DNA of 64,000 nt from Paragordius varius (Eukaryota; Animalia; Nematomorpha): assembly GCA_964247055.1 (NCBI GenBank), contig OZ176054.1, forward strand, positions 13,020,001 to 13,084,000. Reading direction: 5' to 3'. The position numbers and the translations under genes were made by a program. The notes under the pieces are model-generated. The model was not told where the DNA came from and made no database searches. It saw only the letters and a program-made list of their open reading frames with translations. Every line of letters begins with the position of its first letter. The first letter of the stretch is position 1. Shown here one piece after another: positions 1 through 64,000 of this stretch.

Positions 1-900
1 ATTCTTTATTTTGTCCTTCCATGTTATACCAAGTATCTTTCTCCAGCAAAACATTTCAAACGCGTTTATTCTTTTTTCGTCTTCACTTTTGATAGTCCAG
101 CTTTCACACCCGTATAACATGATAGGAAAGATTAATGCATTTACTAGTCGGATTTTTGTTTTAAGGGTTATGTCATGAGATTTCCATAACTTGTAGTGTG
201 AGGATAGAGCGCATTTGGCGATAGCTATGCGTCTTCTTATTTCTTGGGAACTGGAGCTTAAGTTGTTGATAATGCTTCCAAGGTATGTGTATTCGTTGAC
301 TACTTGAATTGTTTCGCCATTAATCCGAAGCGAGTCATAGGAATGAGGGGAGTTGATATGTAAAATTTAGTTTTGTTGAGGTTTAATGTAAGATTGTATT
401 TTTTGCACACATTTATAAAAGTTCGGAGACTGTTTTCGAGGTTTGTTTGTGAATTTGCTAAGATAACCGTGTCGTCTGCGTAGTGGAGAGTCGTCAGAGT
501 ATGACCCCCTACTTTTATTCCTGGCAGATTTAGATCCCTCATGATACATTCCAAATATATGTTGAACAACATGGGGGATAAAATGCAGCCTTGACGCAGA
601 CCTATGTTCATTGGGCTCCAAGAGGTTGGGCCATGCGGGGTGTTAAGTGATAGGTAGGAGTTGGAGTATATGGATTTAATTAGTTTTATTAAGTGATCGG
701 AAACTCCTATTTGTTTAAGGGCCTTCCAGAGAATGTCATGTTGAACGGTATCAAAGGCTTTAGAAAAATCCACGAAACATAGGTGTAGCTCATTTTGGAA
801 TTCACAGTTTTTTTCCATTATCCATCTAAGGTTTGAGATCATGTCTCGGCATCCTCTTTTTTCTCTAAAGCCTGCCTGTGTCATTGATATTTCCGGTTTG
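1..900 (-). mobile_element. 5'-truncated, frameshifted non-LTR retrotransposon (RTE-like LINE), reverse transcriptase region
   Basis: ORF 300..884 has the RT motifs QAGF, FVDFSKAFD, GLRQGCILSP and YADD. After a frameshift near 340-360 another frame continues to the window edge (INGETIQVVNEYTYLGSII...KIRLVNALIFPIMLYGCESW...INAFEMFCWRKILGITWKDK), typical of the post-RT region of RTE-clade LINEs. Array spacer sequence (aaatatggcacgtg) resumes at ~904. Confidence 0.88.
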
Positions 901-3305
901 ACAAATATGGCACGTGTGGGTCTTTTGATATAATTCTTTTTTTTACCTGTACATTTTTTTGATGAAACTTCTGGTATAAATATTATTGATTATCAATTTT
1001 AGAAGTCATTGAATTATCAATAAAAGTTATAAAATCAAATATATATCTATATATTGTTTAGCCTGTTTCAATACAAAGTCAGTTTATGTGGTATTAAAAT
1101 TATAATATAAATCTTTCAAAATCAAGAATTTTTTTTAAACAATAATTTTATTTATTTAATTACATCACAGAATAGAGGACATTAAATGGATCCATAATTC
1201 AATCATTAGAGTTTTGTGGCCTAAAACAAATGCATAAATTTGTCATGAAGGGTGATGTGTTTGATTTAGTTTTCGATTTTTTGACATTTTTATTGTTTTC
1301 GAATTGATGTTTGGAACCTTCTGGAGGAGTCTTGAACTTAACGCGTGATCCAATATTATCTTCTTGACTATAAAAAAGATTTAAAAAAGTTTCCTATAAA
1401 ATTAGAGATCGGTACCGTTAACTAATACACGGTTTTTGGATTTTCAAATAAGCTTTATTCTTTATTAAATATAAATTGTTTGGATTTTCAAATATACCTT
1501 TATTCTTTATATTATGTCACATAACATAGGGTATAAATTGTAATTATACGGAAAAAACGTAAAAAATATTTTTTTTACAAAAGACCGCTGTACTTTTTAA
1601 AACTTTATTTTCGACATAAATCATTGTTTGTATATTTGTGGTATGTAATAAAGATGTAAATTGGAAACAACAATCAATTAGGATTTTAAAATTTAATTAA
1701 AATAATTTATATAGGATAATTAGGGTTTACAAAAGTATGGTGTTTTCATAAAAAGACTCTCATTATATTACGTTTTGTTTGTATCATTTTTGGAGGTTAT
1801 TAGGCTCTATATAAATCTAATAAAAGAACTATTTTTGACAAAAAAAAACTATTACGAATCCCATAAACAATCCCACTTTCCAATCCCAGAATAAAAATCA
1901 ATTAATAGTATTAAAATTTTGAAATGACTTAATGAGTTTCAATAAGGAAATTTTATTTTCCTTAAAAACTTATAATCAACTAAATGCCATTTTACTAGTA
2001 TATCATTTAGATCAAATAAGGGATTGCGAAATTTATTGCTAAATTTTAACTTATTGTCCATTTAAAAAATAGAAATATGAATTCAAATCATTATAAGTTA
2101 TTCCTATGTATATTCTCATTTTTTCAATATTCACGTCCATTTTTATCAATTTCAATTAAAACTAATCCCCTTTACAAAATATTAGCATTTATAAATTCGT
2201 ACCTCACAAGTTCATCACTTTTCATTGGATGGTAGGAGGGAAATCCTGATTCCAGTCCCCCCAAACTCCGATCTAACATAACGTCTCTTGAAGTGAAATC
2301 TTCGAATCCGGATTCTTCTTTAGAGTGCATTTTCTGTTGCTGTTGTTGCCTTTTATTGGCAAAAAAATCCATGTAATTTTCGTCATGTCCAACCATATTG
2401 TTGTCTACATTATTCATGTTTTGCCCGATTAAATTTTTATTTGCAGGTGTTACTGGCCATGCTAAATCACTCGATGCCGATTGACCTATTCGTTTTTCAT
2501 CTAAACCCTGTTTTTGTTTTATAATTTTAAATGAAAATCTTACGAAAGGATATTTAAATCTTTCTATGCTTAATCCAATAATTACTCTTAATTAGATAAT
2601 CGGATATTAGGAAAGCAAATTGTTTAGATAGGTTGCCTACTAGTTAGAGATTGAAACCCTACTTAAAAATAGAGACCATTAAGTTGAGAGTTTTAATTAA
2701 AAAATAGAAAAACTATATTCAAAGGGCTTCGAACAGGAACTGCAAACCATTAATGGGTTCCTTAGTTTTCGGCAAAACCGGTTTTGCTGAGTTCAGGAAC
2801 CAACCCCGTTTTATTTTTAAATTCTAATTCCACTTTTTTAACTGGTTCTAGCCCTGGTAAAAGACTTTTTTCGCATACCACATTTTGCATATTTCACATC
2901 ATCGGCATAGTAATAAGCGGAAGAAGAAATGTTTGATGGTTTTGGTTCCATATTGGTTGTCGATATTTCTGGCGAGGGTGGCAATTTTTCTGTCCAATCA
3001 AACATGTAATCATATTCCCAACCATAGTTTTGCAATAATGTTTCAAATAACTGTTTGAGGTAGGCATAATCTGGCGTTTCAACAAAATCAAGGCCCCTGG
3101 CATAACGAACCAAAATTTTGAATTCTTCGGGCCAACCCGAACATAGAGTATCGGGATCAATATCTCGTTTCATTTCAGCAATCTTACGGTACTTTTGTTT
3201 GGAGGATTCGGTTTTGATTAACTTTAAGCCTGGACTTGTGGATATTGCATAAAAAAATATATATTAGATATATTAATACTTTTGAACTTTTTTGGATAAA
3301 TTTTA

Positions 3306-5515
3306 CACTAAAAATTGAAATTATACGGACAAAACCCAAAAATATAAAGACAAATATATTTTTTAAAAGACAGCCACTTTTTTTCTAATCTTGAATTTGT
3401 AAATTTTAAAAATTTTTAAAAATTGCAAAGGTGATATAGAAATATATATTGATAACACAATTAATTACAGTCATGTAGACTTTATATTATTAAAGATTTA
3501 CTTTTTTTCGTTAATTGGGTATTAATATTTGGTAAAGAATATAAAAACAAGAGCAATATGGTATTACCATATCATATTCTTTAAAAAAGTAAAAAATCAA
3601 GGGGAACGGCGTCGGAAATCTTTGGTAAAAAATGAAAATACATTAACTAATAACCCTTGTAATGTTAAATTTTGAGAATATTATAGCAATTTATGTTAAC
3701 ATTTGAAATATTGTTGTTACGTATGATGCGGAATTTTGTCGGTTTTTATCTTTAATAATTTAATAAATTGTAAAATGGGTATTTTATTATTTATGATTCA
3801 TAATTAGATTCAATAATTACTATTTTTCAACATGATAAATACCTGTATTAATCGATGTTGGTATTATTTTATATAGTTGTTATTAGTAATTAAAATACAG
3901 ATTATATATTTGTTAAAATTTATGAAGATTTAAATTTAATTTTTTTTGTTTTTTATTTAACATTGTTAATTGTAATTAATTACTACATATTGTGATTTTA
4001 ATAATTACAGGTGAAAATTGTGGTTTTTAATGAATTTAGTTAAATTGAATTTTTTTGTTTAGGATTTGCATTGTTAATTGTAATTAATTACTACATATTA
4101 GAAATTTAAAAAAACAGGTAAAAATGGCGGTTTCAAAATTTTTTTTTATTGTTAATTGTAATTAATTACATATGGACATTTTAATAATTACCGGTAAAAA
4201 TTGCAGTTTTTAATATATTTAATAAAAATTGAGTTTTTGTTTAGGATTTGCATTGTTAATTGTAATTAATTACTACATATTAGAAATTTAAAAAAACAGG
4301 TAAAAATGGCGGTTTCAAAATTTTTTTTTATTGTTAATTGTAATTAATTACATATTGTGGACATTTTAATAATTACAGGTAAAAATTGCAGTTTTTAATA
4401 TATTTAATAAAAATTTAGTTTTTGTTTATGATTTGCATTGTTAGTTGTAATTAATTTATTTGGTCATTTTAATAAATACAGGTAAAAATTGCGGTTTTAA
4501 ATAAATTTTTATTTTTTTTTTATTTTGTATCAATGTTAATTGTAATTAATTACTCCATATTTTGGACATTTCAATAAATACAGGTGAAAATGGCAGTTTT
4601 TCAAATTTTACATTTTTTGCATCACTGTTATTTGTTATTAATTAATAAATATTTTGGACATTTAAAAAACAGGTGAAAATTGCGGTTTTTAATAAATTAG
4701 TGAAATTTTTTATGCTTTGTTCAACCTCGCTAATTTATTATGTGCTATATATTTTTGATACATTGATATATACAGGTAAAAATAACTATCATTTGAATAA
4801 ATTAGCAAGGTTGAACCAAACATTAAAAATTTATTAATTTTATGAAAAACCGCAATTTTTACCTGATTAAAATGTCAATACATAAAAATTGACAATGAAT
4901 AACATAAAAACAAAAACTTTCCAAAATCTACTTAAATTTTAGCAAATATATAACCTATATTTTAATTACTAATAACAACTATATATAATAATACCAATAT
5001 CGATTAATACAGGTATTTATCATGTTGAAAAATAGTAATTATTGAATTTAATTATGAATCATAAATAATAAAATACCCATTTTACAATTTATTAAATTAT
5101 TAAAGATAAAAACCCACAAAATTCCGCATCATACGTAACAACAATATTTCAAATGTTAACATAAATTGCTATAATATTCTCAAAATTTAACATTACAAGG
5201 GTTATTAGTTAATGTATTTTCATTTTTTACCAAAGATTTCCGACGCCCTTCCCCTTCATTTTTTACTTTTTTAAAGAATATGATATGGTAATACCATATT
5301 GCTCTTTATATTCTTTACCAAATATTAATACCCAATTAACGAAAAAAAGTAAATCTTTAATAATATAAAGTCTACATGACTGTACATTTTTTATATTTTG
5401 TATATAAATATTCTATAAAATTTATAGATTTGAAAAAAAAGAATAGTTGTCTTTTAAAAAAATATTTTTGCCTTTATATTTTTTCATTTTGTCCGTATAG
5501 TTTCAGTTTTTACTG
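3306..5515. mobile_element. Family-A MITE in CK1 intron 3, split by a nested foldback element
   Basis: Left end ta-cactaaaaattgaaattatacggacaaaa, right end ttttgtccgtatagtttcagtttttactg-ta. The same element is ~280 bp in the other units. Confidence 0.8.
3468..5382. mobile_element. Non-autonomous foldback-like DNA transposon (TA target duplication, ~450 bp TIRs)
   Basis: Ends are CAGTCATGTAGACTTTATATTATTAAAG...CTTTAATAATATAAAGTCTACATGACTG, flanked by TA on both sides. The arms match for ~450 bp. The interior is AT-rich subrepeats (e.g. ~180 bp tandem at 4055/4237) with no transposase. Unit 2 has the empty site (aattaatTAcattttt, ~19920). Confidence 0.9.
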
Positions 5516-5746
5516 TATATGTGAATAAATATTTACCTTGCCAAGGCAAGGAACCCTTTAGATATAGAAACATGTAGGCTAGCCCTTCAAGATCATCCCT
5601 TCGACTCTGTTCTATTCCAAAATGCGTGTTAACGGACATATATCGGGCAGTGCCAGTCAAGGGTTTCTGTTCACGGTACTTTATGTGTTTACCTGATATA
5701 TGATTAGAGCTGATAATAAAATTTAAATTTTTATTAGTAAAAAATT

Positions 5747-6008
5747 ACAGTAAAAATTGAAATTAAACAGATAAAAAGGTGAAAATATAAGGACAAATAT
5801 ATATTTTAAAAGACAGCTATACTTTTTTTACACCGTAATTTTTCTCACAGAAACCATTTTATAAATATAATAATATGTATCTAATTTACATCTCTTCAGA
5901 TATTGTAGTTTGAAACAATAAGTTATATTCGAAAAAATCAAGGGTTGAAAAAGCTTGGTTATTTTTTAAAATTACGTTTTGTCCGCATAACTTATTTCAT
6001 TTTTACTG
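5747..6008. mobile_element. Family-A MITE (CK1 intron 2)
   Basis: ta-cagtaaaaattgaaattaaacag ... ttttgtccgcataacttatttcatttttactg-ta. Confidence 0.8.
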
Positions 6009-7048
6009 TAAATTTTGTATATTAACTGCATACCATTTTTATCAATATATTCTTTGGCTAATCCAAAATCAACGACCCATATAATTCCTTCAGTACCGTT
6101 AGCCCGCTTTCCGATCAAAAAATTTTCGGGTTTTACATCCCGATAAACTAACCCATAGTAATGTATAAATTCGATTCGATTCAATTGTATAGCAATCATA
6201 ATCACTGTTTTAAGACTAAACTGTTTATTACAGTACAGAAAAAGGTCTTGCAGACTGGGTCCTAACAAGTCCATCACCATAACGCGATAGGACCCACAGT
6301 GACCAAAATAATATACGCGGGGTATATCTTCGGCATATATCCCATACCTAAAATTAGAAATTGTTGAGGACGACAAAAAAACAATCGTCTACATTACAGT
6401 AAAATTTTTAATAAAATCGACAATTATTTTAAAAAAAACTACCAACCGCCATACTTTTCCTTAGTTTTTATAAATACTTATAGTTTTGGGCCGTGAAATT
6501 TGGAATAGAAATGTAAATTAGTGACACTCTCAATTATACATGAAATTTTTAACAATTAGGCTGTCCAAAAAATACTAACGGTTAAAAACATATGCCTGTC
6601 TTTAAAAAAAATATTTTTGACACTTTTTATTTTTTACTGTGAATAGAAATCCAAAATTTTCAATTCTTACTGCAAGTTATTACGTAAGGTAATACCTTTC
6701 ATCCTGGTGCAGTCGACTATATAATTCATATTCCCGTTTTAGTTGAGGGATTTCAGCATTTCCCGCCTCAATTTTTATGGCAGCTAAAGTGTTTGTAGCT
6801 ATATGGATACAATATCGCAGTTCACCTAACGTACCCGAACCAATATGCTGAGCGATTTGATATAGCTTTGGGTTATTTTTTATGTTGGCGCCGTTTGATT
6901 TGGAAAAACGATCAACACCAACTATACGACCCTGTAATTTGTCTTTTCCGCCACCATGCTGCGTTTCGGAGGAATTGATATTAACGCTATTATTGGAATG
7001 CTTAACACCTATGTTATAATAAGGGTCTTCGGTTTTCCCGGGACTCAT

Positions 7049-9064
7049 GATTTGAAATATTAAATCAGATATCGATTACACATTAGGGTTCAAGTTTATG
7101 AATCTTGTTTGAAGATATTTCATTTTCTTAAACTGAAAGCGAGCCCGAAAAAAAGTTTTTCGCCAAATAAAAAGTAAATTAAAATATTACTAATAAAAAT
7201 CACACTAATATCAGATATAGTTAAAAAGAAATCATTTAACAATAATGCTATGCCGCGGTTTTAACAATCACGTAAATTTGATTTTGTGGCATATTTTTAT
7301 TATGTACATTATTTTCTTATATTTATTTTGGATTTGATATTTTCACTTATTTTTATTAGCGTATCCTAATATTCATAATAATTGATCATATAGGTAGACC
7401 TTAACCTTCTTATGTATTTATTTATCAATAAATATAAATAGTTACTTTTTCATTTGTGTAATGTATCAAAAAAATAAGTATATTTAAAACAATATATTTT
7501 GGGTAATTGGTATTCTTTTGAGAATTATGGTTAGCTCTAAAGGTAAATCCAAAAAACTAATTCTTATATCATAAATCGCTCATAATCCGGCTTTATATAT
7601 ATAAAGGATTTATATGATATGATAATGTATCATGATTATGGCGTTTTTAGTTTGGTTACGAGTTATTTACGAGAGTGTATGATTTTTTTCATAGCCAATG
7701 TCAAAAAATCGAAAATTTTACACAAATTATGTTATCCACTTATTGGAAAGGAAGAAGGAAAAATTGGAGGTTCTACAAACTCAAAAGAGCTATGATGGCC
7801 TGGTATAAGTTTTGTTGTATAATTAAGTAATTTTTTATATTACTTTGCCGTGAAAATAATTTAGCAATAAATCAGCTTATAAATTTTGTTAATTAAACTC
7901 GGCATATATGGGTAACATGTGAGGGAACTTTACATCATATACATTTTTTTCATACACTTTAACATCGCTATTGTATATTCGTTTCTATTCTTTAAAAAAA
8001 TAATAAATAATCCTTTTACAATGTGAGTAAGAACAACGAAAAAAGTGATACTTGCCTAACATTTTTATTTCGTGCCTCAAAATGCGAAACATGAAATGAG
8101 GTTAAAAAAGAGAGGTGTGGTTTCAAAAAAAAATTTTTTAACCTAATTTGATTACTAATGTTAATAGGTGATGAATTATGGAATAAATTTCCGTATAATT
8201 ATTTTATCACGTACATTACATAATGGTTAAACACTAGGAGTTGAATCGAGCATCATAGCGCAAACGGTAAAATATCAAATTAAAATTCCAAAAAGAAAAA
8301 TTAAATATATTATATTAATATCCCTACTTGGAACTATCCTACATGAGAAAGGTGGAAATTTTTAACAATATAAAAGGTGTGGATAAATTAAGTTATTAAA
8401 TAAGAAAATTTCAAAGGATTCGGACATAATAGTTTTCGATTAATTGTTCATCGCCCAATTTAATAGGGCTAAATTTTTCCAAGGCAGTCCCTATCTAAAA
8501 GGTCAAATTATTAGAAAATCATCATATTTATAAGCGATCTACATTTACACAACTCTCAATCATAAAACTTAAAAAGTCCAATTTAATTTGGACAATTAGT
8601 ACTTAAACCGAGGCCTGTGAGCGGCATACGGCCCTAAAAGTGCTTTTTTATGGCCTCAATTAATTTTTTTCGCATATATAAATGTCTACAAATATGTCAA
8701 GCAGCTATATTTATCGGTATAATTGTACAGTACGCGGCCTTTGACACAAGATAAAGATTTTTCTCGGCCCTCTATTTTTTGGTCATTTCACTGATTTAGA
8801 AGTTATCCTATGAAATATTGTTTTGTATTAATTTTACACAAAAACAAAAATCATCAATCATTATTAATATATCCGACTTAATATATCAATTATATTAGGT
8901 AAACTATCTAAACAAGGGATTACATTATTCATTTTTCTATATGGTTAACTTATACTAACTATGACCTTTAACATATTATCCATATGGCAAGTTATTTAAA
9001 ATAAATTAATAGTCTATTAAAACTTAAATAGTTAAAACTTTTCTTTACAATTTTTTATGTAAAA
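7049..9064. promoter_or_regulatory. Divergent (head-to-head) intergenic region of CK1 gamma and urocanase; putative bidirectional promoter
   Basis: The two start codons point away from each other ~2.0 kb apart, and this arrangement is kept in all four units. No specific element was identified. Confidence 0.45.
8595..8795. mobile_element. Degenerate hAT/Charlie-like MITE remnant
   Basis: GC-rich island aaaccgaggcctgtgagcggcatacggccc ... cggccctc resembles the ggcccg/ggccgcatgcggccc subterminal motifs of Charlie-type hAT elements. It is present in all units (partly deleted in unit 2). TIRs are not cleanly resolved. Confidence 0.4.
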
Positions 9065-10354
9065 ATGGCTGAATACTTAAAATTTATTAGTGCCGGGATT
9101 CCATTATATCCTCTTCCCCCTCCATATAATGAAAAATCCATATCAGCTGATATTCTCCGAGCCCCATTTCGAAACAACGGACTAACAAAACGAGAAAAAA
9201 CGGTTCGAATTTTATTTTAGGCTAACTTTTACAAATTGGAGAATTTGATTTAAATATTTTTGGTTTCAAAAATTTGTATCATTATTAAGTAAATTTAATT
9301 ATTTGATTGAAATCGTGATGGATTATTTTAACGAAACCAATACGACATAAGCATTTATTCCAGATGCCAACATCTCTAAAGAATATATATAAAATTTGAA
9401 AATATTTGTGATTTTTAAAATTTTGTCCGAATTTATATTTGGTAAAATATTCCTCTTAATTTTTGCCTTTAATATTTTTATTTAATGAAAACAATATTAT
9501 ATTGCATAAATCTGCGACTAGAATTTTTAATTCCGATTCCAGAGAATATTTAAATGCCAGACATTGGTGTGTTGTCAAATGATTGTGGGTCATTTTCTAT
9601 TTTACAATAAAACAAATGAAATTAATACAATGAGTTAGCGCCATATAATTTCATGAATATTTTTTGTAATGGATAAGGTGTAAACTTACTAATTACTAAC
9701 AATAGGGCGTAGAGATACTATTTTTTTAAATAAGCTTCTGTTTGTTTGATGGTCCGCATTACGGGCACATACTCAAAAGCTTTAAATTTTTATATGTCTT
9801 TGTTTTAATAAATATTGTGGCCACATAAAAGTTTGGTTTTACTGACCCTTGATTCGGTTATTGTGACTTATTTACTACACCTCAATAATAATTAAGTATT
9901 TATATACACAAAATATCAGATATACCCGATTCAAGATTAAAATTAAATAATTTGCACCAACGATCCTTAAATGCTGTTTGTACATATTTTTTAATGGGTA
10001 AACTTAAGAATAGATTTTATGATTTATAAAATCAATTCGGCCTTGAATATAGACCGCCAAAGGCATTTCTTTTTCCCCTTATCATTTATTTTTCAAAACT
10101 GATAATATAATTGTATTTTTACATATAGTTGGCAGTTAAAAATGTTCTACGATATTTTCCCGTTTCTTTCCATGAGACGCTTGCCCCAGAATTTATGGAA
10201 GAACTTGAAAACAGAGGCCATATATACGCTTATCGATTTAAACCTCAGATTAGTATAAAGTTTCATATATAAATTCCTATCTTTAAAAAATTTAGATTTT
10301 ATTATCTAATAATTCAATTTTCTTAATATCGCTTAGTAAAAAATTCAAAAATTA

Positions 10355-10642
10355 CAGTAAAAATTGAAACTATACGGACAAAACGTAAAAATATAAAGAC
10401 ATTTTTCTAAAAGTACTTTTTAAAACCTTAATGTTTCCCATATAAGCTACTTAGTTACAATTGTAAAATATAAAATTGATTGTGTTTGTATTATATATCT
10501 CTATTTCACACTTTGCCATATTAAACAATGAGTTATATTGAAATAAATCAAGATTTAAAAAGTATGGTTGTCTTTTGTGGAAAAAAATATTTGTCTTTAT
10601 ATTTTTACGTTTTGTCCTTCCGTATAATTACAATTTTTACTG
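10355..10642. mobile_element. Family-A MITE (urocanase intron 2)
   Basis: ta-cagtaaaaattgaaactatacggacaaaacg ... cgtataattacaatttttactg-ta. Shared by all four units. Confidence 0.85.
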
Positions 10643-11093
10643 TATTTGTAGTCCTTTAATTTATATATATATATATATATATATATGATAGAGCATATCC
10701 CATTCAAGAATACCCAGGAAAATTGTTGGAATGCAAAGCTATAATGGCAATGATAATGAACAATTTGGATCCTGATGTAGCTCAGTTCCCTGAAGAGTTA
10801 GTCACCTATGGGTCCAATGGTCAAGTTTTCAGTAATTGGATTCAAGTATTTGAACAGTTTCTGAAAATATTTTTCAACTATTTTCTACCGCATTTTGCAA
10901 TTTTAAGCACCATTTTTATCAAATACACTGTGTATTCTACTAATTCTAAATTAAAAAAAAGCAATTTTTTGTTGGTTATAATGTAGGCATCTTATGTATT
11001 GTTTTTCTCAATTATTTTAAACCATAATTTATATGTTAAAAAGGTGAATTATTTTCAAACTAATTTAAACTATCAATAAATTTTTTTCGATTA

Positions 11094-12223
11094 CACTGCT
11101 CAACAAGGTTTTGCACCACCCCATTATTTTTGCATTTTCTGATACCTAATGGCATGGAAAGGCCAAAACAAAAAAGAAAATTGAGGCCACCAATAGGATT
11201 TTTCCAAAATTTAATTTTTAAATTTGTATTTAATTTAAAAATAACAATCATTCCTCGTGTACATATGTTTAAATATTCAAACAAGCAAGTCGATACAAGT
11301 AATTTTTCATGCATGGATAACAAATTCTAGGCATCAAATAAGATACTAAACAAGCTAAGAGCCAAAGTATTAAAAATCTAAAAGGGGCTTATTTATAGTG
11401 TGATAGATCCGGGCGGCTGCAAAAGCTCTGCATGTCCTCCAAGCGATCCAATTATGCCAGATATGGCAAACATAACAATAAGTAATCGTAAAGTCCGATA
11501 AGAGAGACTTGCAAGCAAAATCCAGGCAAATTGACATGTCAAATTAACCAATTCACAAAGTTAGATAAATTCTACATTTAAATTGAATAAAAAGATTAGT
11601 TAATACAAATGGTCCAATCCCATAATAGTAAATTCTACTAAAAGTGGCTACACAACATCCATCTGAAAATAAAAATATAAAACAACCAATAATTTTAAAA
11701 AATAAAGTATATCCACTAGGTATAAATAAAGGATTTTTTGTAAGAACCAACTCAAGAAAAAAAGCCTAATAAGTACTCGAAAGAACGAAAACTAACAAAA
11801 AATATAGCCTATCTGAAAGCCGAAGGTTTAAACCATAGAATGCCTTTTTTAGTATTTTTTTAAAATTTTTTATACGTATTAAAAATTCACTTGAAAGAAA
11901 AAGACTAAATTTTGACGTTTAAGTCCGTACTATTTTTTTCTCTCTGATATTTAAATGACATATTTATATTCTAAAGATAGATTTTAAAACGCTTTATTAA
12001 ATGATATTAAGTTTATAATATAATAACATTTTATTATAAAGTTATATTTAATTTTCTCTCGATTTTCTCTTGTTTTTGAAAATTTGAAAAACCTATAATA
12101 TTTCAAAATTCTGATTGGCGGGATCAAAAATTTTTTCACATTCGGTTTTAAAACACTGAAATTAGTCATAATTTAAAAGTTTGAGTGGTAGTGCTCAAAA
12201 ATGTCCAAATTTGTCGACTAGTG
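11094..12223. mobile_element. Unit-1-specific Tc1-like non-autonomous insertion
   Basis: Starts ta-CACTGCTCAACAAGGTTTTGCACC and ends TCCAAATTTGTCGACTAGTG-tta (imperfect Tc1-style termini). Unit 4 has the uninterrupted site (gatTAtccatacac, ~52435). Confidence 0.6.
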
Positions 12224-12270
12224 TTATCCATACACTATGAAAATCCGTAAATTATATACAGATGATATTA

Positions 12271-12555
12271 CAGTAAAAATTGAAATTATGCGGACAAAAT
12301 TTAAAACATAAAGACAAATTTTTTCAAAAGACAACTATACTTTAAATCATAATATATCCTATAAAAAAATTTGATTACAATCGTAAAATACATAATTGAT
12401 TGTGTTACCAATTGACATTTCTATATGATACTTTGTAGTTTAAAACAATGAGTTACATTTAAAAAAATCAAGATTAAAAAAGTATAGTTGTCTTTTTGAA
12501 AAAAAATATTTGTCTTTATATTTTCAAGTTTTGTCCATAGTATAAATTCCATTTT

Positions 12556-12560
<5 letters not shown>
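12271..12560. mobile_element. Family-A MITE (urocanase intron 3) ending in a (TA)n tract
   Basis: ta-cagtaaaaattgaaattatgcggacaaaa ... ttttgtccatagtataaattccatttttacta. Confidence 0.75.

Positions 12561-12598
<38 letters not shown>
12559..12598. repeat. (TA)n microsatellite
   Basis: About 20 TA units. Similar tracts lie at ~10661-10686, 35386-35410, 48826-48853, 60570-60592 and 61317-61332. Confidence 0.95.
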
Positions 12599-12599
<1 letters not shown>

Positions 12600-15516
12600 T
12601 ATTCCTAAATTTCATTTTTTCCACAGTTTTTATTAACCATGAAATATTTGTCTGAAATGGAGAATTATCAAACCTTAGTGTTATGTTCAGGACATCCGCA
12701 CGGTTTATTCCCAAACATTTGGAATTATGGAACATGTGAAAAAACGGGAAAATTAGGTAATAAACTCTTTTATAAAATTGACAAAAAATTTATTTTTTTT
12801 GATCAGTTGAAAATTGAATACGTACACTATTTTTAAACTTATGCTAACATAAAGAAATACAGCCAAGTTATCCGCGTTTGATTATTACAAATGGCCTGGT
12901 GCTACCAACATGTCAGGAACCAGAAAAGCAGCATGATAGAGCCTACGTTTCAGATTACGAGCGATTATTTGGTTTGAATGTTAGCCAATATGGACAAATG
13001 ACAGCTGGGAGTTTTTGTTACATTGGACCTCAGGGTATAGTCCATGGCACAACTCTAACTTTGCTTAACATAGCTCGAACAAATTTCGGCGTCCAGAATG
13101 TGACTGATCTGGTGGGTAAGGTAACACATAATATTACATACAATATGGATACCTTTAAATATGTTTCAAGTGTGGGTATTGGAACCGGAATTATTTTGGG
13201 GGTGTTTAGGAGAAATATTTTACAAGCTGTCATAAAAGAAAAAAGTTTTTGTAAATTTTTATCATTAAAATTTTTAAACTTACAATTAATATTCATTTCA
13301 TTTCATAGCAAGAGTATTGTAATTATTATAGAGAAGCAAATATTTTGGCCTAAATTATATTTTTGCAGCTATTTTTTCAGATTCCTATCAAAAAAGTTGT
13401 GACATTGGCGGTTTGACCATAATTTTAATAATCAAAACCAGTTATAACCATTGCCCACATATGTTTAGTCGAAGATATAAAAAATTTAACATAAACTAAC
13501 GCCAAAAATGATTTCAGGTTTTAATTCCTTTAAATTTTCTAATGGCAAAAAAATGAAATAGCTTTTTATGAAAAAAAAAATCTTTAGGTATTTGTATCAA
13601 GCGGATTGGGTGGAATGAGTGGAGCTCAAGCTAAGGCTTGCAAAATCTTGTCATGTTTTGGGCTTATTGCTGAAGTAAATTTTATTGCCCCTTAAAAATA
13701 TATATATTTATATATCATGATAAGTTAACTTACCAAAATTTTAGTCATTTAGTAGATGTTGTATGACTCTTGAGGTATAATTTATTTTATTAACAATATT
13801 CATTTAGATAAATAGTGTGACAGCACAAAAAAGATTGAATCAAGGATGGTTGGATGAAGTGAGCGATGACTTGGATTTCTGTATTAACCAAATACGACAA
13901 TATAAACGGGATCTTATAAGCAAATCTATAGCATACTGTGGAAACATTGTGGATCCTCTGGTAAAAATGGGAAAAATTTGTTCTTTTATGTACAAAACGT
14001 ACATGCATTTTTGCTTTATAGCCAAAAAATAATGTTTAGGGCAAAATTGGCAGAACTATATGAAGAAACCGGTGAAAAATTAGTAGATTTTGGTTCTGAC
14101 CAAACCTCTCTTCACAATCCCTACAATGGTGGATATTATCCGGTCGGTTATAGCTGGTTCGAGGCGAATCAGCTATTAGCGACAAAGCCTGAACGGTTTC
14201 AGAGGGAAGTTTGTCAAAGTTTGATACAGCAAGTCACGCATATCAATAGGTTTTATCCTAATCCTTATCTAATAATTTTATGAAATCAAGTTTATTTCTC
14301 CTATTAGAATGACAGAAATGACTGGGTTAGTATTTTTTGATTATGGCAATGCTTTTTTGCTTGAAGCTGCAAAAGCTGGAGCACCAATTTACAAAAATAG
14401 CGATATAGCTTGCAATAATTTTGGAGATACAAATCAAATTGGCGATTCAGTTGAATGGATATATAGATACCCATCCTATGTGGAAAATGTAATGGGTGAA
14501 ATTTTCGCATTTGGGTTTGGGTCTTTTCGTTGGGTATGTATGAGTCAGGATTCGAAAGATCTTGCTTATACCGATAAACTTGCGCTTTCCATCCTTAGGG
14601 AGATTATGAATGAACTAGATTCTAAAATACTTCAGTGCCAACAAAAACAAGAGCAGATGCGTAGCAAAGTTGACCTTTATGCCCGAATAAAATCTTACTA
14701 TGTCGATAATTGCTTTTGGATGGAACACATCATTTCTCAACCTCATGTGGGATACCTCACTGTAGGATCACTGGCCCGGATCCTCTATTCGGACGTTCAA
14801 GGGCGAATACGACTGGCTTGTGCCTTCAATAAGGCCATCGCAGATGGACACATAACGCAACCGATTGTGTGTAGTCGAGACCATCATGATGTTTCTGGGG
14901 CTGATAGCCCTTGGCGGGAAACAGCTAACATTCGAGACGGTTCCAACATGTGCATAGACATGTCCATTCAAAATGTCTTGGGAAACGCGGCCAGAGGAGC
15001 AACTTGGGTAGCCCTTCACAATGGCGGAGGAGTTGGTTGGAACCGTGCAAGCAATAATGGATTAGGTCTTGTGTTAGATGGACAACCGGAAACCGAACAA
15101 CGCATAAAGAATGTTATGATGTGGGATGTATTGAATGGTATGGTACGGAGATGTTGGTCTAATGCTTATAACTATAGCAAAAATGAAATTTCTCTCTCCG
15201 AAAAACGTGGGACATCATTGCCCTTAAGTGAGAAAACGACGTATTACAATGATCTTATAAAGAATTATTTGCAAGAACTTCAAACGGATATCAAGGGCTT
15301 AAAAATAACTTTACCCTTTGGTGAATAAATCAGAGGAAACTTTATTCAAAAAGATATATGTTTATTTATTTGTTTGTTACAATATATATTATATATGATA
15401 ATAATTAATTGCCATATTATTATAAATACTTTGATGTCATCTATAGGTGTTTAAATAATTGACTAATGGTTTTTATTCTTTTTGCCAAAACAATCACAGA
15501 TACTTCCTTTATAAGA

Positions 15517-16489
15517 TTATGTTTTATTGTCGAAATGACAATTGTCATATTTGGAATTTTGGCGTGCGACATATTTTTCGAATTGGAGTTTCCAATCAAC
15601 GATATATTTTGTTTTCCAATCATTGAAGTGTGCTTTCCATTGGATTTCTAGATCACTTAGATCTTCTATTGACAAAAATATATTAGTTAAAAAACATATT
15701 GTCAAATAATATCAAACAAATTCGTTAATCGAATCTGGTTTTATAAAAATATCGACTTACGTGTAGCTAAAGCAAGATCGGGCATAAATTCATTCCAAAA
15801 TGCGCACTCTTTTATACGCGGACCTCGACCAACGTCAAATGCATCGATTGCAATATTCAAATATTCTCTATTATGGGCAGTGTGGATGGGCCATTGTATA
15901 TCGGACCAGGTTCCATCATCGTTTATGTTTGGATTTCTATTTTTTTAAGAAAAACGAAGGATAATTGAAAATTTTTTGGTTAATGGTCATATAGTCTATT
16001 AAAAAATATTATTATACCCAGTTTTAGCAAAATTGGTCCAGAATCGCATCATGAGCCAGCTTAGTTCAATTTCTTTGGGTTTATATCCCTTTGCAGGATC
16101 TAACGGTTCCCCAAATATATAATTGATTTCATCAGCATGCATGACGCCCATCCAAGATGGCCAGGGGTGAGTCGATGATCGGTGAGTATAATAGTATTTG
16201 AACACATTTGCCCCAGATTGGGTGTAGATGAAGGCGCCCATATTGACCCCACAGGTAATAATCTCCGACACTTTTGTCGAACGCATCTAACATTTTCTTG
16301 GGGTCCGAGGGATCCTCCCAATGAGTATACTCATAGAGTATGGCTTTTCGACCAATTTGATTGAATTTCGGAAATAATTCGGGTAAGGCTTTAGCAAAAG
16401 CGTGTCGATGAACGGTCACCGCCTTTTCTAACGGGATAAAGAGATTCGTTAGCTGATAAATGTTAAAATATGTGCCCTCGTCGAAATTT
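15517..16489 (-). pseudogene. ACHE: Acetylcholinesterase 3' fragment, unit 1
   Basis: Begins at NFDEGTYF and lacks the signal peptide and the GESAG serine. A 5-nt deletion in the exon 2 remnant (tattac[tttac]ctgtggg) shifts the frame. Exons 3-4 encode a protein identical to the full gene. Confidence 0.92.
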
Positions 16490-17034
16490 AATATGGGTCT
16501 CCGCAACTCAGAGATTTTAAGTTAAAATTAAATCTTATATTTCAAAAAGTAATTTCTATATCATTTAAAGCGTTTTTAAAATTCCTTGTCCGTATTTGAG
16601 AATCATAAATTAGAATTAAGTAAGAATACAAATGTTTTTTTAATTATCTAATAATATCTATATATGATAACACAAAGGAACATTTAATTAAAATAAATTC
16701 AATCTCTGGTAATATTAGATAATTATTTTTAATAAAAAAAAGATTTATATAGCAATACAATAAATAAATTTTGGCAATTATTATTGTGGTACACATGTCT
16801 TATTCATAGTAGCGTGTGGCATTAAACAATATTAGACCATAAAAGAATAAAAAAATGTTTTTAAAAAAAGGAATATTTATAGGTTTATATAATTAGGTAA
16901 TGTAATGGTAAATAATGATTGGTTATGTTTCGTAATAACAGTTGTTAAAATCCGTAATAAAAAACGATAAAGGAATATTAATAGAATTAAACGAAAGTAT
17001 AAATAAAAATTATAAACGATATGTGAAACCCTTC

Positions 17035-17100
17035 GTCAATAGTAATTGCAGACTAGTTTCGTGCTTGTTAGCACTCATCAGTACGACACAACTATTTGAC
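17035..17100 (-). ncRNA. Minimal type I hammerhead ribozyme, left arm
   Basis: Minus strand reads gtcaaatagttgtgTCGTA-CTGATGA-GTGCT aaca AGCAC-GAAA-CTAGTC-TGCAA ttactattgac. The core is complete, stem II is a perfect 5 bp, stem III is palindromic ACTAGT with a GUC site, and stem I has one mismatch. Confidence 0.8.
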
Positions 17101-17232
17101 TTGGGGTTTTACATTTCGATTTTGTATATATATCCAACTTTGCGATTTTGGTATAATTGCAGTTGATTATACGAATTTAAATTAAATTTAATGGAATTAT
17201 TGCAAAGTTAAATCGATATGTGAAAACCACAA

Positions 17233-17298
17233 GTCAAATAGTTGTGTCGTACTGATGAGTGCTAACAAAAACGAAACTAGTCTGCGATTACTATTGAC
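17233..17298 (+). ncRNA. Minimal type I hammerhead ribozyme, right arm
   Basis: gtcaaatagttgtgTCGTA-CTGATGA-GTGCTAACAAAAAC-GAAA-CTAGTC-TGCGA ttactattgac. The core is complete and stem I pairs fully (TCGTA/TGCGA with one G-U), but stem II is weakened by GC->AA. Predicted cleavage after C17282. Confidence 0.7.
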
Positions 17299-17587
17299 GA
17301 AGGGTTTAACATATCGTTTATTTTTATTTATACTTTCAATTCTATTTAATTATTCTTTATCGTTATATTACGGATTTTAACAACTGTTATTACAAAAACA
17401 TAACCAATCCGTTCATTACCATTATATATCTATACATTGTTTTTACACACCTGTTTCAATACAAAGTAAGTTTATGTGGCGTTAAAAGTATAATGCAAAT
17501 GTTTCAAAATCGAGAATTTTTTTAAACAATAATTTTATTTATTTCAAATTACATCACAGAATAGAGGACATTAAATGGATCCATAAT

Positions 17588-20500
17588 TCAATCATTAGAA
17601 TTTTGTGGCCTAAAACAAATACATAAATTTGTCATGAAGGGTGATGTGTTTGATTTAGTTTTCGATTTTTTGACATTTTTATTGTTGTTTTCTCCAAATT
17701 GATGTTTGGGGCCTTCTACAGGAGTCTTGAATTTAACGCGTGATCCAATATTATCTTCTTGACTATAAAAAATATTCAAAAAAAATTCCTATAAAATTAG
17801 AGATCGGAACCGTCATGAACCAATACATGGTTTTAGGATTTCCAATAAAGCTTTATTCTTTAAGTTATGTCACATTGTGTTAACATACGGTATAAATTGA
17901 GATTATACGGACACTTAAATATATAGGCAAATCTTTTTTTAAAAGAACGCTATACTGTTAACCTGATTTTTTTAAAATATAAACCATTGTTTGTAAAAGG
18001 AAAAGAAATAAACAACTAAATTTTTTCCTAGTAATATTACAAACATGCTTTTTTTCATTTCTCATTTAGAATATTTTTAATATTTATTTCAATTATTTAC
18101 ATCTGACAACTTGTATTGATCGAAATATCCATACTTTAAATAAATTCAATTATTGTTGAATTATAATTCCAATATTAAAAGAATTATGTATAAATTGTAA
18201 TTAAATAATTTATATAGGAAAATTAGGGTTTACAAAAGTATGTCTTTTTACCAAAAAGCCTGTATTTAAATTTCACAATTTGTGTGTATTAATTTTTACT
18301 GCATATTTCTAAATCTAAATAACCGAACCATTTTCGGCAAAAAAACTATTCCGAATCCCATAAACGATCCCACTTTCCAATCTCAGAATAAAAATCAATT
18401 AATAGTATTAAAATTTTGAATGACTTTTTATTTTCCTTAAAAACTTATATTTAACTAAATGCGATTTTACTAGTGTATCATTTAGATTGAATAAGGGATG
18501 CTCATTGCTAAATTTTAACTTATTGTCCATTTAAAAATAGAGATAAAATTCAAATCATCATAAATGATTCCTATCCATATACTCATTTTTCCAATATACG
18601 TCCATTTTTATCAATTTTATTTAAAAATCCCATTTACAAAATATAAGCATTTATATACATTCATACCTTACAAGCTCATCACTTTTCATTGGATGGTAGG
18701 AGGGAAAACCTGATTCGAGTCCCCCCACACTCCGATCTAACATAACAGCGCTTGAAGTGAAATCTTCAAATCCGGATTCTTTTTTAGCATGCATTTTCTG
18801 TTGCTGTTGTCTTTTATTGGCAAAAAAATCCATGTAATTTTCATCATGTCCAACCATATTGTTGTCATTCATGTTTTGCCCCATTAAATTTTTATTTACA
18901 GGCATTACTGGCCATGCTAAATCGCTCGATGCCGATTGACCTATTCGTTTTTCATCTAAACCCTGTTTTTGTTTTATAATTTCAAATGAAAATCTTACGA
19001 AAGTATATTTAATTTTTGTTATAGTTAATTATCCAATAATTACTCTTAATTAGATAATCGGATTAAAATTGTTTTATAAGTTGGAAAGCAAAGTGTTTAG
19101 ATAGGACTACTAGTTAGAGATTGGATATATTAGTGTGCCCTAGTTTACAGACTATTAAGTTGGGCAATAATTAAATAGAAAAAAATATATTCAAAGGGCT
19201 TCGAACCGAAAATATATGAAACCAAAACTGAATTCCTGAGTTTTCGACAAAACCGGTTTCGTTGAGTTCAAGAACCTCCCCGGTTACCTTTTTAAATTCC
19301 CAGTTCTATTTTCACCTTATTTAAACCGGTTCGAAGCCCTGATTAAAGACATTTTTTAGCTTACCACATTTTGCATATCTTGTTTCACATCATCGGCATA
19401 GTAATAGGCGGAAGAAGAAATGTTAGATGGTTTTGTTTCCATATTGGTTGTTGATATTTCTGGCGAGGGAGGTAATTTCCCACTCCAATCAAACATGTAA
19501 TCATATTCCCAACCATAATTTTGCAATAATGTTTCAAATAACTCTTTAAGGTAGGCATAATCTGGCGTTTCGACAAAATCAAGGCCTCTGGCATACCGAA
19601 CCAAAATTTTGAATTCTTCGGGCAAACCCAAACATAGAGTATCCGGATCAATATCTCGTTTCATTTCAGCAATCTTACGGTACTTTTGTTTGGAGGATTC
19701 GGTTTTGATTAACTTTAAGCCTGGACTTGTGGATATTGCATCAAAAATATATATTAGATTTTGGATAAAATTTATATGAAAAAATTAAGATTATACGGAA
19801 AAAACCTAAAAATATAAAGATAAATATTTTTTTCTCACTTTTTTAATCATGAATTTGTGAATTTTTAATAATTGTTAACGATTGCAAAGTATGAGATAGA
19901 ATATATATTGATAACACAATTAATTACATTTTTTTATATTTTGTATATAAAAATTTATAGATTTAAAAAAGAATGGTTGTCTTTTAAAAAAATATTTTTG
20001 CCTTTATATTTTTTCATTTTGTCCGTATAGTTTCAGTTTTTACTGTATATGTGAATAAATATTTACCTTGCCAAGGCAAGGAACCCTTTAGAAAATATAG
20101 GAACATGTAGGCTAGTCCTTCAAGATCATCCCTTCGACTCTGTTCTATTCCAAAATGCGTGTTAACGGACATATATCGGGCAGTTCCAGTCAAGGGTTTC
20201 TGTTCGCGGTTTATGTGTTTACCTGATATACGATATGAGTTGACATAAAAATTTAAATTTTTATTTCATTAAAGAGTTACAGTAAAAATTGAAATTATAC
20301 ATACAAAACATAAAAACATATTTACAACTTTTTTTTAAAACACAACCATACTTTTTTAAACCGTTAGTTTTCCCACATAAACTATTTAATTTGATAAAAC
20401 AATAACTGTGTATCCAATTTACATGCCTATTTCAGATTTTGTGGTTTTTAAAACAATGAGTTTAAATAAATCAAGGATTAAAAAGTATGGTCGTTTTTTA

Positions 20501-21584
20501 AAAAAATTAGAAGTCTTTACGTTTTAGCGTTTTGTCCGCATAACTTATTTCATTTTTACTGTAAATTTTGTATAAATTTATACCATTTTTATCAATGTAT
20601 TCTTTGGCTAATCCAAAATCAACGATCCATATAATTCCCTCAGTACCGTTAGCCCGTTTTCCAATCAAAAAATTTTCTGGCTTAACATCCCGATAAACTA
20701 ACCCATAGTAATGTATAAATTCGATTCGATTTATCATTTGTATAGCAATCATAATCACTGTTTTAAGACTAAACTGTTTATTGCAGTACAGAAATAGGTC
20801 TTGAAGACAGGGTCCTAACAAGTCCATCACCATAACGCGATAGGATCCACAGTGACCAAAATAATATACGCGGGGTATACCTTCGGCATATATCCCATAC
20901 CTAAAAATAGAAATTGTTAAGAAAGAAAAAAAGTCTTAATTGCAGTAAAAATTAAATTAAATCAAATATAAAAGACTACCAACCGCCATACTTTTCCTTA
21001 GTTTTTATAAATACTTATAGTTTTGGGTAAATTTGGAATAGAAATGTAAATTAGTAACACTCTCAATTATACATGAAAATCTTAACAATTAAACTGTATA
21101 GCTTAAAACATTTGTCTGTCTTTATAAAAAATATTTTTCTTTACGCTTAGTCACCTATTTTATTTATAGTGTGATATAAAATCCAAAATTTTCGATTATT
21201 TCTGCAAGTTATTACGTAACGTTAATACCTTTCATCCTGGTGCAGTCGACTGTACAATTCATATTCCCGTTTTAGTTGAGGAATTTCAGCATTTCCAGCC
21301 TCAATCTTTATGGCAGCTAAAGTGTTTGTAGCTATATGGATACAATATCGCAATTCACCGAACGTACCCGAACCAATGTGCTGAGCTATTTGATATAAAT
21401 TTGGGTTATTTTTTATATTTGTGGTTCCGTTTGATTTTGAAAAACGATCCACACCAACTATACGACCCTGTAATTTGTCTTTTCCGCCACCATGGTGCGT
21501 TTCTGAGGAATTGATATTAACGCTATTATTGGAATGTTTAACCCCTATGTTATAATAGGGGTCCTCCGTTTTCCCGGGACTCAT
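17588..21584 (-). CDS. CSNK1G: Casein kinase I gamma (gilgamesh-like), copy 2; intact, 551 aa
   Basis: Exons 21584-21229, 20900-20584, 20222-20067, 19720-19365, 18962-18667 and 17762-17588 are all GT-AG, phase-consistent and total 1656 nt. Gamma-type motifs are [22 protein letters not shown] and EQSRRDDLE, with a C-terminal cysteine motif (NLCICFRP). Confidence 0.9.
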
Positions 21585-24500
21585 GATTTGAAATCCTAAT
21601 TACATATTAGGTCAATTAAACGAATCTTATTTGAAGATATTTCATTTTCTTAAACAGAAAGTTGGGACCCAAAAATAGTTTTTTTGCCAAATGAAAAATA
21701 AATTATAATATTACTAATAAAAATCACACTAATATCAGTTATAGTAAAAAAGAAATCATTTAATTTAACAATAATGCTATGCCGCGGTTTTAACAATCAC
21801 GTAAATTTGATTTTGTGATACATTTTTATTATATGCTTTATTTTTTTATATTTATTTTGGATTTGATATTCTTAATTATATTTATTAGGTATATCTTTAT
21901 ATTCATAAAAATTGATCATATAAATAGACCTTAACCTTCTTATGTATCTATTTATCAATAAATATAAATAGTGATTTTTTCATTTGTGTAATGTATAAAA
22001 AAATAAGTATATAGAAAACAATATATTTTGGGTAATTCATATTCTTTTGAGATAGATCCAAAGGTAAATTCAAAAAACTAATTCTTATATTATAAATCGC
22101 TCATAATCCGGGATTTATATTTTGATATAATAAAGTATCATGATTATGGCGCTTTTAGTTTGGTTACGAGTTATTAAACAGAGTGTATGATTTTTTTCAT
22201 ACCCAAAATCAAAAAATCGAAAATTTCACACAAATTATGTTATTCACTTATTGGAATAGAAGTAGGAAAAATTGTTTGTTGTATAATTAAGTAATTTTTT
22301 ATATTACTTTGCCATGAAAATAATTTAGCAATAAATCAGCTTATAAATTTGGAAATTAAATTCGGCATATATGGGTAGCATGTGAGAGAACTTTACATCA
22401 TATACATTTTTTTCATACACTTTAACATCGCTATTGTATATTCGTTTCTATTCTTTACAAACATAATAAATAATCCTTTTACAATGTGAGTAAGAACATA
22501 GAAAAAAGTGATACATGCCTAACATTTTTATTTCGTGCCTCAAAATGCGAAACAGGTAAGGTTTCAAAAAAATTTTTTAACCTAATTTGATTACTAATGT
22601 TAATAGGTGATAAGTAATATAACAAATATCCGTATAATTATTTAATCACGTTCATTATATAATGGTTAATCACTAGGAGTTGGGTGGAGCCCAGCGCAAA
22701 CTGTGAAAAATCAAATTAAAATTTGAAAAAGAAAAAGAGTGATATATTTTATATATCCCTGCTTAAGCTAACCCACATGAAGAAAAAATGAATTTTTAAC
22801 ATATAAAATGGTGTGTATAATTTGAGGTATTAAATGAGAAAATTTCATCCAATATCAAACGATGATTAATTGTTAATCGCCCAATTTAATAGGGTTAAAT
22901 TTTTCAAGGCAGTCTCTATCTAAAAGGTCAAATTATATTAGAAAATCATCATATTTATAAGCGATCTACATTTGCACAACTCTCAATCATAAAACTTTAC
23001 AAGTCCCATTTAATTCAAACAATAACACATACGGCCCTAAAAATGCTTTTTAATGGCCTCAATTAATTTTTTTGCATCTAAAATGTCTACAAATATGTCA
23101 AGCAATATAAAATTTATGGTATTAATTTAAAGTAAGCGGCCTTTGAAACAAGATAAATAATTTTCTCGGCCCTTTAAATTTTTTGGTGATTACACTGATT
23201 TAGAAGTTATCCAATGAAATATTGTTTTTGCATTAATTTTACACAAAAAACAAAAATCATCAATCACCATCATATATCCGACTGAATATATCAATTATAG
23301 TTGGTAAATTGCTAATCAAGGGATTATATTATTATTATTATTCATTTTCATAACAAATATGACCTTTAAAATATTATCCATATGGTTATTTATTTAAAAT
23401 AAAATTTAAATAGTTTTTATTAGTGCCGGGATTCCATTAAATCCTCTTCCTCCACCATATAATGAGAAATCCGTATCAGCTGATATTCTCCGAGCCCCTT
23501 TTCGAAACAATGGACTAACTAAGCGAGAAAAAACGGTTAGAATTTTATTTTGGACTAACTTTTCAAATTTGAAGAATTTGTTTTAAATATTTTTGGGGTT
23601 TTAAAAAATTTGTTTGTATTTTTTTAATTCAAGTTAATTGTTTGATTTGAATAGTTATTTTTAACACAAACAATGTAACTAAAAAAACATTTTTTCCAGA
23701 ATCCTGTTAGCTATTCAAACAAAATAAAAATTTAAAAATATTTTTGATTATTAATATTTTGTCTAAAAATATTATTTTTTATATAATGGTAAAATCTACC
23801 TATTTTTTGCCTTTAATATTTTTAGTTTTTTTGCAAAAATCCTTATAACACATGAAAATAATCTTAATTGCATACATTTACGACTATTGATAATATCGCT
23901 TCAGAAAATATTTTAACAATGGACAAAATTTAGTGTGTTGTCAAATAATGATTATGGGTCATTTTCTATTTTACAATAAAACAAATAAAATTAATACAAT
24001 GCGTTGAAGCCATTTAATTTAGTCATAATGAATATTTATTGTAATTGATAATATGTAAACTTACATATTTCTAATATGGCGAATAATTTGTGCAATTATT
24101 TTTTTTAAATAAGCTTCTGTTTGTCTGATGGTCCGCATTACAACAAACACTCAAAAGCTTTAAATTTTTGATTTTTAAAACCTTGTTGTTGCTAAATTAT
24201 ATGGGCCACGTATGAAAGTTAAATTTTCTATTTGATTAGTGTGACTTATTTACTACCGTAAAATAATAATTATGCATTTATATACACAAAATATCGGATA
24301 TACCCAATTCAAGATTAAAAAAATAATATGCACCAACGATCCATAAATGCTATGTGAATTATTTAGGTAAATTCAAGAAGAGGTTTTATGATTTAGAAAA
24401 TCAATTCGGCCTTGAATATAGCGCCAAAAGCATTTTTCCTCTAACAATTTATATTTCCAAACTGATAATATTATTGTATGTTTATATATAGTTGGCAGTT

Positions 24501-25243
24501 AAAAATGTGCTCCGATATTTTCCCGTTTCTTTCCATGAGACGCTTGCCCCAGAATTTATGGAAGAACTTGAAAACAGAGGCCATATATATGCCTATCGAT
24601 TTAAACCTCAGATTAGAATAAAGTTTCTTATATATATTCTTATCCTTTAAACAATTTAGATTTTATTATCTAATTAAAAATTTGTTAATATAATTTAATA
24701 AAAAATTAAAAAATTACAGTAAGAATTGAATACGGACAAAACGTAAAAATATAAAGACAATTTTTTAAAAGACAACCATATTATAAAACTTCCCATATAA
24801 GAAGCTACTTAGTTACAATAGATAAATATAGAATTGATTGTGTTAGTATTTTATATTACTCTATTTCACACTTTGCCATTTAAAACAATGAGTTATATTG
24901 AAATAAATTAAGATTTAAAAAGTATGGTTGTCTTTTGTGGAAAAAAATATTTGTCTTTATATTTTTACGTTTCGTCCTTCCGTATAATTACAATTTTTAC
25001 TGTATTTATAGGTATTTAATATATATATTTGATAGAGCATATCCCATTCAAGAATACCCAGGAAAATTGTTGGAATGCAAAGCTATAATGGCAATGATAA
25101 TGAACAACTTGGATCCTGATGTAGCTCAGTTCCCTGAAGAGTTGGTAACCTATGGGTCCAATGGTCAAGTTTTCAGTAATTGGATTCAAGTATTTAAATT
25201 TTAAAATATACATATATAAATATTGTCCGACCATTCATTATTA

Positions 25244-25416
25244 CAGCAGCGTATGGCATGAAACATTATTAATCCATAAAATAATAAAAAAAGGTTTTTT
25301 TTAAAAAAAACAAGGGGATATTATGGATATGTGTATATACAAGCAGGCTTGTCTTTTTAAAAAAACATTTTTTTATTCTTTTATGAACTACTAATGTTTT
25401 ATGCCATACGCTACTG
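25244..25416. mobile_element. Family-C MITE (173 bp, TA-flanked)
   Basis: ta-CAGCAGCGTATGGCATGAAACATTA ... TAATGTTTTATGCCATACGCTACTG-ta. Related copies lie in the spacers at ~30335-30496, ~43895-44022 and ~16806 (truncated). Confidence 0.75.
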
Positions 25417-26606
25417 TATACAGAGAGTAGTTTAAATTTTTTATGCAATTTTATAGTACATTTTAAACCCGAACACTTTGTAAAAATGTTATTTGTTATT
25501 TTATTTGAACACAAGTTGTTATATTATTGAAATTTCTATGAAACAAGAATAATTATGGGTATAGGATTATCGGACTGGTTACGAATGCATTTCTGAAATA
25601 ACCAATTTTTAAATATATTTTCACCATATGTTTTTTAAATTTATATTGGGTTTTAGTATTTTAGTAATTAGTTTTACCAATCAAGACTATTTTTGCACCT
25701 ACAATTTTTTATGTTAGTGGTATATTATGTCACATCGGTAAATTGCTGAATAACTAACAGACAGCCAATTTTTGGCCTCTAATAAACTTCCTAAAAAATT
25801 ATAGAGAATCTTGATTTTGTTACGGCGTGTCATAAATATTCTGTTATATTTAATTTTTTCCACAGTTTTTATTAACCATGAAATATTTGTGTGAAATGGA
25901 GAATTATCAAACTTTAGTGCTATGTTCAGGACATCCGCATGGTTTATTCCCAAACATTTGGAATTATGGCACATGTGAAAAAACGGGGAAATTAGGTAAT
26001 AAACTCTTTTATAAAATTGACAAAAAATTTATTTTTTTGATCATTTGAGAATTGTATACGTATACTATTTTTAAATCCCTGCTAAACTAAAGAAATACCG
26101 CCAAGTTATCCGCGTTTGATTATTAACGGCCTAGTTTTACCAACATCCTTAACATCTCAGAAACCAGAAAAGCAGCTTGATAGAGCCTACGCGTCAGATT
26201 ACGAGCGATTATTTGGTTTGAATGTTAGCCAATATGGACAAATGACAGCTGGGAGTTTTTGTTACATTGGACCCCAGGGCATAGTACATGGCACAACACT
26301 AACTTTGCTAAATATAGCCCGAGCAAATTTTAGCGTTGAACATGTGACTGATATGGTGGGTAAGGTAACACATAATACTACAATATGGATACCTTAAATA
26401 TGTTTTAAGTGTGGGTATTGGAGCCGGAATTATTTTGGGGGTGTTTAAGAGAAATATTTTACAAACGGTTGTAAAAGAAAAAGTTTTTTTGATTTTTATC
26501 AGAAACTTTTTTAAACTTAATATTAATATTCATTTATTTCATTCAAATAGCAAGAGTATATTGTTGAATATATTATAGAGAAGCAAATATTTTGGCTTAA
26601 ATTATA

Positions 26607-26896
26607 CAATAAAAACTGGAATTATACGGATAAAATGTAAATATATAAAGATAAATATTTTTGTCTAAAAGAAACTATACCTTTTTACTCCATTTTCAAA
26701 AATATAACTCATTGTTTAAAATTACAATTCATAAAATTAATATGTAATTGGTGACACAATCAATTCTATATTTAACAATTGTAATTAAATAGCTTATATG
26801 AAAAAATTAAGGTTGCAAAAAGTATGGTTGTCTTTTAGAAAAAAATTATATGTCGTTATATTTTTACGTTTTGTCCAATAATTTCAGTTTTTACTG
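26607..26896. mobile_element. Family-A MITE, unit-2-specific (urocanase intron 5)
   Basis: aaattaTA-caataaaaactggaattatacgga...gtttttactg-TAtttttgc. Unit 1 has the empty site aaattaTAtttttgc (~13355). Confidence 0.85.
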
Positions 26897-29048
26897 TATT
26901 TTTGCTGCTATTTATTCAGATACCTATCAAAAAGTTGAGACATTAGCGATTTTACCATAATTTGAAAAATCAAAACCATTTATAACCATGGCCCACATAT
27001 GTTTAGTCGAAGATATAAAAAATCTAATTAAATCTACAGCCAAAACAGGCTTCAGAATCCTTTTAAATTTTCTAATGTATTGTATAAAAATGAAATAGCT
27101 TTTTATCAAAAAAAAATCTTTAGGTATTTGTGTCAAGCGGATTGGGTGGAATGAGTGGTGCACAAGCTAAGGCTTGCAAAATCTTGTCATGTTTTGGGCT
27201 TATTGCTGAAGTAAAATATATTCCCCCTTAAAAATAAGTTTATATATCATGATAAGTTAACTTACCAAAATTTATTATGACTCTTGAGGTAAAATTAACA
27301 ATATTAATTAGATAAATAGTGTGACAGCGAAAAAACGATTGAATCAAGGATGGTTGGATGAAGTGAGCGATGACTTGGATTACTGTATTAACCAAATACG
27401 ACAATTTAAACGGAATCTTGTAAGCAAATCTATAGCATACTGTGGAAACATTGTGGATCTCTGGTAAAAATAGGGGCAAATTTAGTCTTTTGCACAAAAC
27501 TTACATGCTTACTTACTCGTTTGTTTAGTTGAAAAATGATAATTTTAGGGCAAAATTGGCAGAAATATATGAGGAAACCGGTGAGAAATTAGTTGATTTT
27601 GGTTCAGACCAAACCTCCCTACACAATCCCTACAATGGTGGATACTATCCGGTCGGTTATAGCTGGGATGATGCAAATCGATTATTGGCAACAAATCCTG
27701 AACGGTTTCAGAGGGAAGTTTGTCAAAGTTTGATACAGCAAGTCACGCATATTAATAAGTTTTTCTTAAATTCATATAAATATATTTATCTAACTTAAAA
27801 ATTTTATTTGACCAAGTTTATTTCTTCTATTAGATTGACAGAAATGGCTGGGTTAGTATTTTTTGATTATGGCAATGCTTTTTTGCTTGAAGCTGCAAAA
27901 GCTGGAGCACCTATACACAAAAATAAAAGCGATATAGCATGCAATAAATTTGGAGATACAAATCAAATTGGCGATTCAGTTGAACGGATTTACAGATATC
28001 CATCGTACGTGGAAAATGTAATGGGTGAAATTTTTGCATTTGGGTTTGGGCCTTTTCGTTGGGTATGTATGAGTCAGGATCCGAAAGATCTTGCTTATAC
28101 CGATAAACTTGCGCTTTCCATCCTTAGGGAGATTGTGAATGAACTAGATTCTAAAATACTTCAGTGCCAACAAAAACACGAGTGGAGTCGCAGCAAAGTT
28201 GAACTTTATGCCCGAATAAAATCTTACTATGTCGATAATTGCTTTTGGATGGAACACATCATTTCTCAACCCGGTGTGGGATACCTCACTGTAGGATCTC
28301 TGGCCCGGATCCTTTATTCAGATGTTCAAGGGCGAATACGATTGGCTTGTGCCTTCAATAAGGCCATTGCAGATGGGCACATAACGCAACCGATTGTGTG
28401 TAGTCGAGACCATCATGATGTTTCGGGGGCTGATAGCCCTTGGAGGGAAACAGCTAACATTCGAGACGGTTCCAACATGTGCATAGACATGTCCATTCAA
28501 AATGTCTTGGGAAACGCGGCCAGAGGAGCAACTTGGGTTGCCCTTCACAATGGCGGAGGGGTTGGTTGGAACCGTGCAAGCAATAATGGATTAGCTCTTG
28601 TGCTAGATGGACAACTGGAAACGGAACAACGCATAAAGAATGTTATGATGTGGGATGTATTGAATGGTATGGTACGGAGATGTTGGTCTAATGCTTATAA
28701 TTATAGCAACAATAAAATTGATTCTCCCTCCAAAAAACGTGGGACATCCTTGCCCTTAAATGAGAGAACGACGTATTACAATGATCTTATAAAGAGTTAT
28801 TTGCAGGAACTTCAAACGGATATCAAGGGCTTAAAAATAACTTTACCCTTTGGTGAATAAATCAGAGGAAACTTTATTCAAAAAGATATATGTTTATTTA
28901 TTTGTTTGTTACAATATATATTATATATGATAATAATTAATTGCCATATTATTATAAATACTTTGATGTCATCTATAGGTGTTTAAATAATTGACTAATG
29001 GTTTTTATACTTTTTGCCAAAACAATCACAGATACTTCCTTTATAAGA

Positions 29049-30026
29049 TTATGTTTTATTGTCGAAATGACAATTGTCATATTTGGAATTTTGGCGTGCG
29101 ACATATTTTTCGAATTGGAGTTTCCAATCAACTATATATATTGTTTTCCAGTCATCGAAGTGTGCTTTCCATATAATTTCTAGATCACTAAGATCTTCTA
29201 TTGGAAAAAATATATAAGATAAAGGACATTTTGTCTAATAATATCAAACGAAACGGTTAATTGAATTTAGTTGTATAAAAAATCAGACTTACGTGTAGCT
29301 AAAGCAAGATCGGGCATAAATTCATTCCAAAATGCGCACTCTTTAATACGCGGGCCTCGACCAACGTCAAATGCATCGATTGCAATATTCAAATATTCTC
29401 TATTATGGGCAGTGTGGATGGGCCATTGTATATCGGACCAGGTTCCATCATCATTTATGTTTGGATTTCTATTTTTTTAAGAAAAACGAAGGATAATTGA
29501 AAATTTTTTGGTTAATGGTCATATAGTCTATTAAAAAATATTATTATACCCAGTTTTAGCAAAATTGGTCCAGAATCGCATCATGAGCCAGCTTAGTTCA
29601 ATTTCTTTGGGTTTATATCCCTTTGCAGGATCCAACGGTTCCCCAAATATATAATTGATTTCATCAGCATGCATGACGCCCATCCAAGATGGCCAGGGGT
29701 GAGTCGATGATCTGTGAGTATAATAGTATTTGAACACATTTGCACCAGATTGGGCGTAGATGAAGGCGCCCATATTGACCCCACAGGTAAAGTAATAATC
29801 ACCGACACTTTTGTCGAACGCATCCAACATTTTCTTGGAGTCCGAGGGATCCTCCCAATGCGTATACTCATAGAGTATGGCTTTTCGACCAATTTGATTG
29901 AATTGCGGAAATAATTCGGGTAAGGCTTTAGCAAAAGCGTGTCGATCAACGGTAACCGCCTTTTCTAACGGGATAAAAAGATTCGTTAGCTGATAAATGT
30001 TAAAATATGTTCCCTCGTCAAAATTT
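29049..30026 (-). pseudogene. ACHE: Acetylcholinesterase 3' fragment, unit 2
   Basis: Same junction as unit 1. The frame is open through the exon 2 remnant and exons 3-4, with three amino-acid changes in exon 4 (Q>I, N>D, K>I). The first in-frame ATG is MLDAF at 29830. Confidence 0.9.
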
Positions 30027-30841
30027 ATATGGGTCTCCGCAGAGATTTTAAGTTAAAATTAAATCTTATATTTCATAAAGTAATTTTTATATCATTTAAA
30101 GCTTTTTTAATATTCCTTGTCCGTATTTGAGAATCATAAATTAGAATTAAGTAAGAATACAAATGTTTTTTTAATTATCTAATAATATCTATATATGATA
30201 ACACAAAGGAACATCTATATTAAAATAAATTAAATCTCTGTAATATTCGATTATTTTAACAAAAAAAAAAGATTTATATAGCAATACAATAAATAAATTT
30301 TGGCATATTATTGTTGTGCACATTTCTTATTTATAGTAGCGTATGGCATTAAACAATAGTAGACCATAAAAGAATAAAAAATGTCTTAAAAAAAACAAAG
30401 GAATATTTATAGGTTTATTTAATTAGGGTTGTTTGTCAAAAAAACATTTTATTATTCTTTTAAGGACTAATAATGATTTATGCCATACGATACTGTATGT
30501 ATTCACAACATTACATATTATCTTAGGAATTATATTTTTTGTATTGTTTGTTAAATATGGCACGTGTGCTTTAAAGCAATTTTTTACTACATTTTTTTGA
30601 TGAGACTTCTGGAATAAAATATTATTGATTATCAATTTAGAAGTCATTGAGTTATCAATAAAAGTTATAAAATTAAAATATATCTATACATTGTTTTTAC
30701 ACACCTGTTTCAATACAAAGTAAGTTTATGTGGCGTTAAAATTATAATGCAAATGTATCAAAATCAAGAATTTTTTTAAACAATAATTTTATTTATTTCA
30801 AATTACATCACAGAATAGAGGACATTAAATGGATCCATAAT

Positions 30842-33800
30842 TCAATCATTAGAATTTTGTGGCCTAAAACAAATACATAAATTTGTCATGAAGGGTGATG
30901 TGTTTGATTTAGTTTTGGATTTTTTGACATTTTTATTGTTGTTTTCTCCAAATTGATGTTTGGAACCTTCTGGAGGCGTCTTGAACTTAACGCGTCCAAT
31001 ATTATCTTCTTGACTATAAAAGATTCAAAAAAATCCCATAAAATTAGAGATCGGAACCGTCATGAAACAAAACACGGTTTTTGGATTTTTAATTATAGCT
31101 TTATTCTTTAAATTATGTCACATTGTATTAACATACGGTATAAATTGAGATTATACGGACAAAACGTAAAAAATATCGAAACAAATGTTAACTTTATTCA
31201 AAAGACCGCTGTTCTTACTTTATTTTTTCGATATATATCATTGTTTGTAAATGGTAACAACAAAAAAGAAATAAACAACGTAAATAGTATTAATAATATT
31301 ACAAACATGTTTTTTTTCATTTTTCATTTAGAAATTTTAATTTTCAATTCAGTGTTATTTTTCCATTTGACAACTTGTATTAATCGAAAATTCATACTTA
31401 AAATAAATTTAATTATTGCTGAATATAATTCCAATTAAACAGTTATGTTTAAATTGTAATTAAATAAGTATATAGGAAAATTAGGGTTTCAAAAGTATGT
31501 CTTTCTACCACAAAGCTTGTCTTTAAATTTACGATTTGTGTGTATCAATTTTTACTTATTTCTAAATCTAAATAATCGAACCATTTTTGGAAAAAAAACT
31601 ATTCCGAATCTAATAAACATCCCACTTTCCAATCTCATAATAAAAGTGAATTAATAGTATTAAAATTTTGAAATGACTTTAATGAATTTCAATAAGGAAA
31701 TCTTATTTTCCTTAAAAACTTATTTAACTTGCCATTTTACTAGTGTATCATTTAGATCAAATAAGGGAGTGCGAAATTCATTGCTAAATTTTATATTGTC
31801 CATTTTAAAAAATAGAGATAAGAATTCAAATGATTGCTATTTTCTCCTTACTCTCATTTTTCCAATATTCACTTCCATTTCTATCAATTTTAGTTAAAAC
31901 ATATCCTCTTTACAAAATATTAGCATTTATATATGTCCGTACCTTACAAGCTCATCACTTTTCATGGGATTGTAGGAGGGAAATCCTGATTCAAGTCCAC
32001 CTACACTCCGATCTAACATAACAGCTCTTGAAGTGAAATCTTCAAATCCGGATTCTTTGGCATGCATTTTCTGTTGCTGTTGCCTTTTATTGGCAAAAAA
32101 ATCCATGTAATTTTCATCATGTCCAACCATATTGTTGTCTACATTAAGCATGTTTTGGCCCATTAAATTTTTATTTGCAGGTGTTACTGGCCATGCTAAA
32201 TCACTCGATGCCGATTGGCCTATTCGTTTTTCATCTAAACCCTGTTTTTTTTTTAATTTCAAATGAATATCGTACGAAAGGTATTTAATTATTTTACAGT
32301 TTATTATTCATTAAATACTTTTTCAAAAAAATCTGAAGTTTATTTGGCAGAAAGTCTATGTAAGTTGGAAATTAATGAGGTAGAGATAGATTAGCCTACT
32401 AGTTATTACACATTGGATATATTAGTATACCCTAGTTAGAAGAGACCATTAAGTTGGGGGTTCAATTATTAAATAAAAAAATATCAAAGCAGGGCTTCAA
32501 CCAGAAATACAAGGAACCATAATCCGGTGCTTGACTTTTAAACAGAAACCGGTTTCATTAGGTTCAGGAACCACTCCGGTTACCTTTTTAATTTCCCAGT
32601 TCTAATTCCACTTTTTTTAAACCGGTTCGAAGCCCTGATTATTTTTTTCCACCTACCACATTTTGCATATCATGTTTCACATCATCGGCATAGTAATAGG
32701 CGGAAGAAGAAATGTTTGATGGTTTTGGTTCCATATTGGTTGTCGATATTTCTGGCGAGGGTGGCAATTTACCTGTCCAATCAAACATATAATCATATTC
32801 CCAACCATAGTTTTGCAATAATGTTTCAAATAACTGTTTGAGGTAGGCATAATCTGGCGTTTCGACAAAATCAAGGCCTCTGGCATACCGAACCAAAATT
32901 TTGAATTCTTCGGGCAAACCCGAACATAGTATACCTGGGTCAATATCTCGTTTCATTTCAGCAATCTTACGGTACTTTTGTTTGGAGGATTCGGTTTTGA
33001 TTAACTTTAAGCCTGGACTTGTTTGTATCAAAAATATATTTTAGATTTTGGATAAATTTTTCAGCAAAAATTAAAATTATACGGACAAAACCCAAAAATA
33101 TAAAGACAAATATATTTTTTAAAAGACAACCTATTTTTTTAATCTTGAATTTGAAAATTTTTAAAAATTGTTAAAGATTGCAAAGTATGATATAGAAATA
33201 TATATTGATAACACAATTAATTACATTTATTAAATTTTGCATATAAATAATTAATGAAATTTAGATTTTAAAAGTATGGTTGTCTTTTAAAAAAATATTT
33301 TTGCCTTTATATTTTTACATTTTGTTCGTATAATTTCAGTTTTTACTGTATATGTAAATACATACCTTGCCAAGGCAAGGAACCTTTAAGGAAATATAAA
33401 AACATATATGCAAGTCCTTCAAGATCATCCCTTCGACTCTGTTCTATTCCAAAATGCGTATTAACGGACATATATCGGGCAGTTCCAGTCAATGGTTTCT
33501 GTTCACGGTACTTTATGTGTTTACCTGATATACGAGATGAGTTGACAATCAAATTTAAATTTTTATTTCAGTAAAAAGTTACAGTAAACAGACAAAAACT
33601 TAAAAATATAAGGACAAATATTTATTTTAAAAGACAACCATACTTTTTAAACTGTGATTTTTCCCATAAAAACTATTTAATAAATATAATAATATGTATC
33701 TAATTTACGTCTCTTCAGATACTGTGGTCTAAAACAATGAGTCATATTTAAATAAATCAAGGGTTAAAAAGTATGGTCGTCTTTTTTTAAAAATTATTTG

Positions 33801-34881
33801 TTTTTATGTTTTACGTTTGGTCCGCACAACTTATTTCATTTTTACTGTCAGTTTAAAACTTTATACCATTTTTATCGATGTATTCTTTGGCTAATCCAAA
33901 ATCTACGACCCATATAATTCCTTCGGTACCGTTAGCCCGCTTTCCAATCAAAAAATTTTCGGGTTTCACATCCCGATAAACTAATCCATAGTAATGTATA
34001 AATTCGATTCGATTAATTAATTGTATAGCAATCATAATTACTGTTTTAAGGCTAAATTGTTTATTGCAATACAGGAATAGGTCTTGCAGACTGGGTCCTA
34101 ACAAGTCCATCACCATAACGCGATAGGAACCACAGTGACCAAAATAATATACGCGGGGTATACCTTCGGCATATATCCCATACCTAAGAATAGAAATTGT
34201 TAAGTAAGAAAAAAAAGTCTAATTTACAGTAAAAATTAGATTAGAAAATCAAAGAATATACTAAAAAAGACCGCCGCCGCCAATACTTTTCCTTAGTTTT
34301 TATAAATATATATAGTTTAGGGCCGTGAAATTTGGAATAGAAATGTAAATTAGTGACACTCTCAATTATACATGAAAATCTTAACAATTAGGCTTACAGC
34401 AAATACTAAGGCTTAAAAAGTATGTCTGTCATACAAAAATTATCTTTTTTCCTTTTGTCACTTAATTTTTAGTGTGAATATAAATCCAAAATTTTGAACT
34501 TACTGCATGTTATTATTTAAGGTAATACCTTTCATCCTGGTGCAGTCGACTGTACAATTCATATTCCCGTTTTAGTTGAGGGATTTCCGCATTTCCTGCC
34601 TCAATCTTTATGGCAGCTAAACTGTTTGTAGCTATATGAATACAATATCGCAATTCACCGAACGTACCCGATCCAATATGCTGAGCTATTTGATATAGCT
34701 TTGGATTATTTTTTATATTGGTGCCGTTTGATTTGGAAAAACGATCAACACCAACTATACGACCCTGAAATTTGTCTTTTCCGCCACCATGGTGAGTTTC
34801 GGAGGAATTGATATTAACGCTATTATTGGAATGTTTAACTCCTATGTTATAGTAAGGGTCTTCGGTTTTCCCGGGACTCAT
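30842..34881 (-). CDS. CSNK1G: Casein kinase I gamma (gilgamesh-like), copy 3; intact, 551 aa
   Basis: Exons 34881-34529, 34183-33867, 33524-33366, 33012-32657, 32241-31943 and 31013-30842 total 1656 nt and are phase-consistent. All kinase motifs and the C-terminal LCICF are present. Confidence 0.92.
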
Positions 34882-36852
34882 GATTTGAAATATTAAATTA
34901 GATATCGATTACACATTAGGGTTCAAGTTGATGAATCTTGTATAAAGATATTTCATTTTCTTAAACAGAAAACTTAGGGGCCCGAAAAAAAATTTTTGCC
35001 AAATGAAAAATAAATTATAATATTACTAATAAAAATCACACTAATATCAGATATAGTTATAAACAAATCATTTAACAATAATGCTATGTCGCGGTTTTAA
35101 CAATCACGTAAATTGATTTTGTAATATATTTTTATTATTTTTTATATTTATTTTGGATTTGATATTTTCACTTATTTTTATTAGCGTATCTTTATATTCA
35201 TAAAAATTGATCATATAGGGAGACCTTAACCTTCTTATGTATTTATATATCAATAAATATGAATAGTTACTTTTTCATTTGTGTAATGGATCAAAAAAAT
35301 AAGTATATATAAAACAATATATTTTGGGTAATTGGTATTCTTTTGAGAATTATGGTTAGATCCAAAGGTTATTTCAAAAAACTTTCTATATATATATATA
35401 TATATATATAGGATTTATATTTTGATATGATTATGTATCATGATTATGGCGCTTTTATGTTTGGTTACGAGTTATTTAGCAGAGTGTATGATTTTTTTCA
35501 TACCCAAAATTAAAAATCGAAAATTTCCAAATTATGTTATCCACTTATTGGAAAGGAAGAAGGAAAAATTGGAGATTCTACAAACACAAACGAGCTATGA
35601 TGGCCTGGTATAAGTTTTGTTGTATATAATTAAGTAATTTTTTATATTACTTTGCCGTGAAAATAATTTAGCAATAAATCAGCTTATGAATTTGGAAATT
35701 AAACTCGGCATATATGGGTAGAATATGAGGAAACTTTACATCATATACATTTTTTACATACACTTTAACATCGCTATTGTATATTCGTTTCTATTCTTTA
35801 CAAAAATAATAAATAATCTTTTTTCAATGTGAGTAAGAACAACGAAAAAAGTGATACTTGCCTAACATTTTTTATTTCGTGCCTCAAAATGCGAAACATG
35901 AAATGAAGTTGAAAAAGAGAGGTTTGATTTCAAAAAAGTTTTTTTAACCTAATTTTATTACTAGTTTTAATAGCTGATAAGTAATATAATAAATTTCCGT
36001 ATAATTATTTTATCAAGTACATTATATAATGGTTAATCACTAAGAGTTGTGTGGAGCATCATAGCGCAAACGGAAAATATCAAATTATAATTCTAAAAAA
36101 TAAAAGAGATATATATATCCCTGCTTGAGCTAGCCCACATGAAGAAAAAAGGAATTTTTAACAATACAAAATGGTGTGGATAAATTAAGTTATTAAATAA
36201 GAAAATTTCAAAGGATTCGGACATAATAGTTTTCGATTAATTGTTCATCGCCCAATTTAATAGGGCTAAATTTTTCCAAGGCAGTCTCTATCTAAAAGGT
36301 CAAATTATATTAGAAAATCATCATATTTATGAGCGATCTATATGTACACAACTCTCAAATATAGAACTTAACAAGTCCCATTTAATTTAAACAATAACAC
36401 TCAAACCGAGGACCGTGAGCGGCATACGGCCCTAAAACTGCTTTTTAATGGCCTCAATTAATTTTTTTGCATCTATAAATGTCTACAAATATGTCAAGCA
36501 GCTATAAAATTTATCGTAATATACAGTAAGCTGCCTTTTACACAAGATAAATATTTTTTTCGGCCCTCTAAATTATTTGGTGATTTCACTGATTTAGAAG
36601 TTATCCGATGAAATATTGTTTTTGTATTAATTTTGCACAAAAAACAAAAATCATCAATCATTACTAATATATAAATATCCGACTTAATATATCAATTATA
36701 TTTAGGTAAACTATCTAAACAAGGGATTATATTATTATTATTATTATTCATTTTCATAATAAATATGACCTTTAAAATATTATCCATATGGTTATTTATT
36801 TAAAATAAAATTTAAATAGTTAAAACCTTTTTTTACAATTTTTTATGAGAAA

Positions 36853-39800
36853 ATGGCCGAATATTTAAAATTTATTAGTGTCGGGATTCCATTAAATCCT
36901 CTTCCTCCTCCATATAATGCAATCTATATCAGCTGATATTCTACGAGCCCCTTTTCGAAGCAATGGACTAACAAAACGAGAAAAAACGGTTTGAATTTTA
37001 TTTTGGGCTAACTTTTGAAACTATTTGAAGAAATTGTTTTAAATATTTTTGGGGTTTTCACAAATTTGTTTTATCATTACATTATATTCTTTATTAAATA
37101 ACAAGTTAATTATTTAATTTTAATCGTGATAAGCATTATTTCAGAATCCTGCCATAAAACATCTCTTCAAAGAATATAAAAAATTAAAAATATTTTTGAA
37201 ATTTTGCCCAAATATATTATTTTATATATAATAATCCTATTTTTTTAATATTTTTAGTTTTTTTGTCAAAATCCTTATAACACATGAAAATAATCTTAAT
37301 TGCATAAATCTGCGACTAGCATTTTTAATTCCGAATCAAGATTTTTCTAACAAACAGACAAAATTTAGTGTGTTATCGTATGATTATGGGTCATTTTACA
37401 TTTCATTATAATACAAATGAAATTAATACAATGAGTTAAAGCTATATAATTTGGTCATAATGAATATTGATTGTAATTGATAGTATGCAAACATATATAT
37501 TGCAAATATAGAGATATAAATCGTACAATTAATTTAGTTATAATAAGCTTTTTGTCTGACGGTCCGCATTAGAGCCAACACTCAAAAGGTTTAAATTTAT
37601 AATTTTTTAAAAACCTTGTTGTTGATAAATTATGTGGGCCACGTATGAAAGTTTTAATTTTTCTGACCCTTAATTTGTTCGACGTTATTTTCTACCCCTA
37701 AAATAATAATTTATGCATTTACTAAAAATATCAGATATACCCGATTCAAGATTAAAATAAAATTATAACCAACGATCCATAAATGTTATGTGAATTATTT
37801 TTAAATGGGTAAATTCAAGAAGAGGTTTTATGATTGATAAAATCAATTCGGCTTTGAATATAGCCCGCCAAAGGCATTTTTTCCCTAACCTTTTATTTTT
37901 CTAAACTGTCCACCATTTTGATTATTATATCATTGTATGTTTACATATAGTTGGCAGTTAAAAATGTTCTACGATATTTTCCCGTTTATTTCCATGAGAC
38001 TCTTGCCCCGGAATTTATGGAAGAACTTGAAAACAGAGGCCATATATACGCTTATCGATTTAAACCTCAGATTAGAATGAAGTTTCTTATATATATTCTC
38101 ATCGTTTAAACAATTTTATATCATATTTTCTAATAATTCAATTTTCTTAATATTGCTTAGTAAAAAATTCAAAAATTACAGTAAAAATTGAATACGGACA
38201 AAACGTAAAAATAAGAGACAGTTTTTTTTCCAACAGTACTTTTTAAAACCTTAATGTTTCCCATATAAGCTACTTAGTTATAATTGTAAAATATAGGATT
38301 GTGTTTGTATTATATATCTTTATTTCACACTTTGCCATTTAAAACAATGAGTTATATGGAAATAAATCAAGATTTAAAAAGTATAGTTGTCTTTTGTGGA
38401 AAAAAGTATTTGTCTTTATATTTTTACGTTTTGTCCTTCCGTATATTTTCAATTTTTACTGTATTTGTAGTTCTTTAATATATATATGATAGAGCATATC
38501 CTATTCAAGAATACCCAGGAAAATTGTTGGAATGCAAAGCTATCATGGCAATGATAATGAACAATTTGGATCCTGACGTGGCTCAGTTCCCTGAAGAGTT
38601 GGTCACCTATGGGTCTAACGGTCAAGTTTTTAGTAATTGGATTCAAGTAATCCATTAAGTTTAAACATTTTATGCATATTTTTACTTAACTAAATATATT
38701 ATTTATATACAAACAATCTCTATTTGCTATTTGAAATATTATATTTAGGTTGGATTTACAATAAAAATTGGAATTATAGAAACAAAATGTAAAAATATAA
38801 AGACAAATATATTTGTTAAAAAGAAAACCATACTTTTTCAAACTCCATTTTTTAAAATATAACTCATTGTTTCAAATTGCAAATTATAAAATTTAGAATT
38901 CTATTTATAACAATTAATAAAGTTTTTAAAAGTATGGTTGTCTTTTAGAAAAATATTTGTCTTTTTATTTTTACGTTTTGTCCGTATAATTTAAGTTTTT
39001 ACTGTATATATATTTAAACATTGTTATGAAACAGCATTAGATATGAGATAGCATTAGGTTGGACTGGTTACGAATGCATTTATGACCATGGTAGCATATA
39101 AAAATAACCATTTTTTGCATACATGTTCACCATATGTTTATTACAGTTAAATGTGAAATTACTCATACAAAACGTAAAAATAAGAACAAATACCTCCTCT
39201 CATTTAAACTATTAAAATATAACTCATTGTTTTGAATTGCAAAGTGTGGAAAGATGTAAATTAGTAACAATAACTATATATTTACATTAAATAAATAATT
39301 CATATAGTGGGATATGTTATAACTGAGCGGTAAATCTAACAAAGAGCCAATTTTTTTGCCCAACCTACTTTTTATAAACTTTTTAAAATAATTATGTGTT
39401 TAACAATTAAGAGCATTAACTTTTAGATAATCTATGTAGAAAATTTTTGGATAGGCCATGCCATAAATATTGTGTTTTATTTCATTTTTTTCACAGTTCC
39501 TTTTAACCATGAAATATTTGTGCGAAATGGACAATTATCAAACCTTAGTGTTATGTTCAGGACATCCGCACGGTTTATTCCCAAACATTTGGAATTATGG
39601 CACATGTGAAAAAACGGGGATATTAGGTAATAAACTCTTTTATAAAATTGACTAAAAATTTATTTTTTTTAATCATTTGAGAATTGCATACGTAATATTT
39701 TTAATTAAAGAAATACCGCCAAGTTATCCGCGTTTGATTATTACAAATGGCGTGGTGCTACCATGTCAGGAACCAGAAAAGCAGCTTGATAGAGCCTACG

Positions 39801-42401
39801 TTTCAGATTACGAGCGATTATTTGGTTTGAATGTTAGCCAATATGGACAAATGACAGCAGGGAGTTTTTGTTACATTGGACCTCAGGGTATAGTCCATGG
39901 CACAACTCTAACTTTGCTTAATATAGCTCGAGCAAATTTTGGCGTCCAACATGTGACTGATATGGTGGGTAAGGTAACACATAATATTACATACAATATA
40001 GATACCTTTATAAGTGTGGATTGGAGCCGGAATTGTTTTGGGGTTAAAGAAAATATTTTACTAACGGTTGTAAAATAAAAGTTTTACAAATTTTGAAACT
40101 TAATATTAATAATATGCCTTTTATTTCATTCAAAAAGCAATAGTATATTGTTGTAGATATTATAGAGAGAAAATATTTTGGCCTAAATTATATTTTTACG
40201 GCTATTATTCAGATTCCTATCAAAAAAGTTGAGACATTGGCGGTGTGACCATAATTTTAAAAATCAAAACCATTTATAACCATGGCCAAAATATTTTTAG
40301 CCAAAGGGACAAATCTAATTAAAACTAACGCAAAAAACAGTCAAATCCTTATATATTTTTTAATTTGTATTAAAAATATGAAAAAATCTTTAGGTATTTG
40401 TATCAAGTGGATTGGGAGGAATGAGTGGAGCTCAAGCTAAGGCTTGCAAAATCTTGTCATGTTTCGGGCTAATTGCTGAAGTAAAATTTATTCCCCCTTA
40501 AAAATATATATATTTATATATCATGATAAGTTAACTTAACAAAATTTTAGTCATTTAGTAGATGTTGTATGACTCTTGAGGTAAAATTTATTTTATTAAC
40601 AATATTCATTAGATAAATAGTGTGACAGCGCAAAAAAGATGGAATCAAGGATGGTTAGATGAAGTTAGCGATAACTTGGATTTCTGTATTAACCGAATTC
40701 GACAATATAAACGGGATCTTATAAGCAAATCCATAGCATACTGTGGAAACATTGTGGATATGTGGTATAACTTAATTTTTTCACCCATAAAAAAGTTGTT
40801 CAGTGTTCAGATTGGTATTTATAAATCATTAACAACGATGACAGGAATCGCTTATTAAACGTGTCTTCGTTCATACCTGATTAAAATATATTATTAAATT
40901 TATTGTTTTTAACAAACTAGTAATATTGTTACTCATATATAAGAATATTTTAAATGGTTACATTATATTTTTGGTTAAATTCCCAATCTATTATACATTT
41001 GTGGTGAAGACTGCTTATAACCAATGAGGGCATTCATAAGCGGTCAGAAAGACTATTCACTAAATACATGCATTTTTGTTTTACAGCTAAAAAATAATGT
41101 TTAGGGGAAAATTGGCAGAAATATATGAAGAAACCGGTGAGAAATTGGTCGACTTTGGTTCTGACCAAACCTCTCTCCATAATCTCTACAATGGTGGATA
41201 CTATCCGGTCGGTTATAGCTGGGATGATGCAAATCGATTATTGGCAACAAATCCTGAACGGTTTCAGAGGGAAGTTTGTCAAAGTTTGATACAGCAAGTC
41301 ACGCATATCAATAGGTTTTTTTCTAATCATTATCTAATTTGAAAATTTTATCAAACCAAGTTTATTTCTCCTATTAGATTGACAGAAATGACAGGATTGA
41401 TATTTTTTGATTATGGCAATGCTTTTTTGCTTGAAGCTGCAAAAGCGGGAGCACTAATTTACAAAAATAGCGATATAGCATGCAACAATTTGGGAGAAAT
41501 AAATCAAATTGGCAATTCAGTTGAACGGATATATAGATACCCATCGTATGTGGAAAATGTAATGGGTGAAATGTTTGCATTTGGGTTTGGGCCTTTTCGT
41601 TGGGTATGTATGAGCCAGGATCCGAAAGATCTTGCTTATACCGATAAACTTGCGCTTTCCATCCTTAGGGAGATTGTGAATGAACTAGATTCTAAAATAT
41701 TTGACTGCCAACAAAACCAAGAGCAGAGTCGCAGCAAAGTTGAACTTTATTCCCGAATAAAATCTTATTATGTCGATAATTGTTTTTGGATGGAACACAT
41801 CATTTCTCAACCTGGTGTGGGATACCTGACTGTAGGATCTCTGGCCCGGATCCTTTATTCAGACGTTCAAGGGCGAATACGATTGGCTTGTGCCTTCAAT
41901 AAGGCCATCGCAGATGGGCACATAACGCAACCAATTGTGTGTAGTCGAGACCATCATGATGTTTCGGGGGCTGATAGCCCTTGGCGGGAAACAGCTAACG
42001 TTCAAGACGGTTCCAACATGTGCATAGACATGTCCATTCAAAATGTCTTGGGAAACGCGGCCAGAGGAGCAACTTGGGTAGCCCTTCACAATGGCGGTGG
42101 GGTTGGTTGGAACCGTGCAAGCAATAATGGATTAGGTCTTGTGCTAGATGGACAACCGGAGACCGAACAACGCATAAAGAATGTTATGATGTGGGATGTA
42201 TTGAATGGTATGGTACGGAGATGTTGGTCTAATGCTTTTAAATATAGCAACAATGAAATTGATTCTCTCTCCGAAAAACGTGGGAAATCATTGCCCTTAG
42301 GTGAGAAAACGACGTATTACAATGATCTCATAAAGAGTTATTTGCAAGAAATTCAAACGGATATCAAGGGCTTAAAAGTAACTTTACCCTTTGGTGAATA
42401 A
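36853..42401 (+). pseudogene. UROC1: Urocanate hydratase, copy 3; frameshift in exon 1
   Basis: Exon 1 reads TAT AAT GCA ATC TAT ATC AGC TGA (2 nt shorter than TAT AAT GAA AAA TCC ATA TCA GCT), giving a stop at 36934-36936 after 27 codons. Downstream exons are in frame. Confidence 0.8.
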
Positions 42402-42586
42402 ATCAGAGGAAACTTTTTCAAAAAGATATATGTCTATTTATTTGTTTGTTACAATATATATTATATACGATAATAATTAATTGCCATATTATTATAAATA
42501 CTTTGATGTCATCTATGGGTGATTAAATAATTGACTATAGTTTTTATACTTTTTGCCAAAACCATCACAGATAATTCTTAATAAGA

Positions 42587-43576
42587 TTATGTTTTATTGT
42601 CGAAATGACAATTGTCATATTTGGAATTTTGGCGTGCGACATATTTTTCGAATTGGAGTTTCCAATCAACTATATATTTTGTTTTCCAGTCATTGAAGTG
42701 TGCTTTCCATTGGATTTCTAGATCACTAAGATCTTCTATTGGCAAAAATATAAGACAATATGTGTAAAAATATCAAACGAAACGGTTAATCGAATCTGAT
42801 TTTATAATAATATCGATTTACGTGTAGCTAAAGCAAGATCGGGCATAAATTCATTCCAAAATGCGCACTCTTTAATACGCGGACCTCGACCAACGTCAAA
42901 GGCATCGATTGCAATATTCAAATATTCCCTATTATGGGCAGTGTGTATGGGCCATTGTATATCGGACCAGGTTCCATCATCATTTATGTTTGGATTTCTA
43001 TTTTTTGCAGAAAAACGAAGGATAAATTGAAAATCTTGTATAAAAGTTTATAAATTAATATTAAATGTGTGAAAATTCATATTTGTCTCTGATTAATTTA
43101 CCCAGTTTTAGCAAAATTGGTCCAAATCGCATCATGAGCCAGCTTAGTTCAATTTCTTTGGGTTGATATCCCTTTGCAGGATCTAACGGTTCCCCAAATA
43201 TGTAATTGATTTCATCGGCATGCATGACGCCCATCCAAGAGGGCCAGGGGTGAGTCGATGATCTGTGAGTATAATAGTACTTGAACACATTTGCACCAGA
43301 TTGGGCGTAGATGAAGGCGCCCATATTGACCCCACAGGTAAAGTAATAATCACCGACACTTTTGTCGAACGCATCTAACATTTTCTTGGGGTCTGAGGGA
43401 TCCTCCCAATGCGTATACTCATAGAGTATGGCTTTACGACCAATTTGATTGAATTGCGGAAATAATTCGGGTAAGGCTTTAGCAAAGCGTGTCGATCGAC
43501 GGTAACCGCCTTTTCTAACGGGATAAAAAGATTAGTTAGCTGATAAATGTTAAAATATGTGCCCTCGTCGAAATTT
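42587..43576 (-). pseudogene. ACHE: Acetylcholinesterase 3' fragment, unit 3
   Basis: Same junction. The exon 2 remnant has two 1-nt deletions (agcaaagcgt at ~43485; tccaaatcgc at ~43124). Exons 3-4 encode a protein identical to the full gene. Confidence 0.9.
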
Positions 43577-44375
43577 TATATGGGTCTCCGCAACTCAGAG
43601 ATTTTAAGTTAAAATTAAATCTTATATTTCATAAAGTATTTTTTATATAATTTAAAGCGTTTTTAATATTCCTTGTCAGTATTTGAGAATCATAAATTAG
43701 AATTAAGTAAGAATACAAATGTATTTTTAATAATCTAATTATATCTATATATTTAAAGACAAAGGAAGATCTATATTAAAATTAATTCAATCTCTGTGAT
43801 ATTCGATAATTATTTTTAACAAAAAAAAAATTTATATAGCAATATAATAAATAAATTTTGGCAATTATTATTGTGGTGCACATTTCTTATTTATAGTTGC
43901 GTATGAAAAGAATAAAAAATGTATTAAAAAACAAAGGAATATTTATAGGTTTATTTAATTAGGGTTGTTTGTCAAAAAAACATTTTATTATTCTTTTCTG
44001 GACTAATGCCATACGCTACTGTATGTATGCACAACATTACATATTCGCTTAAATTATATTTTTTGTATTGTTTGTTAAATATGGCACGTGTGGGTCCTTT
44101 AAAGCAATTTTTTACCTGTACATTTTTTTGATGAGACTTCTGGAATAAAATATTATTGATTATCAATTTTAGAAGTCATTGAGTCAATAAAAGTTATAAA
44201 ATCAAAATATATCTATACATTGTTTTTACACACCTGTTACAATACAAAGTGTTTGTGTATGATTTGGTGTTAAAAATATAATGGAAATGTTTCAAAATCA
44301 AGAATTTTTTTAAACAATAATTTTATTTATTTTCAATTACATCACAGAATAGAGGACATTAAATGGATCCATAAT

Positions 44376-47300
44376 TCAATCATTAGAGTTTTGTGGCCTA
44401 AAACAAATGCATAAATTTGTCATGAAGGGTGATGTGTTTGATTTAGTTTTCGATTTTTTGACATTTTTATCGTTGTTTTCTCCAAATTGATGTTTGGAGC
44501 TTTCTGGAGGAGTCTTGAACTTAACGCGTGATCCAATATTATCTTCTTGACTATAAAAGATTCAAAAAAAATCCCATAAAATTAGAGATCGGTACCGTTA
44601 TGAACCAATACACGGTTTTTGGATTTTCAAATATAGCTTTATTTTACAGTAAAAAATGAGATTATACGGACAAAATGTAATAAATAAATAGACAAATGTT
44701 TTTTTTTCAAAAAACCGCTGTACTTTTTTAAACTTTATTTTTTTTAATATAATCCATTGTAATTGAAAAGTATGAAATGTAGATAAAATTAAAAACAACA
44801 ATCAATTAATGTTTAAAATTTTAATTTAATAATTTATGTAGAAAAATTAGGGTTTACAAAAGTATGGTTCTTTTTACAAAAAAGCTTGTTTTTGTATTTT
44901 TACTGTTATTAGGCTATAAATAAATCTAAAGAACAACCATTTTTGGCAAAACTATTCTGAATCTCATAAAAATCTCAAACAGAATAAAAGTCAATTAATT
45001 ACATTTATACATTTTGAAATGACATAAAAAATGTGTTTCAATAAGTATATTTCACTTTCCAGCTTATACTTTGGAGGTAGAAAAGGCGTTTTCGGATGTG
45101 TTTTTTAATTATACCACTGAAAAATTAAGGTAACCTCTAAAATTAAACAAAATGCGATTCTACTAGTGCATCAATCAAATAGATTGGGTGCGATTGCTAA
45201 ATTTTAACCTTATACCATTCGTTTAAAATAATGGAGTTAAGAACATGACTTTATTTAAATCATTATTAATAATTGCTATTTTCTCCATATTCTCATTTTT
45301 TCAATATTCACGTCCATTTCTATCAATTTTAATAAAACTAATCCCCTTTACAAAATATAAGCATTTATGAATTCGCACCTTAGCTCATCACTTTTGATTG
45401 GATTGTAGGAGGGAAATCCTGATTCGAGTCCCCCACCCACACTCCGATCTAACATAACAGCCCTTGAAGTGAAATCTTCGAATCCGTCTTCTTTAGCATG
45501 CATTTTCTGTTGCTGTTGTTGCCTTTTATTGGCAAAAAATTCCATGTAATTTTCATCATGTCCAACCATATTGTTGTCTACATTATTCATGTTTTGCCCG
45601 ATTAAATTTTTATTTGCAGGTGCTACTGGCCATGCTAAATCACTCGATGCCGATTGGCCTATTCGTTTTTCATCTAAACCCTGTTTTTATAAAATTTTCT
45701 ATAGTTAATTATTCTATAATTACCTTAATTAGATAATAGGATATAATTGTTTTATAAGTTGGAAAGCAAAGTGTTCAGATAGGTTTAGTTAGAGATTGGA
45801 TATATTAGTGTACCCTAGTTTACAGACTATTAAGTTGAGAGTTTTATTTTAAAATAGAAAAAATATCAAAGCAGGGCTTCGAACTAGAATTACATGAAAT
45901 CACCCGGGGCCTGACTTTTCAACAGTAACAGGTTTCGTTGGGTTCAGGATTCACCCCGGTTTCCTATTTAAATTGGTTCTAGTTTCACTTTTTTTTGAAC
46001 CGGTTCGAAGCCCTGATTAAAGGCTTTTTTCTGCCTACCACATTTTGCATATCTTGTTTCACATCATCGGCATAGTAATAGGCAGAAGAAGAAATGTTTG
46101 ATGATTTTGGTTCCATATTGCTTGTCGATATTTCTGGCGAGGGTGGCAATTTCCCACTCCAATCAATCATGTAATCATATTCCCAACCATAATTTTGCAA
46201 TAATGTTTCAAATAACTCTTTAAGGTAGGCATAATCTGGCGTTTCGACAAAATCAAGGCCTCTGGCATACCGAACCAAAATTTTGAATTCTTCGGGCAAA
46301 CCCGAACATAGGGTATCGGGATCAATATCCCTTTTCATTTCAGCAATCTTACGGTACTTTTATTTGGAGGATTCGGTTTTGATCAACTTTAAGCCTGGAC
46401 TTGTGGATATTGCATCAAAAATATATATTAGATTTTGGATAAATTTTACAGTAAAAATTGAAATTATACGGACAAAACCCAAAAATATATAGACCAATAT
46501 ATTTTTTAAAAGACAGTCACTTTTTAATCTTGAATTTGTAAATTTTATAATAATTGTTAAAGATTGCAAAGTATGATATAAAAATATATATTGATAACAC
46601 AATCAATTACAATTTTCATATTTTATATATAAATAATTTATAAAATTTATAGATTTATAAAAGAATGGTTGTTATTTTTACATTTTGTCCGTATAATTTC
46701 AGTTTTAACTGTATATGAATAAATATTTACCTTGCCAAGGTAAGGAACCCTTTAGAAAATATAGGAACATGTAGGCAAGTCCTTCAAGATCATCCCTTCG
46801 ACTCTGTTCTATTCCAAAATGAGTGTTAACGGACATATATCGGGCAGTTTCAGTCAAGGGTTTCTGTTCACGGTACTTTATGTGTTTACCTGATATATGA
46901 TTAGAGTTGACAATAAAATTTAAATTTTTGTTTCATTAAAAAGTTAAGTAAAAATTCAAATTAAACAGACAAAAACGTAAAAATATAAGGACAAATTTAT
47001 ATTTCAAAAGACAACCATAATCTTTTAAAATTGTGATTTTTCCTACAAAAAACTATTTTATTAAATATAAAATAATAACTGTGTATCTATTTTAACGTCT
47101 CTATTTGAGTTTTCGTGGTTTAAAACAATGAGTTATATTCGAAAAAATCAAGGGTTAAAAAAGCTTGGTTATTTTTTGAAATTACGTTTTGTCCGCATAC
47201 TTATTTCACTTTTGCTCTAAATTTTGTATAAATTTATACCATTTTTATCGATGTATTCTTTGGCTAATCCAAAATCAACGACCCATATAATTCCTTCAGT

Positions 47301-48243
47301 GGCGCTAGCCCGCTTCCCAATCAAAAAATTTTCGGGTTTCACATCCCGATAAACCAAACCATAGTAATGTATAAATTCGATTCGATTTATCAATTGTAGA
47401 GCAATCATAATCACCGTTTTAAGACTAAACTGTTTATTGCAATACAGGAATAGATCTTGCAGACTGGGTCCTAACAAGTCCATCACCATAACGCGATAGG
47501 ATCCACAGTGACCAAAATAATATACGCGGGGTATACCTTCGGCATATATTCCATACCTAAAAATATAAATTGTTAAGAAAAAAACAGTCCAAATTACAGT
47601 AAAAAATAAATTAGAAAATCGACGATTAAAAAAGACTACCAACCGCCATACTTTTCCTTAGTTTTTTTAATACTTAGAGTTTTGGGCAGTTGAAATTTGG
47701 AATAGAAATGTAAATTAGTAACACTCTCAATCATCCATGAAAATCTTAACAATTAGGCTGTACAGCAAATACTAAGGCTTAAAATATATGTCTGTCTTTA
47801 CAAAAAAATATTTTTGTCACTTTTTATTTTTTAATGTGAATAGAAATCCAAAATTTTCAATTATTTCTGCAAGTTATTACGTAAGGTAATACCTTTCATC
47901 CTGGTGCAGTCGACTATATAATTCATATTCCCGTTTTAGTTGAGGGATTTCCGCATTTCCTGCCTCAATTTTTATGGCAGCTACTGTTTGTAGCTATATG
48001 GATACAATATCGAAGTTCACCGAACGTACCCAATCCAATATGCTGAGCAATTTGATATAGCTTTGGGTTATTTTTTATGTTGATGCCGTTTGATTTGGAA
48101 AAACGATCAACACCAACTATACGACCCTGTAATTTGTCTTTTCCGCCATCATGGTGCGTTTCTGAAGAATTGATATTAACGCTATTATTGGAATGCTTAA
48201 CCCTTATGTTGGAATAAGGGTCTTCGGTTTTCCCAGGACTCAT
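44376..48243 (-). pseudogene. CSNK1G: Casein kinase I gamma, copy 4; frameshift in exon 1
   Basis: A 2-nt deletion (ACA AAC AGT AGC TGC CAT AAA AAT TGA) stops translation at 47965, before the AAIK catalytic lysine. Remaining exons are recognisable. Confidence 0.82.
45872..46015. mobile_element. hAT-like MITE in CK1 intron 4 (present in all units)
   Basis: TIRs CAGGGCTTCGAAC ... GTTCGAAGCCCTG. Copies also at ~2722-2857, ~19195-19341 and 32490-32637. Confidence 0.65.
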
Positions 48244-48820
48244 TATTAGAAATATTTAATTTTATCGATTACACATTAGGGTTCAAGTTAATGAATCTTA
48301 TTTCAAAAAATTTTATTTTCTTAAACAGAAAACTTAGGGGCCCGAAAAAAAGTTTTTTGCCAAATGAAAAATAAATTATAATATTACTAATAAAAATCAC
48401 ACTAATATCAGTTATAGTAAAAAAGAAATCATTTAATTTAACAATAATGCTATGCCGCGGTTTTAACAATCACGTAATTTGATTTTGTGATACATTTTTA
48501 TTATATGCTTTATTTTTTTTATATTTATTTTGGATTTGATATTTTCACTTATTTTTAAAAGCGTATCTATTCATAAAATTGATCATATAGGTAGACCTTA
48601 ACCTTCTTATTTATTTATATATCAATAAATATAAATAGTTACTTTTTCATTTGTGTAATGTATTAAAAGAATATATATATATAATTTTGGGTATTTGGTA
48701 TTCTTTTGACGATTATGGTGTTATTTGATATTCAAGAAATAATGGCGATAGAATACCAGATATATAGATGCTTTAAATATTAATCACTTATAATCGGCCT
48801 CATAGATATTTGGAAAATTT

Positions 48821-48856
<36 letters not shown>

Positions 48857-50249
48857 TGATTATGGCGCTTTTAGTTTGGTTACGAGTTATTTAACAGAGT
48901 GTATGATTTTTTTCATACCCAAAATAAAAAATCGAAAATTTCACACAAATTATGTTATCCACTTATTGGGATATGGAAGTAGAAAATGGAGGTTCTACAA
49001 ACATAAAAGAGCTAGGTATAAGTTTTTTTGCATAATTAAATAATTTTGTATTACTTTGCTTTCGAAACAATAAATTTAGCAATGAGGGCCACAGTTAACA
49101 ATTTGAAAATAAACTTAGCATAGTGAGAGAACTTTACATCATTTACATTTTTTCATACACTTTAACATCGCTATTGTATATTCGTTTCCATTCTTTACAA
49201 AAATAATAAATAATCCTTTTACAATGTGAGTAAGAAGAACGAAAAAAGTGATACTTGCCTAACATTTTTATTTCGTGCCTCAAAATGCGAAACATGAAAT
49301 GAAGTTGTAAAAGAGAGGTGTGGTTTCAAAAAAAATTTTTTTAACCTAATTTGATTACTAATGTTAATAGGTGATAAGTAATATAATAAATTCCCGTATA
49401 ATTTTTCATTACGTACATTACATAATGGTTTATCACTAGGGGTTGAATCGAGCATCATAGCGCAAATGGTAAAATATCAAATTAAAATTCCAAAAAGAAA
49501 AAGAGTGATATATTTTATATATCTCTGCTTGAGCTAGCCCACATGAAGAAAAAAGGATTTTTAACAATATAAAATGGTGTGTATAATTTGAGTTATTTAA
49601 TGAGAAAATTTCATCCAATTTTAAAGGATTCGGACATAATAGTTTTCGATTAATTGTTCATCGCCCAATTTAATGGGGCTAAATTTTTCCAAGGCAGTCT
49701 CTATCTAAAAGGTCAAATTATTAGAAAATCATCATATTTAAGCGATCTATATTTACACTCACTTAATAAGTCCAATTTAATTTGGACAATAAGTACTTAA
49801 ACCGAAGCCCGTGAGCGCCATACGGCCCTAAAAGTGCTTTTTAATGGCCTCAATTAATTTTTTTGCTTCTATAAATGTTACAAATATGTCAAGCAGCTAT
49901 AAATTTTATCGGTATGAATGTACAGTAACGGCCTTTGAGACAAGATAAATATTTTTTTCGGCCCTCTATTTTTTGGTGATTTCACTGATTTCGAAGTTAT
50001 CCGATGAAATATTGTTTTTGTATTAATTTTACACAAAAAACAAAAATCATCAATCACCATCATATATCCGACTGAATATATCAATTATAGTTGGTAAATT
50101 GTTAATCAAGGGATTATATTATATTATTCATTTATATATGGTATAATAACTTATACTAAATAAGACCTTTAAAATATTAGCCATATGGCAAGTTTTTTAA
50201 AATAAAACTTAAATAGTTAAAACTTTTTTTTACAATTTTTTATGTGAAA

Positions 50250-53200
50250 ATGGCCGAATATTTAAAATTTATTAGTGCCGGGATTCCATTAAATCCGCTT
50301 CCTCCTCCATATAATGAAAAATCCATATCAGCTGATATTCTTCGAGCTCCATTTCGAAACAATGGACTAACAAAACGAGAAAAAACGGTTAGAATTTTAT
50401 TTTGAACTAACCTTTGAAATTTCGAGGATTTGTTTTAAATATTTTTGGAGTTTTCACAAATTTGTTTTATCATTATTAAGTAAATTTATTTATTTGGTAT
50501 AAATTCGTGATGGATTATTTTTACACCAACAATAAAACGTGAAAAACATTTATTACAGAATCCTGCTAGCTGTCCAACAATATAAAAATTTATATATTTG
50601 TGATTGTTACAATTTTGTCCGAATTTATATTTAATGGTAAAATCCACCTCCTATTTTTGCCTTTAAGATTTTTATTTTTTTGCAAAAATCCTTGATACAT
50701 GAAAATTATATTTTTATTTTATTTTTACGTTTGACAAAGATTACTTGTAGTAATCGAAATATTATAATAAATTTATATTATTTTTGCTGAATTATTCCAT
50801 ATTTAATAATTTAATAATGTTATATTTCATAAATCTGCGACTAGCATTTTTAATTCCGATTCCAGGGAATTTTTTAACAAACAGACAAAATTTAGTGTGT
50901 TGTCAAATGATTGTGGGTCATTTACATTTCATTATAATACAATGAGTTAAAGCCAAATAATTTAGTCATAATGAATATTGATTGTAATAGATAATATGCA
51001 AACATATATATATATATAAATATTGCTAATATGGAGATATAATTTGTGCAATTAATTTAGCAGCTTTTTGTCTGACGGTCCGCATTACAACAAACACTCA
51101 AAAGCTTTTAATTTATTGATTTTTAAAACGTTATTTTTGATAATTATGTGGGCCACATAAAAGTTTGGTTTTACTGACCCTTGATTCGGTTAGTGTGACA
51201 TATTTCCTACCCCTCAAATTAAAATTAAGCATTTATATACACAAAATATCGGATATACCCGATATAAAATTAAATTAAAATAATATGCACCAACGATCCT
51301 TACATGCGTGTGAACATAATTAATTTTGAATGGGTAAATTCAAGAAGAGGTTTTAAAAATTAGAGAATATCAACTCGGCCTTGAATATAACCCGCCAAAG
51401 AAAATTTTTTCCCTTAACCTTTTATATTTCCAAACTGTCCACCACTTCGATTATAATATCATTGCATTTTTACATATAGTTGGCAGTTAAAAATGTTCTA
51501 CGATATTTTCCCGTTTCTTTCCATGAGACGCTTGCCCCAGAATTTATGGATGAACTAGAAAACAGAGGCCATATATACGCTTATCGATTTAAACCTGAGA
51601 TTAGAATGAAGTTTCATATATAAATTCCTATCTTTAGACAATTTTATATCATAATTTCTAATAATTCAATTTTCTTAATATAGGTTAGACAAAAATTAAA
51701 AAATTACAGTAAAAATTGAAATTGTACGGACAACACGTAAAAATATAAAGACAACCATACTTTTTAAAACCTTAATGTTTCCCATATAAGCTACTTAGTT
51801 ATAATTGTAAGATATAGAATTGATTGTGTTAGTATTATATATCTCTATTTCACACTTTGCCATTTAAAACAATGAGTTATATTGAAATAAATCAAGATTT
51901 AAAATGTATGGTTGTCTTTTGTGGAAAAAAATATTTGTCTTATATTTTTACGTTTCGTCCGTATAATTTCAATTTTTACTGTATTTATAGTTTTTTAATA
52001 TTTCTGATAGAGCATATCCCATTCAAGAATACCCAGGAAAATTGATAGAATGCAAAGCTATAATGGCAATGATAATGAACAATTTGGATCCTGATGTAGC
52101 TCAGTTCCCTGAAGAGTTGGTCACATATGGGTCCAACGGTCAAGTTTTTAGCAATTGGATTCAAGTATTTAAACAATTTCTGAACATATTTTCCAAATAT
52201 TTAATCACCGCATTTTGCAATTCTAAGCACACCATATTTATCAAACATACTGTGTATTCTACTAATTATAAAGAAAGCAATTTTTTGTTGGATATAATGT
52301 AGGCATCCAGGAAAGTAAGAATAACCACAATAAATGCAGAAATTGTTCTTCTAAATTATTTAACCACAATTTTTGTTAAAAAAGGATGAATGATATTTAA
52401 ACTATAAAACCATCAACAAATTGTTTTTATTGATTATCCATACACTATGAAAGAATCCGTAAATAATATAGGATAACAATACAGTAAAAATTGAAATTAT
52501 ACGGAAAAACTGTAATAAAGACAAATTTTTTTTCAAAAGACAACCTTTTTAAATCTTAATTTAACCTATAAAAAAACATTTAATTACAATCGTAAAATAC
52601 ATAATTGATTGTGTTACCAATTGACATTTCTATATAATACTGTTTAAAATAATGAGTTACATTTAAAAAAAGCAAGATTAAAAAAGTATGTCTTTTTGAA
52701 AGAAAATATTTGTCTTTATATTTTCATCCATAGTATAATTTCAATTACTGTATATATAATATTCGTAAATTTTTTTCCACAGTTTTCATTAACCATGAAA
52801 TATTTGTGTGAAATGGAGAATTATCAAACTTTAGTGCTATGTTCAGGACATCCGCACGGTTTATTCCCAAACATTTGGAATTATGGCACATGTGAAAAAA
52901 CCGGAAAATTAGGTAATAAACTCTTTTATAAAATTGACAAAAAATTTATTTTTTTGATCATTTGAGAATTGCATACGTTTTTTAATTAAAGAAATACCGC
53001 CAAGCTATCCGCGTTTGATTATTACAAATGGCCTGGTGCTACCAACATGTCAGGAACCAGAAAAGCAGCTTGATAGAGCCTACGTTTCAGATTACGAGCG
53101 ATTATTTGGTTTGAATGTTAGCCAATATGGACAAATGACAGCAGGGAGTTTTTGTTACATTGGACCTCAGGGGATAGTCCATGGCACAACACTAACTTTG

Positions 53201-55461
53201 CTTAATATAGCTCGAGCAAATTTCGGTGTTGAGCATGTGACTGATATGGTGGGTAAGGTAACACATAATACTACAATATGGATATCTTTAAATATGTTTC
53301 AAGTGGGTATTGGAACCGGAATTGTTTTGGTGGTGTTAAAGAAAGAAATATTTTACAAACGGTTGTAAAATAAAAAGTTTTTATTTTTATCATTAAATTT
53401 TTTAAACTTAATATTAATATTTTTTAATTTCATTCAAATACCAATAGTATATTGTTGTAAATATTATAGAGAAGCAAATATTTTGGCTTAAATTATATTT
53501 TTACGGCTATTTATTCAGAATCCTATCAAAAAGTTGACGACATTGGCGGTTTGACCATATTTTTAAAAATCAAAACTATTTGAAACCATGGCAAAAATAT
53601 GTTTAGTCGAAGGTACAAAAAATTTAATTAAAACTAACGCCAAAAATGGTTTGAGGTTCCGATCCCTTTAAATTTTCTAATGTATTGCATAAAAATGAAA
53701 TAGCTTTTTATGAAAAAAAAATCTTTAGGTATTTGTCTCAAGCGGATTGGGTGGAATGAGTGGTGCACAAGCTAAGGCCTGCAAAATCTTGTCATGTTTC
53801 GGACTTATTGCTGAAGTAAATTTTATTCCCCATTAAAAATATGTAGTATGATAAGTTAACTTAACAAAATTTTAGTCATTTTGCAAGTAACTTTTGGTAA
53901 AATTTATTTTATTAACAATATTCATTAGATAAATAGTGTGACAGCGCAAAAAAGATTGAATCAAGGATGGTTAGATGAAGTTAGCGATAACTTGGATTAC
54001 TGTATTAACCGAATACGACAATATAAACGGGATCTTATTAGCAAATCTATAGCATATTGTGGAAACATTGTGGATCTCTGGTAAAAATGGGATAAATTTA
54101 AACTTTTATGTACAGTACTTACATGTTTACTAACTCATTTGTTTAGTTGAAAAATAATTTTTAGGGCAAAATTGGCAGAAATATATGAGGAAACCGGTGA
54201 GAAATTAGTCGATTTTGGTTCTGACCAAACCTCACTTCATAATCCCTACAATGGTGGATACTATCCGGTCGGTTATAGCTGGTTCGAGGCGAATCAGCTA
54301 TTAGCGACAAATCCAGACCACTTTCAGCGGGAAGTTTGTCAAAGTTTGATACAGCAAGTCACGCATATCAATAGGTTTTTTCCTAATCATTATCTAATTT
54401 AAAAATTTTATTAGACCAAGTTTATTTCTCCTATTAGATTGACAGAAATGGCTGGGTTAGTATTTTTTGATTATGGCAATGCTTTTTTGCTTGAAGCTGC
54501 AAAAGCTGGAGCACCAATTTACAAAAATAGTGATATAGCATGCAATAATTTGGGAGAAATAAATCAAATTAGCGATTCAGTTGAACGGGTTTACAGATAT
54601 CCATCGTACGTGGAAAATGTAATGGGTGAAATTTTTGCATTTGGGTTTGGGCCTTTTCGTTGGGTATGTATGAGTCAGGATCCGAAAGATCTGGCTTATA
54701 CCGATAAACTTGCGCTTTCCATCCTTAGAGAGATTGTGAAAGAACTAAATTCTAAAATATTTGACTGCCAACAAAAACAAGATCAGAGTCTCAGCAAAGT
54801 TGAACTTTATACCCGAATAAAATCTTACTATGTCGATAATTGCTTTTGGATGGAACACATTATTTTTCAACCCGGTGGGGGATACCTCACTGTAGGATCT
54901 CTGGCCCGGATCCTTTATTCAGACGTTCAAGGGCGAATACGATTGGCTTGTGCCTTTAATAAGGCCATTGCAGATGGGCACATAACGCAACCGATTGTGT
55001 GTAGTCGAGACCATCATGATGTTTCGGGGGCTGATAGCCCTTGGCGGGAAACAGCTAACGTTCGAGACGGTTCCAACATGTGCATAGACATGTCCATTCA
55101 AAATGTCTTGGGAAACGCGGCCAGAGGAGCAACTTGGGTAGCCCTTCACAATGGCGGTGGGGTTGGTTGGAACCGTGCAAGCAATAATGGATTAGGTCTT
55201 GTGCTAGATGGACAACCGAAGACCGAACAACGCATAAAGAATGTTATGATGTGGGATGTATTGAATGGTATGGTACGGAGATGTTGGTCTAATGCTTATA
55301 ATTATAGCAACAATGAAATTGATCCTCTCTCCGAAAAACGTGGCTCATCATTGCCCTTAAATGAGGGAACGACGTATTACAATGATCTTATAAAGAGTTA
55401 TTTGCAAGAACTTCAAACGGAAATCAAGGGCTTAAAAGTAACTTTACCCTTTGATGAATAA
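50250..55461 (+). CDS. UROC1: Urocanate hydratase (urocanase), copy 4; intact, 763 aa
   Basis: Exons 50250-50387, 51480-51610, 52011-52164, 52783-52912, 52992-53257, 53729-53815, 53929-54080, 54165-54374 and 54438-55461 total 2292 nt and are phase-consistent. Motifs include NNLDPDVAQFPEELVTYG, GQMTAGSFCYIGPQGIVHGT, SGLGGMSGAQ, GSDQTSLHNP, RDHHDVSG and GATWVALHNGGGVGW. Confidence 0.93.
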
Positions 55462-55631
55462 ATTAGAGGAAACTTTATTCAAGATAATGTCTATTTATTT
55501 ATTACAATATATATTATAAAATTAATTGCCATATTATTATAAATACTTTGATGTCATCTATGTGTGTTTAAATAATTGACTATAGTTTTTATATTTTTTT
55601 CAAAACAATCACAGATACTTCCTTAATAAGA

Positions 55632-57881
55632 TTATGTTTTATTGTCGAAGTGACAATTGTCATATTTGGAATTTTGGCGTGCAACATATTTTTCGAATTG
55701 GAGTTTCCAATCAACTATATATTTTGTTTTCCAGTCATTGAAGTGTGCTTTCCATTGGATTTCTAGATCACTAAGATCTTCTATTAGCAAAAATATATAA
55801 GATAAAAGACAATATGTGTAAAAATATCAAACGAAACGGTTAATCGAATCTGGTTTTATAAAAATATCGACTTACGTGTAGCTAAAGCAAGATCGGGCAT
55901 AAATTCATTCCAAAATGCGCACTCTTTAATACGCGGACCTCGACCAACGTCAAATGCATCGATTGCAATATTCAAATATTCCCTATTATGGGCAGTGTGG
56001 ATGGGCCATTGTATATCGGACCAGGTTCCATCATCATTTATGTTTGGATTTCTATTTTTTTGCAGAAAAACGAAGGATAAATGAAAACTTTTGGTTAATG
56101 ATCATATAGTCTATATCAAATATTAATTTACCCAGTTTTAGCAAAATTGGTCCAGAATCGCATCATGAGCCAGCTTAGTTCAATTTCTTTGGGTTTATAT
56201 CTCTTTGAAGGATCTAACGGTTCCCCAAATATATAATTGATTTCATCGGCATGCATGACGCCCATCCAAGATGGCCAGGGGTGAGTCGATGATCGGTGAG
56301 TATAATAGTATTTGAACACATTTGAGCCAGATTGGGCGTAGATGAAGGCCCCCATATTAACCCCACAGGTAAAGTAATAATCACCGACACTTTTGTCGAA
56401 CGCATCTAACATTTTCTTGGGGTCCGAGGGATCCTCCCAATGCGTATACTCATAGAGTATGGCTTTTCGACCGATTTGATTGAATTGCGGAAATAATTCG
56501 GGTAAGGCTTTAGCAAAAGCGTGTCGATCAACGGTAACCGCCTTTTCTAACGGGATAAAAAGATTCGTTAGCTGATAAATGTTAAAATATGTTCCCTCGT
56601 CAAAATTTGTGCCCATTAGCAGTGAGGTTTTCTTAAATTTGCGTTTAGCCATTAGTCCTATGGGGTTTTCCTCAAACCACAAACCGTCTACAACAGGTAC
56701 AAACGGAAACTTCATATATTCAGTCGTTACCCAATCATGTGTGACGATATCAGATGGGTCGGCAGTCCTCAAACAATCTAACGCTGCATGAATTGAGTCG
56801 CGTTTGTGAGGACAGTCAAGACCTTCAGCTAAGCGCAAACCCCTTTTAATAGCTTCTCCGGGCTCTACAGTTGCCCAATAGTTTATGGCACTCCCGCTTT
56901 GCATTATGGCCCGATTAAAGTAATTCCAACTCCCAGGTGATAACATGTGCATATCTACGCTCGAAGCTCCTGCACTTTCTCCAATCAGCGTAATGCGGTT
57001 CCGATCACCTCCAAACTCCGCAATATTGTCATAGACCCATTGTAAGGCAAGACGTTGATCGAAAAGACCAGCGTTTCCTGGGGCGTCGGGCGTTCCCATA
57101 TACAGGAATCCTAATGAACCTAATCTAATATATTTATATATGTATGGTGAAATCTGATTTATATATTTTTAAGCCTCTTTTATCAAAAAGCGAATGATTC
57201 AAAAAGATTTTAGAGTCAAAAATGTTTTAATATAACCTACCTGTAATTCATGGACACGACAATGACTTCATTTGCACCCGCTAAATATTTTCCATCATAC
57301 ACATTGAGCGATGCTGTTCCACTATAAAATCCACCTCCATATACCCAAACCATTACCGCAAGGGACTGATGATTCTGTTTCGATTCATTATTACTATTTT
57401 TGTCCCGTTTTCCAGGTATGCTATTGACCTCATTGCTTTGAGCATGATCAGTATTTTTAAGACCCATCAGAGGGACCCAAATGTTGAGATATAAACAATC
57501 TTCACTCATGGGCGTATTTGGATTCCACATTTGGGAACCGCTAAAATTCCCAAACAACGTATCTATGATCTGATAACATGAGTTTGAAAACGTCGAAGCA
57601 TTCAATGTGTGATGGGGCCAGGGATCCGCCGGTTGAGGGTGTTTAAACCGGAGTCTACCGATTGGAGGTTTAGCGTAAGGAATACCCAAGTAAGTTATAA
57701 CCGGTTGTCCAGGCGTTTCTTGTCGAAAGCCCTGTACTAGGCCCTTATTCGTTTTTATCGTGTAATGCGGATCAGAATGATCTATAGCAAAAGCGAATGT
57801 CGCGAATCTCACCACTATGAACGGTTGTAATAGCGAAGAAAATACCAAATAACTCAAGCAGATATCAATTATTGGATTCAT
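55632..57881 (-). CDS. ACHE: Acetylcholinesterase, complete, T-type (WAT tail), 652 aa
   Basis: Exons 57881-57241, 57124-56132, 56051-55876 and 55780-55632 total 1959 nt. It has a hydrophobic N-terminus, choline-site W (QMWNPN), SEDCLYLN, YGGGF, the triad GESAG / NFDEG / GVMHADEI, and a C-terminal aromatic helix (LEIQWKAHFNDWKTKYIVDWKLQFEKY...C). Confidence 0.96.
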
Positions 57882-60439
57882 TTGAAAAACATATTTTAGG
57901 GGGGTACTGATGTAGATATGGTTTTTTGCTCTTTTATTCGAACGTGTTGGCCTGTTAAGTTGGGAATTTCAAATCAATCAACAGCACTTCATAATTTAAG
58001 AATATCCATATTATAATAGTCAATAAAGATGAGAATGGAATGACACGCAAAATTGTAATATTTTTCCTTCATTTTTTATGGTAGAACAAGGAAATATCCC
58101 AGGAATCGGATAAATTAATGTAAATTTAACGAATGTGAATACACATTTTCTCAAAAGATAATTAAGTAAAGTGACACATAAAGAGTGCGTGTGATTGGTA
58201 AAAATAATTAGTTTTTTTTGAGACAAGCCAATCTATTTAAACATTAATTATATTTTCACTGCATGGATTATGTTGAAATTAGGCGAATTCACTATGCAGG
58301 AAAATTTTCAAATATCTATTATCATCATTTATAATTTACGCATTAACGTTTTTTTCTTTAAATTTTAATATAAAAAATATAGTCGATATTAAAATTGATA
58401 AAAAAAGAATAATTTGAACGTGTTAGGATGAAAGCGAAAAAGATTAAAATACAATATAGAAAACCATTAAAATGTAATATCTTACGTAAGAATAAACCTT
58501 GCTTATTTTTCCTACAATCAAATCAATTTTTTATTTTGGTTTTAATTTTCTTTGAACTTCCTTACAGAATTAAAATTAAATTATAAAAACCACAAAAATT
58601 TTATTTGCTACAGAATTTTTAATACCATATCATTTTTTTTATAATGTATGTTGTTTTGATATATATATATATTGACAGGTTGTATTAAAATAATTGATTA
58701 AATTAAAAAACATCTTTTAGTGTCTTCATCATAAAAAAAGGGTTAGTAATTAAATTAACACCTTTGCAATATAACATACATACATTGTATGGTTTTTAAT
58801 TAAGAGATATTACATAATTTTTAATAAACAATGTTTCAAACACAATACTTTTCAAGTAGTCTCTTAAGATTATTTTATAAAATGGAAATAATGTAATTTA
58901 ATTACATACACAAGTCAATTTGATATAAGAAGGCAGAATATATAATTTCCAAGTGTTTCTGCCTATTTAATGGGGCTTTGGGGACTTCTTAAGCGAAAAT
59001 GTCACCAAAAAACGCGACACACGACGTTTGGACGTCTTCTACGATATAGTAAACAATACATAATTATATATGGAAATGATATTTACTAAAGAAATTTTTA
59101 TTAAAACAAAAGTTAGTTAGTATCTATTGTCAGGTCAAAAATCAAATTAAATTTTAGGATTTAGTAGTGTTGAAACCCGAAAAATAAAGTACAATATTTT
59201 TTGATATCAAACAGCGTATATTTTATTTTATCCTCATTTCTATGTCATTTCCAAGAATAAATTCCTATAAATTTGTTGATTGAAAATGTTAAATTAAAAG
59301 AATATTGTTTAAAATTTTTAATACGCGCAAGTTTAAAATAATTACCATTTATAAATATTGAAATTTTTACTATTTATAAAAATCAAAAAATATATTTAAG
59401 TTTTATGATATTATTCGTTTATTCAAAAAATTCCAATTTATATTTATATTAAAATTTCAATAAATCTATGATGCTGGTATCTCTGATCTTATCTGAATAT
59501 TATTGCTGCTTCGTATAAGTAGTATCCATTTCAAGGACATTTTCTCTGAAAAACAAAGCGTATTTTATATAGGCCAAATTTTCTTATAATATGAAAAGTA
59601 TACATTTAGAATACTAATTTTCTTTTTACAAATTAACTCTAAAATATTCAAAGAAGTCAAACTAAGCCAAGTTTTTTCTTAATTATATCAAAGAAAATCT
59701 AAATAGATATGTTTCGATAAATATAAGGTTTCAAAAAAATTTTGGCTATAACTCCACAAGTCAAAAAAAACGTAAATAGAAAAAACTAAAATAAAGTTGT
59801 GAAATAGAAATTTTATAGCGGGACTATACTTTTTGATATATTTTATGAATTACCTAGTATTGCGCTGTCTACATGAGCTCATAGAATAAATTACGCGATC
59901 CCTTTACCCGTTTAAATAGAAAAAGTTTTGTGAAAAATCTCTATTTTTTATCAAATCGATATCGCCAAAACAGTGCTGGAATAGTTTATTTTTAGGTAGA
60001 TTTTATACATAAAAAAACTTAAATTTAACGATGAGTTTCATTGAATCATATTTAAAAAGTGTGTTTCTGTTCGTATTTAGAATATCTTCCAGGTTAAAAG
60101 GCAAAAAATATGATTTGATAGCCTTAAGCCTAAAATTTCTTTAGCCTAAAACTATATGGATAATTAACAATGCAAACCACAAGTTTAAAAAATTGCTACC
60201 GTTTTTTTTCTAAGAAACAATTAACCACCATTTTAAATGCCAAAAACTAAAAACAATTCCATAGTTTTTAGTAGATCATATCAACGGTTATAAATAGCCT
60301 TCAATAGTTTACCCACAGCCTCATAATTAAAAACAACCGACACTCCTGTGACAATAAGTATTATGGCAAACCATCTTTTGAAAACTAATAGACACATTTA
60401 AGAAAAAAATAAAAAACCAAAGCTTCTAGTTAGGAGTTA

Positions 60440-60741
60440 CAGTAAAAACTGAAATTATACGGACAAAACGTAAAGATAAAAAGACAAATATTTTTCTAAT
60501 AGACAATCAACTTTTTTCATCTTGATTTATTTTAATATAACTTATTGTTCTAAAAAGGGTGAAATAGATATATATATATATATATATATATATTACTAAT
60601 ACAATCAATTGTATATTTTACAATTGTAACTAAGTAACTTATATGACAACCATTAAGGTTTTAAAAAGTATAGTTACCTTGTAGAAAAAAATATTTGTCT
60701 TTATATTTTTACGTTTTGTCCGTATAATTTCATTTTTACTG
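60440..60741. mobile_element. Family-A MITE, complete 302 bp copy
   Basis: ta-CAGTAAAAACTGAAATTATACGGACAAAACGTAAA ... TTTTACGTTTTGTCCGTATAATTTCATTTTTACTG-ta. TA duplication and CAGT ends suggest Tc1/mariner mobilisation. Confidence 0.9.
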
Positions 60742-60995
60742 TATTAATATCATAAAAAGCACTATACAATAAAGAAATTTCTTAAAAAAGAAGAATAAAA
60801 ATTATTGCTATATTATTGCCGATCAAAAACCAACACATAATGCAAATTTATTAAATCATCATAAATTTATTGAATATATATTATAAATTCTGTATATTTT
60901 TCTTCCAAGGGCGTTTTAAATATAAAAAAACTCACACAGTATTGCCAACTTTAAATACCATTTTTAAAAAAATATAAAATTTTAAGTGAATTAAA

Positions 60996-63338
60996 TCATT
61001 TTCCTCCTAATTTTAGCAGGAGCGATTTGGAGCTTTTAGAAAGACGGATTTGCTTTGCATGCGATAGATTTGTCAAAGTTTTGTTCATTTCTTTAGCCTG
61101 ATGACTTTTGAGAGTTCCATTGTTTTTTAACACAAGTGATTTTGAACGGCATGATTTTTTATCTATAATAGTGTGTTGAAAAGGTTGGAAATTTATTGAA
61201 AAGCACAGAGAAATAATTTGTTGAAAATTAAAAATGTAACTTTTTTCCAAAAAGAAAAGGCAATTATGTATAAGTGTTTCAATATAGGATAAAAATTTTG
61301 AAAAAGACTGTCAACTTATATATATATATATATCGTTTACATTTCATTCACCCTAAAACAATTCAAATTCACCCTCGAACAATTCAAGTTCACCCTTAAA
61401 CAATTCAAATTCACCCTCAAACAATTCAAGTTCACCCTTAAACAATTCAAATTCACCCCTAAACTATTCAAATCAACCTTAAAAATAAATTATGTGTTTT
61501 CGAGCAGCTAATATAACTCATCATTAATATAAAATATATGTTTATGACATATTACTATTTTTTCAGTATAATAAAACATATTAGTAAATTTTAATCTTAA
61601 AAAGCACTTAATTTATTTTTCAAGGGTGTTTTGGAATCGTTTAAGAATGAATTTGGACTGTAAATGGTATATCAAACCATATTAAAATTGTTATGTTTTA
61701 TATAACCATAATATATGTTAACTCAATATTTCATAACATAATTAAAATGAAATACTACCAATAGAAATTTAAAGAGAATTTTTAACACAATTACAATTAG
61801 TAACTTTCAATTTTTACTGTAAAACTCATTTTATTTAAAAGAAAAACCTAATCAATATTTTTCAAACACACTTGTGATTATCTACAAAAAATTCTAAAAT
61901 CCTAGCAAATTTTTTTTTAAAAAAAACGAAAATTATAATGAAAAAAAAAGCTTAAAAAGTTTACAAAGATTTCTTTGATCCAAGATAAGTTTAGCCATAT
62001 AATCATCTTTTTGTGAACGTTCCAACAGGGGAATATTGAGGGCATACTTGGATTTTAGGTTTTTTTCCTCATTTTCTTTGGCTTTTTCAATCTTTTTTTC
62101 AGTCTAAACAGGCAAACAAATTAAAATAAAATCCCACAAATATAATAAGATTTAAAAACAGTTTTGATATTATATAATTTTTTTGAATTATTAAATAAAT
62201 TCACGGAGGACAAAATTATTTTTATTACCTATTTAGGAACTGTTAATTTACATTTCTATTCCTATATTTTGGCAACTCAAAACGATAAGTTATATGGAAA
62301 AAATTCAATGTTTTTCTCAATAAAAAAACACAACACAAATCTGTGTTACTATTTATGTTTTATACTCAATATCATAATATTTGCTTGATTTTACAAGTCC
62401 AAAAAATTATTTAAAATTTTTTTTTTGAATTCAACTAATACAAAAAATATTAATCTATTCTAAAATTTATATTAATTATTTTTTTTACCAAAAAACAACC
62501 ATTTTTATGAAGGTAAATAAATACTAGAAAATTTAAATAGGACAGTAAAAATTATTATTATACGGACAAATCTTAAAATTTAAAGAAAAAATTTTCTAAA
62601 AGACAACCCCATACTTTTAAAATCTTGATTTTTCTAACATAATCATTGTTAAAAATTGAAAAGTTGGAATAGAGATGCATATTAGTACAATTATTCATAT
62701 ATTTTACAATTTTAATAATTAAGTTTATTTAGTAAAAATTAAAGGTTTAAAAAGTATGGTTGATTGCCTTTTTGTAAAAAAATATTTATCTTGAAATTTT
62801 GACTACATTTTGTCCGTATATAAATTTATACTGTATATACCACTTACACTTCAAATTACCCTTGAACAATTCAAATTCACCCTAAATCAAATTGAGTATT
62901 GTTTAAGATTAATTATTATCTATATTTTTATATGTTTAAAATTAAAATCATACAACTGAAAAAATAATAAACTAACCCTATTAAGATTTATTTCATATTA
63001 ATATTGAGTTATATTAGCTACCCGAAAACACAAAATACATTTTTAGGGTAAATTTTTGTAAAAAAAACTAAAAAAACTCTAAGAATATTAACCCAGAAAC
63101 ACATAAAATACATTTGTAGGGTAAATTTTTGTAAAAAAACCTTAAAAAACTTTAAAAAAAACCCTAAGAATATTTCTTAAGCGTTGATTTTGGGTAAAAT
63201 CATCAGACCAAAATTCATCTTGAATATCTTTCAGATGGTCCATGGTGGGGATTAAGGCTAATTTCTTGCTTTGATCAACTATGCCCCTTTCAAGGGCATA
63301 CATGCTATCCAGTTCAAGTTTGTAATGATCTTTTTTAT
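60996..63338 (-). CDS. YJU2B: 3' exons of a CCDC130/YJU2B-like splicing factor (5' part beyond the window); one apparent +1 frameshift
   Basis: Exons 63338-63163, 62103-61965 and 61162-60996 splice in phase to KKDHYKLELDSMYALEKG/IVDQSKKLALIPTMDHLKDIQDEFWSDDFTQNQRLRNILR-TEKKIEKAKENEEKNLKSKYALNIPLLERSQKDDY. From memory this matches CCDC130 (KLETDAMFRLEHG...WKDDFALNSMLRRRFR...ASLTIPLV). One extra G in gaaaaggggcata (~63284) breaks the frame. Confidence 0.72.
61346..61480. repeat. 21-bp minisatellite (~6 copies)
   Basis: Unit ttcaccctNaaacaattcaaR. A shorter related tract lies at ~62848-62890. Confidence 0.9.
62543..62833. mobile_element. Family-A MITE (degenerate)
   Basis: cagtaaaaattattattatacggacaaa ... 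ttttgtccgtatataaatttatactg-ta. Confidence 0.75.
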
Positions 63339-63789
63339 CTGAGGAAAATTTTAAAAATTAGAAATTTAGTTAAATAAAAAAATTATTTTTTTAGTTTAAT
63401 TACTGTAAATTGTCAGAATTTTAGCTTGTTTTAATTTAGAAAATTAATTATAAAAATAAAGTTAAAAATTCTTTCTTTGGTTTAAATTGTTAAAATTTAA
63501 GTTTTTTTAAGTTAAAGGAGATTTTTTTTATAACAAAAATTTAACTTTAAAAATCCTTGGTTTAATTATTGTGAATGTCAGAATTTTAGTTTATTTAAAG
63601 TTAAAAAATAATATTTTTAAATAAAGTTAAAAATTCTTTCTTGGTGAAATTATAGTAAATTGTCAGAGTTTTTAGTTTATTTAAGTAAATTCTAATCGCA
63701 ATATGTCCCTACTTTTCAATTTTAAATGGTCAAAAAAAGATTCAAAAATAAGTAAAAATCTTTAAAAACTAGTAAAAAATTGGAAATTT

Positions 63790-63843
63790 CGAGGGCATAC
63801 ATGCTATCCAGTTTAAGTTTGTAATGATCTTTTTATCTGAGGG
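63790..63843 (-). repeat. Duplicated acceptor plus first ~50 nt of the YJU2B exon
   Basis: gagggcatacatgctatccagtttaagtttgtaatgatctttttatctgagg repeats 63293-63344, ~500 bp away. Confidence 0.85.
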
Positions 63844-64000
63844 GAGAGAGATTTTAAAAAATTTGATTTTATCATTTAAAAATAAAGTTAAAAATTCTTT
63901 ATTGACTAAATTACTGTGAATTGTCAGGGTTTTTAGTTTATTTTAAAGTTAAATGAGGTTTTTCCATAAAAAATTAACTTTAAAAATCCTTAATTATTGT

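Follow-up and report, generated by a model that had tools for sequence, protein, structure and literature searches.

Insertions of Penelope-like elements (PLEs) reportedly come with pseudo-LTRs (Evgen'ev & Arkhipova 2005). Frequent 5' truncation, partial tandems that form these pseudo-LTRs, an inverted 5'-truncated copy adjoining the element at its 5' end, and a tail of 30–40 bp that is often present at one end only have been described for PLEs, and in the canonical clades the pseudo-LTRs contain hammerhead motifs (Craig et al. 2021, PMC8557442). Metazoan type I hammerheads combine a helix I of 6 bp and a helix II of 4 bp with a helix III of 1–2 bp that carries a palindromic loop; they are poor ribozymes as monomers, and an active dimer is possible from tandem copies (Cervera & de la Pena 2014, PMC4209133). 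Dual hammerheads on opposite strands, about 100–700 bp apart, are already known in Schistosoma (PMC4209133). According to the sections used here of Cervera & de la Pena (2020, PMC7229834), animal non-LTR retrozymes are AT-rich, ORF-less repeats of 150–450 bp with type I hammerheads; they have TSDs longer than 4 bp and are expressed as circular RNA, and retrozyme-type repeats occur in several invertebrate phyla. Parts of a recent preprint (Li, Clavereau & Pollet 2026, 10.64898/2026.07.22.740005) add that the retrozymes of Xenopus resemble PLE pseudo-LTRs.

We analysed a stretch of 64,000 nucleotides of the Paragordius varius genome (contig OZ176054.1, positions 13,020,001 to 13,084,000; hereafter the window), in which a palindrome with two hammerhead ribozymes had been noticed. 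This palindrome very probably arose when a small retroelement with a hammerhead and no ORF, here called unit A, underwent retrotransposition of the Penelope type; unit A would represent a non-autonomous, Penelope-dependent family similar to the animal 'non-LTR retrozymes'. Like the retrozymes in the sections of PMC7229834 used here, unit A has no ORF, is AT-rich and measures 444–453 bp (150–450 bp in that work). Its type I hammerhead likewise has a 6-bp helix I, a short helix II, a 1-bp helix III and a palindromic loop, and it occurs as monomers and head-to-tail multimers, with TSDs longer than 4 bp and co-occurring PLEs. Unlike retrozyme tandem arrays, the window locus is an inverted pair. 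In the parts of PMC7229834 and 10.64898/2026.07.22.740005 used here, we found neither TSD-bounded head-to-head composites nor a one-sided tail for retrozymes, and unlike the Xenopus retrozymes, as portrayed in the same parts of the preprint, unit A showed no sequence similarity to the terminus of a resident PLE.

With PLE insertions (PMC8557442), unit A shares the 5' truncation, the partial tandems, the inverted copy joined at the 5' end and, at most sister loci, a tail of 30–40 bp at one end. As in PLEs (PMC4209133), the hammerhead lies in a terminal repeat, and the dual hammerheads on opposite strands are arranged as in Schistosoma. Unlike autonomous PLEs, unit A has no RT or GIY-YIG ORF and is at most a non-autonomous dependant. 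Its hammerhead has the canonical type I layout, unlike the min-HHR of PLEs (PMC4209133) and unlike the U3/A8-type motif that the resident autonomous PLE carries in its 3' UTR. Newt satellite 2, Schistosoma Sm-alpha and cave-cricket pDo500 (as treated in the sections of PMC7229834 used here) are also short non-coding repeats with a type I hammerhead, and in these repeats, as in unit A, the weak helix III favours action in multimeric transcripts. Unit A differs from these classical hammerhead satellites, as described in the same source, in sequence and host, and its copies, unlike those of satellites, are mainly dispersed and form PLE-type composites, not long arrays.

The palindrome is 522 bp long according to an arm-to-arm alignment, in which its start and end are approximate (Table 1). 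The element had at first been placed at 16898–17426, and we corrected these limits from the alignment. An inverted-repeat search returned the arms 17005–17110 and 17223–17328 (92% complementary) together with outer segments. This search, the alignment and the direct reading of the ribozyme cores agree that an inverted repeat with two outward-reading hammerheads is real, the left one on the minus strand and the right one on the plus strand. The arms meet 5'-to-5' at about 17200 (junction 17198–17203), and the outer ends of the palindrome coincide with the sharp 3' terminus of the unit A family (...CCATTA). The 5' truncation pair of this composite was 130/234 by BLAST and about 155/210 by more careful alignment. 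The ORFs listed inside the element encode 74 aa and 41 aa only, and the GC content of the window is about 28%.

Table 1. Positions of the composite insertion, its ribozymes and the neighbouring coding features in the window.
Feature	Position	Strand	Remarks
Composite insertion, two 5'-truncated unit A copies	16903..17424	.	head-to-head, both 3' ends (unit position 453) outward
Left arm	16903..17200	-	unit A ~155-453; 93.0% identity to family majority
Right arm	17203..17424	+	unit A ~210-453, with a 13-nt internal deletion; 96.4% identity to family majority
Left hammerhead	17045..17087	-	core and helices II/III at 17051-17081, identical to the family 31-mer (0 mismatches)
Right hammerhead	17246..17288	+	core intact, motif at 17252-17282, helix I perfect
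Extended helix-I hairpin, left copy (predicted)	17021..17114	-	-29.7 kcal/mol, z = -4.2
Extended helix-I hairpin, right copy (predicted)	17218..17312	+	-23.3 kcal/mol, z = -2.6
Kinase exons (Pkinase)	20510-20833	-	upstream of the element; exons searched one at a time
Carboxylesterase (COesterase) fragment	16002-16286	-	downstream of the element

When folded as RNA, the 522 nt gave -277.5 kcal/mol, against -84.6 +/- 5.2 for shuffled sequences, and the predicted structure is a hairpin of about 220 bp with 92% of its bases paired. Such a fold would also suit a hairpin-RNA locus, in which the inverted pair acts as a source of dsRNA or small RNAs that silence the family; read-through from the upstream kinase gene is possible, and there are at least 14 similar loci. 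This role, which is compatible with an origin by Penelope-type retrotransposition, appears unlikely to us, as the pairing shows no sign of being under selection (divergence between the arms is about 7%) and the matches to microRNA families of Rfam in the palindrome were far below threshold, artefacts that merely reflect the long hairpin.

Both arms contain a complete type I hammerhead core, as read directly and as aligned to the Rfam consensus. The residues C3 U4 G5 A6 N7 G8 A9 and G12 A13 A14 are present in each of them, as are A15.1, U16.1, C17 and G10.1-C11.1. The left ribozyme reads CUGAUGA-GUGCUAACAAGCAC-GAAA-CUAG-UC on the minus strand, from 17081 to 17051. Cleavage is predicted 3' of C17, between 17051 and 17050 in the left arm, and between 17282 and 17283 in the right arm; the sites proposed in the preliminary description thus agree with our reading of the core. 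Helix I comprises 6 bp and leads through a small internal loop into a long stem (type I topology, with helix I open), helix II comprises 5 bp, and helix III is a single A-U pair closing the palindromic 4-nt loop CUAG. The palindromic nature of helix III (ACUAGU), which had been pointed out before, belongs to a layout that the literature ties to dimeric action (PMC4209133). The term 'minimal', under which the two hammerheads had been introduced, is loose wording: they have the canonical metazoan type I layout and are not the helix-III-less min-HHR.

The extended helix I that had been described is present in the fold prediction, in which the ribozyme forms the tip of a hairpin of about 95 nt. 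It pairs GUCAA-A-UAGU with ACUA-UUGAC and runs on from there into the long stem GUGAAACCC / GGGUUUCAC, also written CGAUAUGUGAAACCC / GGGUUUCACAUAUCG. The arms do carry complementary defects, as had been observed. In the left arm helix II is perfect (GUGCU/AGCAC) and the 3' strand of helix I has a G to A change that leaves one A.C mismatch, and in the right arm, whose helix I has no defect, helix II is altered in its 3' strand from AGCAC to AAAAC (GC to AA), giving two mismatches. The right hairpin is the weaker one because its helix II is mutated. RNAcofold joined two 43-nt ribozymes into a fully intermolecular duplex and was uninformative.

Rfam searches at gathering thresholds returned zero matches in the palindrome. 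In a permissive Rfam run, Hammerhead_HH9 matched the left arm with 22.9 bits (threshold 52) and Hammerhead_1 matched the right arm at 17246–17288 with 18.7 bits (threshold 34), while a less-mutated copy of unit A reached 26.7 bits with HH9, still below the threshold of 52. All core positions align to the Rfam models in these sub-threshold matches, and the scores are low because helix III is very short, which costs most of the score. The covariance models thus gave sub-threshold matches only, which are neither a clear hit nor a clear failure. A general canonical hammerhead pattern recovered only two unrelated singletons in the genome; it misses unit A because only 3 nt of helix III separate CGAAA and GTC. 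Copy number is a stronger argument against a chance motif than the Rfam score. No paper was found in a literature search with the exact ribozyme sequence.

We searched 110.5 Mb of genome sequence for the 31-nt ribozyme and, allowing as many as 3 mismatches, obtained 220 matches, of which 100 or more were perfect; the reversed-pattern control had 0. These copies, together with the lack of any RT or GIY-YIG ORF, bear out the earlier suggestion of a non-autonomous family, which is ORF-less and multi-copy. The search with the whole element gave 436 candidates and 137 scored matches, most of which consist of one arm plus sequence that is absent from the window copy. The repeat so defined, unit A, is about 444–453 bp long and has no ORF; it also occurs as solo copies and in head-to-tail arrays, one with a period of 444 and 2.4 copies (L008) and another with a period of 453 (L025). 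Aligned copies share a sharp terminus (...CCGTTCATTACCATTA in the sense direction) and extend 5' past the junction seen in the window. In unit coordinates the ribozyme core occupies 276–306 and the 3' end lies at 453. The GC content of the family is low (about 28%), and the median identity to the family majority among the other unit A copies sampled is 98.5%.

No part of unit A varies less than the 31-nt ribozyme: variant cells amount to 0.65% within it and to about 2.6% outside the hairpin (Fisher p = 6e-7, a value that overstates independence, as the 45 copies sampled come preferentially from the best-scoring matches and shared variants are counted repeatedly). The 31-mer immediately downstream had 171 matches, 77 of them perfect, fewer than the ribozyme 31-mer in both respects. 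The excess of the ribozyme is notable because every 5'-truncated copy with a ribozyme must also hold the downstream segment. Low variability and the excess of perfect copies suggest that source copies need an intact ribozyme. Within the genomic copies there was no footprint of in vivo cleavage: 5' ends are not clustered at the cleavage site, truncation points in the composites are scattered, and the downstream 31-mer is not commoner than the ribozyme 31-mer (171 vs 220). Covariation was absent within the family, in which the copies are too alike and the variants of stem II are single matches.

Among the matches listed, there were 14 divergent (-,+) pairs of unit A copies at most 1 kb apart and 5 tandem links between such neighbours, and no convergent pair; these and the pair counts given below are lower bounds. 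We mapped 16 inverted composites on unit A and found 16 different 5' truncation pairs (e.g. 158/223, 228/110, 142/277, 164/168 and 260/92 at composites other than that of the window). Some of the inverted composites run on into full tandem units. A direct repeat of flanking DNA of about 10–16 bp (12–16 matched bases) bounds the whole composite at 12 of the 16 loci; in the control, in which the left flank of one locus was compared with the right flank of another, the mean was 6.85 and the maximum 12. Such TSDs can be read directly at sister loci, for example ATACTTTTCTTG, TATACTTTTTA, AAATTTAATATTG and TCAATTCCCT. The 3' ends of the two arms usually differ: in the majority of composites only one of them reaches unit position 453, and its partner stops some 30 nt earlier (420–429).

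These loci bear on the proposal that the element belongs to a MITE-like palindromic family, that is, a MITE-like or foldback DNA transposon in which the palindrome itself was moved by a cut-and-paste transposase recognising terminal inverted repeats. Its terminal inverted repeats are indeed long and near-perfect, and the genome holds many palindromic loci. We nevertheless regard this proposal as extremely improbable. The junction and the arm lengths differ at every palindromic locus (each of the 16 composites has its own junction), and the same sequence is also found as single copies and as arrays in which the units follow head-to-tail at a period of 444 bp, so that the mobile unit is the repeat of about 444–453 bp. 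Moreover, the length of the TSD varies (about 10–16 bp), the supposed 'TIR' ends are inconstant, with one arm usually lacking about 30 nt of the terminus, and the orientation among the matches listed is divergent only, which is what 3' ends that invariably point outward would produce.

A SINE-like element moved by a LINE, with the inversion arising through twin priming, would be another source of such loci, since target-primed reverse transcription of the LINE type would likewise be compatible with TSDs of 10–16 bp and with the frequent truncation of 5' ends. However, no poly(A) or simple-repeat tail was present at the 3' end of unit A in the aligned copies and the flanks that were read, and twin priming yields adjacent non-overlapping segments, whereas here both arms cover the same 3' region. 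The partial tandems and the one-sided tail of about 30 nt are Penelope hallmarks (PMC8557442), and the resident PLE has the identical pattern. An origin as a LINE-dependent SINE is thus very improbable.

At the window locus itself, the best match between the flanks was 7 bases long, which is the level of the control, and the composite, unlike most of its sisters, has a full 3' end on both arms. With no detectable TSD and with both 3' ends full, its origin in a single event is likely by analogy with the sister loci and from three variants against the family majority that are common to both arms.

The genome contains autonomous PLEs with RVT_1 and GIY-YIG domains (Pfam), and the GIY-YIG matches fall within long open frames. 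Their ORFs are 606–613 aa long in the short loci and 743 aa (from TTG) in a longer locus, and the copies are 96–100% identical at the protein level; from its sequence, the element looks apparently intact and recently active. Among the matches listed, copies of the autonomous PLE formed 4 divergent and 0 convergent pairs, and not all of the copies have a 38-nt 3' tail; in the L038/L039 pair, for instance, it is confined to one arm. The 3' UTR carries a different, invariant hammerhead-like motif (U3/A8-type). The attribution of the window hammerheads to the Penelope and retrozyme world is upheld, and the insertion architecture of unit A is the same as that of the resident autonomous PLE. The expectation of a Penelope partner held in part: PLEs with RT and GIY-YIG are present in the same genome, but none shares nucleotide sequence with unit A, neither around the GIY-YIG domain nor along two full-length PLE loci of 8.5 kb. 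A single unit A match near a PLE (L040, 406–545) adjoins a decayed second PLE family and is not its terminal repeat.

A second hammerhead family, family B, showed 7 divergent and 0 convergent pairs among the matches listed. Its helix I is GUGUGA/UCACAC, its helix II GUCC/GGAC and its helix III A-CGCG-U. It has the architecture of unit A but another sequence in helix I, in helix II and in the palindromic loop of helix III, where the changes are paired; this would favour the predicted fold if the two motifs are homologous.

Under the Penelope-type reading, a staggered break in a chromosome would be the site at which an RT and GIY-YIG endonuclease, provided in trans, copies the RNA of unit A into cDNA. 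Priming would take place at the 3' end of the RNA or close to it, synthesis would stop before the 5' end, and two such cDNAs would be joined 5'-to-5', leaving arms of unequal length with the 3' ends and the ribozymes outward. The ribozyme itself would serve the life cycle of the element through the processing of multimeric transcripts from tandem copies, in which an extended helix III could arise from two sense copies that pair through their palindromic ACUAGU. The joining of cDNAs, mobilisation in trans by PLEs and the activity of the ribozyme are steps that we infer, the evidence for trans-mobilisation being the architecture of the insertions.

The copy in the window is, judging by its sequence, an old, dead and decaying insertion. 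Both arms are less similar to the family majority (Table 1) than the median copy (98.5%), and they are 93.1% identical to each other. The helix I change of the left arm (unit position 310) and the helix II changes of the right arm (unit positions 293–294) are each private to one arm. As the defects are private and the copy is older than most, they represent decay and not design, and the built-in choice between cleavage and hairpin formation that had been attributed to the element is unsupported. Neither does the dimeric mode apply to a transcript of the inverted pair: it would contain only one sense and one antisense ribozyme, and the dimeric helix III is unable to form for that reason. In such a transcript the sense ribozyme would, according to the predicted fold, have to compete with the duplex of about 220 bp, and local self-cleavage by the window copy is expected to be weak or absent.

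With regard to the gene context, the left ribozyme is sense to the CK1-like kinase gene, as had been stated, since the minus strand encodes the kinase exons as well as the carboxylesterase fragment. Further left in the window, the plus strand carries a urocanase gene. The position of the element between the minus-strand kinase exons and the COesterase fragment, the fitting strand and the intact left core would allow a ribozyme domesticated by the host, with the left hammerhead cutting CK1-like read-through or 3'-UTR RNA and so setting its 3' end or uncoupling the carboxylesterase fragment. We find this very unlikely. Helix I of the left ribozyme contains a mismatch that is private to this arm, and the pattern of change in the copy is that of a repeat in decay. 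A lone sense ribozyme whose helix III has only 1 bp should be inefficient as a monomer (PMC4209133), and here it would be locked in a duplex of about 220 bp with the antisense arm. Moreover, about 220 other copies lie at unrelated sites. Taken more broadly, it is also decidedly unlikely that the composites are functional modules, whether read-through transcription yields ribozyme-cut RNA or hairpin-derived small RNAs that restrain the family or, at this locus, leads to the trimming of the kinase transcript.

As one dead repeat copy, the locus itself is of little weight. The link between retrozymes and PLEs has so far been argued from co-occurrence and from the similarity to pseudo-LTRs, and the structure of the insertions is added here. 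This family-level reading is more modest than that of functional modules but has better support: unit A bears the full Penelope signature (divergent pairs bounded by TSDs, a one-sided tail), as does the apparently active resident PLE, and this is direct structural evidence for PLE-mediated integration of animal retrozymes. The family, with about 220 young copies (median 98.5%), clear TSDs, a one-sided 3' tail and a strict orientation, forms together with the resident PLE a natural data set that could be used to examine the formation of inverted and tandem structures by Penelope-type reverse transcription. The idea that animal retrozymes depend on PLEs as non-autonomous elements could be tested with it as well.

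Copies of an autonomous Penelope-like element (PLE) are resident in the same genome, and the copy in the locus L059 is apparently intact. These copies were 96–100% identical to each other and formed head-to-head pairs. A 38-nt 3' tail was present in only part of the copies, and in the L038/L039 pair it was found on one arm. The 3' UTR of the element contained an invariant hammerhead-like motif (L039, ~1906–1945), in which core positions 3 and 8 are occupied by U and A, respectively.

Coordinates of the genes next to the palindrome in the window and of features in loci (L numbers) of the same genome.
Feature	Location	Strand	Details
Urocanase	window 12878–15328	+	Urocanase_C, 1.4e-64
Carboxylesterase/AChE-like C-terminal fragment	window 15999–16506	-	COesterase positions 398–475 of 515
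CK1-like kinase	window 18651–21584	-	several exons; 3' limit of the gene provisional
Autonomous PLE	L059 2615–6454 = G000:C6:305614–309453		743-aa open frame, RVT_1 + GIY-YIG
Autonomous PLE, further loci	L060; L032–L039		
Unit A fragment	L040 406–545 = G000:C7:6699–6838		unit positions 309–453
Family B copy	L055 1440–1960 = G000:C5:3207163–3207683		
Family B, further loci	L053, L054, L056–L058		

We also found another hammerhead-bearing repeat family in this genome, family B, which is distinct from family A, the ORF-less repeat whose truncated copies form the window palindrome. Its helices I, II and III were GUGUGA/UCACAC, GUCC/GGAC and A-CGCG-U, respectively, and it slightly missed the threshold of the Rfam Hammerhead_1 model (30–33 bits; threshold, 34 bits). 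As in family A, a long helix-I hairpin carried the hammerhead at its tip, and the inverted pairs were all divergent among the matches listed (7 divergent, 0 convergent).

The unit A fragment in L040 started 2 nt past the predicted ribozyme cleavage site and lay ~7 kb from a contig end, adjoining a tandem-repeat ORF and a decayed second PLE family (31–34% protein identity to the first). In the window, a 21-nt direct repeat (86% identity) was shared by the left flank of the palindrome (16867–16887) and the interior of its left arm (16969–16989), which may be a coincidence in AT-rich DNA or another degenerate unit A fragment beyond the palindrome.

Genome-wide, short 5'-truncated fragments of family A occurred upstream of full units. 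The ends of these fragments fell at unit positions ~315–357, where the extended helix-I hairpin has its 3' foot, and look as if reverse transcription had frequently stopped at the helix-I stem.
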